From: Mytilus californianus
Taxonomy: Eukaryota
Reading direction: 5' to 3'
Assembly (NCBI RefSeq): GCF_021869535.1
Contig: NW_026262734.1
Location: forward strand, 47,554,001 to 47,618,000
DNA length: 64,000 bases
In this document: positions 1 to 64,000 of the stretch, one piece after another
Layout: each line of letters starts with the position of its first letter
Position numbering within the stretch: the stretch's first letter is position 1
Position numbers and translations under genes: made by a program
Notes under the pieces: generated by a model
Databases searched by the model: none
What the model was told of the DNA's origin: nothing
The model's input: only the letters and a program-made list of their open reading frames with translations

Positions 1-189
1 AATAAAATATGATTTATTTTTTTTAAATATAAGATTAATGCACTTTTGATTAAAAAATTATATTACATTTCTGGGTTATAAAACAAATCTATAATGTTAT
101 TAAATCATCAGATTGATGCACTTTGATATTAGGACTCGTCACCAACTATAAAGGAGAACCAGACATTCATCAACTTATATGCAGGGCAG

Positions 190-900
190 CAGTTCTTCTT
201 CTGGTCCTACATACAGAAATAGAAGGCATCATTGGCTTTGAACTAGCTGTCAGTAACTGCAAGTACTCTCAGATCTGTACTTAGTGTCTGTTTGTTGTGG
301 GGATATATAAGTACCCTGCCACGTCCACTCTGTGTTTTTGTTAGATGTATTTCTGCTTTGTATCGATCTGAAAGCCCTTTTCAACTGATTTTTATATATA
401 AAAATTAATAAGATGTGGTATGATTGCCAATGAGACAACTCTCCACAAGAGACCAAATGACACAGAAATTAACAACTAGAGGTCACCGTACGGCCTTCAA
501 CAATGAGCAATGCCCATCCCGCATAGTCGGCTATAAAAGGTTCGAAATGAATATAGTTTGTTCTTATGTTGTACTGTTACAACACTGTCCCAGGTTAGGG
601 GGAGGGTTGGTGCGCCTTCAAATTAGTTTAACCCCGCCACATTCTGTATGTGCCTGTCCCAAGTCAGGAGCCTGTAATTCAGTGGTTGTCCTTTGTTGCT
701 GTATATCATATTGTTTTTCGTTCATTATTTTGTACATGAATCAGGCCGTTAGTTTCCTCGTTTGAAATGTTTTACATTTGTCCTTTTGTAGCTGACTATG
801 CGGTATGGGTTTTACTCATTGTTGAAGGCCGTACGGTGAGCTATAGTTGTTTATTTCTGTTTCTCATTAGCAATCATACCACATCTTCTTATTTTATATC
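190..900 (+). mobile_element. Abundant dispersed retro-tail (SINE-like) repeat with an inverted fragment of the same family at ~405-550
   Basis: Core ttaaccccgccacatt...cctgtcccaagtcaggagcctgtaattcagtggttgtc and tail gaaggccgtacggtga...ctcattagcaatcataccacatcttctt, both recurring many times in the window; boundaries approximate. Confidence 0.8.
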
Positions 901-1356
901 TGGTTCAATGCTCTGGAAGACATGGAAAATTCGGACTCAACAGCAAGTACCACTCCATTTACTGAATACGTCACAACATACTTGGTTGAAAACAATATGC
1001 AGCTATGGAACCAATACCTATACAAAGGACGACTAACCACCTCGCAGAATGGCACAGCAGCTTGAAGAAGATGATCCAAGTACCACACCCAAAAATATAA
1101 ACTCTACTCAACTATATTAAGGAAGAGCAAGCCTATAGGAAAGAACGTCTTCAGAATGGTGTTAGTTAGTGTGTTTCGGTATGCTAGCATTCCCTCTTAT
1201 CTGTTACACTTGGACTGATGTGATGTGTTGTGATGTTTATGTTATGTTTTATGTGTGCTTTGATGTTGGTTGTGCTAATGTATTATTATTGTTGTACCTT
1301 CTGTGTGCTTAATAGTAACTTTTTATAATTCATGTCATATGTGTGCTTTATTGTAT

Positions 1357-1577
1357 GAGGGTCTGGATGGGAGGGGGAAGAGGGGGGGGGGGGGTGATCT
1401 ATAGGCCTTCATTTCTCTATTCTTTAAGTTTTAGCCATTGTATTTCAGCACCACATTATTCTCTATTATTTAATCTCTTTTTTTTTGCCTATTTTTCTCT
1501 ATTCTTAATTTGTTTACCCATATTCCTGTAGTATTGACTTATTATTCTCTGTTCTGTAAACCCCATCCAGAAACCTC
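1357..1577. mobile_element. MITE (~220 bp) with ~16-bp TIRs and a 6-bp flanking direct repeat ttgtat
   Basis: gagggtctggatggga ... ccccatccagaaacctc; ttgtat at 1351-1356 and 1578-1583. Confidence 0.65.
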
Positions 1578-2193
1578 TTGTATTAAGCTGTTTATTATAT
1601 GTGCTTTGTTGTAACTCTTTATTATACATTTATGCTTGATATGTGCTTTTTTATGACTTGATATTATATTCTATGTTTGATAATACTTCAATTACACATT
1701 TTATGCGCAAAATAAAATATGTCAATATTATTATTTGTTTATGTTTATTTTATATTCTATAAGTTACATTGATTAAATAAATACCTGTAATTAACTGTTG
1801 TACTATTTCATAACAATTAATCTCTGTCAAAACAATTCCCAATTGTCCCACATTTAAACTTCCCAATTGTCCCACAAACATCTTCCCGATTGTCCCACAA
1901 AATTTCTCTACTTTTTTACCTTAATTTAAAAAAGTGGGACAATCGGGAAGACACCACTGGGTCAAATGCCAATTAGTAAAATTACATAATATTTATAATG
2001 AGTATGAAAAAAATCGTTTTTTAGTCCAAAAAATATGTGTTCACGTATCAATACAGCAATGAAAACGCTGTTCCTTTGCTTTTTGTGTGTTTGGTTTTTT
2101 TTTTTTGCTGTGCATGTACTGATTTTGTGTCATGGATGGATACCCCATATCCTTTGCTTTTCTGTCAAATATGCTTACTAGAACTGTGATGAG

Positions 2194-2570
2194 ATGATTA
2201 GAGCTTTAAATTTTCTTCATGACAACATATATGTACGTTTCGGCAATAAAGGTTATCCAAATTATGTAGGTATTCCGATGGGTACCAATTGCGTCCCTTT
2301 AATAGTAGACTTGTTTTTGTATTGTTATGAATCACAATGTATGACCAAAATCAGTAAAAATCCTTTTAAATTACATGTAATTGATAAATTTAAAACATTT
2401 ACAGTAATTGATGACATTTTTGCTTTAAAAAATAAATAATCCAGAATTTTTGAATTTTACTGCGTGAATTCACCCAAAGGTAATTAGTTTGAATAAATCT
2501 AATACATACAGCAATATTTTTCTTAATCTAGATTCGGATATTTCAGTTCCACACGGGGAAACTCATTTCC
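2194..2570 (+). pseudogene. Decayed Penelope-like reverse transcriptase fragment
   Basis: ORF 2194..2439 has NIYVRFG, GIPMGTNC.PL..DLFLYCYE and a degenerate (Y)IDD motif; stops and frameshifts follow. Confidence 0.8.
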
Positions 2571-3084
2571 CCTCATTGTTGTCGGTCGTACAGCTGCAAA
2601 TGATTGCTTACATCCACTTCGTTTGAACTTTGAAGGATAGTTGTCTCATTAGCAATCATACCACATCTCCTTGTTTTTATATAACTTCCCTTCCCAGTTC
2701 AATATATTGCTTGTGTTAATGTTTCATTCCAATCATGCAAAAAAAAATCAAGTGAGAATAATCCTACAACCATTTATAAAAAAAAGAATAAGGATAAGCG
2801 AATAAGGAACGAATAAGTAACAGGGCATCCGTCAAGCGCGGAAACGGGTACATACGCGCTAATAGGACAATTTCACCGCTACGAACTAAGAACTAACACC
2901 AGAGAAAAGAACAGAAAAGAAAGCATTAAACAGGTGCAGCGTATAAAAGGCGAATAAGGAACAAATAACTAGCGAATAAGTAACAAGGTATCAGTCGAGC
3001 GTTGAAACTGGTACATATGCGCTAACGGGCTTATTCTAACTCCGCAAAAACAGAACTAACACCAAAGACATGAAAAGAACTAAA

Positions 3085-3300
3085 ATGGATGTACAAGTAC
3101 CCAGCCACGTTCACTCTGTGTTTTTGTTAGATGTATTTTTATTTGTATCCATCTGATGAGTTAAGCCTTTTTCCACTAATTTTTATAGTTCGTTCTTATG
3201 TTGTACTGTTACACCAGTGTCTCATGTTAGGGGGTGGGGGGTGGGGGGTCCCGCTAACATGTTTAACCCCGCCACATTCTGTATGTATGTGCCTGTCCAA
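3085..3300 (+). mobile_element. Truncated copy of the dispersed retro-tail repeat, cut off by the satellite array
   Basis: gtaccc(a)gccacgt.cactctgtgttttt...tttaaccccgccacattctgtatg, matching 310-660 and 12590-12630. Confidence 0.7.
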
Positions 3301-4660
3301 TGACGTATAAGATATATCTGTTATAAGGGACTGAAGGGTCGCAGCAGTCCATTCAATTATTCAAAATATCCATTTCATTATTCAAAATTGGCTATTTCTT
3401 AATTTTCACGCGTATTTTGGCATTTAGGTCCTGCGTAACCCCTCTAATGGGCATTGCGGCACATATTGATTATAACCATTTTGTTCCTCTGTCGATAAGC
3501 TTTCGAATGGTGTATAAGGTTTCTCTGTAATAAGAAGCTGGAGGGTCGTAGCAGTCCATTCCATTATTCAAAATAAGCTATTTCTTATTGTTGACGCGTT
3601 TTTTGACATTTAGGTCCTCCGAAACTCCTCTAATAGGCGTTGCGGGACATATTGACTATATACCTTTTGTTCCTCTATTAATAAGCTTTCGAATGAATGA
3701 CGTATAAGGTATATCTGTAATTAGGGGCTGGAGGGTCGCAGCAGTCCATTCCATTATTCAAAAAATCCATGTCATTATTCAAAATTGGCTATTTCTTAAT
3801 TTTCACGCGTATTTTGGCATTTAGATCTTGCGTAACCCCTCTAATGGACATTGTGGCACATATTGATTATAACCATTTTGTTCCTCTGTCGATAAGCTTT
3901 CGAATGGTGTATAAGGTTTCTCTGTAATTAGGAGCTGAAGGGTCGTAGCAGTCCATTCCATTATTCAAAATAAGCTATTTCTTATTGTTGACGCGTATTT
4001 TGACATTTAGGTCCTCCGAAACTCCTCTTATAGGCGTTGCGGGACATATTGACTATATACCTTTTGTTCCTCTATTGATAAGCTTTTGAATGACGTATAA
4101 GGTATATCTGTAATTAGGGGCTGAAGGGTCGCAGCAGTCCATTATATTATTCAAAATATCCATTTCATTAATCAAAATTAGCTATTTCTTAATTTTCACG
4201 CGTATTTTGGCATTTAGGTCCTGCGTAACCCCTCTAATGGGCATTGCGGCACATATTGATTATAACCATTTTGTTCCTCTGTCGATAAGCTTTCGAATGG
4301 TGTATAAGTTTTTTTCTGTAATTAGGAGCTGAAGGGTCGTAGCAGTCCATTCCATTATTCAAAATAAGCTATAACTTATTGTTGACGCATATTTTGACAT
4401 TTAGGTCCTCCGAAACTCCTCTAATAGGCGTTGCGGGACATATTGACTATATACCTTTAGTTCCTCTATTGATAAGCTTTCGAATGACGTTTAAGGTATA
4501 TCTGTAATTAGGGGCTGAAGGGTCGCAGCAGTCCATTCCATTATTCAAAATATCCATTTCATTATTCAAAATTGGCTATTTCTTAATTTTCACGCGTATT
4601 TTGGCATTTAGGTCCTGCGTAACCCTTCTAATGGGTATTGCGGCACAATCGATAAGCTAT
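3301..4660. repeat. Satellite array, ~394-bp higher-order monomer made of two related subunits (~205 + ~190 bp), ~3.4 copies
   Basis: tgacgt.taag recurs at 3301, 3698, 4091 and 4485; subunit B starts at ~3508; each subunit carries cagtccatt...attattcaaaa and ends near an aagctt site. Confidence 0.92.
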
Positions 4661-5704
4661 ATCTATAATCAGGGGATGAAGAATAACAAAGATCCAGTAA
4701 AAATAAATAAAATAATAATGTATATTATTTTGATTTTTATATATGTTTTGGTATTCAGGTCGTCCATACATTAAAAAAAGGAATTTCTGTTAAAAATAGT
4801 TAGGGAAACCCACTAGTTTATCCTCCGAAACTAAATAAATAAATAAAGATAAAAATTTCAAAGAGTGTTTTGATTTATTTTTTCTTATATTAATTCGAAT
4901 ATTTGTTAAATAACACCAAAATGACGAATTCAGAAATACGGGATATGACAGTCAAAAAATAAATTTTCGATTTCATTATTCACTTTTCAGCTTGAATACT
5001 GATATATGAGCTATTTCGTTATTCATTATTCATCACTTAATGTTGAATAATGAATAATGAACTATTTCATTATTCATTATTGAATTTTGAATAATGAAAA
5101 ATGAATAATGGACGTACTTCAGCGCGGTCCAAAACACATCGGTGTTGTAAAAATGTGTACTGGAAGTTCTTCATAAGAGCTTTTCAGTTTTACATTCCGG
5201 CATAAACATGAGCAAAGGAACGCATCATAAGTAATACATTCGTTATATTGGTGTTATCTGTGCATGCATTTATTCTAATTTTAAAATGAAAATCATTGTA
5301 TTACTGTAAGACACTTATTTTATAAATGCAATGTGAACTATTTCCTTGATGAGACTTTTCTCCAATAGGCAATTTTTTTGTCTTCATTATGATTTGTGTT
5401 TCCTTTTGTCATGATGGGCATTTGAACTGAACATAATGTTAAATATGTGATCATATTACCAACATCACCAACAACAAACAAAAGCTTAATTTGATCATCA
5501 GCTCAGCAGTCAATTTTTTGGAGCTGACATAATTTTTATTATATTTCTTTTAATTATCTGGTGATGTATTAAGAAACTACTTAGACACTAAGGTTCCAAC
5601 TCCCTCAAGCAAAGTAAGCCTTAGATTTTAGTTTCGTTTTGGTCATTTAGCTCCTCCCTTTTCATCGAATTCATAACATTACAGGCTTTCAAATGTGTGG
5701 GATT

Positions 5705-5747
5705 GAGCGTTCCTGATGAAAGTAAATCCAGAAAAGCGCTTCGGACG
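5705..5747 (+). ncRNA. Minimal type I hammerhead ribozyme motif, weak stem II, in a short dispersed repeat (~5590-5770)
   Basis: cgttc-CTGATGA(5713-19)-aagtaaatcca-GAAA(5731-34)-palindrome AGCGCT-TC-ggacg; stem I cgttc/ggacg pairs. Confidence 0.6.
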
Positions 5748-8220
5748 AACGGAATTTTTAATGTGTTATTTTTTTTTTTTGAACATAATTAGGTTGTCAG
5801 CTTTATAGGCGCTGAAACCTGATATTTACGTCACTGTAAACTGCAATGTTTCTGTTGGTGCTGAGAGCATCTTACTTACATGTATTATATATTTTGAAGT
5901 GCAATCCAGTATTCCTTTTTTGAAAAAAAGTCTTTTCATGTAAATGCAAAAAATAATAATTATAGTGTTTACTGTCTGTCGTTGCAAGCATTTTATTAGT
6001 GAGACCATCAAATTCTTTTTTTTTTTTCCATTTTACGTTCCGGAATTAATCGCTTGCCCAGTAGTCAACACTCTGCTGAAATCATTTATCATTGATACGG
6101 TAATTTTCTGTGAATTTACTGTTCATAAAACTTTAAAATTATTTGTGCCCCATGCATAATTTATATTACTCTAACAAGAATTGATACAACAATTTAGACT
6201 TTCAAGGTTGTTCAACATCGTAAGTGTATTGCCTTTTGCAATCTTTTAACGAGTGACGTGTAGACGAAATTAGCATCCAACGTACTAAATTATAAGCTAC
6301 AATGTATTACATACAAAAATTGCAATACAAACTAATATAATACATTTCTACATTTCAATTGAGTTGTGTTTTGTTTCGTTGCTGGTCACGTATATATGTA
6401 TCCCACATCTTTTGTAATTTTAAACTAAACAATAATGAAACATAAGAAACAACAAATACATAATAAAAAATATAATGTTTGCGACATCTTACAAGCATAA
6501 ATTTATCATAACAGCAATAATGTGTTACCGTGTGGTATTGATTGAGTGTAATTTGCTTAACGTCCAGTGGCATATATTTAATTCAGGACGATTCCATGTG
6601 TGAAAAAGATAACGTATCCGTTCTTCGAGTGGTGAGAGGGAGTACATGCAGTAACAAAGTTTTCTATGATGTAAAGTATCATTCGGAAAAAAAAATTCGT
6701 AATCTTCCGATGGTATATTATCAGATTATGAATATGATCGAATGAAGTATTTGAACAAATCAAAGCATGTGAGACTTTCTTTGAAATGACTTCGCAATGT
6801 TCTTTGAATTTATTGTCATACCCCAAATTTTATCGTTAACTTTATTTGACCAGATTTTTTTTTTATCGTTATTCGTAATGACGGTACCGACCCACATTAT
6901 TACTCTCATGTATAACTGTAGACCACCATAAGGCCTTCAAAAAGGACAAATGACAAATTTCAAGAAACCATAACATTATTTCAATAAAACGATAAGATAA
7001 AAACAATAACTGGACTATTAAACTCCTGGCTTGGGACATGCGCAAAGTGTAAGTATGATAATCATCGATCCTCGTTTCAAAACACATTGAGCTTAAGTTG
7101 TGGCTTTACGTATAACAATTGTTTTATTGATTCAATTTAACATGACCACATATATACATGTACATATACCGATACTATTGACCAACAGGATCTTAAATTA
7201 AGAATTAAGATATAAGTTGTCAAAACAGGACATACAAGGACACTGAAGTAGTAATTTTTCGACAAATAAAAATGTGAATGAACTCTGACCAAATACTTTA
7301 ATATGAGATTTTGTAATTTTGTAATATTTTGTTTTTATATAATTTTTCTAATGGACACTCGATCCACAGACGGACCCGACAGTCACACGAATTAAATTTG
7401 GACGTAAGTCTCCCGTCAGAGGCGGATTTAGGGGGCGTCACCGTTGCTTATTCGGTTCCTTTGATATTGAATTGAGAAAATGAACAGACAATTCTCGATT
7501 TGAAATGTTTTCGATCTTCATTTTTATAAATGTATATTTGAAATGTTTAAACGTTACTTCCAAATTTCCCCGAGCATTAATCGTTTGCTACTGTGATGCC
7601 AAAATCCATCACTCGTTTTGATTATATCAAACATCCAACATCCTTTACCCACCATTTATAAATTTCATAAATCATTTTTACACGTTTTGAAATTTTTATC
7701 TCTTGTCTTCAGGAAAAATACAAAAAAAAACAGCCCAAGTGTAAGTACCAACGAACTATATTGTGCTTTCTTCCGAAGTAAAAATGTGGTTGTAGTTCTG
7801 GTAAAATACAAAAGAGACATTGCTATAATCATAATCTGGATGTTTTAAGAAATGCAGCAAGTTTGATCATACAAACATCTTTGGCATCCTTAAATTGTCT
7901 GCAGGATAGTAACCCGTTGCAAAAGTGAGCGTTCAAATAGTGAGCTCCGGAAAATGATTTTACGTGCAACAACAGGTGAACATGGTAATGTGATATGCAA
8001 ATCAAACCTGCTTTTTATAAGATCGACACAGTCGTATTTTTAACATGCTAGTTACCAAACAAACAGTACGCAGGATGACAAACTATAAACTAAATAAGAT
8101 ATCTTATAAATACAATGATTATAAATCTAATAAATCTAATAAGATATTTTCTATACTTTTAAAGATATATCTCATAAACTATACACCTGTATCTCATAAT
8201 TACCAAGATTAAAATTGTGT

Positions 8221-8265
8221 ACTCTAGACGCACGTTTCTTTCACAAAGGACTCATCAGTGACGCT
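8221..8265 (-). ncRNA. Decayed minimal hammerhead ribozyme motif
   Basis: Minus strand agcgtca-CTGATGA-gtcctttgtgaaa-GAAA-cgtgcg-TC-tagagt; core intact, stems I and II eroded. Confidence 0.45.
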
Positions 8266-8769
8266 AGAAAAAGTTAAAAAGGTTGAATAAAGCACGAATA
8301 TGAAAAGCATTGAGCATCCAAATTTCCGAAAGGTTTTGTCAAATACAGCTAAGATAATCTATTCCTGGGTTACAATATACTCAGTATTTCGAAAAAAAAT
8401 TAAAGTTTTGTAAACAGTTAATTTATAATTATGATCATATCAATGATAATTCAGGTCAACACAAAAGCTGACTACTAGGCTGGCGATGTCTTATAAACTA
8501 TCGTATATATATAAATATCTAATTTCTTATCAACTTTATATAAATATTTTGAAATGGAATAAATATAAAATTGTCTTGCTATAAAATTAACGCCAAATTA
8601 CCAACAAATTACAAAGAACATGCGACATGCAACCGTTGACAAGATTCCTTAAATGGGACGAACACATTGACATGCACACAATTGATAAAATAGGTAAACT
8701 GTACATCTATGATATAAGTTAAAAAGGAAATGTAGTAATACTTACGTTAATAAGACAACAAACTAATGT

Positions 8770-9000
8770 CCTTGTCCCAAGTCAGGAGCCTGTAATTCAG
8801 TGGTTGTCGTTTGTATATCATATCTATTTTGTTTTAATTTCATTGTTTTGTACATAAATCAGGCCGTTAGATTTCTCGTCTGAATTGTACATTTGTCATA
8901 CCAGGGCCTTTTATATCTGACTATGTGGTGTGGTTTTTGTTCATCGTTGAATGCCGTACGGTGACCTATAGTCGTTAACTTCTATGTCATTTGGTCTTGA
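8770..9000 (+). mobile_element. Dispersed retro-tail repeat copy
   Basis: tgtcccaagtcaggagcctgtaattcagtggttgtcg...ccgtacggtgacctatagt. Confidence 0.75.
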
Positions 9001-9866
9001 AATGTCCCGATAGTATCTAAAGAGTTAAAGGACTGGCATTTAAAATCTGTGCTGTTTGTCATATTTTCAGTTGGAACCGGAAAGCTTTTTTCATGACTTG
9101 ACTGTTGAGATCAAATCGTAATTTTATTGGGCACTGTAAACATATTCTAAAGTATACAATTTATTTGCTTACTGCAGGAGTGTAGTTGACTGAAAAGTGG
9201 GAGGGGGACTTACGTCTGAACGGGACAGGAGAGACAAAAATAAGTTTTTTTCAGTTTAAGTGTCTATGAATTAGGCAGTGGCCTCTTTCATTTTCATTAC
9301 AAAATTCTTCTAAAATAAGGAGGGGCAGTCCCCCATTAACAAATTTGAATAGTAAACAATTTATTCAAACACCTGATTTATTAAAACAGGATGAACATGT
9401 ACATGGAGTTAGAAAGGTTCAAGTAACTTTCTTATTGTGTATCTCCAAACATTTAAGCGTATTATTACATCTTTATAAATACTGTATGTTGCCCTCTAAA
9501 TGTCATTGTAATTTTTGTTGTTGCGTTGATGTCCAATATAAAAGTCATTGAAGTATAACCCATATCTCTTTTTATTCATTTTAAACTAGTCATTTTTTTA
9601 CAACACCTGAAATTCTTCTTAACCAAATATCTTTGTCCTACGAAGCATCCAGGTCTTCTACCTATTCAAATAATAAAGCTTTATGCAAAGAGGTAACACA
9701 GCCGCCGGACTAAAACGTCTCACATTCTGAGCAAGACCATCAGGACATCAAAGAAAACAAAAACATGGACAAAACAAGGAATTTTGACCTAAATATTAGC
9801 CTTTATTTCACAAAATATACCAAATATAGTTACCCTTTTACTCATAAGTATATATATATATATATA

Positions 9867-11359
9867 TGTAAACCTCAGATCTGTGTACGGCCTCAAATCT
9901 GTGTTCGTTTCTCAAATATGTGCCTTATCGTGAAGTCAATCGCTAATCTATGTCCGTTAAAAAAGATACGGCCTCAAATCTGTGTCCTTTTTTCAAATTT
10001 GTTTTCAATCGTGACGTCATTCGCAAATCTATAGATATAAGAAGATGTGGTATGAGTGCCAATGAGACAACTCTCCATCCAAGTCAAAATTTATAAAAGT
10101 AAACCATTATAGGTCACAGTACGGTCTTCAACACGGAGCCTTGGCTCACACCGAACAGTAAGCTATAAAGGGCCCCAAATAATTACTAGTGTAAAACCAT
10201 TCAAACGGGAAAACCAACGGTCTAATCTATATAAAAAACGAGAAACGAGAAACACTTATGAACCACATCAACAAACGACAACTACTGAACATCAGATTCC
10301 TGACTTAGGACAGGTGCAAACAAATGCAGCGGGTTTAAACGTTTAATGGTACCAAACCTTCACCCTTTTTCTGAAACATGTTCGTTTAAAAGATACGGCC
10401 TCAAATCTGTGTTCTTTTCTTAAATCTTTTTCCAGTTTGTTTCGCCATGCGCAAATTTATGCCAGTCTAATAAGTACGGCCTTAAAGGATTTTTGTTTTA
10501 TTAAGTCATTTCCCATAATTCAATGTTAAGTTGGGATGTGTTCTCCATGTGTGTGCTTAAAAAATTTACATGCGTGTGTAATTATTGTATGATTTACATT
10601 TTATTGTAAAACTACAACATTTTCAAATTGTTTGCTTTCCTTATCCCTTGTTTAATTGTTCTGTAGTAATTATCGTTACTTCCCTTTACTCATTACGTCT
10701 TGATAACAAATACGAAATATAAGTTAATAAACAACCTGAGACAAAATGACATCTGTATACAAGCAACTAAAGATACATGTATGGCCTTCAACAATGAATT
10801 GAACCTATTCTGTATCGTAATCCGTAAACACATACACCTATTTGTTCAATGTTTCAATGTATAGGTACCACATAAAAATGTTTAGGGTATAATTTATTGC
10901 CGGTTTAACAACGACATTTTGTGCCACTATCTTATTAAAAAAGGTTTTTTTCTGGTGAAACTATTCCGGTTTCGAATCTATGTATTTTTTAAAAATCCAT
11001 TGTGTACCATGACATCAACATTCAACATCCACAACATAATTCTGTGTACAAATTATTCGCATAACGAGCATATATGTTATTTTATTAATGTGCCTTCAAG
11101 AATGAAACTACACATATTTTTTTACTTGATTACGTCTTGCTATGTCTTACGTCACCACATTTCGATAAAGGACATAGATTTGTGACAAAAATGGCCATAG
11201 ATTTGAGTTAATAAAGGACATAGATTTGAGACAATAAAAGACATAGATTTGAGACAATACAGGACATAAATTTGGAACGTATATGACGCAATATTAAAAA
11301 GGACATAGATTTGCGGAAAAGACATAGATTTGAGGCTGGACATAGATTTGAGGCTTACA
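9867..11359. mobile_element. Foldback-like non-autonomous DNA transposon (~1.5 kb) whose arms are tandem caaatct(a/g)tgtcc / ggacatagatttg motifs, inserted in a TA run
   Basis: Left tgtaaacctcagatctgtg is the near reverse complement of right catagatttgaggcttaca; (TA)n on both flanks; interrupted at ~10031-10378. Confidence 0.7.
10031..10378 (-). mobile_element. Retro-tail repeat (related subfamily) nested in the foldback element
   Basis: agatataagaagatgtggtatgagtgccaatgagacaactctc...gattcctgacttaggacaggtgc...gggtttaaac (reverse of the family core). Confidence 0.75.
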
Positions 11360-11456
11360 TATGTATATATAAACAAGTCTAAATTGAAAACAACGTTCAA
11401 ACCTATATATATATTATTAAATTAATATGGCCTTCCAAATACCGTTTCGATTCCTA

Positions 11457-11500
11457 ACATCACTGAAGAGACATTACTTGTCGAAATCCGGATATGGTGT
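11457..11500 (+). ncRNA. Minimal type I hammerhead ribozyme, copy 1
   Basis: Stem I acatca/tggtgt; CTGAAGA 11463-69; stem II GAC-attactt-GTC; GAAA 11483-86; palindromic stem III TCCGGA; cleavage triplet AUA, predicted cut after 11494. Confidence 0.82.
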
Positions 11501-11995
11501 ACAAATTTTTGCACCTCATGTTTGCGGTATACCATCTTTTCCGCAAGTTTATTGTTTTCTGTTTGGTATTAAATTAATATAATTAAGATCCATTGTGTTA
11601 CATCTGTGATCCGTTTATTTGGCAATCGCCATGGCAGTCAGCAGGGTTTAAGAACATCCGTTGTTCGACCTGCTAGTCAAATGCGTTTTGTTAAAATATA
11701 CTTTTTCACTTTTTTGGTCTTTTGGAAAATGTTGTTTGTGCTGTATTTAGACCCCTCTACAAAGAAATTTGTTTTGCATGCACACGTATAAAAATTGCGG
11801 TTTTTATCCAACGCAATCATAGGTTTGAACGTTGTTTTCAATTTAGACTTGTTTATATTTTTTCGTTTGGGCTTGTATTATATTTGCCTTTGGGTTTATA
11901 TGATCCGTTCATCCTATTTCGACTCTTCAAAATTCAAGAGTCAATCCCAAATTGAGGTAAATTATATGGTCTTCCAAATACCGTTTCGATTCCTA

Positions 11996-12039
11996 ACATC
12001 ACTGAAGAGACATTACTTGTCGAAATCCGGATATGGTGT
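11996..12039 (+). ncRNA. Minimal type I hammerhead ribozyme, copy 2 (identical)
   Basis: Same sequence 539 bp downstream; CTGAAGA at 12002-12008; predicted cut after 12033. Confidence 0.82.
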
Positions 12040-12539
12040 ACAAATTTTTGCACCTCATGTTTGCGGTATACCATCTTTTCCGCAAGTTTATTGTTTTCTG
12101 TTTGGTATTAAATTAATATAATTAAGATCCATTGTGTTACATCTGTGATCCGTTTATTTGGCAATCGCCATGGCAGTCAGCAGGGTTTAAGAACATCCGT
12201 TGTTCGACCTGCTAGTCAAATGCGTTTTGTTAAAATATACTTTTTCACTTTTTTGGTCTTTTGGAAAATGTTGTTTGTGCTGTATTTAGACCCCTTTACA
12301 AAGAAATTTGTTTTGCATGCACACGTATAAAAATTGCGGTTTTTATCTATATATATATATATATGAGTGAAAAAAAAAACTTAACATTTTTTAAAGTTTT
12401 ATACACATAGTTTACGCTGTCGCCGCCAGATAGTAATCCCTATGTCTCACAATCTGTAGGAGAGACAAAAATGAACAAGGAAGACAAAGTGTGTCATTTC
12501 TCTGCTTGACAATTGATTCATTGCAGTTCAAGAGACAAA

Positions 12540-12905
12540 CTTAGGGGGGGGGGGGGGGGGGGGGGCGGGGGGGCTGTGATCACGCTAACATGTTTAACCC
12601 CGCCACATTCTGTATGTATGTGCCTGTCCCAAGTCAGGAGCCTGTAATTCAGTGGTTGTCGTTTGTTTATGTGTTACATATTTGTTTTCCGTTCATTTTT
12701 TTGTACATAAATTAGGCCGTTAGTTTTCTCGTTTGAATTGTTTTACATTTTCATTTCGGGGCCTTTTATAGCTGACTGTGCGGTATGGGCTTTGCTCATT
12801 GTTGAAGGCCGTATGGTGACCTATAGTTGTTAAATTCTGTGTCATTTGGTCTCTTGTGGAGAGTTGTCTCATTGGCAATCATACCACATCTTCTTTTTTA
12901 TATTG
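12540..12905 (+). mobile_element. Dispersed retro-tail repeat, well-preserved copy beginning with a long G run
   Basis: ttagggg...catgtttaaccccgccacattctg...ctcattggcaatcataccacatcttctt. Confidence 0.82.
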
Positions 12906-13269
12906 TTCCTCATGTGTGGGCAATTTTGTACTACTTTGTTATGATCACACGTACTATGATACATGTAACACATTGGTTAACTGATATGATGTATGTGTCT
13001 CAACTTATGAGAGATTTTTCTTGGTCTCAGATCTCAAGATATCAGAATAGTGAATATAACATGCGGCAAGTGATGGTAACAGCTCACTTAACCCATAGGA
13101 TCCGGTCGGCTAAAAAATACTTTAAATGTGAATGTAGTTTTAAGTTACATTTGTATATTGTTTTGGTAAATCAAGTACAATTGTTTGTGGTGTGAGCAAA
13201 TATTGTAAATATGGTGCTTCTGTTCATATATAAAAGATTATATTGCCATTTTAACTGTCTGCATATACA

Positions 13270-13982
13270 TACATGTACAGAATATAGGAGATATTCACAG
13301 GTACAAAATATAGGAGATATTCACATGTATACAATATATGAGATATTAACATGTACACAATATAGGAGATATTCACAGGTACAAAATATAGGAGATGTTC
13401 ACATTGTACACAATATAGGAGATATTCACAGGTACAAAATATAGGAGATGTTCACATGTACACAATATAGGAGATATTCACAGGTACAAAATATAGGAGA
13501 TGTTCACATGTACACAATATAGGAGATATTCACAGGTACAAAATATAGGAGATGTTCACATGTACACAATATAGGAGATGTTCACAGGTACAAAATATAG
13601 GAGATATTCACATGTATACAATATATGAGATATTAACATGTACACAATATAGGAGATATTCACAGGTACAAAATATAGGAGATGTTCACATGTACACAAT
13701 ATAGGAGATGTTCACAGGTACAAAATATAGGAGATGTTCACATTGTACACAATATAGGAGATATTCACAGGTACAAAATATAGGAGATGTTCACATTGTA
13801 CACAATATAGGAGATGTTCACAGGTACAAAATATAGGAGATGTTCACATGTACACAATATAGGAGATATTAACATGTACACAATATAGGAGATATTCACA
13901 TGTACACAGTATAGGAGATATTCACATGTACACAATATAGGAGATATTCACATATGCATGTACACAATATAGGAGATTTTCA
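13270..13982. repeat. Minisatellite, ~26-bp unit (tacacaatataggagatattcacatg), ~27 copies
   Basis: Direct tandem repetition without spacers; alternating cagg/catg and gatat/gatgt variants. Confidence 0.95.
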
Positions 13983-16169
13983 ACATAAACTACAATTTAT
14001 TTATTTAGGCTCTTACACCACAGTGACATCTTTCCAAAATGAGCTGTTACTGAAGAGTTGTGAAAAAAACCGTTCCATTCGCCTGGTTTTCTGGTTCAAA
14101 TAACGACTGGGAAACTCTTTGACTAACTTATTGTTGCCTTATGGCACGTTCAACATATAACTGATGAGCAGCAATTTTTCGTCAAAAATACAACAGCTTT
14201 ATTCTTTGTGATCTAAAATGTGCAGAGGAGTGGAAAGTCCAACTTCAGTTTAATACACTCCTTTACATTACTTTGAATATTAAAGCCCTATTTTCCCATT
14301 TCCGTCATTGATACGGAAACATAAGATCATCATGTAGACCTTAACTTGTAAACATCTCATGGAAACTAGATTGATTAAATGTGTCTTTATCGGGATTTAA
14401 AAACAAGGGCTGACCTCTACGCCCCACCTGAGTTCGCCGCTGGCAACCAAACATTTCAGAGTATCTGTTGGTTTTTGATATAAATAATATGTATCATTTC
14501 ATTGCATATTTATTTATTTGATGACCAAACTCATATTTTACAATCTAATCAAAAAAGGGAAAATGCAGTAAAAAAATAACTTGTGTTTTATACTGTGAAT
14601 TTGCTTTGATAACTTTACAAGTCGATTGGTAGGATTTAGTGATTTGAGAACTTGAATAACACATTTGATTAAGAGTAAATCAATCCATATACATTTATTC
14701 TGAAAATGTTGTTGGTGTTGTTGCCAGGTGGTTGATAAAGATGCCCAAGGTGAGTCAAGAAACTTGTGTGAAGCTAGCCGTCGATAACAGTCGGCGTTAA
14801 TATTCATGAGGCCAGCCTTCAATAATATTCATGAGCCGTCAATAATATTTATGAGCCGTCAATAATATTCATGAGATGACTTGCGTTCGATGAAGTGTTG
14901 TAAGAAACAATGATAGATTATTATGATTAAATAACGTTTTTTGTTTATATTTGATATTGTTTCAAACGGGCAAGTCAATGGGTGTCTTCTTCGAGGTCCG
15001 CGTTTACTTAATCAATTATAAAACAGGAACTATTGGTCTACTGCAAGGTCTGCGTCTTTTAACAACATTTAAAATTCACACTAGTGCCTTTTCACCCATT
15101 TTTTCAATTTCCAAATTTTCTGCGTCTGGTTTCTTCCTACACATCAAAATCTGCTTCTGTAGACAAGGAAAGAATATCAACAGACTAAGCACCTGGAATG
15201 TCAATTTAGATATTAAAATAATTTTCAGAACATTGCCTACTTCATTATAAAATCTGTACAATGTCCAAGAGAAAAGTAATTAGAAACATGAAGTACAAAG
15301 CATGGCCAAGATCAATTTTTATTATTACTATTCAGTACCTATCCAAAGCCCATTTCAATTAAGATATAATTTTCTTGTTAAAATCATCCAAATATACATT
15401 CGACTCGCTCGGCTCGTCTATATATTATATAGTTTTCAGGAATTACGCCCTATTAAAAAATCCCTGATCCGTCCCTGTTACTGACACTACTAGAGAAAAT
15501 TTATAACTTGATCATTTCCTGTGTTAGATCAAGGATTTTTCATAGTAAGACTTATACAACTGGTTCCAGTTCCATGTTGTAGTCTGATTGGTCTTCAAAC
15601 AACGATACCACAGGACAGCAAACTATGGATTTATCACCGATGTCCAAGTCTTATGTAGGCCGTTAGCTAGGACGATTCTTATTGGTCGATATAAATTCTG
15701 TGGGAGGTCAATTGTTACGTGAGTGTCAGATCTTCGACGAGTAAGTGAGTTACACTATATCTGAATTTGAATTAGATTGGTTTTGATTTATCAGAGACAT
15801 ATATACACATGTGTATATATGTCTCTGGATTTATCAACACATTTCGAAGTTGCTGATATTAGTTTAGAAGTGTTTATACAATGTATATAAAATGTATAAT
15901 TTGTATACTATCTTGTGTCAATTTAAAGTTCTAAAAAGTTTGTATAAAATTCAAGATTAATGGCATATTTTTATTCATATTAACCAAATTATTACTATAC
16001 TTCATCCATAGATTTCATAGTGTTAGTCCATAGAATGCTTATCATGCTTATTTATTTCACTTGCTTGATTATTGTACCACAAGATAAATATATGTTGATA
16101 CCTGTAAATTCATGAAAAAAAAAAAACAAAAACAAAAAAACAAAAAAAAAACAAAAAAAAACAAAAAAA

Positions 16170-17520
16170 AGCAAAAAACAAAATTGGGTGAGCAACCCAA
16201 ATAAACATAATTGGTCAATGTGACAATAATTGTGATCCAGCAATCAAAACTGTGAAAACATACATCACAACGGACTAAATAAATCAAATAAACATCCAAA
16301 TAAATCTGAGAAAGACTTGTATTTGTATTTTAATTGTTGTAGTTGATACTTAATCTGACAAAGACGCCAACAATTTCTTTTTTTACATACAGTATAATAG
16401 TATAACATAATTCCATAATACTAATACATGCAAAGTACAAATAAGGGGTTACAGCTAGAACACATAAGGAAATAACTCTTTAAAGATCAGCTGAACGTTT
16501 TAATCAAATAATATCATTAAAGAGAAATCAAGCTTCTCAATGATCATACTTAGTGTGGGTCAAACTGCTATATATCCAACGAAATTATTCCTGTCAGAAA
16601 TTGTGTGGTTCAAATTTCTTGATTTGTTTATATTTTTGTCAACAGGTAAAATTAAATATTTTGTCAAAATTTTATGAAGATTCAACGAGCCTAATCTATT
16701 TAAGTCAAAGTGTTGGGTACCCCCTTAAGATATATATGAAAAAAAAAAAAAAACAACCGTCAAACACAATAAAAACTACATGCGTCCGAATTGTACGTCT
16801 GACCCACCTGTGTCAGGAACACCCAAAGTCTAAAACCCCAAAGCTGGATGTACAAATAACGAGCCAGGTCAAGAGTCATAAGACCAAAAAAGAACATAAT
16901 AATACAAAACAAAAAACAAAAAACAAAAAATATTGAAGTAACTATTATGACAAACAAATTCAGCACCTAGAATTAATAACTCAAGACCATCAGGTATAAT
17001 GGACAGATATATCATGTTAATGAGGGGTATTTGCGAAAAATACCAGTCGAGAGAATGTTAAATTTCGCGAGCCGTAAGTCGATGGAAATTCATTCTCAAG
17101 ACTGGTATTTTTTGCAAATACCCCTCAAGAACATGCTATATCTGTTTAATTACACCGAATGTTAACGTACAAAACGCATTGATGATCGTGACATTACAAG
17201 CGTTCAGTCGGATAGAGTATTTTTTTGGCAAAAACCACGACAGAGAGGGTAAGAAAGGCATATCATTTTTGCATATACCCCGGCGCTGTTAAAAATGGAC
17301 GATATTCATTTGATAAAAGTAAATTGGTGAAAAATACACTTGCTATCAACCAATCAAAACCCAGGATTCTTACATAAGGTGTAATTAGTTGTGAAATATA
17401 CACTGAATATTTTTTATTAGGTCTTGGTACTTTCTGATGAACATTTTGAGAAAAAGTACGAGACGTTCTAAGACAAAACCCTGACGTATTTAAAAAATTT
17501 TCTTCGGTGACCATTATTTA
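16170..17520 (-). mobile_element. Decayed Penelope-like element 3' end (RT thumb remnant ~17390-17520 plus downstream tail), copy A
   Basis: 17390-17520 is homologous to 18960-19050; blocks caaaattgggtgagcaacc, gtccgaat and tcaagaccatc are shared in order with 18165-18960. Confidence 0.6.
17001..17390. mobile_element. Non-autonomous insertion with a ~143-nt internal hairpin (17003-17145)
   Basis: Interrupts sequence that is contiguous in copy B; arms acagatatatcatgttaatgaggggtatttgc... and ...gcaaatacccctcaagaacatgctatatctgt. Confidence 0.6.
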
Positions 17521-17764
17521 TAAAAGTATTTATAAGTTATAATTTGTCTAAATTTATGTTTGTCCCGATTGCGCCTATCTTATTGATTTAAATTGTCTTT
17601 TGGAACGTCTACTAACCCCCAGTTATATGTTTATTGCATAATTAGACTTTCTTTAGTTTTCAAGTTGTCCAATTAAAGGGAATAATCATGTTTGAAATTA
17701 CACTTTGTGTTCTGTCCTTATAACCATTAAAGACATATCTAGCTGTCTGTGTCTGTATCTGCTC

Positions 17765-17930
17765 ACCTCTACAGATCCCAAACTGGGGAAGAGTATTCGA
17801 CGACTGGACATTCAAGTGATGTATACGTCAGAATTTTGTCCTTACGTTGGCAGTTTTATAAATTTTCTACGAAAAAAACAACTCAAGTTTTGTAATTCTA
17901 TCTACATGCGGTCCCCAATGAATAGCATGG
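17765..17930 (-). pseudogene. CR1/L2-group LINE RT C-terminal fragment
   Basis: Minus strand reads KILTYTSLECPVVEYSSPVWD, resembling the AYxSLVRPxLEYxSxVWDP motif of CR1-group LINEs. Confidence 0.65.
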
Positions 17931-18164
17931 CTTATATTTACACCTGCATATTTTTACTATTTTGGACCTATTCCAATATATGATTATGCAAAGTAGTATA
18001 AAAAAAACTAACAAAATCAAACGCTATGATACAACGGAACAAGTGAAAAACAACTGCCAAAATCCTGACTTGGTACAGGCATTTTCCGAAGAAAATGGTG
18101 GGCTAAAAATGGCTAGCTTAATCCCCCACTTGTATGACAATTGTTTATAGTTTCGTTATATTGA

Positions 18165-20190
18165 CAAAATTGGGTGAGCAACCAAAACAGACAAAATAGG
18201 TTAATGAAACTTATAATTGGGATCCAGCAGCCAAAACTGTTTAAACATACAACACAATTGACTAAAAAATTCAAAAAAATATACAAATTTAACGAACAAA
18301 GACGCCAACAAAAAGGGTGTAAATTTGACAATTAAGTCAACAAAAAAAGTTTGTGTCGTTGATAGTACATTCCGTATACATGGTATATGATACACTTTCA
18401 CGATAAAGTTAAAGTCAAGTAAATATGAATACAAGATTAAACAAAAAAGAAACAACACTGTAAAAACCTTTTGTGTCCGAATCTCACATCAGGACACACC
18501 TGCACCAAGAATGTCCAGAGCTAAAAAGTTAAAAAGCCGAGGGCAAAATGCACAAATACCGAGTCACGTCAAAAGTCATACATTATAAAAATATGGAGAT
18601 GTGGTATGATTGCTAATGAGGCAACTATCCACCAAAGTTCACATGAAGTGGATGTAAGCAATTATAGGCAACCGTACGACCTTCAACAATGAGAAAAAAC
18701 CATACCGTATGGTCGGCTAATAAAAAGCTCCGACATCAAAAATATGAAACAATTCAATTGAGAAAACTAACGGCCTTATTTATAACAAAACAATTTACGA
18801 AAAACAAATATGACAGACATGAACCAACGACAACCACTGAACTACATTGTACGTCTAAAAACGCAATAGCACGAAAACAAATAACGGGGAAACTAAAGTA
18901 AAAAAAAAATATACATAGCTTCAGCACATAGAATCTATTACTCAAGACCATCTTGTATTACTTGAAAGGTGAATACTTATCTATTAGGTCTTGGTATTGT
19001 ACGATGAACTTTTTGAGAAAAAGGACGAGAAGTTCTTTGACAAAACCGTGGCTGTTTCATTTTTTGTTTTACAAAGTATGAGTAGCAGCTGCAAGCTCTT
19101 GCATATCGTATGAGTTTAGAAATGTATACTCCATACGCGGATGAAGTTGGCATATTGCTGCGGAAGCAGGACAAATCGCCCCACTGGCAAATCGCCCCAC
19201 ACCTAATCGCCCCACTTTTTCACCAACTCGCCCCACTTTTAAAAAAATCGTCCCAAACTGGTTTACCAACTCGCCCCACTTTTTAAAAAATCGCCCCACT
19301 TACGAAAAGGGTTAAATTCCGTTAATATTACTCTTGCCAACTCGCCCCACTTAATGAAAATCGGTAATATCTAGATGAATATATAATTTTCATGTCTGCC
19401 AACTCGCCCCACTTAAATGTGGGAGCAGTATATTGCAGGCAGCATATCTACAACCAGACTCTTACGCCAGTGTGGTCGTGTCAACGGTCCAGTCGAGGAA
19501 GCAGACAGCTACTGAACTTTCTAATGACGATGTATTCATGTATTCATGTTCTTGTTTCTAGCGTTGACATTTCATCTAGTACTTCTTTTTATGATTCAAT
19601 TCATCAGGATTTTTCTATTTTTTCACAAGTGGGGCGAATTGACATTTACGTCACCGAAATACTGTACTCACTTCTTACTGCTTTATTTAAACAAAAAGAA
19701 AAGAATTACAAAAGATGTTTATCTAAGGTTTTCATAGCTATTGATTTTATTTATAAATGGCAGGAACATATACAACGGAATACCATATTTTTCCATAAGT
19801 GGGGCGAGTTGGCATTACTAAATTCATCGTGGTTTATCTATTTGTCATGAGTGGGGCGAGTTGGCAGACCTTATTTCAGCGGGATTTTAACCCTTTTCAT
19901 GAGTGGGACAAGTTATCCAACCTATTTTCAATGGGATTTTACCCTTTTCATAAGTGGGACGAGTTGGTAAACAAAAGTGGGGCTATTTTTTTGGAAGTGG
20001 GGCGAGTTGTTGAAAAAGTGGGGCGATTTGCCAGTGGGGCGATTTGTCATTGCTAAGGTGCGGAGAATTAAATTTTATCATTTCAAAATTGAAATCGTCT
20101 CGTCTGTCATAGATTCTGGTACTGAGATGACTGTTGTTGTCAAATTCGAGATTAATGTCCAGAAAATGTTGCGGAGAAAGCTAATGGATC
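18165..20190 (-). mobile_element. Penelope-like RT C-terminal fragment plus 3' tail (copy B), split by a foldback insertion
   Basis: 20049-20190 encodes FLDINLEFDNNSHLSTRIYDRRDDFNFE and 18960-19160 continues SNMPTSSAYGVYISKLIRYARACS: contiguous PLE RT thumb once 19162-20048 is removed. Confidence 0.8.
19162..20048. mobile_element. Foldback element with arms built of aactcgccccactt / aagtggggcgagtt motifs
   Basis: Perfect 31-bp inverted repeat gacaaatcgccccactggcaaatcgccccac (19170-19200) / 20018-20048; many internal motif copies with orientation switching at the centre. Confidence 0.85.
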
Positions 20191-21815
20191 ACTACCGATC
20201 ATAACTAATAAGTGGCTTATTATTCAAATTAAAGGCATCATAATGAATTGGAGATAAAGGACAGCAATAAATGACTTGTTCCTTTTCTTTTATTTCTTTT
20301 AAGTTTGTTTAAAAATGCAGCGTCCTAAAAATACATCTTCTCTTATGCATCATTAAATAATCGTTTGAAATAATTCTTACCATTAACTTAAATTTTCTAC
20401 GGAATTTTATAAGCATGAAGGCCTAGCTGGTATGGTCAGTTAAAATATCGCAAGTGAATTGTGTGTTAAAAGAATAATTCATGAGTCTTGAATTGATCTC
20501 GTTTTGTTTGCTCCCAAAGCATATACAGTTGTGTATTTGCATGATAGAAACACGTGTTTTTTTCTTTGTTTCACCAGCAAACCAGCAGATGACGTGATAA
20601 GTTCGGATCAAACTTATCAACGTCAGTTAATTCATTATTCATGACGTCGATGATTTGTCCGTGTCAAAGTTATTAAGACCAGGTCAACGTATCTGACGTC
20701 ACAAAGCCGTGATATGCAGTTTTATGAAGAGCTGAACAGAGTGATACAGACAGTGGGAACACCGATAAGTTTTGCTACTAAGCCTAGGTATTTAATGGAA
20801 AGTCGTCTCTTCAAAAATGTAATAGCATTCACGCAGTGTTAACTAATTTGCTACAACAGATGACAAACAATATATTTCTAACTAACATAGTTACAATTCC
20901 GTCTTTCTTTCCTAGCTCGCAGTTTATCGCAGGATCTTTACTTGGTACGAACACATAATAAAAACAACTTACATAACATTCATTGTTTACCCTTCAAAAA
21001 GCAATGCAGTATATCTACACGGTTAAAGTGAGGTTTGTGGTGATTCATTTATATATTTTGTGTGTAAATTTCAATGAAAATGATCATAAAGAGTGTTTTT
21101 TGTCATGTGTTGTCGTCGTCCAACATACTATTAGTTTTATATTGACATATACCCTCACCACTAATTTAACATTCAGAAATATTCAAATTATTCATTGTGC
21201 CAGCCAGCTTTGTAATTCATTTGAATTGAATTTAGTTTTTAATTTTGAAAAAGACGGATTATTGTATATCAGTAGCCATTCGTTAATGCCTAGACACTTT
21301 TTCCCTCCATTTATTGAGACATTTTAATCATTCAGACTCCTTTATCACTTCAAGAAAACGTTAATACAAAAAATAGCAAAATATAGAAAATCTAACTTCA
21401 TCAACAGATAAAGATCGGTACAGTAGTGGAACAGTCATCGTCAAAACAAGTTAAGGGAAGAACATACTTGAACTGAATTTTCTACAGTCTTACATTGTGT
21501 TAAGTCTAATGAAACATCGAGAATGATACAAGGACACAACTTTGATATAGCCAATATGTTGTGCAGAGAATGACGTTTTTATTGATCTGTTTTTAAAATA
21601 GACAAACACTTTTACGTGATGTGGTCTCTGATGGAAGGTTGTCTCATTGGCAATCATTACACATTTTCTTAATATCTTTAAAATGATACATAACAGAAAT
21701 ATATTCGTTGTAACAAAACATTAACCTGATCATTTAAGGAATATGTAGTTTTTCAAAATAAATAGAAAGGGGTAACAATACACTTAGGATCATGATCAGT
21801 TCTAACCTCTCTTAA

Positions 21816-22205
21816 GGATGTTCGCTACTCTTGTTTAAGACTTTTTGTCAGATATTCGGAATCCTCTTGTTTTATCCATCTAGTGCCAATACAAATTTTC
21901 CCCGCTAACCCTCTACTTTTCTTTTTATAAATTTTTAACATATAGTTTTTAAAGGCCATTTTTGAAAATCTTATAAAATTCCATGTTTTTTTTTCATTTT
22001 TTTTAGAGAAAAAAGGAGCCAATGATAAATGTATGAAAAGTCTAGAGAGAATCATTTCCCGCCAAATTTTCAAATGATTATATCTTAAATACAAAGACAC
22101 AGACTTATAATTTTTTCTGCTTTTTAAATACCGTTACTTATAAACTATCAATTTATAATGGTATTTTAAATAGCTTGTTATTTTGAAACAGAGGAGTAAA
22201 CATCC
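21816..22205. mobile_element. Kolobok-like non-autonomous element (TTAA TSD)
   Basis: ttaa|ggatgtt ... aacatcc|ttaa; RR termini with TTAA duplication. Confidence 0.7.
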
Positions 22206-22259
22206 TTAAAAGGAACAGTGTGTAGAACAGTTCTTGACAGAAGTGGTTGTACACTAGAA

Positions 22260-22920
22260 AAGTATTAGACAGTTCTAACATAGAAATTTTTGGACAGTTC
22301 TAACATAGACATTTTTGGACAGTTCTAGCAAAGACATTTTTGGACGGTTCTAACATAGACATTTTTGGACGGTTCTAACATAGACATTTTTGGACGGTTC
22401 TAACATAGAGATTTTTGGACAGTTCTAACATAGACATTTTTGGACAGTTCTAACATAGACATTTTTGGACAGTTCGATATTGTATGTACCCTGAAACAAG
22501 TTTTGGACAGTTCTAACATAGACATTTTCGGACAGTTCTAACATAGACATTTTTGGACGGTTCTAACATAGACATTTTTGGACAGTTCTTACATAGACAT
22601 TTTTGGACAGTTCTAACATAGACATTTTTGGACGGTTCTAACATAGACGTTTTTGGACAGTTCTAACATAGACATTTTTGAACGGTTCTAACATAGACAT
22701 TTTGGACAGTTCTAACATAGACATTTTTGGACGGTTCTAACATAGACATTTTTGGACAGTTCTAACATAGTCATTTTTGGACAGTTCTAATATAGACATT
22801 TTTGGACAGTTCGATAGTGTATGCACCCTGAAACAAGTGTTTGACAGTTCTTCCCTAGAATAGTATTGGACACTTCTACCCAAGAATAGTGTTGGACAGT
22901 TCCACCCTAGATCTTATTCA
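22260..22920. repeat. Minisatellite, 25-bp unit (tttttggacagttctaacatagaca), ~20 copies with two related interruptions
   Basis: Direct tandem repeats; interruption gttcgata.tgtatg.accctgaaacaag at ~22472 and ~22809. Confidence 0.93.
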
Positions 22921-23414
22921 AACTGGTCTGTTCTGGAAAAGATTCTGACAGTAATACTCCAGAACATATCCTGACAGTTTCTAATCCTTAAATTGCTTTA
23001 GGCAGCTCTATATAGTTATGTATCTTATTTGATTTGTTTTATAAGTTTTCCTATATTAATTTGTCTTATTTGGATTAAAAAAAAAATCTATATAATTTCA
23101 AACAAAAAATTGTGTGGAATCGTTATTACTTTTGACGATTAAATATTTAGTATTTAGATGAACTAGCGCATGCACAAATATACATAATAATGATACTAAA
23201 CATTGCAAAACATCATAATGTTTGTATCCCATCATTATCCGATAAAATGGATATTGTCGCTGTAATATTTTACCTGTAATAAACGTCCCCACATTGACCA
23301 ACGACCTGTATAAACGTGTTTATTCTAATGATAAAACTAGTATTTTTTATAATTATTGCGGAAATAATAGAAATAGTGTTGATGAGAAATACAGTATTGA
23401 CATACTTCCTAGCC

Positions 23415-23601
23415 CAGGGGCGGATTCAGGAGGGGGCGTGGCGGGCGTGCTCCCCTCCTAAAATTTGCAAAGCATGGGTTGTCCTCAGCTTAATAAAGAA
23501 TATTTCGATAATTTTACCTCAAAAAAAAAAATTTGCCCTCGCTCCGCTCGGCGAAAATTTAAGTTTGCGCCCCCTAACTTAAAATCCTGGATCCGCACCT
23601 G
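23415..23601. mobile_element. Short MITE with caggggcggat.cagg / cctggatccgc.cctg TIRs
   Basis: TIRs read directly; related ends at ~7416, ~15465, ~50547-50664 and ~52480. Confidence 0.75.
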
Positions 23602-25039
23602 TAGACCGTAAATATTATTATAATTTAATCATTTTGAAAAAAAAAATATTGCTTTCAGGAAAAATCAAGCGCATTGTCCCGTTTCCAAATACGACCAGAG
23701 GGCTACTATAAATAACGTCAATTAGGAGCGTTCTACTCTAGAACATATTCTGACAGTTCTACCCTGTAACAGATTTGGACTTTTCTGTCGTAGAACTGAC
23801 AGGTCTAAGAGCAGTTTTTGACAATTTTACGCTCAAACTGATTCTGACACTTCTAACTTAGAACTGAGTTTAACAGTTAAAAGCAAAAGGGACAAACAAA
23901 ATATCTAAGACTAAAATAGCAATCAGTACACACCCAACATCTAATAGATTTGGTATAAAGACGTCATTAACAGTGAGAGAGAAACATAATGCGATAATAA
24001 ACGTTCAACTGTACGATTTACTGGTTTTGTTATGATAACTTCGTAATGACGGAATTTTGAAACAAGACTTCAAATCGGAAATTTTATGAAACCGCAGGAT
24101 TACAAATCAAATCAAATTCAAAAGAAAGTTTGTCGATTTTTTATGAAACTGGACGAAATATTCATTTTTGCCTGAATATTGTCGATCTGAGATTGGAATT
24201 TAGCAGGAGATGCACTTTTCATCACCGAACTTTGGAATGTGATTTTCCTGAAAAATATGAGACGGCACACTTTCAGGAACCAGTTTTTAACGCTTTTTTT
24301 TTAATAAGTACGGTAAATCATACGTTTTAGGTTCATTGTTTATATTCTAAAATTCAGCACGAGGTCGACTAATATAAAAATGCTAGAAAAATGACAATAT
24401 CTTACACTAGTTAATCTGCTCAATAAAGATCTACAAATTCCCCATTCACGATTTGACTTTTTTTGTAATAAAGTACAAACATTCAATTTTAAATGAAATA
24501 ATTCTGCTAACATATAGTTGATCATAGCTCTTGTATACGTAAAACAACTGTGGCTAATATTTTCATTAAAACGCCAGTTTAAGAAAATGTCATAGGTTCA
24601 ATAAAAATCAACCAAGATTAAAAACATTACAATTATTGAACAGATTTTTTCTTGAAATCAAGCTGGGTTATCTATGTTTTATTTTATAATTCTTCAATGA
24701 ACTTATCTTTATTTACCACATATCTCAATATCTTAAAATTGACGACCCAATCTTGACTCCCATTAAGCAATGTGGTTTTTGAGAATAATTATGTTCAAAT
24801 TTGTGAAATAAGATTTCAAATTCCTCTCAGTTTAGTAGTAAACAATGCAAATGATGCCCGAACGATTAATCTAAACACCAGTTAGAAATGCATCATAAAA
24901 CCCTTAGAAATGAATATTTTTTTGTTTCTCAGCCGCAAAAGACATGCCTGATTAAGGTAAACGAAGAAGAAATAAAGCCTATATAAATCAGTAATATTTC
25001 CAGATTCGATAATCAGTTAAAAGCTGTTACTTAAAAAAA

Positions 25040-26520
25040 AGATAAAATTGAGAATGGAAGCGGGGAATGTGTCAAAGAGACAACAACCCGACCATAGAGC
25101 AGGAAACAGTCCAAGGCCACCAATGGGTCTTCAACACAGCGAGAAAATCCCGAGTTCGGAGGAAAACAAAAATGTGTACTAGTTCAGCGCAAATGGACGT
25201 CACACTAAACTCCGCAACATATAAATGAATCAAAATTTAAAAAAAAACCTACAAGACTAACAAAGACCAGAGGCTCCTGACTTGGGACAGGCGTAAAAAT
25301 GCGGCGGGGTTAAACATGTTTTGTGAGATCTCAACCTCCCCCCTATACCTCTAGCCAATGTAGAATAAACAAACACACAGCAATACGCACAGTAAAACGC
25401 AGTTTTAAAGACGTCAGAGTCCGATATCAATATAGGTAACAGAAGAAACTAAGCAAAATGACAATGATACATAAACTAACAAAGGACTACTGCCAGTTAC
25501 TGACAACCAGCTCCATACCTCAATTAAACTGATTGAAAGATTATGTCTTCATCATATGAAAATCAAGCGCAATCCCTCCCGTTAAGTGTTTAGTATCATA
25601 CCATCATAAAATATATGAGAAGAACATAACCCGTATCATGCCAAGAACCGGTTATGGAATAAATGTGTTTATTTCTGATGCAAAGACCCTATGAGTGAAT
25701 CAATATTAATTCCAAAAAAATGCCATCTTTAATGACCCGACAACAGTATCGTAACTATATCCCTTCTGAATAAGTCTGTTTAAAGGTTTGGTTAGCTTTT
25801 GAGGTGAATGACGACATTTTTGTGCTTTGTATAGAATATTACCATAACAGACTGGATGTGAAATACTTGAACGTATAAGATGTCTGCACGTTGATTTATA
25901 TTTACGAATGATGTCCTTGTACCGATGATAAAATTTAGTAAAAGTTTTGACAAGTTTGTGATATCGAAAACCCTGGTGTAATACTTTTTTCAGTAATACA
26001 GAGATTTCTTTTGTTAAAATCAAATACGTTGTTACATACACGAGCGAATCGAACAAGTTGAGATATATAAACACTATAAGATGGTGACAAGGGAACGTCA
26101 CCATCTCAAAATGGATAATTAACAATAGGAATTGAAAAATCATCTCTTTTATCGTAAATTTTAGTATTAAGCTTCCCGTTAAAGATATAATAGATACCAA
26201 GATACAGGAAAGGGCAGTGCTCATTGTTAGTATTAGCTTTATTTAAAGTCAGTTCAGCAGGATAAATCTCTTTAGTGTACATACTGAAGTCGTCATTATT
26301 GAGAGCCAATATATCATCAAAATATCTAAAAGTGTTATTAAATTTTTGTTTCAGATATTGTTTCGATTGGTCTTTGCTAATTTTAGTCATAAACAGGTCC
26401 GTAATAAGTGGTGCACAGTTAGTCCCCATTGGAATTCCGATAATTTGACGATATACGGAATCTCCGTAGCGAACAAAAATGTTATCTAGTAAAAATTCAA
26501 GTGCAGTTATCGTATATATA
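25040..26520 (-). mobile_element. 5'-truncated Penelope-like retroelement: RT (frameshifted) plus 3' tail containing the dispersed-repeat core
   Basis: ORFs 26106..26537 (LLDNIFVR, GIPMGTNCAP, FRYFDD, IYDKRDDF) and 25706..26224 (QGFRYHKLVKTFTKFY); tail has tttaaccccgccgcatt...cctgtcccaagtcaggagcc. Confidence 0.9.
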
Positions 26521-27113
26521 TATTTGCATTGTATCATCGCTAAGACCGCGACTTCGCCTTGCGAAATTTACAAAAATATGCTCTTTTTATTTTGACGTTA
26601 TCAAAGTCTCATGTGTTCTGTAATAGATGATACAGCTTGTAACCTCTGTGTCTGTACTGGTTCATGTTAGTAAAACAGTTATCAATGTTTTTTGTATATA
26701 CGGATTAATTGAAAGAACACACAAAATCACTATTCACATGTATTCAAGAAAACATGATATCGTCAATATTGTTATCAAATAAAACATATTAATATTGAAA
26801 TACTGAGAGGACAAATTCATATTAAATAAACATCACTGCAACATGACAACTGTAAGATTTACAATGTAACCAAAATATAAAACTATGGTATCAATAATAT
26901 AATAACACAACTAAAAAAACCAAAAAAAAAAAAAACACAGACATGTCAGGAAACGTTGCGCTTGTAAATTATTGTTTGCAGCATTGCTATATTTAATGAA
27001 CATGCACGCAATCAAAACAATACATTTTAGTCGGGCGGCATTTTGTTGTAAATTTTGACAAAAGAAAAGAATTCTTGATGTGCTCTGAGGAATTATCAAG
27101 ATGCGTTGAAATA

Positions 27114-28351
27114 TACAGAAGCGTATAAGCGCCACACAATTATTTTTTTTATAATTTTCTTCCTATCTTTGCGATATAACGCAAACCTTTGCGATATAAC
27201 GCAAACTTTTGCGAAATAACGCAAACCTTTGCGTTATAACGCAAACATCTTTTGATTTCAATTCTTCTTTAAGTTTTGTATATATGTCCGTCTGTCATTA
27301 AATTTCTGTTGTGATTTAGTTAGGAAAAGAACCATAAATACAAGGCAAAGTCATTATAATAAACATGCATAGGAATCAGAAAAGTATATAATTTAACAAG
27401 AAAATAGAAATGTTATAGGCATATTTTATTTGAAAGGCCAACATTTTAAAAAAATTGATTAAGTAGATAAGTACGAGCAAAAATAATGTCATACAATTGT
27501 AAAACTGTCAAGTCAAATAGGCAAAATGGTCTTTCTGCTGTAAAATGAATTATTAAGAAAGATTTTTTTCTTTTTTAATTCTGATGTAAGAAATCGTTTT
27601 TTAAAATCTCAGAATATGATAAAGATTCTTTGATAAAAAGTCATGAAATTTTCAATCTAGTGTGGTAACTTGGTAGCAATTTAAATGAAGAGAACATAAT
27701 TTTATTAATAAAACATCTTCATTTTATTCATTTATTGCAAAAGGGTAGTTAACCAACCTTACACATTCCTCAAACGAGAGCTTACTTTGGAAGTATATTT
27801 ATAATCGGCTATAGCTATATTAGCAGGGTTGTTTTTTTTCTTCGGTATAACTTTAATTTACTCAATTTTCATTGTAATATATGTACATGTATTATCATGT
27901 ATATCATTTTTGGGGGCACTTTATAGCTTGATGTTCGGTGTGAGTCAATGCTCCGTGTTGAAGACCGTACTTTGACCTATAATGGTTTACTTTTACCAAT
28001 TATAACTTAGATGGAGAGTTTTCTCATCGGCACTCATACAACATCTTCTTATATCTATTATCCTGCTCATTATTAGTTAAATAGTAAAGCATTTTACTTT
28101 GCAATGAGTACAAAGAAGATAAATTTTAATATATGCAGCCTCCTCCAATAATAACTGCTCCTTCCTTTGAATCTTAAATAAGATATAAGATAAAACAAAT
28201 GTTTGCGTTATATCGCAAAGGTTTGCGTTATTTCGCAAATGTTTGCGTTATAACGCAAAAGGTTTGCGTTATTTCGCAAAGGTTTGCGTTATAACGCAAA
28301 CGTAGGAAGAAGTATAAAAAAAAAGTTGTGTGGCGCTAATACGTTTCCGTA
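27114..28351. mobile_element. TIR DNA element (~1.24 kb, TA-flanked) with subterminal arrays of palindromic tttgcg-ttataa-cgcaaa units; nested retro-tail fragments
   Basis: Left tacagaagcgtataagcgccacacaa vs reverse complement of right tacggaaacgtattagcgccacacaa; arrays at ~27167-27246 and ~28200-28301. Confidence 0.8.
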
Positions 28352-29390
28352 CTGTAGTTCATGTCCGTCATTATATTTGTTTTTTTTTCGCAAATAGTTT
28401 TGTTATAAATAATAAGGCCGTTAGTTCTCCCAATTCAATTGTTTCATATTTTTCATGTCGGAGCCTTTTATAACCGACTATATGATATGGGGTTTTCTCA
28501 TTGTTGAAGGCCGTATCGGTTGCCTATAATTGCTTACATGCACTTCATTTGAACTTTGGTGGATAGTTGTCTCCTTATTTTTATATATAACGTAATATGA
28601 CAATATTTATTTTACTTGTATACATTGCACCGGTAATGCACTAATTGTAACGAAAAGTGTTTTTTTTTTCGTTTTACTTTAGGGATTTCCCCTGCATTAA
28701 ATATAGATAGATATATTCAAAACTGTTAGAGAAGTTGTAAAACGGGTTATTGTTATTTTGAATTTAGATATATTGGTTATATATGCACGTTAAATCCTTT
28801 GGCGGTTTAAAGGAAGGGTTCCGTTATATTATGTAAAGAAATTGTTGAGCTGTCAGTTCATCGAAGGTGCTCACAGTAACTACAACGTACAGTTTACCGT
28901 TTATTGTCATATTTAGGAAAACGGATCATATAGAGTTTAAGTTCATTACATATAATGAGTGTTGATCAATTTTGTTGTATGCAAATGTCAAATTGTTATT
29001 AAATTATATTAGATTATTATGTTATTAAACATTGTTTGCAAGAGAAAAGAACAAGTTACTGCGAGCAACCAAACCTATAGTAGAGTTTTGCCTTATTTAT
29101 ACGAAGGAATTTACATACTTTAAATTCTGACTAGCAGGCGAGGGAGAATTTAATAAGCTCCAAATAACTGTTCGCAATTACAAAAAAACAAGTTTTCAAT
29201 CGAGGGCAGCATATATAAGCGAAATATGAAAAGAAATTTACTTATTAATAACCACGATTATGTTTATAGAACAGAAAAAGATTCTAATTACTGGTGTCAA
29301 CGTTTCAACGTTTCAAAAGAAAAATATATCATAAAAAAAAATCAACATGTCATTGACATTAAGTCAAATTGGTGTTTTTTTTTTGCTAAA

Positions 29391-29592
29391 TTATGAATTG
29401 TTCTTGAAATGGTTTTGTGGTGGTAGCTGTTTCCCGAAATTGCCAATTGATGCTTCTCCGCCGTCTTCAATGTAAACATTAAGATCGCTTATGGTATTTT
29501 CTCTAAATGTTTTGGTCCGATTGGACAACATGCCATTGTCCACATCTTTACCACTGTCTTGTTGGCAGCCAGAGTACACACCAACTTTTGTC
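29391..29592 (-). CDS. Exon 21 (last coding): cytoplasmic tail TKVGVYSG...QNHFKNNS*
   Basis: tacag acceptor, phase 2, TAA at 29391-29393; matches ORF 29391..29615. Confidence 0.83.
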
Positions 29593-32500
29593 CTGTACAA
29601 ATAATAAATACTCACGGTCAGTTATGTGAATATCACGGAACAACGTACAATATTGTTGTTTTAACATTATAACAGAATTATAAATTTCAAAAATAAACTA
29701 ATCGTCGCTTCACAATACAATAAACAAGTTTTACCCTATGCTTTTTATTCTATAAACCCATACTATTCGCTTCAGTTAAAGAGGAGACACATGCTAAATA
29801 GTTATGAATAATAGGGAAAAAAACAACACATACATTAAAAAAATACGACAGTTTGTAACGACATCAACATCAATAACATGAATGATCAGAAGTGGGAGAA
29901 AAGAGGCTTTGACCTAGCTTTCAATGTACTCTTATATCGGTACTTTGTATATGTTGTCTTTAGGTTAGTCGATTCTTTGTGCCTCGGGACGTTTTGATTA
30001 TGCAAGCAATTTTCAACTGGTTTTCACACTAGTTTCTTATGTTGTACTAGTGTTACATCATTGTCCCGGGATATGGGAGGGTTAAGCGCTCACAAAAATG
30101 TTTAATTACCTCGCCACATTCTTCATTGGCCTGCCCCAAGTCAGAAGCCTGTTATTCAGTGGTTGTCTTGGTTGCTGTCTATTACATCTGTTTGTCGTTT
30201 AATATTTTGACATAAATCATGATCAGGTTTTTTTTAATTGTTTTACATATATTAATGAAGGGGGTTAGTGGGGGTTATTACAAACTATAAACAGACTATA
30301 CGATATGGGTTTTACTCATTGTTGAAAGTCGTAGGGTGGTCTAACATTACTGATATCCCCGCTTTTTGGACTCTGTTTAGACAGTTGTCTCATTAGCATT
30401 CATACCACATCTCCTTACTTGTTACTGGAATAAAGTGTAATGAAAACAAACCATAACAAACGTACGAAATGTCAGTGCAAAGTCCAATTGTAAGTGAGAA
30501 AAATATTTAAAAACATACTTACTTTTCATCACTGTTTTTGTGCTTCAAGTAGAATAGTAAAGCTAACAAGCAAGCAACCACACCAATCACACCAAAAGAT
30601 AAAGCTAGTGCTATAATGGTCTTGTTACTATCTTAGGAAGATAAAAATGTAAAATAAAAGTTATTGGTATTATTTAGAATCAATAATCAGTAGAGTTGTT
30701 TAGTTATATCTTTTAAAAATGTGTTTATACCTTTCGGTATTTATGGCAGTTTTTTCATAGACCCTGGTAAATTCATTGAGTGCATTATTTTGGAAAATAA
30801 ACAGCTTACATATTGCATACACATCTATATATTGCTGAATTCCTAATGTCGATCGCTAGATTTCATGTTCTGTATGTTCGTCGTTTCGATGCTGCCTCAT
30901 TGACTTATGACCCACACCTTCTTTGAGTCACAATAACATGCATGACTTTTTTAAATGTATATGTTACCTTTGTTATTTTCTTGATTCTCTATGGACGATT
31001 CGCAGACTTCCTGCAATACAATTTTTCATATAAAATGTATTAATCATATCAAATATTCATTATATATCACACTAAGTTTTGAAATCATTCGTTAGGCCCA
31101 TTTTCATTTAAGAAATAATTCATGAAAGCCATAGATTTGTTGGAAATTTACACATGGCCTGGGCCGGGATATTCGAATTTTATCCTGAGCGTTAGCGTTA
31201 GTTCTGTAGTCTTTTTTCAATTGCAATTTTTAAAACAATAAAATCGGAATAGCGTTTGCAAATAGGTTCCAATACATGTGGATTTATGAGGGAGGTATAT
31301 TGTAACATCCATTATTATGTATATCTCTGAGTCTGCGCTAAGTATAGATATATCGAGAATTTTATCACGGTGTTGTTTACAAAGCGACATAAGCACGTCA
31401 TATTAGAATTATATGCATACCACATCTTCCTATATCTATGTATACAAGCTGCTCTATTTAAATTAAAACTAATTGGATATGTATACATCAAAATTGTAAT
31501 GAACATTACAGAACGGGTATAAAAAAAGAAAAAAAATCCGGCAAATAAAATACTGATGAGTATTAAAACTCGATAAAAGCACATTGGACAGTCTGTTAAA
31601 CAGCGATTATACATTATAATCATTGTTAATGATTGAGTTGAAAATTTTTGCAGGGTGTTCTCATCATTTGTTTGATATTTTTCCTTTAATATGCGACATT
31701 TGTCTTGGTTTTACATACAAAAAAATGTACATGTATACGAAAAATTAAAAAGTTACCAATGAAACACAAGTCATAGATAGATTGCATGAAAAGCATCCGT
31801 CGTCATAAATAAGGATGGTAACTTCATCCCCAAAATTGGTTCCGTCGTTCGAGAGTGTGATCTCATACCCTTCTGCCATCTTATTTCCTGAGGATGCACG
31901 AGTTTTTCTTGCAACATTGAGTTCAACGGTAACCATAAACATATTCCTATACTCAGCCTTGTTAACTTCCCAATTCGATGAATACGATTTAGAATTATCA
32001 ACTACCTAAAATTAAGAACATACATTCATTACAACCACATCCTTATATGAAACTCATCAACATTACCAGGCTTAGATTTTATTATGCCACACGCACCTGT
32101 CGTCTACATAAAGCTCGAAACAAAACAATGTAAAGGTCAAATCAATTAAGAAATAGCTACAATATGAAAAAAACAGAAGTAGTGCTGAGTGAATGATATA
32201 GGAATAACGTTTCATTGCATACTAGTTAATTGTCAAATAGGAAAGGAACAGCGTTTTTTACTGCTGTCCGCCATCTTAAAAGGTACTGGAAAGGTATCAG
32301 ATGCGAGGTTTAACGCAAACTTATTCGTCTTTTTGATTAAAATGCATGAGCACTCTAAAGTGATCTATAAAGAAGTTACAGAAGATGACTGAATAATTCA
32401 TCCTTATCTTAGCTTAAAATGCAGTATGAAGGTTGTCTTTAATATAAATCATGTGTTATTGGCAAAAACTAGATCAATACAGTCAATTAAAACAGGATAT

Positions 32501-35500
32501 GTTTTCCTCTAACAAAGAACATACGATTGAAAAAGACTTTTGGCAAAACAAAATAATGAATTCGAACTAGTGGGTGGATCTACCCGGAACAAAATTTCGT
32601 TACATACAAGAAACTTAGATTATGACAAATGTACAGAACAATTACTCGTTTCATACTGTATTCTATTTTTGGAAATTGATATAACTTTTTTTCAATTTTA
32701 TTAGAAGCGAAGCGGCTGAGAGGACAATTTTAGAAATTTAAATTACCTACACAACTCATGGCATTATAATAGCTCATAGGAAAGCTTAAATCGTGTACTT
32801 TTTGAAAATATGTATCGTAAATATAAAAGGTGGTGCCATCATGGTCAAAAGCCATAACTAAAAAAAAATCCTATTTTCTTCTAGAGAAGCAAACTGCAGA
32901 TTTTTTTAAAATCGATTACTAGTATTCATTGAATAATTTATACAAGTAGTATTATTAACCAATGCTTAAGGATGTCCTTAGATGAAATTTAAAAAATCAA
33001 AAAGAATTTAAAATTGATATTATAAGTCGGAAGAGTATTAGTTAAGGAACAAAATAAGCTAAAATTATTGATAGGTTATGGAGCTCCTTTTTGAGATATT
33101 TGAGTTTTGAAAAATGGCGGGAAAAGTCTGACTCGGACTTTTACCTTATATTTGCATTGGTTTTATTTGGGTCTCAAATCGAAAGAAAATAAATCTAGAA
33201 TCTGCTTAAATTTTGGTATGACCTTTTATGAGCTATTGAAGTTTTATATGAAAAGAACAAATGTCTGTTATGGGGCAAAATATTTTACCCTGTATCGTAG
33301 GAAAAAAACCAAGGAGTCTTAAAATATGACACAAATTCCAAAACCTCATGATTGATCACCTAAGTACATCCTTAAGTTCCGACTAAGATGTGTTTCATTA
33401 TTAGACATGACTTAAGAATAACGTTTTATCCAACTTTTTCAAAGGTAACACGTTTGATGGAAATTTCCTCCAAGCATAATACATAACTGCAACAAAATGA
33501 CCTTGATCTTTGACCTCGAATAATAGCATTTCTAGACAAGATATACATACATTTTAGTATACAATGTTTTAGGTATCAAAAGAGTCTCCGAAATACATTG
33601 TTGATAAAATCCAACAACATTTGCAGGTTAGATTTTGTCTCAGTTTTCCAGGATTCGACATGTCACACAGCTTCTTGAAAACAATACACACTGTTAAATA
33701 ATCTCAATACACGATAAATTTTCAGATGATATAAGAAGCACGAATTATTGAAATGATAACTATGATTAACTTGCATTCGAAGGTACTGTAATGAATGCAA
33801 ATTGGTTTATTAAAAATTCAATTAGTAAGACATGACCGCTTTCATATACAAAATAAAACGTCGAAAACATTATAGAAAGTTAAGATTCAAATACGATATG
33901 AACGAGGGACACCCCAATTTATTTCAAAAATAGTTCCAATAAAAATGTTCACGATATGTCATCTGTGTCATCACTGATACGGCCTGGACATTGTTACAAC
34001 TACCTACATTTTGACAAAACACAAATTCGTGCAAGAAAGATAGATTGATTACTTGTTGCTTTCTTAACGTCCAGTATCAAATATGTCATGCATGTTTAGG
34101 ACGAAAAAAAAACAACATTAAAACTAAACACAATAGGTAGGTCATGTAACAGAGGACGACCGCGATGACGGTCGAGGAAATTTGGACTGCCACTGGAATA
34201 TGAGGGTATATTCTATAGGAACAAAATGTGCCTTGCAACAGGCCACTTACGACCCTTTTACCAAGAAATCTTTTGACTAAAATTGATCGTAAGTTATACT
34301 GAAATGTTCATGAACTACGAGAATTTTTTCTCGTAATATTGTTTAAAAAATGAGTCGCTGCTCCTTAATAACGCATGCTGTCTGCACATGCTTTCCCCTT
34401 ATACTAACAAACAAGGTCTTGTAGAGAGTATGATGTCGTTGTCGTTCAAGGAAAATGTCCAACCAAACTCACATGGCGTGGCATTATTTGGCCTGGCAAC
34501 ATTTGTCTACACCCAAACTTTGCTTTGCCATAGTGTCCTTACACATGTATATTGCCTAAACATGAAATCACATGGCGGAAGCTTTATTACACTTTTATCT
34601 TTATATATATAGCAAACTCAAATTGTTGTGCGATTTATTGAACTTGTATGCTAAGTCGTATAATGCAGTAACAAACACCCTATCATTATTTATAGCACTA
34701 TCAACATCACCTTGTGCTAATGTTACAAGATTACTGAAGATGCTTGCTTTCATTTCAAGAAGGTTGCATACCGACTTTTTACTGATTTCACAAAAACTTG
34801 AAGTGGAAATAAATCCACTCAAAACACGAATGATCGGCAGAATTTCGGTAACAAGTGGGTCAAAAAGCGAAGCAGTCGCGTGATCTTGGATAAATCGTCT
34901 GTTATCCTTCAAGCTGTAATTTGAACCAGTGTGAACACATACGTCGTAATTTTGTAATTTTTAGCATCAGGTACAAATGGACAGCCAGAACAAGAACACA
35001 GTATAATCTGATTTGATAAAAATTATATCCGCACCATTTTTCTATCATACATCGTATCAGCATGAAAAGCATAAAATATCATTGTGGTACCTGCTTCTTC
35101 ATGGTTACAATGTGAAGTCGGACAGCTAATAACATTACTGTTGTCGGCTTTTAAACAATTTTCGATTTTGCTTTGATGTTTTTTCGCGGCTTTAAAGGCG
35201 ACGCCAATAAAAATGACGTTTTCAAATTTATCTTATCCTTGTTTAGAAAAAAATACTATGTCATCCAATCAGTGCCTCTTAAGTTTAGCCTTGAGTTTAG
35301 AGTAATTGCAGTAGGTCTTTCTAATACTATTTAGTAAGAAATACTGGTATCAGCATTGATAAAATAACACATAGAGTCTTTTTGTCACGGATAAGGTCTT
35401 TGTCAATAATTTTAACTACTCTTTGTGTAATTTGGTCTTTATGCCAAGTAAACGGTCAACCATCCAGATTGATAAACTGTGTTTTGAGCAAATTCTCATG

Positions 35501-38500
35501 CTTTATTTAGTATATCATACGAGCATTGCCTGCAAATATTCCAGCACAGTATGTAATGTTTTCACTTTCTTAGAGACATTTTCTTGCACATTATACACTT
35601 AAATATTTTGATTGGCCGAGTCAACATTATTTTCAACCAACAAAGAATTGGAAAAACTTGCTTCATATCTGGTGCTTACTTCTCTGCCCTGCTACTGATT
35701 TAACATTCTGTTACAAATGTAACTTGTGTAGCTTTAAAAACAAGACCTGTGAAACCTAAATTTGGTTGAATTATTTTACGTATCGTTACATAGTTCATTA
35801 AAATAAATACGTAAATCATCAGGTCTCACTGTTGCAATATTCACCAGACATCTAGATTCTGCTACTATTCTTAAAACTTGAGCAAATACAAATTGTAGGT
35901 AATGTATTTCCTAACTTAAACATAAGAACACCTTTTCTAGGCACCAGACAGAGCCAGTTTCAACGCACTAGTGTAATTTTCTTTTTACTTGAATATCCAA
36001 CAGAGCGAACACACTTTGGGCATATAACTAGAAACCAAAGAGTGTCGGTTCATGTGTGACAACTATCCGAAATTGAAGTTTTGATAAAATGCAGATGTTT
36101 TACCTATTATATTGCTTATTAATAATATTCTTCAAAAAGTAAATCGGGTCGATTGAAGTATTATACGACGGCTTTTTGGTTGCACCTTACCATACACATT
36201 AATTGCACGAGTTATACGTAATAATGCTAGGTAAAAATAAAATTGGTGTTTTTTCCTCTATTTTCAAATAATTTGTGCTTTACATATAACACTTAATATA
36301 GATGCCCTTATAATGTATGACGTTAAAGAGTTACCACATTAACCAATTTAGTTCTCAAATCTTGTTTAAAAAAGGGTTAATAACGAGATAAGTCTATCGA
36401 AAGAGCAGTTCGGTTTTCCTAGACAGTTGGGTAACGTCAGTTAAGGTAATTTTTAATGTCACTTGCACAAACATTTGATATTAACGACAAATATTTATTG
36501 GAAGTTGAATAATCGATAGACATTTATATTCCATGAGGTATTTAAGCGTCTTTTTCAACATTCGCCACTCCGCTATAGTACATTTTTCCTGCTTTACATT
36601 GCACATTTAAATTATTCTAAAACTGAAAAGTATACGTAACAAAGGATTTGACCTTTTTAAATCTTTTTAATTGAATTTCGTTCAATGCGGTATTGAAATC
36701 TACTTATAAGTAAAAACTAATAATCACAAACAAATTTTACAGTCGGGAAAATTATAAATCGTTATATATACTAACATTTTTAACCCCGTCACATTCTGTA
36801 TGTGCCTGTCCCAAGTCAGGAGCCTGTAATTCAGTGGTTGTCTCTTGTTGTTATGATACATATTTGTTTTTGGTTCATTATTTTGTACATAAATAAGGCC
36901 GCTAGTTTTCTCGTTTGAATTGTTTTACATTTATCATTTCATGACCTTTTATAGCTGACTATACTCATTGTTTAAGGCCGTACGGTGACCTATAGTTGTT
37001 AATTTCTGTGTCATTTGGTTTTTTGTTGAGATTTGTCTCATTGGCAATCCCGCCACCTCTTTTGTTTTATAAACTCCTTTCTCTAATTCCTAGACGATTC
37101 ATACTTTTCCCGACCGGAAAATTCGTTTGTGAAAATCAGTTTTACTTAGTTAGTACCTTAAAATATCTGATCTTGTACCATATTTCGGTTGAAAGAAAAT
37201 CCCCATAGATGTTAGTCTTCTTGCATGCACGAGTTGATGTGGTACATAAACCATCAGATGGCAGACTTATGTTAACAGGTGGTTGTGAAACATCTTTAGA
37301 ACAGTCATCTCCAATATATCCATTTGAACATTCGCAACCCCCTACAGTTAATACAAGATGAAGCGATTCAACAACAGAATATACAAGGTTGGATGATATT
37401 ATCATTTTTAGATTATGATTTTAAAAATCACAAAGAAAAATAACATATTTTGAAAACATCATTCAGATGTCCATGATACATATTTCATACCGTTTTTGAA
37501 ATTGTGCCTCATACTTCTTGAAATAAAGACACAAAATGGATGATATGATGACAAAACTTTTGAATTGTGATTTGCAAAATTAAAGTGATTTTAAAAATTA
37601 AAAAGATATTGTAACTTGTTAAACACATTCTGAAAACATCCTTCAGCTATTTATGATACATTTTTACTAGTAATACTGTATTTGAAATTGTGCCTTACAC
37701 TACTTGAATGTAAGACAACTGCAAGAACCACCAAAACTGTTTACTTTGTCTGATTTTAGGATCATCCCATAAGTAAATCAGCAATACTAATACAATATGA
37801 TTTTTTTTCGTACGTTTGCTGATCATATTGAATAGAAAAAACATATTTTCAACCATTTCATGCTATCACAATGATATTTAAAGAATACATCTGAAAAGGG
37901 ACCAGTCTATACCATCCTTTTTATTCAGAAAAATATATTATACTACAAAGTTTAGACTCCGTTAAACAACAAATTGTTTTTTCTAATGTACCTGAAATAC
38001 AGATGCCGTTATGACTACAGTTGTTTATACACAATTTGCTTGTAATTTGCCTAAGTAATGTCTGTGAACCATCAGTTGTGTTCATAATAAAAAGTGATTC
38101 ATTTCTTGAAACTTCCATCAAGATAGTTGTTGCCATGGCACTGATAGTATCCGTTAAAAATGACGTATCCCCAGTTATCTAGAAAATGATTTGAAAAAAG
38201 TGTTTTAGTCGCAAATTAATGAGTTAAATATAACCTCACGTTTGCCAAAAAAAACAAAACAAAAACAAACAAACAAAAACAAAGACAAAAAATAAAACTC
38301 CGAGATCATGATAGTTTATTTACATACACGTCCTGTTTAGATATAAAGCATGTGTTGGATATGAGAATACACCAAACGGTTTACAAAATGTGAAATATAT
38401 AGAGCCTGTTAAGGTAAAATATAAATGCCCCCACCAATAAACATGATAAACGAAGATAACTAAAAAGGTAATAGATAATGTAGTAATAATAAACATGCTT

Positions 38501-41500
38501 AAAGTAATATTAATGATAATGAAAATAGAAATAATAACAGATATAGTAAAGTTAATTTCTTAAGGAGAATGTACTTAGCAAATCATATAACAGGACATAA
38601 TGTAAGGCATTCGTCTAAGTTTAGATCCTCATTAGAAAATATTGGCAAGTTCTGGCGTATTAAGAAATTAATTTGGAACCAATTTTCAATGTGAGTATAA
38701 GGTTTCTTTAAATACTAAAATATTGGGTTTTTTTTACAGTTAACTGCCTAAGAATAGATATATGGTTTTGAACAATCATTGCTGTTGTCTATAATTGGAT
38801 ATATCTGTGTCCGGTTTATTCCTGCTATTCCTACATTTGATAATCCGGTTTGTAAAATGTAAGAAATCCAGGTAGGAATAGGAGGAATGCTTGTACAAAC
38901 ATGGGATTAAGGCAGATTAGATTGTAAAAACATGAAGCTAATTAACTTCAGGTAAATATAAATGAAATATCTTTTAATTTTAATGTACTAACAGTACAAA
39001 ATGTTGCAAATTATCAAAAGAAATATATATTCTTGTCTTTTTTTTGTACTGTTAAGTTATGTTTGTTTCCTCTTATATCACTGAGAAACAATACATTTTA
39101 AAAATCGGCATAGTTGTATTTATTTATTTTATCATATTCATGAAAAATAGTAAATAACACAATAATGTAGACACTATTTATGGTCCTTAAAACCTTTAAG
39201 CATTGTAATAGGAATTGTTACAAACACATGAGCAAAACGAAATAAAAATGATATGATATTAGTCAACATATTGTGCGGTGACAGAGGTGTAAAACGTCGT
39301 TTAAATTTAATCCCCCAAAATAACACACGGCTAAAAAGGTCTTAATATCAAGACAAATATGTCTACCATATTTACTGTCGTAAGAATTGCGTATGTTTAT
39401 ATTTTTCGAAAAAGTCGTTTTAATGACTAGAGTTCATATGTCTGTAAACGCTCCACAATCCCATTTGCTAGGACAGTGGTGAAACAGGAAAACATAAAAC
39501 AAGCTATAAAATGTAGAACGAAGCACAACAAAACTAGTAACAACAACAAAATAAAAAAAAATTGCCGATCTGAGAGAAATAGGAATTTCAGAAAGCTAGT
39601 TGAAATGCAAATAACACTAACTAATAAACTGTATTTAACAGACTGGAATATAAATTAGTAATCATCCAGCAAAATTCAGACGAAAGAGTATCGTATGAGT
39701 AACAAATGATTGCCCGTGGGACACAGGGTGTCTTCCTGCTATTCATACATTTTATAAATGCATATTCCTTCTATTTCTACAAATAAAGAACAATAGACGT
39801 TGGTTTAAGGTGTTTTGTCAATTTAAATTTGATTGAAATACAGATAGGTACATGTAATATGGAAAGGATTATTACAATTATAAAAATAAAATAAAAAACG
39901 AAGATGCATTGTAGAGGATATAGAATAGAACATTTCTCCAAAAAAATGAATTTCTGTTAAAAAGTTTTAAAAAAATGTTTTAAAAAAAATAAACTGTAAA
40001 TACGACTTTTATTTTAAAGTTTAATAGACATCTTTATGGGAAAATTATATCGCAGGGTGATCTTTATTTATTTTGACTATGTTCTTATTAAATGATACAA
40101 AAGTATAAAGTTGATCAAAATGAAAAAGACCAAGCCTAGTTGTTAATTTGGAGTTCTTTTTTAAACCAATCTATTCAACCCCAAGAAGGCATGCCATCGC
40201 TGACACTTCTGTTCTTCATTCAAACCTAGAAGTAAGACTTATAGAATAGATTTTACAAAGGGGTTTGACATCAATGGCCCCGACCTACTTCGTACACCAT
40301 CACATATATCTCCGCTAACATTGCCAAATTCAGAGGCCATTCAAACTGCCTTTGCTTTGCAAGAAGGGCCAAACACTGTAACAAACAGTAACAAGTTTAA
40401 TGAAGTATTTTATGCTTAAAACAATATTAGGTAGATAATATGATGATAAAATACAGAACATATGACAATAGCTAGACAAAACATATATTCATTAAATGTA
40501 AGCAAATATCATGTGATTTCAAGTATTCATTTTTACATTTGTAAAAAGAGGGTTGCAAACTTTTTAATATACTCGAGCTTATACTTTGCTAGTTTTGCTC
40601 ACTGTTGAAGGTCCTTTTGGATCATGTGTATAGTTGTCTCATTTGTGATCATACCGCATTTCCTTATTTTTCAAACAATGATAAGACTCACGAGATCCGA
40701 CATTATATTCCAAAAGATATTCTATCGCTGATATAAAACATTTGAAAAACTTCAAACATTAATTGGTTGCAAATAGTATAATATAAAAATTAGCAGGTGT
40801 TGTATGAGTGCAAACGAGAAAAAAACCCATACCATGTAGTCGGCTAAAAATGGCCCTGACATGAAAAATATAAAAACATTTCAATTGAGAAAACTAACGG
40901 CCTAATTCATAACAAAAGTATTTACGAAAAACAAATATGACAGACGTGAACCAACGACAACTACTGAACAACAGGCTCTTGATTAATGACAGACACATGC
41001 AGAATGTTGCGAGGTTAAAAAGGTTTGTGAGCGCTCAACTCCTCTAAACCTGGAACAGTGTTATAGCAGCACAAAATAAGAAAAACACTTAAAAAACAGT
41101 TGAAAAAGACTGAACTCATCAGATCGATACAAAGAAAAACATCATGCAAAAACACAGACAGGACGTGGCAGGGTATATATCCATCCTTCATCTATAACAA
41201 CAACAAGACATTAAGTACAGATCTTTGAGTACTAGAAATGACAATTTTCCACATTAACACTTCTTTCAGTCAATTTAAAAAAAAAAAAAAAACAAATTAT
41301 CGTGCAAATTTGTCGTGTATGATTGATGATAGTGTTTGTCTGGTGTCCTGTTGATTGCTTATTGGATAACATATAATCGTTCATTTTGTTTATGTGAGAT
41401 TAAAAGACGTGTAAACGTCTTTTCGATTTATTTGATTTCAGTAAATATGTCACCTATCCTACCTCAATATCCGATACGCAAGACTGTATAAAATTCTCCA

Positions 41501-44500
41501 CATCCACCTCAACAAAATTGCTGTAAACCTCAGATGGAATTGCCGTCGTTAATGCTTCTTGACATGTTTGGTAAGCTATATCTGCAGTCCAGCCGTTTCG
41601 AAAGGTCTTTGAAATCTACAGAATTGACAATTATAGTCATATTATTCATTTAATTGCTACATGTACTTAAAAAAATTTTCTTACCAAAAATATGTATCTA
41701 TCCCTCTTATACCACTTCTTTGACACCATATCCCATTCTGCATTACACCATACGTTTTTTCCCACCTTTGCACCATCCCCTTTCCTCTGTGAAACATTTT
41801 ACAGAACGAAAAAAATAAAAAAGAAAAAAAGAACCTTTTCCCCATTTCTCATAATACACACAAAGATCCAAGTTGCGACATACACAATCACTCGTAGCAT
41901 GATACACTTCTCCCTATGTCACCATGCATGCATCCAATTATACAATACACGTTAGATTTAAAAGTATAAACTATTCAAAGTCTAAATTGACTGAAAAATA
42001 AAAAAAAAGTATATTAAGATAGAATTGAAATCCTTATATAATACGGATGATACTTAGTCCGATGTTGATTCTTTAAAACGGTATAAACATGCGAAAAGCT
42101 GTTTGAATTATAGCAACTGTTGTGTTATTTGCCAACAATTATAAAACAATGTTATTTTAATGTGCACTATTTAAATTACTTTTCGATGTATATTTGACTA
42201 ATGGATCTCTTCAAATTAACTATGTTACATATTTGTTTTTCGTTCATTTTTTTGTAAACAAATTCTGCTTTTATTTTTCTCGTTTGAATTGTTTTACATT
42301 TGTCATTTGGGAGCCTTTTATAGCTGACAATGCGGTATGGGCTTTGCTCATTCTTTAAGGCCTTACGGTGATCTATAGTTGTTAATTTCTGTGTCATTTG
42401 GTCTCTTGTGAAGAGATGTCTCAATGGCCATTATACCACATCTTCTTTTTTTATAATAAGTGCGACAAATTTATACACCATATCAATTTTTTCCCCTTTA
42501 CGTATGAATTATACCAAGTTAAGCCAGCGAGTGTAAGTTTCCTGTCTCTTCAACAGAAAATCGGTTTGAAAATATTTTTGTAACAGAAATAGATTACTGT
42601 TGATTCATTAATATTCGTTGGATACCAATTTTCGTGGATTTCGTGGGAACAGGGGAACCACGAATTTAAATGCTCAACGAATTACAAATTTTCTAAAGGA
42701 ATGTATGCAGACTTTGCCAAAAGCCACGAAATTTAATATCCACGAAAAAGCAAGTTTTCCTCAATCCACGAAAATTGGTACCCACGAAAATAAATGAATC
42801 CACAGTATATTAACAACATGCATTATTACCATATACCCAAAAGTTGGACCTACACAATAGACAACAGAAAATGTCCCACAATTGCGCCGGGATTTGATGA
42901 TATGTAAAATAATACTGTTATTTGTAATAACAATCACTACATGAACGAGATTAATAAGAACTATTACATGTACTTTATCTTACAGGGTTCTGGTCCATGT
43001 TTATTGTTAAAACATTTATAAGAGAAAAGGGAACAACTGTTTCAAATGGCGCGACTACAACGCTATTTTGTTTGTTTGTTTGTTTGTTTGTTTTTTTATT
43101 TTATTGACATCCTTGCTCCTACTCTAGTACTAGTATATACGTCATGAAACTCAATTACATTCTAAAGAATGGACGTGCTTAGTTTCATCGCTGTTTAATA
43201 TCTTATACAGGGACACTGCCATAACTGAGCACTAGTTTACTTTAATTTCATATTCATACAGTAAGCTGTATGTTTACATTTCGTTTTAAGACGCAGAAAA
43301 TATTGCAGAAAATGAACAATATAATTGAAAATAATGTATCAAAACACGGGATATCCTCTTAAATCAATTTGGTTACTCAAACTTGCTTAATTTAAACAAA
43401 AAATATTTCACTTCATGAGAAATGAAGTGATTCATTGTATGGTAACGATGCAATTTATGTCTAACCATTTCAATCTGCATTTTTAAATGTCAATACAAGT
43501 GACGAAAACAACAATTTAAGAATACAAATAAGTTGTAAAAGTGCAAAATTATTAAACTTTTGAAGCATTTATATTAGTATGCTATTTCAGATTTTTGCTT
43601 TAAGTAGATAGTAAGGAACAATACCACATCTGTACTGTTGAGGTCTTCATCATAAACAACAGGTTCAAAATCCGTCATATCATCACTGTCTTCAGTATCA
43701 GCTGTACTTCGTCGAGATAAACTACGGTGACTTCCTGAACGGCGTTTGCGTTTAGAGATTTTACAAGAAGTAGAATATGAATGTATCTTGTTTCCAGACT
43801 GTAATGAACTCGAGCAAAATTCCGTACTTTCAGTCAAATTACATTGTATGATGTTGAAATCGTTGAGTGATTCCGTGTTACTGGCCTGATCCTCACATGA
43901 GCAAAATGTCGTCGCAGTCGAGATGTTTGTGTTTGAGGGAATTTTCTCAAGGTCAACATTTAATTCATCATTGATAAAACCAGGTTCTTGTACAAACAAC
44001 TGTTCATTTTCCATTGCTGAAGTTATTCTGGAAAAATAATAGCATGTATGATTGGAATTGCACAATAAACAAAGTAAACAGCATTTCTCGGTTGATCCAA
44101 AAGGACAACATATGTTCTCATTATATGGGGATGAAGTCGGTAATAAAAGTAGAAAAATCAAACAAATCAATCAATCTTCTAATGAACTAAAATTTGATTA
44201 CTTTTTATATCTTCTAGCATTTGTGCAGAAATCTCCTTCTTTCTTCCGGTTTCGTTTGTATATATTTAGCAGTTAAGTAAAATATACGAAGACGCATAAT
44301 AACAATTTCATTTAAGGTAGTTCTGGGGTATACCGCCATCTTGAATTGTACAATCTCAGTAAACAATCGGTCTAGTTCTTTGTCCAAATCTGCAAATTTG
44401 GAGACAGATTTGCAATTAATAGGTTACACTGTTTATTTTAAAAATAAAGAAAACTTAGTTATTCATTGCATTATCGAAAATGTTTTAACAAATACCAAAT

Positions 44501-47500
44501 ATGTTTGCTTTTAGAATTAATTTTTCAAATAAGCCATTTAAGGGAAGATAACTCTTTAGTACAAAATTTATACTAGACATATAGGGAAATTTTCAATTAT
44601 TTACTTGTAGCAAGAAAACAAGTTCCGTGACACCATTTTTTATTTTAATTTTAATTTCAATTATTAATATAAATATATATTTTATATCATAAAAATTATC
44701 TTCTCATATTTTATTTCAAAATTCTGTCTTATAGATTTCTTTTTATGCACAAGCATGTGTTTTTTCGTGAAGAATCTTAGTAATTTTGGCAATTTTGAAC
44801 GACATGTGACCCATACTTCTTATCATTTTAAAAAAAAAACCATAGTAAAATCTTCATGTTGGCAAAGTATACGATAATTCTTTATCTACATTGGCTAGAG
44901 GTATAGGGGGAGTGTTGAGATCTCAAAAAACATGTTTAACCCCGCCGCACTTTTGCGCCTGTCCCAAGTCAGGAGCCTCTGGCTTTTGTTAGTTCTGTCT
45001 GTTTTTAAATTTTAGTTCATTTATATGTTTTAAAGTTAAGGGTGACGTCCATTTTCACCGAACTAGTACACAATTTCATTTAGGGGTCAGCTGAGGATAA
45101 CCTCCGGGTGCGGGATTTTCTCGCTGCGTTGAAGACCCATTGGTGGCCTTCGTCTGTTGTTGTCTCTTTGGCATATTCACAATTTCCATTCTCATTTTTT
45201 TTTGTTTTCTATACCCTGAACTACCTTAAATGATTCTTTGATATGAAAAACAAGAATGTGTCAATAGTACACTGATGCCCCACACGCACTATCACTTTCT
45301 ATGTTCAGCGGACCGTTAAATTTGGGTAAACACTCTAGTTTACCATTAAAAGTAGAATGAACATATCATAGGGAACTGTGTACTAAGTTTAAAGTTGATT
45401 GGACTTCAACTTCATCAAAAACTACCTTGACCAAAAACTTTAACCTGAAGCGGGACAGACGGACTGACGATCGAACGAACGGACGGAAGGACGAACATTG
45501 AAAATGACGTCATAACTAAAATTTTCAAAACAACATCGTAAACGTTACGGTATATCCGTTTCTTTCTTAACAGATTTTAAAATAAAAATATGTTTTAATT
45601 AAAACAATAATCTATACGGACTTCGTCCCCTTTCACAGGTAACGCCTACCTGATATTAATAATTTAAATTATAGAGTTATACCATGTATACGTTTGACTA
45701 AAAACTGCTTCAGAGGTTTGGCTAGCTTTAAAACCAGGTTTAATCCACCATTTTCTACATAAGCAAATGCCTGTATCAAGTCGGGGACTGGTTTTTTGAA
45801 GTATCTTATGACTTAAACATGTCTTACGATGGTCTTATGACATGCCGTAGTCGTAAGATATGTTTTCGAAAGTGTCCCAAGTTACGATATGTCATAACTG
45901 TTGTCGTACAGTTAAGACTCCTTGCGACATGACTTATGAAGGTCTTATGACTATCAACTTAATTCTTTTATTACTGTTTATCATGTATAATTTCATGTTT
46001 ATTACAATAAAGATAATAAATTTACTATATAGGTGTTACTCAGTCGGCAAAATAGTAAAGATTTATTCTTATCTACTTTGTCAAATTCTCCTACTGCGTA
46101 AAATTTGGAACCTTTTCTTACTCATGATTTTGTTTAATAAATATACACATTATTTCTGTCCTTATATAGTACCTTTTTTAATGTATTTGCATGTGCATTA
46201 TAGTAAGCGGGTACTCAATGTACTGCATCTTAAAAGTATTCAAAATCAAATAAAACTTCATGTATACATGATAATACATGAACGCAAAGTTCATGATATT
46301 TTATATATACACACTAAAGTTTAACAAATTATCAACTCAGATTTTAATTTCTTTTCATATATACATGTAATTTCATATTCATTATAATGAAAAAATAAAA
46401 AAAAATAAATGTTCGTAAATAATGAGAATGGTAATTATTATGTTTATACTTATTAATCTTATTTTTATTTTTTTATTTTTTAAAATTATTATTTAAAATA
46501 AAATAAAAAATGTTCACTTATGACAGTCGTATGAACATCATAGGTATGACTATATTAGGCCAGCTTTGATTTACATTATATCATATCATATGATAGTCAT
46601 AAGATGGTCCTAAAATTTGTCCTGAGATATATCTGATGACATATCTTAGGATACTTTCGAAAACCAGGCCTCATGAATAAGCCAGTTGTTTTCCATTCGT
46701 TTGATGTGTTTGAGCTTTTGATTTTGCCAATTGTTAAAGGACTCTCCGTTTTGAATTTTCCATGGAGTTTTGTATTTTTGTTGTTTTACTTTTTCAGAAA
46801 GGTTATAACGAAGGTAGATGAATATGTAACTACCTCGTCGCCGCAACTGCATCTTGGTTCATTCTGATTCTGGTCGTTGTCATTCACATATATACACAAT
46901 GACAAGCTACTGTATCTGACATGTGTACATTTATATGTTACAATCAAAATCAACGATTTAACTGCGCCTTAGTTTGCACAAAAAATACTTGATATCGTCT
47001 ATGCTGTGCCTTAAAATAACCATACCAATATTGAAAGAACAATTATATTGGTGTACAGTTTGATATATTTTTATTTTTTTTATAAGGTTGGCATACGTTC
47101 ATCTTCAGTTCTTATACCAAGTTGTAGATGGTTTCTGAACATTTGAAGAAATAACTCTGGTCCTCGAGGCAAGCAGATTCGAAAGTCTAAAACAAATATT
47201 GAAACATATCCGTCGTCATCTGCGAAACAGATATTCCAAAACGGTCAACTAGCTCTTGATGGCTTCGAATTTTAGAAGGGATGATTATAAGTTCACCACT
47301 TGGAATTTTAGGTTTGATAGCTTTCTTGCGAGCAGCAACCTTTTATCAAAGAAATCATGATAGGAAATACAAGCCCAGGAATATCGTAACAACTGGGCGA
47401 TATATACTCCATATGCGGGAATGTTGGTACATAAAAATAGAAAGTTCACAATTAGAAATCTGAAATATCTCTTTTGTTGTAAAATGTTGTTCTCAATCGA

Positions 47501-50500
47501 TCCTCATTGGCAACATCTAGATGCAAGTCAATATATGAGGCAGAATTAACTGTATCTGTTGTATCCTTTTTTAAAGTGCGATGGGATAGATGCGTCCAAC
47601 AAAGTCACCAAACTTTGTAGGAGAGCCGTGGTGTATTAGTTAGCGCATCTGACTACAAACACAAAGGTTCCTGGTTCGATCCCCTTTCTGGAGAGAAAAT
47701 TTCAGGGACTTAATTTTCGGCTCTACCTTAAACTTAAACTATGAATTTTTTAGTGAGAGGACATTATCTATATAGTTGAAAGTAAAGATAAAGGATATTA
47801 CTAGCTTCTTTTGGTTTTTCTATAGAAGCTGAATAAACTGCTTACCGAAAAAAATCAATGGTACAGATTTTAAACTATTCTATTGTTCTGTAGCTGTAAA
47901 AAAATAAGCTTAAAATCAAATTACCTCCAAGATTTTGCAAATTCTTGACTGCTGCTCACTGGTCTTTTTTTACGATCAGTATAATCATCAGATGGATCTT
48001 TTGTGATACTAGGAACACCACAAAGTCCTTTAGCCTCATTTATATCATAACTTGAAGGTTTTATTGACACTGACCGAATGAATCTCCAGGAAATATGAAC
48101 ATTGATTTCTGTTCCAGTAGGTAAGGTTATCTTAATGTAATAAATTTATTTATCAACACCCAGAAGCAAATAGCTTTGTTGTTATACGATGCACATGTGC
48201 TCATGATAAAAACTAATTACAATTTAACATGTTTGAAGTATACTTGTAAAACAAGAAATATAGTTAAGAGTTAAAATTTATTCTGTATGATAACACGGAC
48301 TGGTCATTCAAGTTAAAAGCGTACATTGATATTATATTTTTTTGATTTTGACCATTAAAAACTCAGTTCTGTTCTTGATTTAGTCAAACCTTTGGTTTTG
48401 TCATTTTTTATGGATTTCCTCTTCTTTAATTTATCTGCAAGATCGGTATGTTTGATAAAATACTGTTTAAAGCAGTAGAATTTCAATTGTGATTGTATTT
48501 ATTTTGATAATTGTAACGCATTACTTTTTTTCTGTAGTTCTAATATTTAACTAAATAATGCTTGTGAATCAACTTTTAGATGCAATCTATTAATTGATTT
48601 TTTAAAGTGACTTAAAGCTTTATGTTTGGTAATAATAACAATACAAATTAACACTGTATAAAATGCAGTTTGGGACACACATCATCTGATGATGAACGAA
48701 TTAATCGACCTTTTAACAATTCAGATCTGTAGGTACAATCAACAACTGAAGACTATTTTTTTAAATGATTATTTACCGTGTACTCGTTTCTTCGCTGGTT
48801 ATAGTTTATCAGTAAGTCGTTTTCATTACAACTTATCAATTTGGTAATTGGTGTCTTCAATAATTCTTGTTTCGTTCTTGACACAACTGCGCATGTCCTT
48901 ATAACAAATAAGGAGCTACGACTTCTTACTGCTATTCCACAATTACACGATGCACTAGTCCAACCACAGTTCGTAAACAATGCATGAACCTGTTTAAAAG
49001 GATACATTAAACCATGTTATTTTAGACTATGTTCTGGATTTATATTTTCTGCAGTTTACGTTTATTACATTGAATGTATTAACATGTTTTTTTCTTCAAA
49101 ACTACATTTGTTCATACTATGCACTGTTTACAAACTTGTGGTAAACTAAAACATAACAACCTTGCAATGTAAACTGAACCTATTAATTATATTTTTTTCA
49201 TGCTTCAAAATTATCGTGTCCGTGTAAATAAATTCTTTAAAATAAAAGTTGAGCCAAATATCAGCTAATGTTTCTATTTTTTTTCGGTCATCCGATATCA
49301 GTAAATATATAGTCAAGATATCCATTCTGGTATAGACAGGATTCAGATTGTTATAAAACTAACTATATGCTAATGTTCTAAATATCATTAATACAGTTTA
49401 CACTTCTCACCATGTCAATAATATGTGATAGAGGACATAGATGTAAGAAAGTCTCATGCGCAGAGGATAGGCTCATAATGTAATGTTGCATATTTCTGGT
49501 TAAAAACTTATCCTCTGGTAAATATGTTAACTGTGTTATATAATATATCTACAATCCTACCCAATAGGGTCCGTTGTCATTTCTATACAGAACAAATTCA
49601 CCAACTTCCATCATGTCGTAATGGATTCCATCGAAAGTTCTGATATGGGGATCATTATGAGATTGACAAAGCCTGTTTGCCAAAGTTATATCCTTATCGA
49701 TGACGGTTACCTGGTAAAAGTGAGAACATGCTTAATATTGGTCACATATCTGATCTTACTGTTAATAAGATTATGTTTCGATAGTCAATAAGTCCTTATT
49801 TTGTTTATTCCTGTTTCCGTCTTTCCTACAGTTTAAGTAATAGTCATACACTGATGGATATGTGAGTCTGGATAAGAAACCCTGACGGCCAAAGGCGGGA
49901 TGGGTTTCTTGTCTAGACAGCCATATCCCGAAGTGTAAAACTAACTTTCACCCGATGCTATAGCTAAACCCTATATTTTTTTACTTTGAATATCAAATAG
50001 CATTTTTATTGAAAATATCAACAATGATTATTCAGAATATTGTTTTATTAAACCCCACTAGTAACCTTACTTTGACGATCTTTATTCAAACTTTGAAAAG
50101 TGAGTAGATTCTACAAATTAATGTCAAAGTTGCTGTTTTGCATAATTCTGTTAAATCCATGTGCTATATGGATCAACAGGTAAATATGGCCGTATTGTGC
50201 ATTCTTATTACAAATATAAACATCAGGTTCCTTGCATGCAGTTGTCAATATAGACGGGTTTAAGACGGACGACATTTTGAGTCAGGCATGGATTTGGCAG
50301 AAGAGACTAAAGTTACACAATTTCTATAACTCAAAGTACTTACATGTATCAGTTTAATGAAGATTATCATAAATGTATTTTAAATGTTATAGTTTTATCA
50401 AAACAAGCCCCTTCCTTCCTCTCAACATTAAACACACACTATCTTCGAACATACTGAGGAATAGGTCTGTCTGGATTAGAAACTCGAAGACCGGACACGC

Positions 50501-53500
50501 TTAGCATATAAAAATACAGATTGCATATATGTAGGAACCCTCGTTTGCAGATCAATCCAAGGGGTGGTGGGGTGGAACACCCTTTTTCACGATCAAACCT
50601 ATTGAATGGTGATCCCTTTATCCTAGGTTGGTGCCCCTTTTAAGAATATCTTGATCCGCCCCTGGGTGTCGTCATTAGTGTTCAACAATCCAAACAATAA
50701 TATTAATTTTATGATTAAGAATTAGTTCAATTGAAAGCTATATGTTTTTTAATGTATAATCCAAATAAAGTTCTTGACATGTATGTTCTTCAAGACATTG
50801 TAATATGAGATTAAAATTGTATATTCAAGCATAGCAGTATTTAAATGATTTTTTGAATTCAAAAAAGATTCTAAATATTTTTTTTTCCGCTATTGGAATG
50901 TCCTAAAATATGTTTTTTTTAAATATGTTTTGAAACGACTTGTAGTGATCAATAATAGTAATCTCTTTTTTTTCATGCTATTAAAATAAACAATTTCTAT
51001 TGTTATGAATAACAATTGACTGTGCTTTCGAGATGTAGAAGCAGGGGTTTCCAGAAATCCCGCTAGTCACACCCTGTGTCAAAATCCATTCTTTTTCGTA
51101 ACAATAGAACTATTCAATTAACACTTGTTTCAGAAAAAGAAACTAGGAAGTATAAAAATAGAACTGGGGTTTACCTTTATTGCATTGAAAATTGAAATGC
51201 TTATTCTAATGTTCACGCCTATTGTGTAAAGTAATCAATGAATTTTGAACAAGTGGTTTGAAAGATTTTTTTTCCAAATATAAAGTGGAACCAAAACAAT
51301 TGCAATAGTTTTGTCATATACATTATAAATACTATCGTGGTCATATCAACCAGTGAAAAGATAAATACTGTAATTCAAAATAAACTTCAATGTTTTTTTT
51401 ACTTTTGCGGAATGGCGGCGAGATAGGTTTTGCAAAACTGCAACATAAGGTCTTGTACAATATGATTGCACCATTTTATGAAATCGCAATACTACATTTG
51501 GCATTTTTTGTCCGTGTTGTCGATAATACCTTTGAGTTTATCACGTATAATAAATTATAGTTCTATTTCGTATACAATAAATTTACCTTCAGGCTAAAAT
51601 ACATAAGTATACACTTGATATGTGTTTACCAATGATCGTTAATTACTAATTCGATACATTTGATATGGATATGTGAAATAAAGACAATTCGCAATAGTAA
51701 GCCTTTTTTTTCTTTTTTGAATTGATTTTCTTTTTATCTAGATATCTAAACGTTGTTGTATAATTCCACATTTATTAATTTGTTTATAGTGTGATGCTAA
51801 AAACTTTTTCTCCAATCTTTATAATATGTACGTGTTTAAAATTTTACACCCTAGGGCGGCTCTTAATGGCAAAATCGATTAATCCGTTCTAATCTGAAGA
51901 TCCAACGATTATTGGTTAATCTTACAAGTTATGGCTTTTTCTCTTGGAGATGGATACAAAAACTCCGACGCACGTTATAATCAAAACAAAAAAAAAAACT
52001 TTTCTGATTGATATAATTCGGACTTCTTAAGCGCCAGTGGAATATCGTTTAAATGAATATGTTGTCGTATTTATGACAAAATACAAAAAAAACCTCACCA
52101 AAGTAAACAGCTGAAAGCATTTAGAAACACTACAAGTTTCTCTTTCAAAACATCTGACATTCTTAAAATTGTTACCACAATTGCGAATGTCAGCGTATAA
52201 ATAAGGGGATCAAGTTCCTATTTTTGTTAACTTTAAAAAAGGGACAGAAATGTCGTAATGAATGATCACTGATGCACGTGCACTATTATTAACATTAAGA
52301 CTTTGATGAGCTAGTTAACACTTTTGATCAGGGTAAACAAACAAAATGAAATTCGAATCAATAGTGTTAACCATGTTTTACTATTCGCTGTGTTAATACC
52401 GTCGTGACCTCAATTATCAATGATAACAATAACTTTGTTTTTTATCTTGAATTGGAGACACTCCCCGTGAAAAATTTCAGGATCCGCACTGCTAATAAAT
52501 TGAATTTTAATTTTATTATGCTAATTTCATGTCAATCTTCGGACAATTATTATCAAACAAAGGTAATAAAATATTGCCTTCAAAACCAAAACTATTTTTT
52601 TTTCTTAAAACTAACCTTAATATCTGGAATTTTAACACTTTGCCACATTTCATTTAATGTTGAGACTGTTGAAGTTGAAAGTCTGACATAAGCTGCTCTA
52701 AATTTACTATTGTATAGACCATCACTAATACCGTATACTTCCAATGTCTTTTCGTCTTGCCAGTCACTGGCTCCAAATGTGATGCCACAAAATTGCGCTT
52801 TAAATATGATATCTTTCATAGCAATATTATTAAAACACGATTCGAAGTTTTGATTCTTTGTAGGTTGAAATACATAAAAATTTTGGTCGCAGTGAGTCAT
52901 GAGTTCTTTATGTGAAGCAATACAACCTACAGGAACTGTTGATTTGAACGAAATGGTTATGGACTCGCCTTCTATTACTGTATATTCATACTTTTCCGGC
53001 TAAATAAAGAAAGGTATTATTAACGACCAATAATATTTGTAGTTTTATGAATCACTTGAATGAAAATGACTGATATTTTCAGACAATGTACATGCATAAA
53101 CTCATATACTCCTTTCAAGAATAAGAATCTCAGTTTTGATTGAACTTAATGAAATTGTTCTATTCAGTTAGTCAAACAACTTTTTAAGATTTAAATGGTA
53201 TCCTGGAAATATGGACAACTGTAGGTATATGTTATGTTATATAGTAAACAAAACTGATAAAAATGCGTCTGGATCAATTCATATTTAGGAAATCTTGTTA
53301 ACAATTATTTCATTTTAATATATACATTTGTATTTAAGACTATCAACTGTGTAGGGTGTCAAAAGAAATACTTGTATTTGATGTATTTGAAAGAAGTGTT
53401 AATATTTAATTTGATTTTTAATAGAAAAAGATAAACATCTTCGTATGTTTTCAATTTGCAATACTGAAAATGACTGTTTTTTCCTGAAATATACTCATGA

Positions 53501-56500
53501 CAGATAACAGGATTAAAATGGTGTACGCCAGACGCGCGTTTTGTTAACAATTCTACAATAGACTAGTCAGTGACGCTCGAATTAAAACAATTTAAAAAAG
53601 CCAAATACAGTTCGAAGTTGAAGTGCATTGAGGACCCAAAGTTCTTAAAGGTTTTATTAAATACAGTAAAGGTGATCTCTAAGTTCAGGTTTCAACTGAA
53701 TATCCTCTGACAATACTTCTTTATAAAACGTACATATTTATTGTTTTCGTTGCCAAACAAGTTCCCCCTATATAATCTATATAGAACTGTTACACTGTGA
53801 TCCTAATATTGTAGTTTCAAAACTGTACATTTAAATAATATTATAAATTAAACCCTTTTGGAGAAAGTTTTAGAAAATTTTTTTCTGTATATTAGTTTTA
53901 CTGCAAATTACATTTTTTAACAAATCGTACCATGTGTGCATGTGAATGAAATATTTTAACGATGTATTTATTTCATTTTCATTGTAATAATCATCCCAGT
54001 TCATCTAATTCTGGTCAATAACAAAAATTACAAAGTGAACAATGCGTTTAAAAAAAAGGTGTATCTCTGCACGTTTTATGAAAAATAATGTTTCATTTTG
54101 CATCATAATTTTTAGCTTATGTAAACAAATCTACTAGTTACAATCATTGTAAAAACACTGAAAAAGAAAAAAACAAAGTATATGCTTTAAGTAGTCCAAT
54201 AACACGTTACTAAAATGCTGAAGACCATGTAAAAAAATACTCTAATATAAATTATAGATTGCGTACCTCATGTGTTCGGTCATTTACTGTCACATTGTAG
54301 TGTAGTTTTGACGATATACAAATTTGAGTGTTGATGAAAATTGAAAATTTGGCTTGACCTTTCTATGTCCAATTTAAACATTCTACTTGTCAAATGTTGA
54401 AGAAGTTATGTCTTTATTTTTTTTAATGAAATTGTATTTAGTTTGCTGTCTTGTTTACGTATCAAACCACTGTTCTTGTATACAAAAAATATATTTCAGA
54501 TCAGCTGGAAAACACATTGCGCAATTGTAACTCTGTAAAATGCAAGTGTAAACAACAATTGAGTTTATATACATAAAGGCAACAGTAGTATACCTCTATT
54601 CGAAATTCATAAATCGATAGAGAAAAAAAAATCCGGGTTACAAACTAAAACTGAGGGAAACACATCAAATATAAGAGGAGAACAACGACATAACGACACA
54701 CAATAAAACACAACACTAAAATGCAACACACACAGAAACGAACTATAATATAACAATCACCATTTTTTTCCGGACTTGGTACAGGACATGGAAAATGGTG
54801 GGTATACACCTCTTAAACTATTTTAACAACATATTTAAAAATATCAACTTACAAAGAGTCCAGCTTTGAACTTTTCACTGTAATAAAATGGCCCAGGCAC
54901 AGAGTTAACAAAATATCTCATTCTAACTGCACATTGAACCTACAATTGAAGCATGGTACACATTGAAAATGGCATGTGCGATAGTCTATTGACATATATA
55001 TATGACTGTTAACCATAGGTCAGGTGGAACATTCGTATGTTAAAGACAATGTGTTGCATATATTGATATAAAAACAACAATTACACAGATATACATAATG
55101 TATATAGTAGTAGAAATTAATAATCCAATAAAAATCAACATCGTCATATGAAAATAAGTAAAATCATAGTGAATTGTGACATGATATACAATGTAGGTAT
55201 ACATGTAGAATGATGTGGCCGATACATCTAAAGTTAGTATACACTACATGAAAAGAAATATATATTTACCTCCATATTCATCGTATAATTATCTATCCAG
55301 TCTGTGTGTTTAAGAAGAGTGGTGGTTACACCTTCTATTGAAATGTTGGCATACGATGTGATTTTATTCCCATTTATGTACCAGAAGATGTCGTATATAT
55401 AAGTTGCATTTGATCCTTCTTGAAACTTACATCTAAATACAGGTAATAAACTTGGTGTTGGATCGTATCCAGGGATTTGGAAGCTGGAACCTTCCAAAAG
55501 TTCTGCCTGTACAACAACAGACACCACTGTCTTTGGGTAGATCGCTACATTACAAATCAAGTTTAAACTGGATAATATCTAATAATGCAGACACATTGTC
55601 TCTCATTGTCAAATGATTAAGATTTTGTTTATTTCTAAAGAATGCAAGAAGTAATAACTATAAATATGACAATAATTTGAGAATAAAAATGGGGAATGTG
55701 TCAAAGAGACAACAACCCGAACATAGAGCAGACAACAGCTGAAGGCCACCAATGGGTCTTAAATGCAGCGAGAAACTCCCGCACCCGGAGGCGTCCTTCA
55801 GCTGATATACTAATGTATATATACTATTTTATTTCGATTAAAATTTCATTCAAAATCTCTTACCATTGGACAGTCTGTTATAATACCTCATTCCATTTTA
55901 AATATGTGTGCATATGTTTAAAGCAAATTGTACGTTTACTATGTTCTATGAAAATTATTGCTATCAAACGTCAACCAAGTAGTCATTCGATCATACCAAC
56001 AAATACAATCATTTTTATTCTATGTTTTACCTAAAACTTGGTAAATTCTTTTTTACTACAGTAATGACACAACACCTAATGCCGTTGGCATGTTTTGCGG
56101 ATTTTATTGACCTGGGAAAACATCTGTACTTACAGCTACACCCAGGATAAAAACCTGTTTCAGATGACATGCCAACTGGACAGACAACTGGACCGCTTCC
56201 TATAAATAAAACTGAGCATGAACTATTTGTTATTTATTTACAGAAATAATGACACGATTTGTATCTATACAATAAGGTGTCTTGCATGAATTGATTGACA
56301 AACCTGCCATTTTATTTTGTATTCCATTGTTTTGAATGTCTTCCAATGCGCGACCTTACAAATAAAACGGATCGTGAAATGACATCTTTCGTGCATATTC
56401 TATATAATATATTTAGTTAAAACCATTTTGAAGCTGAAAAACATTCGCAGATTTCGATACACCAACTGACAGTTATAACGAATCGGTAAATGGAAAAAGT

Positions 56501-59500
56501 AACAAAAGAACAAAAAAAAAACAATAAACAAAAATCAAACAAATCGACATATTTAATTTAGAATTAACTAACTTGAAACTAAGACCTTTTACAGTTTTAA
56601 TTTTGGCCAACCTAGCTTGTTGATCGTGCCATCAGAAAAAGAAACTCTCGGATAATATTTATATTTATAAATATGTTTTACTGAAGATGAAACACACTTC
56701 TGTTCAAGCAAAACTTATAACTTAGATACAATATACAAAGATTTCTTATTACTTCTGATCAGTTTATAATTCTTTCTGATAACATTTTACAGTTTTTACA
56801 GACAAAATTACATGTCACATAATCAACATCAAATCTTTCATACCGAAGCAAAATGACGAATTCGGTGGCGCTTCCTGGAGAGAATAAATAAAATATACTC
56901 CACAATTCTTTATTTCTATGGCAATAGACTGTTCACAAATGTCATTCTCTTTTTGAACGCATGCTTCTCCGCTAATGTTACCATCATCCACTCTAGGTAG
57001 AGTTCCTAGCATAAACAAATACTTTAAATTATTCTTTTGACCGGTTTAACATGTTTAAACAGAAAACATATATATTTTAAGTTGACATGTTATGTAATAG
57101 TTAGTTATATTGTGGTAAAATGTGTGTTCCCTAGACGTTTGAACATAATTTACTTTAGATATCATGCTTAACGTAGTGCTGAGCGTATCTTATTATTTTG
57201 CTATTTTTCTACACTTCCACCAACTATATTATCCGTAAACATTGCAGAAGATTTGTGCATTAATCATGCGGTGACCTTATGCCATTTAACCTCTGGTTCA
57301 TAGTTGTCTTAAAGGCAATCATACATCATGGTTGATGCTTCTAAGCTAGAAATGTGAATTCAGCGTTGCACGAACATATTCTTCTCCTTTTAATCTTTTT
57401 ATCAAACCAACCTGTTTGCTATACAAATTATTTTAAATATAGGATGTTTTGAAACACTATAAATATGGTGGGATAAAGCAATTTTCTGCAAACAGTTGTT
57501 TTGATGCGCATAATATGTATATGTATGCGTTACCTCTCTGTCGATAAGTCTTATTTGTTCAACTTCAAAAGGCTAAAATGATCAGTATTAGTCATTTCAA
57601 CCACTTGCTGTCAATCATTGGTCATCCATCTTCGTCCTTGTTCCGTTAATTTTGACAAAACATATTGTTACCATGTTCTTCTCAGTCAAGTGGAACAAAA
57701 TTAGTCGAAATTATTTGTAAGAAATTTATATTTTAAAATTGTGTCCGATGATTCCGCCTTCAAATAAGCATAGCTTCTGTGGCTGCTCAAAACAAAGCAT
57801 ACACGTTAAATGCAACGTATTTTGTTTATTTTGAAGAATGTTCTAGATTAAGTCAGTGCACAGGGTCAACAAACGTCTAGAACGTTAAGATTACTTTCCA
57901 TATATTTGTTGATCCACGCTATCAAATGACTCCCGCAAATCCACATCCCGACATAATAATTGTTTCACGTGTAGACATTATGACATGTGGAATAACATTT
58001 TAGATACTACATTGTATTATAACGTACCAAATAATGAATTATATGAATGTACTTTAAAACGTTATTGATTTATGACTTGTTTGACAAATACCATTGAGCC
58101 AAATAGGATAGATGGTCCCACAATGCATTATACCAGGAGGATATGATGGCATTTGATCCCCATTTGCACTGAAAATTCTGTACCATCTGTCGTCTAAATA
58201 TTCATCACTTGTAGATCGACTATTTGCCAAGTCAGTGAGATAGTCTTTTGATCTTTTTTCTTCATTTTTGATTGCTGTGTATTTCTTACAGTCTCCTTGA
58301 AAAATTCATAGGTACAATGATTTTATTTTCCTTAGACCTTTCCAATTGTACCAAGTAATTGTTTAAATAAAATTATTTTAACAAGGTATTCTATAAATTT
58401 CGAAGCATTCGACAATTTGATGAGTATTTATTATTTTCATTCAAACCATATTTGTTTTGTATTAAATATTAAAAGAATTGCTGTGATGTAAAGGTAACCG
58501 CTTAGGTGCTTTATATTATATGAATGTGTGTTATTTTTGGTTTCATAAAAATTGTTATAGTGTGATAGATTTAATAAAGGTTTTTGCCTTTATAGTAATT
58601 GATATTGTCCGTTAATCTAGTATTATCTTGATGATCAGTTTAACGTAAAATATTTCACCGAAGTGCACATACATGATATTACATACAATTACAGAGAACA
58701 CAATATTAACTATTTAATAATGACTTCCGTTCAAAATATATTTTGTTTGTAAAGAGTTTACATAAACATATATAGAAACCGTAATGAAACACTACATTGG
58801 GAACCATAAAACAAGGCATTCCTGACATAAATGCAGGAATGTCTAATTCCCTTACTATAATAAAATGCTACCCTAGCCAAAACATTAATAACGACAACAT
58901 TTGTATCCATTACAAATACAAAAATATATATTCTTAAAGTTCTATCCTAAACCAACTTTTGAGGGTTCTACCATAGGACGTATTATAAAAGTCTTAACTA
59001 AGTTAAAACTGTCCAAAATTGTTCTAGGGTAGAACCACTATCAGAAACTGTTCTTTCGAATGTCAGAAAAACTGTTATACAGACTGTCCAAGAACAAGTC
59101 TCATCACAGTTACCCGACAAACTGTCAAATTCATATTTACGGGGTTGTCAAAAGCAGAACCCATTCCTAAAAAATACATCGTTCGTGTAGATATTAAACC
59201 AAGAGTTCCAAATGGTGAAGTTGAAATCATCCCTTCGTAAAATTTACGGACTCTATCACAAGTTGGTTGACCGTTATGAATTATCCCTTTCACAGATGAT
59301 AGCGGATATGTTACTACAATCCCGTCGCCTTTCACGAATATGACCAACCGAATTAGACTTATTACCGGGTTTGTACCAACATTAAAAATACGACGGGTGC
59401 CACATGTGAAGCTGGATCCGCTTACCCTTCCGGAGCACCTGAGATCACCCCCAGTTTTTGGTGAGTAGTCTTTATTTTTTTGTGTTGTGTTTTGTATACT

Positions 59501-62500
59501 ATTGTTTGTCTGTTTGTCTTTTTTTAGCCATGGCGTTGTCAGTTTATTTTCGATTTATGAGCTTGTATGTCACTCTGGTATCTTTCGCCCCTCTTTTACA
59601 TTCCGTCCAAATAAAAATAAATATAAAATCCCTGTAAAAGGTTTTAGGGAAATAACGACGATTACATTTCTTAAGTAGTAAACTGGCGTTTAGTTATTCT
59701 AACCACACTTGAACGGTTATACATGTATACAACTTACCCGTCTTTTCATAAATTTTAAATGCATATATAGTATCATCCAAGTACCACCAAATTGCTTGAG
59801 AATTGTTTTTGGTGGCTCGATACATTAAATAATTGTCCGAATAGAAAATAACGTCACCAGAAAGTTCTATTCTATTTTGCCCACTCCAAAACCGATATTC
59901 TATTGGTATCGTCCTCAAATCATTACCGTCATAAGTTGTAGATCCAACTGTATGGGAAGAACTGAAATATATTCTTTGGTCTTGGTTATCTGCAAAATTG
60001 GAATTGAAAACGGAATCGGGGAATGTTTAAATGAGACAAAAACCCGAACAAATATTAAATTAACCAAAATAAAGAAAAAAAAAAAAATAATCGTCTTGCC
60101 TTGGGACAATTGCAAAAATGCAAAAGAGTTAATATAAGTAAGAATTTGTGGTATGAGTGCCAATGGGACAACTATCCATCCAAGTCACAATATGTAAAAA
60201 GTAAACAATAATAGGTCAAAGTACGGCCTTCAACACAGAGCCTTGGATCAGACCGAACAGCAAGCTATTTAACATGTTTTGGAGATATTAACACTCCCTA
60301 TATACCTATATCAAATGTGGAATAAATAAACACACACCAATAAGCACCGTAAAATTCAGTTAAACAGAAGTAAAAGAAAGAACTGTAAAACATCACCAAG
60401 ATTATATAACGTGAAAAAATTCAAACAGTTTTGGAAAATATTTGAAATCTTTAACTTGTAGAAAAGGATAACATGCTTCTGATAACTGTGTTAATAATAA
60501 TTCATTAATGCCTTAAGAAGAAACATTACACACTTATCGCCTTTTCTTTATGCTTGTCAATGCGTCCTTGTTGTTTTGATTTTATATTCATATATGGTAC
60601 CGTGTTAGACTAACATTTTATTCGAACGCATTCGTTCTTATTAGGAAGAATCAATTGTGTTTTTTAAATATAAATCTTACTGTTCGTTGGTTGATACCGA
60701 TTGTGTTATCATTTGACTTACCAATAGCAATATCATATATCCACCAACTTGAAAAAAATAATTGTAGGTCAGATCCATCTACCATGCATCTAAAAATTGA
60801 TCCGTTCAAGGCATTAATGAAGTAGATCCATCTGAAAGGTGAACAGGAATGCAAACTTCAAAATTTAATTACAATACGTTTCTTTCCATGTGTCAAATAT
60901 TCCTTATATATCTGGTTGTGGTAGAATATTTTTCGACATTTGAGATGCACCAGCACTTTATTATTCATAAAAATCAAAACTTGATTTACCTGAACAACTT
61001 GTGGATAAAATAAATTGTATTCGTTAAAAATCTTTTCAAATCATAATCACGTAGCATTCTTTTAATATTATTGCAAATATACATACAAAGAAATATCTGC
61101 TGATCAATATTTTGAATCATTAAGATTATATGTGTTTGATAAATCTACAACATGTACAATGCTATATGCGAATGACATTTCATATCTCCTGCTCTCGTGA
61201 TTGGGTTGATTGGTTTGATTGTTTGGTTTGTTTCATTATTTCTTCTCTCTGGAATTGATAAGGGAGAGCAAAGCAAATCATTGTATGTCCCTTTGTATGC
61301 ATAAATACTTTATAGCAGCTTTCCGTAAGGATATTTTTCATTGAAAATCAATATATTGACTATGGAGTACTACAATTACTACGCATTTTTAGGTTCCTTT
61401 AAATATATGCATTTTGCACGAAAACACTAGGTCATCGTACGGACGTCAACTACGAGGAAAACATATACCGCAGCATAATCTATAAAAGGCCTCGAAATTA
61501 AAAAAAGAAAGATTTATGTACAAAAAATAAACGAAAAACAAAAATAATATACAGCAACAGCCGCGACCACTGAATTACAGACTCCTGACTAGGGACAGGT
61601 ACGTACACCCTGAATGTGGTGAGTCTAGGCATATTTGTTGTCGCCGATCCCTCTCTGTAACCCAGGACAGCATGTTACAGAACACCATAATGTTTTAGCT
61701 ATACAAAACATACACATATACAACTATCCATTGACTAATTGATGTGGATTTGAACACTTAAAGGTAATCCTGCGACGTTCAAATATTAGCCAAAAAGACA
61801 CCGTATAGTACTCATAAGTACGCTTGGGACCAACAATATAGAACGTAAAAAGAATTAAACTTTTGTTTAAACAATAATGTATATTTTCAATCCAGGAAAT
61901 GCTTATGATATATACAGTAACTATATATATTTTATGTGTTTATCTATTTATGAGATTATTGAATAATTGACAAAAATGAGCGATGATTTATTTTCATTTT
62001 AATAAAAGTTGCAGACAAATACGACTTAATAATTCTAACGTAGGTGTTGGTTCTTTTTTTACATGTCTGAATTTTCAAAACAATAAAAACATTGTAAAAA
62101 TTTATAAATTTACAATATAAATGAATAGAATATCGTAAGATGGACATACATAACAAATACAAATAGTCAATAAGTGATCAGTATCAGAATTTTAGATATA
62201 GAGTATGTGAGTATAAATGTTAAATTTACCCATTTATTAAATCTACTTCTAAAATTCCTAGAGAACCATAACTACTGAAATCAAGTATAGGCGTTATGTC
62301 TGATCCGTCAAGATTTGATCTTATTATTTTGCCATCGCTTGAGTTTGACCAGTATAAATAATCGTTGAGATAATCAACTGTGATACTGGACACTACATGT
62401 CCTGAATTTTGTTGAACAATTACTTCCATAATATAATCATCAGATGGAAAATGGAACCTACATGCAAAAGAAAATATCGTATACTATTTTTTATTATTGA

Positions 62501-63637
62501 AAACATATTTATTTGAGGATAATACTTAATCAATTTCATACCAAATGGTGGCAACTGTTCAATAATACTTCTAAATATATCGGTTGATGCAGTACGCAGT
62601 TGGTAAGGTTCCTTTTTATGTCCTTTACTGCTAAAAATTGTTATTATTGACCGCATTTTTATTGTACACACAACAAATATAAAAACTTGCAGCATGGAGC
62701 AACATTCTGTGCGTTTCGTTTTGGTGTGTCTTTTTTGTGTGGCAGATAAATCAATATGGTGTTAATAAATCGTGTTTTATGTTCGGGTACTGTGCATTGT
62801 AAATTTGCAAAACTTTCCATATACGGTACTTTGGGAAAGATAACGACTAAAGGATTCAACTAGATGATTTTAAACTTTGATGCAAAGACCTATTTTGTTG
62901 ATGAAGTTGATTTTTTCGTTCAATTTGGAAAGGTCGATAATAAAAACTACGTATGACCACTAGTATGTTGCATTATTTTATAAAATTAAAAAAGATATTA
63001 TAATTGACAACTTAGAATTTATTTATTCTATGTAACCATAATTTACTGATTCAGAACAAGCTTTCATCAACTGTTTGATTAAGAATGCGTTAACGGTTTA
63101 TTTTCTCCGATATCACACTGTTTCCTTGACCCATACAGAAAAAAGTCCCTTTTCACTGAACTAGTGCACAATTTAGTTTAGGGGCCAGCTAAAAACCACC
63201 TCCAGATGCGGGATTTTCTCGTTGTGTTAAAGACCCATTGTTAGCCTTCGGCTGTTTTCTGCTCTTTGGTCGGGTTGTTGTCTCATATTCCCCATTTCCA
63301 TTCTTGATTTTATTATGATAGAGCACAGTTAGTTTGTTTTGTTTGTTTTGTTTACATTTTGTTTGCTTTAAAATAGTACATACATCATTATGTTTTTTAA
63401 CATTGATCAAACTGAATTACCAAATATTAAGATATCTGTTTAAGATATAAATTCATGTCTCCACTGACCGTGTAATGTTGCCAGATTGATATTCTGTGAA
63501 ATATATGTATTTCTTTGTCTCGTGATAGGCAATACTTCTAATATTGTACAAATCGCTTTGAACAATCACTTCAGGATTTGTTCCATCTATATTCATGAAT
63601 ATCAGCTCCTTCGAACTTGCTGCTAGCAGTTTGCGAT
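29391..63637 (-). CDS. VWDE: Multi-exon gene (21 exons in window, 5'-incomplete): VWDE-like type I membrane protein with YWTD beta-propeller, D8C, vWD, EGF and TM segments. Exons: 63469-63637, 62230-62457, 60722-60831, 59738-59989, 58092-58295, 56844-57005, 56134-56199, 55270-55544, 54853-54939, 52616-52999, 49561-49710, 48777-48989, 47925-48130, 43625-44027, 41463-41615, 37992-38178, 37157-37341, 31757-32005, 30968-31010, 30523-30631, 29391-29592
   Basis: All exons have AG/GT boundaries on the minus strand. Intron phases match at all 20 junctions, giving one open frame of 4037 nt ending in TAA at 29391-29393. Motifs: YWSN/YFTE/YFIN propeller blades, WYR...CGTIYPIWLNG (D8C), CQSHNDPHIRTFDG (vWD), CINNCSHNGIC/CECSNGYIGDDC (EGF), hydrophobic TM. 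The symbol reflects family resemblance, not proven orthology. Confidence 0.88.
30000..30420 (+). mobile_element. Diverged dispersed retro-tail repeat in the last intron
   Basis: ttttcaactggttttc...cctgccccaagtcagaagcctgttattcagtggttgtc...tcattagcattcataccacatctcctt. Confidence 0.7.
30523..30631 (-). CDS. Exon 20: transmembrane helix (SNKTIIALALSFGVIGVVACLLALLFYLKHKNSDE)
   Basis: taag acceptor, gtaagt donor, 109 nt phase 1-2; ~23 hydrophobic residues followed by basic stop-transfer KHK. Confidence 0.88.
30968..31010 (-). CDS. Exon 19: 43-nt juxtamembrane mini-exon (EVCESSIENQENNK)
   Basis: tgcag acceptor, gtaaca donor; phase 0-1, exactly what is needed to join exon 18 (phase 0) to the TM exon (phase 1). 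Confidence 0.75.
31757..32005 (-). CDS. Exon 18 (VVDNSKSY...VARKTRASS...GYEITLSNDG...IYDDGCFSCNLSMTCVSL)
   Basis: tttag acceptor, gtaact donor, 249 nt phase 0-0. Confidence 0.88.
32970..33371. mobile_element. Kolobok-like non-autonomous element (TTAA TSD)
   Basis: ttaa|ggatgt ... acatcc|ttaa (TSD 32966-69 and 33372-75). Confidence 0.7.
34330..35700 (-). pseudogene. Decayed AcademX-like DNA transposon ORF (XPG/PIN-like nuclease region) in an intron
   Basis: Minus strand remnants in the expected order: HCNHEEAGTTMIF (HEEADT motif), VLVLAVH, HTG...KDNRRFI, IRVLSGFISTSSFCEISKKSV (HALSGCDSTS/H3TH-like), KLPPCDFMFRQ...W...PCEFGW; stops and frameshifts; boundaries approximate. Confidence 0.65.
36775..37075 (+). 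mobile_element. Dispersed retro-tail repeat copy (intronic, antisense to the gene)
   Basis: tttaaccccgtcacattctgtatgtgcctgtcccaagtcaggagcctg...ctcattggcaatc. Confidence 0.8.
37157..37341 (-). CDS. Exon 17: EGF end (GCECSNGYIGDDCS...LCTTSTRAC...KIRYFK)
   Basis: gtag acceptor, gtacta donor, 185 nt phase 1-0. Confidence 0.88.
37992..38178 (-). CDS. Exon 16 (ITGDTSFLTDTISAM...LCINNCSHNGICIS), EGF start
   Basis: ctag acceptor, gtacat donor, 187 nt phase 0-1. Confidence 0.88.
40790..41230 (-). mobile_element. Dispersed retro-tail repeat copy (diverged)
   Basis: Reverse complement of family blocks: aaaactaacggcc...aaccaacgacaactactgaac...actcatcagatcgatac...ggacgtggcagggta. Confidence 0.65.
41463..41615 (-). 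CDS. Exon 15 (ISKTFRNGWTADIAYQTCQEAL...FIQSCVSDIE)
   Basis: tgtag acceptor, gtagga donor, 153 nt phase 0-0; absent from the ORF track. Confidence 0.87.
42210..42455 (+). mobile_element. Dispersed retro-tail repeat copy
   Basis: tgttacatatttgttttt...gacctatagttgttaatttctgtgtcatttggtctcttgtg...taccacatcttctt. Confidence 0.75.
42597..42805. mobile_element. MITE (~210 bp) with ~45-bp TIRs and TA duplication
   Basis: ta|ctgttgattcattaatattcgttggataccaattttcgtggat ... atccacgaaaattggtacccacgaaaataaatgaatccacag|ta. Confidence 0.8.
43625..44027 (-). CDS. Exon 14: post-vWD Cys segment, basic cluster KRKRRS and acidic linker
   Basis: ttccag acceptor, gtattg donor, 403 nt phase 2-0; C-terminal part of ORF 43574..44170. 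Confidence 0.87.
44316..45225. mobile_element. Kolobok-like non-autonomous element (TTAA TSD) with a nested retro-tail repeat (~44870-45200)
   Basis: ttaa|ggtagttctggggtata ... tataccctgaactacc|ttaa, 17-bp imperfect TIR. Confidence 0.75.
45248..45495 (+). mobile_element. pearl/MgE-like (HINE/Helentron-associated) non-autonomous element fragment
   Basis: Starts aacaagaatgtgtc, has a core with ccttgaccaaaaactttaacct, then a GACG/GACA-type tetranucleotide tract; family assignment from recall. Confidence 0.6.
45787..46670. mobile_element. Probable MITE with imperfect TIRs and internal tatgac/gtcata motifs
   Basis: Left ctggttttttgaagtatcttatga vs reverse complement of right ctggttttcgaaagtatcctaaga. 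Confidence 0.5.
47100..47617 (-). pseudogene. Decayed Penelope-like RT C-terminal fragment
   Basis: Minus strand KFGDFVGRIYPI..KDTTDTVNSASYIDLHL...FLIVNFLFLCTNIP.AYGVYIAQLLRYSWACISYHDF, with frameshifts. Confidence 0.8.
47623..47730 (+). mobile_element. tRNA-derived SINE head (not a functional tRNA)
   Basis: A-box-like tggtgtattagttag and B-box ggttcgatccc at tRNA spacing, running into non-tRNA sequence ctggagagaaaatttcaggg. Confidence 0.7.
47925..48130 (-). CDS. Exon 13: vWD domain end (ITLPTGTEINV...KGLCG...EFAKSW)
   Basis: taag acceptor, gtaatt donor, 206 nt phase 0-2; GLCG and FAxSWR motifs. Confidence 0.9.
48777..48989 (-). CDS. Exon 12: vWD domain (VHALFTNCGWTSASCNCGIAVR...RNEYT)
   Basis: acag acceptor, gtaaat donor, 213 nt phase 0-0; CNCGIAVR motif. 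Confidence 0.9.
49561..49710 (-). CDS. Exon 11: start of vWD domain (VTVIDKD...CQSHNDPHIRTFDG...GEFVLYRNDNGPYW)
   Basis: ccag acceptor, gtagga donor, 150 nt phase 0-0; DPH-x-x-TFDG and GEFVLY signature. Confidence 0.92.
49847..49936. repeat. ~90-nt imperfect hairpin with gccaaaggcg centre
   Basis: ggatatgtgagtctggataagaaaccc / gggtttcttgtctagacagccatatcc. Confidence 0.65.
52616..52999 (-). CDS. Exon 10 (PEKYEYTVIEGES...CGITFGASDWQDEK...WQSVKIPDIK)
   Basis: ttag acceptor, gttagt donor, 384 nt phase 0-0; contains ORF 52592..52900. Confidence 0.88.
53523..53580 (-). ncRNA. Inactivated hammerhead ribozyme remnant (intronic, gene-sense strand)
   Basis: Minus strand gcgtca-CTGACTA-gtctattgtagaattgttaac-AAAA-cgcgcg-TC-tggcgt: stem I and palindrome kept, both core strands mutated. 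Confidence 0.45.
54853..54939 (-). CDS. Exon 9 (VQCAVRMRYFVNSVPGPFYYSEKFKAGLF)
   Basis: tgtag acceptor, gtaagt donor, 87 nt phase 0-0. Confidence 0.87.
55270..55544 (-). CDS. Exon 8: VWDE N-terminal Ig-like region (IYPKTVVSVVVQAELLEG...FRCKF...YDIFWYING...MNME)
   Basis: gtag acceptor, gtaaat donor, 275 nt phase 1-0; within ORF 55234..55560. Confidence 0.88.
55680..55810 (-). mobile_element. 3' fragment of the Penelope-associated tail repeat
   Basis: gaatgtgtcaaagagacaacaacccga...gaaggccaccaatgggtctt, same as 25060-25140 and reverse of 63200-63310. Confidence 0.75.
56134..56199 (-). CDS. Exon 7: Cys-containing linker (SGPVVCPVGMSSETGFYPGCS)
   Basis: atag acceptor, gtaagt donor, 66 nt phase 1-1. 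Confidence 0.85.
56844..57005 (-). CDS. Exon 6: D8C domain, second half (TLPRVDDG...IEIKNCGVYFIYSLQEAPPNSSFCF)
   Basis: ctag acceptor, gtatga donor, 162 nt phase 1-1. Confidence 0.9.
58092..58295 (-). CDS. Exon 5: UMOD/GP2/OIT3-like D8C domain, first half (DCKKY...DRWYRIFSANGDQMP...HCGTIYPIWLN)
   Basis: caag acceptor, gtattt donor, 204 nt phase 1-1; WYR and CGTxxPxWLNG motifs; absent from the ORF track. Confidence 0.9.
59180..59600 (+). mobile_element. Penelope-like element 3' end (RT terminus SLRKIYGLYHKLVDRYELSLSQM plus tail)
   Basis: Plus-strand translation matches the end of the RT seen at ~47200; followed by gcttacccttccggagcacctgagatcaccccc and a T-rich tail. Confidence 0.72.
59738..59989 (-). 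CDS. Exon 4: propeller blades 5-6 (DNQDQRIYFSSSHTVGSTTYDGNDLRT...IYAFKIYEKT)
   Basis: ttttgcag acceptor, gtaagt donor, 252 nt phase 1-1; completes the DIAIDNQDQRIYF blade. Confidence 0.85.
60722..60831 (-). CDS. Exon 3: propeller blade 4 (WIYFINALNGSIFRCMVDGSDLQLFFSSWWIYDIAI)
   Basis: ttcag acceptor, gtaagt donor, 110 nt phase 2-1. Confidence 0.88.
62230..62457 (-). CDS. Exon 2: propeller blade 3 (FHFPSDDYIMEV...DYLNDYLYWSNSSDGKIIRSNLDGSD...)
   Basis: tag acceptor, gtaaat donor, 228 nt phase 2-2; overlaps ORF 62226..62429. Confidence 0.9.
63155..63310 (+). mobile_element. 3' fragment of the Penelope-associated tail repeat
   Basis: ttttcactgaactagtgcaca...gcgggattttctcg...aagacccattg...gtcgggttgttgtctc...ttcccattt. 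Confidence 0.72.
63469..63637 (-). CDS. Exon 1 in window: propeller blades 1-2 (DRKLLAASSKELIFMNIDGTNPEV...KKYIYFTEYQSGNITR)
   Basis: Acceptor cag at 63640-63638, donor gtcagt; phase 1 in, phase 2 out; YFTE variant of YWTD. Confidence 0.85.
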
Positions 63638-64000
63638 CTGCACATAAGAAAAGTCTATGAGTTTTGTTACTGCATCACTTGTGAATATTTAAAAAATACA
63701 AATATGAGGAAATTAAATAAAAAAGGATAAAGGGTTAGTAATGAATAAATTTTAGAAATACAAATAGCAATTATCTCAAATGTTCACCATAGGTCTGTTT
63801 GATTACAAAACAAAAATGGGTTGAGTATTTTACCTCAAATGACATATTTATCCAATCAAAATACTTTATGTACAAGTTGTTATTTTTTAAATCATTTGTA
63901 GACCTCCGTTTTTTTTTCACTTGTTGGAACACATTTTATTTTCAACTATTTATCAGCTTTATATCATAGATATTTATTTACTTATAAGATATAGTCTCGA

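What the first reader, a model, noticed from the sequence alone, without database searches (positions are those of the whole stretch)
11367..12347. Young tandem unit with two intact minimal hammerhead ribozymes: candidate 539-nt circRNA (retrozyme) or Penelope pseudo-LTR
Seen in sequence: a 539-bp period direct repeat whose copies differ by only a couple of substitutions that I could see. Each unit has a complete type I hammerhead (stem I acatca/tggtgt, CUGAAGA, GAC/GUC stem II, GAAA, palindromic TCCGGA stem III, AUA site), and a 40-bp inverted partial copy precedes the pair. Established: minimal hammerheads with a palindromic stem III occur in Penelope pseudo-LTRs and in tandem metazoan retrozymes and are thought to cleave as dimers. 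Inference: a plus-strand transcript could pair the two TCCGGA palindromes in cis, cut after 11494 and 12033, and release a 539-nt monomer able to circularise. The class is known, but this family and its AUA triplet may be uncharacterised.
Basis: partly seen in the sequence, partly recalled or inferred. Interest (0 to 1): 0.78.

Follow-up and report, generated by a model that had tools for sequence, protein, structure and literature searches.

The report
Young mussel hammerhead retrozyme insertion
This is one recent 1.7-unit insertion of a very abundant, non-coding 539-base jumping repeat of a mussel genome. Each unit carries a hammerhead self-cutting RNA motif, so it is a real but ordinary new family of an already known class (animal retrozymes).

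Summary
Window 11420-12347 is 1.72 tandem units of a 539-bp repeat, with 2 substitutions in 389 nt. Each unit carries a complete type I hammerhead (11457-11500 and 11996-12039; predicted cuts after 11494 and 12033). A perfect 40-nt inverted piece precedes them.

It is a non-coding retrozyme-type element, not the pseudo-LTR of a coding Penelope element. The genome holds about 14,000 such hammerheads, against none for a reversed control. They sit in dispersed arrays of 2 to 45 units.

In 24 arrays the 3' end is fixed at unit position 439, the 5' ends vary, and both ends abut (TA)n. Short 3'-end "tails" and inverted copies are common, as at Penelope-like insertions. The window's inverted 40-mer is exactly that 3' terminus. 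An uninterrupted paralogue of the target site lies at 9836-9922.

Plus-strand RNA exists. Cleavage and circles are not shown, and the reverse-transcriptase partner was not identified.

The hammerhead differs from the published Mytilus retrozyme (AUA rather than GUC triplet, different helices). I file it as a new member of a known kind. This scan had already reported the same family on other DNA (s1-318079, s1-340017, s1-320579).

The parts
11367..11406 (-). Inverted 40-nt copy of the family's canonical 3' terminus (unit positions 400-439), a 'tail' at the 5' side of the insertion
   Evidence: 100% complementary to 11819-11858 (I4). Unit 439 is the 3' end of 17 of 24 arrays. Similar tails occur in direct orientation upstream of L031 and L034 and downstream of L040.
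11407..11423 (.). TA-rich junction, a remnant of the target (TA)n tract between the tail and unit 1
   Evidence: Sequence. 5' junctions of most arrays abut (TA)n.
11420..11958 (+). Unit 1 of the 539-bp retrozyme family; homology to unit 2 starts at about 11426
   Evidence: It is 98-100% identical to units in arrays on many contigs.
11457..11500 (+). Hammerhead ribozyme copy 1 (type I); predicted cleavage between 11494 and 11495
   Evidence: Sequence parse. Dimer fold. 9,009 exact 44-mers of the major loop variant in the genome.
11495..12033 (+). Predicted 539-nt monomer released by cleavage at both hammerheads; a candidate circRNA
   Evidence: Inference from the two cut sites. Fold energy -117.4 kcal/mol, z = -1.77 against shuffles. 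Junction-spanning RNA reads exist but cannot distinguish circle from tandem.
11959..12347 (+). Unit 2, truncated at unit position 389 (a non-canonical 3' end) next to (TA)n
   Evidence: The end ...TTTTTATC is followed by (TA)n.
11996..12039 (+). Hammerhead ribozyme copy 2; predicted cleavage between 12033 and 12034
12348..12365 (.). (TA)n remnant of the target microsatellite at the 3' junction
9836..9922 (-). Inverted paralogue of the uninterrupted target site (host repeat with a (TA)n tract)
   Evidence: rc(9700-10060) aligns colinearly across the join of 11150-11366 and 12348-12500 (I2 and I6). Hence 11367-12347 is one inserted block.

Best explanation
Window 11367-12347 is one recent insertion of a non-autonomous, non-coding retroelement of the animal (non-LTR) retrozyme class. 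The family has a 539-nt unit and about 12,000-14,000 units in this 1.65-Gb mussel genome. Proposed cycle: arrays are transcribed on the plus strand. Two neighbouring hammerheads pair through their self-complementary AUCCGGAU helix III and cut after A75 of each unit, releasing 539-nt monomers. A host RNA ligase circularises these monomers. A Penelope-like RT/endonuclease supplied in trans then copies the RNA at a nicked (TA)n microsatellite. Priming uses microhomology with the unit's ...UUUAUAU (position 439). Copying runs more than once round, giving 5'-truncated multi-unit arrays, short 3'-end tails and inverted partial copies. Shown here: the anatomy, the copy number, the insertion scars, the target, the homogeneity of arrays and plus-strand RNA. 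Inferred: cleavage, circularisation, rolling-circle copying and the identity of the RT. In this copy the main cDNA started at a non-canonical site (unit 389). A second, inverted priming event left the canonical terminal 40 nt at the other side.
For: Family and youth: 166 scored matches of 1,355 candidates at 98-100% identity, in arrays on many contigs. Hammerhead abundance and integrity: 14,076 motif hits against 0 for the control. Exact 35-mer 10,193. With the 13 core positions freed the count is 11,986, so 85% of cores are intact (1.24% change per site). With the 7 loop-2 positions freed the count is 12,334 (2.69% per site). The window's loop-2 variant lineage (ATTACTT) has 135 units at 20 or more loci, so loop variants still propagate. 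Retrotransposition scars: in 24 arrays the 3' end is at unit 439 in 17. The 5' ends are scattered (36 to 505), and none lies at the cut site. About 19 of 21 3' junctions and about 16 of 20 5' junctions abut (TA)n. Tails and adjacent inverted copies are frequent. These match the PLE hallmarks listed in PMC8557442. The empty-site paralogue shows the whole block is an insertion. Arrays are born homogeneous: within-array divergence is 0-1.8% (mean 0.93%) against 1.35% between arrays, and private variants are fixed in every unit of L035, L039, L050, L051 and L053. Non-coding: longest ATG ORF in a trimer is 73 aa; GC 34.7%. Dimeric ribozyme: two 48-nt copies fold to a double hammerhead at -26.7 kcal/mol against 2 x -9.1 for the monomer optimum, and the active monomer fold is only -3.1. 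RNA: covered in four RNA runs. In two stranded runs first mates on the minus strand outnumber those on the plus strand about 5-40 fold, which implies plus-polarity RNA under the usual protocol. Reads run from unit 439 into (TA)n. In another species label the hammerhead module and the 3' module stay alignable while other segments are replaced. Machinery: intact PLEs (RVT_1 plus C-terminal GIY-YIG, 755-aa ORFs, tandem copies) are present, and some end in (TA)n. Class precedent: PMC7229834 and bioRxiv 10.64898/2026.07.22.740005.
Against: No Rfam hammerhead hit even at E<=10. No excess of RNA ends at the predicted cut site. In the 621-nt dimeric transcript the double-hammerhead fold lies 11.4 kcal/mol above the optimum, and the cis helix III has only about 0.2 pairing probability. 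The AUA triplet is described as slow in minimal trans-acting constructs (PMC3138052). Within the family, stem variants are mostly disruptive singletons, with one compensatory GAU/AUC case, so there is no covariation support inside the family. The monomer is only mildly more structured than shuffles (z = -1.77). No sequence homology to the one PLE family I could examine, so the partner is unknown. The RNA evidence concerns the family, not this locus: about 93% of reads carry the major loop variant, not the window's.
Confidence: 0.8

Rival explanations
1. Same element and same PLE-type insertion, but the template is a long uncleaved multimeric transcript of an existing array. There is no circle, and the hammerhead is dispensable for transposition or only trims transcripts.
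For: No RNA ends at the cut site. Reads run through array ends into (TA)n. The active fold is not the thermodynamic optimum. PLEs themselves need more-than-unit templates (PMC4209133 discussion).
Against: Private variants fixed in all units of short young arrays are most simply produced by copying a single unit repeatedly. 85% of cores are intact, with loop 2 twice as variable. The hammerhead module is kept in a diverged relative. Circles are shown for another Mytilus retrozyme family (PMC7229834).
Confidence: 0.15
2. An ordinary dispersed satellite. The arrays spread by DNA-level processes (unequal exchange, eccDNA re-insertion at fragile (TA)n sites), and the hammerhead is a functionless relic.
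For: Tandem organisation. Some long arrays (45 units). Sub-array duplications in L034 and L040. No direct proof of cleavage.
Against: The asymmetry of ends (fixed 3' end at unit 439, scattered 5' ends) is the signature of target-primed reverse transcription, not of DNA re-insertion. The RNA is strand-specific. The core is intact in 85% of copies. There are thousands of dispersed short arrays.
Confidence: 0.04
3. Pseudo-LTR of an autonomous Penelope-like element whose ORF has been deleted at this locus.
For: Partial tandem plus an inverted piece, a hammerhead in the repeat and a (TA)n target all resemble PLE copies (PMC8557442). A PLE fragment lies next to a family copy in L059.
Against: None of the 24 arrays has an ORF between units. 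The 539-nt unit is complete and repeats head to tail up to 45 times. The L059 copy is a separate insertion into the (TA)n that follows the PLE's own 3' end. There is no homology with that PLE's 3' UTR. The hammerhead architecture is not the PLE min-HHR type (PMC4209133).
Confidence: 0.01

Closest known systems
Mytilus galloprovincialis non-LTR retrozyme (Mg353; Cervera & de la Pena 2020, PMC7229834)
   Same: Same host group. Both are non-coding AT-rich tandem repeats, each unit with a type I hammerhead that has a short palindromic helix III. Both are dispersed in thousands of copies and transcribed. A circRNA life cycle and PLE mobilisation are proposed for this class.
   Different: The unit is 539 nt rather than 350-390 nt, and the body sequence is unrelated. 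The hammerhead differs: CUGAAGA / GACA..UGUC / AUCCGGAU / AUA here, against CUGAUGA / GUCU..AGAC / ACGCGCGU / GUC in Mg353. The two differ by several pair-preserving changes. Circles are shown by northern blot for Mg353 and not for this family. About 14,000 motifs here, against 2,880 + 1,681 reported there in another assembly.
Min-HHRs in pseudo-LTRs of Penelope-like elements (Cervera & de la Pena 2014, PMC4209133), including the 755-aa PLE of this genome
   Same: Type I core, palindromic 15.2-16.2 region and presumed dimeric action. Also partial tandems, inverted 5'-truncated copies, tails and (TA)n targets at insertions.
   Different: PLE min-HHRs have helix II of 6-8 bp, helix I of 4-5 bp and an extra nucleotide between A9 and 10.1. 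This genome's PLE shows that layout (CUGAUGA-C-GGUGCC..GGCACC-GAAA-CAUG-UC). The 539-nt family has the canonical 6/4/2-bp layout and no ORF.
Newt satellite 2 / axolotl retrozymes (Ax330, Ax353)
   Same: Tandem units whose hammerheads cleave efficiently only as dimers through an extended helix III. A non-GUC triplet also occurs there (GUA in Ax353).
   Different: Vertebrate host, 330-350-nt units and unrelated sequence. Dimer-dependent cleavage and RtcB circularisation are shown experimentally there (PMC7229834). Here they are only predicted.
Vertebrate non-LTR retrozymes as PLE derivatives (Li, Clavereau & Pollet 2026, bioRxiv 10.64898/2026.07.22.740005)
   Same: Tandem hammerhead units with consensus lengths of 51-972 bp, co-occurring with PLEs and interpreted as non-autonomous PLE derivatives.
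   Different: Their link is homology between retrozymes and PLE pLTRs in Xenopus. Here I found no pLTR homology, and the link is through insertion scars and target preference in a mollusc.

Membership tests
Hammerhead ribozyme, type I | Conserved core CUGANGA ... GAAA ... UH | tested here: met
   CUGAAGA, GAAA and U16.1-A17 are present in both copies. The core is intact in 85% of family copies whose surrounding motif is intact.
Hammerhead ribozyme, type I | Three helices around the core with helix I open | tested here: met
   Helix I ACAUCA/UGGUGU (6 bp, one G-U). Helix II GACA/UGUC (4 bp, loop UUACU). Helix III is 2 bp plus a CCGG loop, or an 8-bp AUCCGGAU duplex between two copies. The dimer optimum is the double hammerhead.
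Hammerhead ribozyme, type I | Match to the curated covariance model (Rfam Hammerhead_1 and related) | tested here: not met
   No hammerhead hit at gathering score or at E<=10. A 2-bp helix III is probably penalised by the model (my inference).
Hammerhead ribozyme, type I | Pairings supported by compensatory change | tested here: inconclusive
   Within the family there is one GAU/AUC double change among mostly disruptive singletons. Against the published Mg353 hammerhead, several pairs differ on both sides (1.4/2.4, 10.2/11.2, 10.4/11.4, 15.2/16.2, by eye). Homology of the two motifs is not proven.
Hammerhead ribozyme, type I | Site-specific self-cleavage | not testable with these tools
   No pile-up of RNA ends at 12033|12034 in three raw-read runs. 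This is uninformative for fragmented libraries and for circles.
Animal non-LTR retrozyme | Short non-coding tandem units, each with a type I hammerhead, and low GC | tested here: met
   539-nt unit, within the 51-972 bp range of the 2026 preprint and above the 170-400 nt of PMC7229834. GC 34.7%. Longest ATG ORF 73 aa.
Animal non-LTR retrozyme | Dispersed multicopy arrays, from dimers to multimers, that arise by retrotransposition | tested here: met
   Arrays of 2-45 units on many contigs. Fixed 3' end, variable 5' truncation, a (TA)n target and an empty-site paralogue.
Animal non-LTR retrozyme | Expressed as RNA of ribozyme polarity | tested here: met
   coverage in four RNA runs and a strong strand bias in two stranded runs. 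This holds for the family and its relatives, not for this locus specifically.
Animal non-LTR retrozyme | Monomer accumulates as a covalently closed circle | not testable with these tools
   Reads joining 12238 to 11700 are abundant, but the same junction exists in tandem DNA.
Autonomous Penelope-like element (pseudo-LTR) | RT (and GIY-YIG) ORF between the terminal repeats | tested here: not met
   154 nt lie between the repeated parts. No ORF in any of the 24 arrays.
Autonomous Penelope-like element (pseudo-LTR) | Sequence homology of the repeat to a coding PLE's termini | tested here: inconclusive
   No similarity above shuffles to the 3' UTR of the one PLE family retrieved. Other PLE families (911-aa ORF, Naiads) could not be fetched.

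The most novel reading that the evidence does not exclude
The family may be the dominant, so far undescribed hammerhead element of Mytilus genomes. Its insertion scars may be direct genomic evidence, in an invertebrate, for three things. First, retrozyme arrays are made by more-than-unit copying of a single homogeneous template, probably circular. Second, the copying is done by a (TA)n-targeting Penelope-like machinery. Third, priming occurs by microhomology at one defined site of the RNA. The scars are a fixed 3' end at a UAUAU microhomology, scattered 5' ends, tails, inverted twins, and arrays whose private variants are fixed in every unit.
Probability: 0.35. Interest if true: 0.55.

Novelty: new member of a known kind. 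Interest (0 to 1): 0.33.

Why it matters
Retrozymes are the main source of ribozyme-bearing circRNAs in animals, yet how they are copied back into DNA is still a model. This family is large, very young and has sharply defined ends. It therefore offers thousands of readable insertion junctions for working out the priming site, the target choice and the template form. The window's copy is a minimal two-ribozyme unit with an empty-site paralogue beside it, which makes it a convenient construct for cleavage and circularisation tests. As a discovery it is incremental. The class, the dimeric hammerhead and the suspected PLE link are all published, and this scan had already reported the same family elsewhere in the genome.

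Tried and rejected
Rfam at gathering score and at E<=10 gave only chance hits (U6 at E 0.35, a Staphylococcus sRNA), which I rejected.

The partner search found intact PLEs through PF01541. The one family I could read (RVT_1 + GIY-YIG) has its own min-HHR and no homology to the unit. The family copy beside it in L059 is a separate insertion.

The apparent array starts at unit 490 were a BLAST effect of the variable segment 440-489. A more sensitive BLAST extends those arrays.

Tests of ribozyme use gave nothing. No array starts at unit 76, and there is no excess of RNA ends at the cut site.

A literature search for the motif letters found nothing. This is weak evidence, since figures are not indexed.

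ORFs listed use bacterial start codons, are 108 aa or shorter, and were rejected as coding.

Full report
OBSERVATION. The stretch is as described. Window 11420-11958 and 11959-12347 are direct repeats with a 539-bp period. Over the shared 389 nt they differ at two sites: 11431 C against 11970 T, and 11757 C against 12296 T. Each copy holds the same 44-nt motif, at 11457-11500 and 11996-12039. It reads ACAUCA | CUGAAGA | GACA-UUACU-UGUC | GAAA | UCCGGA | UA, then UGGUGU. This has every invariant hammerhead position: C3-A9, G12-A14, A15.1-U16.1 and H17 = A. Helix I is open and 6 bp long, helix II is 4 bp, and helix III can form only 2 bp plus a CCGG loop within one molecule. The predicted scissile bonds are 11494|11495 and 12033|12034. 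The 40 nt at 11367-11406 are a perfect reverse complement of 11819-11858. No Rfam model reports the motif, even at E<=10. It is nonetheless not chance: the degenerate pattern CTGANGAN{9,16}CGAAAYCCGGRTH has 14,076 exact matches in this genome and none for the reversed control.

WHAT IT BELONGS TO. The genome (1.65 Gb, 175 contigs; a mussel by the labels of the runs that hold the sequence) contains the 539-nt unit at 98-100% identity in tandem arrays on many contigs. I cut out 24 arrays with flanks.
- The 3' end is at unit position 439 (...GACTTGTTTATAT) in 17 of them. It nearly always runs straight into (TA)n.
- The 5' ends are scattered (unit 36, 118, 131, 158, 169, 219, 237, 258, 339, 409, 433, 460, 502, 505 and others). 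Most also abut (TA)n, often at TA-like words of the unit.
- None starts at the ribozyme cut site.
- Several arrays carry a 40-50-nt copy of the 3' terminus (unit ~386/400-439) on one side. It is direct upstream of L031 and L034 and direct downstream of L040. Many have an adjacent inverted partial copy (L037, L040, L045, L047, L054).

A fixed 3' end with random 5' truncation is the signature of target-primed reverse transcription. Partial tandems, inverted truncated copies, 30-40-bp tails and a (TA)n bias are the hallmarks listed for Penelope-like elements (PMC8557442). The window's inverted 40-mer is therefore the family's canonical 3' terminus placed in reverse at the 5' side. The main copy ends at a non-canonical site (unit 389, ...TTTTTATC|TATATA).

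The window also contains an inverted paralogue of the host sequence with an uninterrupted (TA)n tract at 9836-9922. It aligns colinearly across the join of 11150-11366 and 12348-12500. The whole block 11367-12347 is thus one insertion.

THE ELEMENT IS NON-CODING AND NOT A PLE pLTR. The unit has 34.7% GC. A trimer has no ATG ORF longer than 73 aa. The ORFs are artefacts of bacterial start codons. No array holds an ORF between units. The genome does hold intact Penelope-like elements. PF01541 finds 1,480 candidates, among them ORFs of 755 and 911 aa and tandem copies 3,927 bp apart. The 755-aa family has RVT_1 plus a C-terminal GIY-YIG domain. About 90 nt before its 3' end it carries its own hammerhead of the published PLE min-HHR type, CUGAUGA-C-GGUGCC..GGCACC-GAAA-CAUG-UC, with the extra nucleotide after A9 (PMC4209133). 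Two of seven copies end in (TA)n. In L059 a 93%-identical copy of the 539-nt family sits in that (TA)n as a separate insertion. The PLE's 3' UTR shows no similarity to the unit above shuffles. Other PLE families could not be fetched. A PLE-type machinery is indicated by the scars and is available in the genome, but the partner is not identified.

THE RIBOZYME. By the criteria of PMC4209133, the layout is the canonical metazoan type I architecture rather than the PLE min-HHR: helix I 6 bp, helix II 4 bp, helix III 1-2 bp with a 2-4-nt palindromic loop.
- Alone, a 48-nt motif prefers an inactive fold (-9.1 kcal/mol) over the catalytic one (-3.1).
- Two copies together fold to a double hammerhead that shares an 8-bp AUCCGGAU helix III, at -26.7 kcal/mol.
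- In the full 621-nt two-ribozyme transcript, this cis pairing has a probability of about 0.2. The complete double-hammerhead fold lies 11.4 kcal/mol above the optimum.

The prediction is a slow or kinetically controlled dimer-dependent cleavage, as published for newt and axolotl repeats and for PLE motifs (PMC7229834, PMC4209133). AUA obeys the NUH rule, but it is rarer than GUC and is reported as slow in minimal trans-acting constructs (PMC3138052).

Across the genome the exact 35-nt motif occurs 10,193 times. Freeing the 13 core positions gives 11,986 (85% intact, 1.24% change per site). Freeing the 7 loop-2 positions gives 12,334 (2.69% per site). The window's loop-2 variant (AUUACUU, against the major AUUAAUU) marks a small lineage of 135 units at 20 or more loci, with arrays of up to 45 units. 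Loop changes are therefore compatible with propagation.

The published M. galloprovincialis retrozyme Mg353 has a different hammerhead: CUGAUGA, GUCU..AGAC, ACGCGCGU and a GUC triplet. It differs from this one by pair-preserving changes in all three helices. Its 350-390-nt body is unrelated.

RNA. One permuted unit (11700-12238) was laid on three raw-read RNA runs and one contig set. All cover it. In the two stranded runs, first mates on the minus strand outnumber those on the plus strand about 5-40 fold. With the usual library chemistry this means RNA of plus (ribozyme) polarity. It cannot be DNA carry-over or random intronic read-through. Those two runs carry another species label and match at 90-95%, and only in two modules: unit 533-83 (the hammerhead) and unit 192-442 (up to the 3' terminus). 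The ribozyme and the 3' end are thus the conserved parts of diverged relatives. Reads run from unit 439 into (TA)n in all four runs.

Reads joining the end of the unit to its start are abundant, but they are expected from tandem DNA as well as from circles. No excess of read ends marks the cut site. About 93% of reads carry the major loop variant, so nothing shows that this particular locus is transcribed.

TEMPLATE FORM. Among 87 full units, divergence is 0-1.8% within arrays (mean 0.93%) and 1.35% between arrays. The window's two copies differ by 0.5%. Most variants are private to one unit. Short young arrays also carry private variants present in every one of their units: L035 4/4, L039 3/3, L050 6/6, L051 6/6 and L053 3/3. 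Arrays are therefore born homogeneous. Repeated copying of one unit, as in rolling-circle reverse transcription of a monomeric circle (the model of PMC7229834), explains this most simply. A transcript of an already homogeneous array, or rapid local homogenisation, is not excluded. Longer arrays (L034, L040) also show later internal duplications.

VERDICT. The retrozyme reading is supported, and the coding-PLE pseudo-LTR reading is rejected. Cleavage and circularisation remain predictions. The element is a new family (unit length, body, hammerhead sequence, AUA triplet) of a known class. I found no paper text with the motif, and it is not the family described for Mytilus in 2020. This scan had already reported the same family on other DNA of this genome (s1-318079, s1-340017, s1-320579) with the same conclusion. 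My junction, target and class tests agree with those reports independently. What this window adds:
- a minimal two-ribozyme copy with a non-canonical 3' end and an inverted terminal tail;
- an empty-site paralogue;
- the core-versus-loop counts;
- the array-wide private variants;
- the strand-specific RNA.

Noticed in passing
L060-L066 (G000 PLE copies), oriented positions ~2610-2713: An intact Penelope-like element family (RVT_1 + C-terminal GIY-YIG, 755-aa ORF, tandem period 3,927 bp). About 90 nt before its 3' end it carries a conserved min-HHR with an extra C after A9 and a palindromic CAUG helix III. Some copies end in (TA)n.
   Followed up: partly
L063 (oriented) ~2790-3000: Downstream of a PLE copy lies a repeat whose body resembles the published M. 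galloprovincialis Mg353 retrozyme. Its degenerate hammerhead resembles the 539-nt family's more than Mg353's, which hints at module exchange between retrozyme families.
   Followed up: no
window 13271-13953: A 26-nt tandem array of 26 copies with 88% matches (consensus ACATGTACACAATATAGGAGATATTC).
   Followed up: no
window 10031-10322 (-) and 12612-12903 (+): An inverted pair of a ~290-nt SINE/MITE-like repeat (79-83% identical) flanking the region.
   Followed up: no
window 11165-11355 and 9880-10030: The host sequence around the target site is itself a repeat with 19-23-nt units (GGACATAGATTTGAG) and an internal (TA)n tract. It is present twice in the window, in inverted orientation.
   Followed up: partly
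window 12544-12573: A 30-nt G homopolymer 200 nt downstream of the insertion.
   Followed up: no
window 12016 (loop 2 of hammerhead copy 2): In RNA run X21 about 11 of 156 reads carry the window lineage's C. That lineage makes up about 1% of genomic units (135 of about 12,300). This may mean higher expression per copy of the young lineage, but the numbers are small and the species identity of the run is uncertain.
   Followed up: no
window 11835-11885 (unit 416-466): The canonical 3' terminal motif ...CTTGTTTATAT is followed inside the unit by a degenerate second copy (...CTTGTATTATAT). The segment 440-489 is the most variable part of the unit among subfamilies.
   Followed up: no
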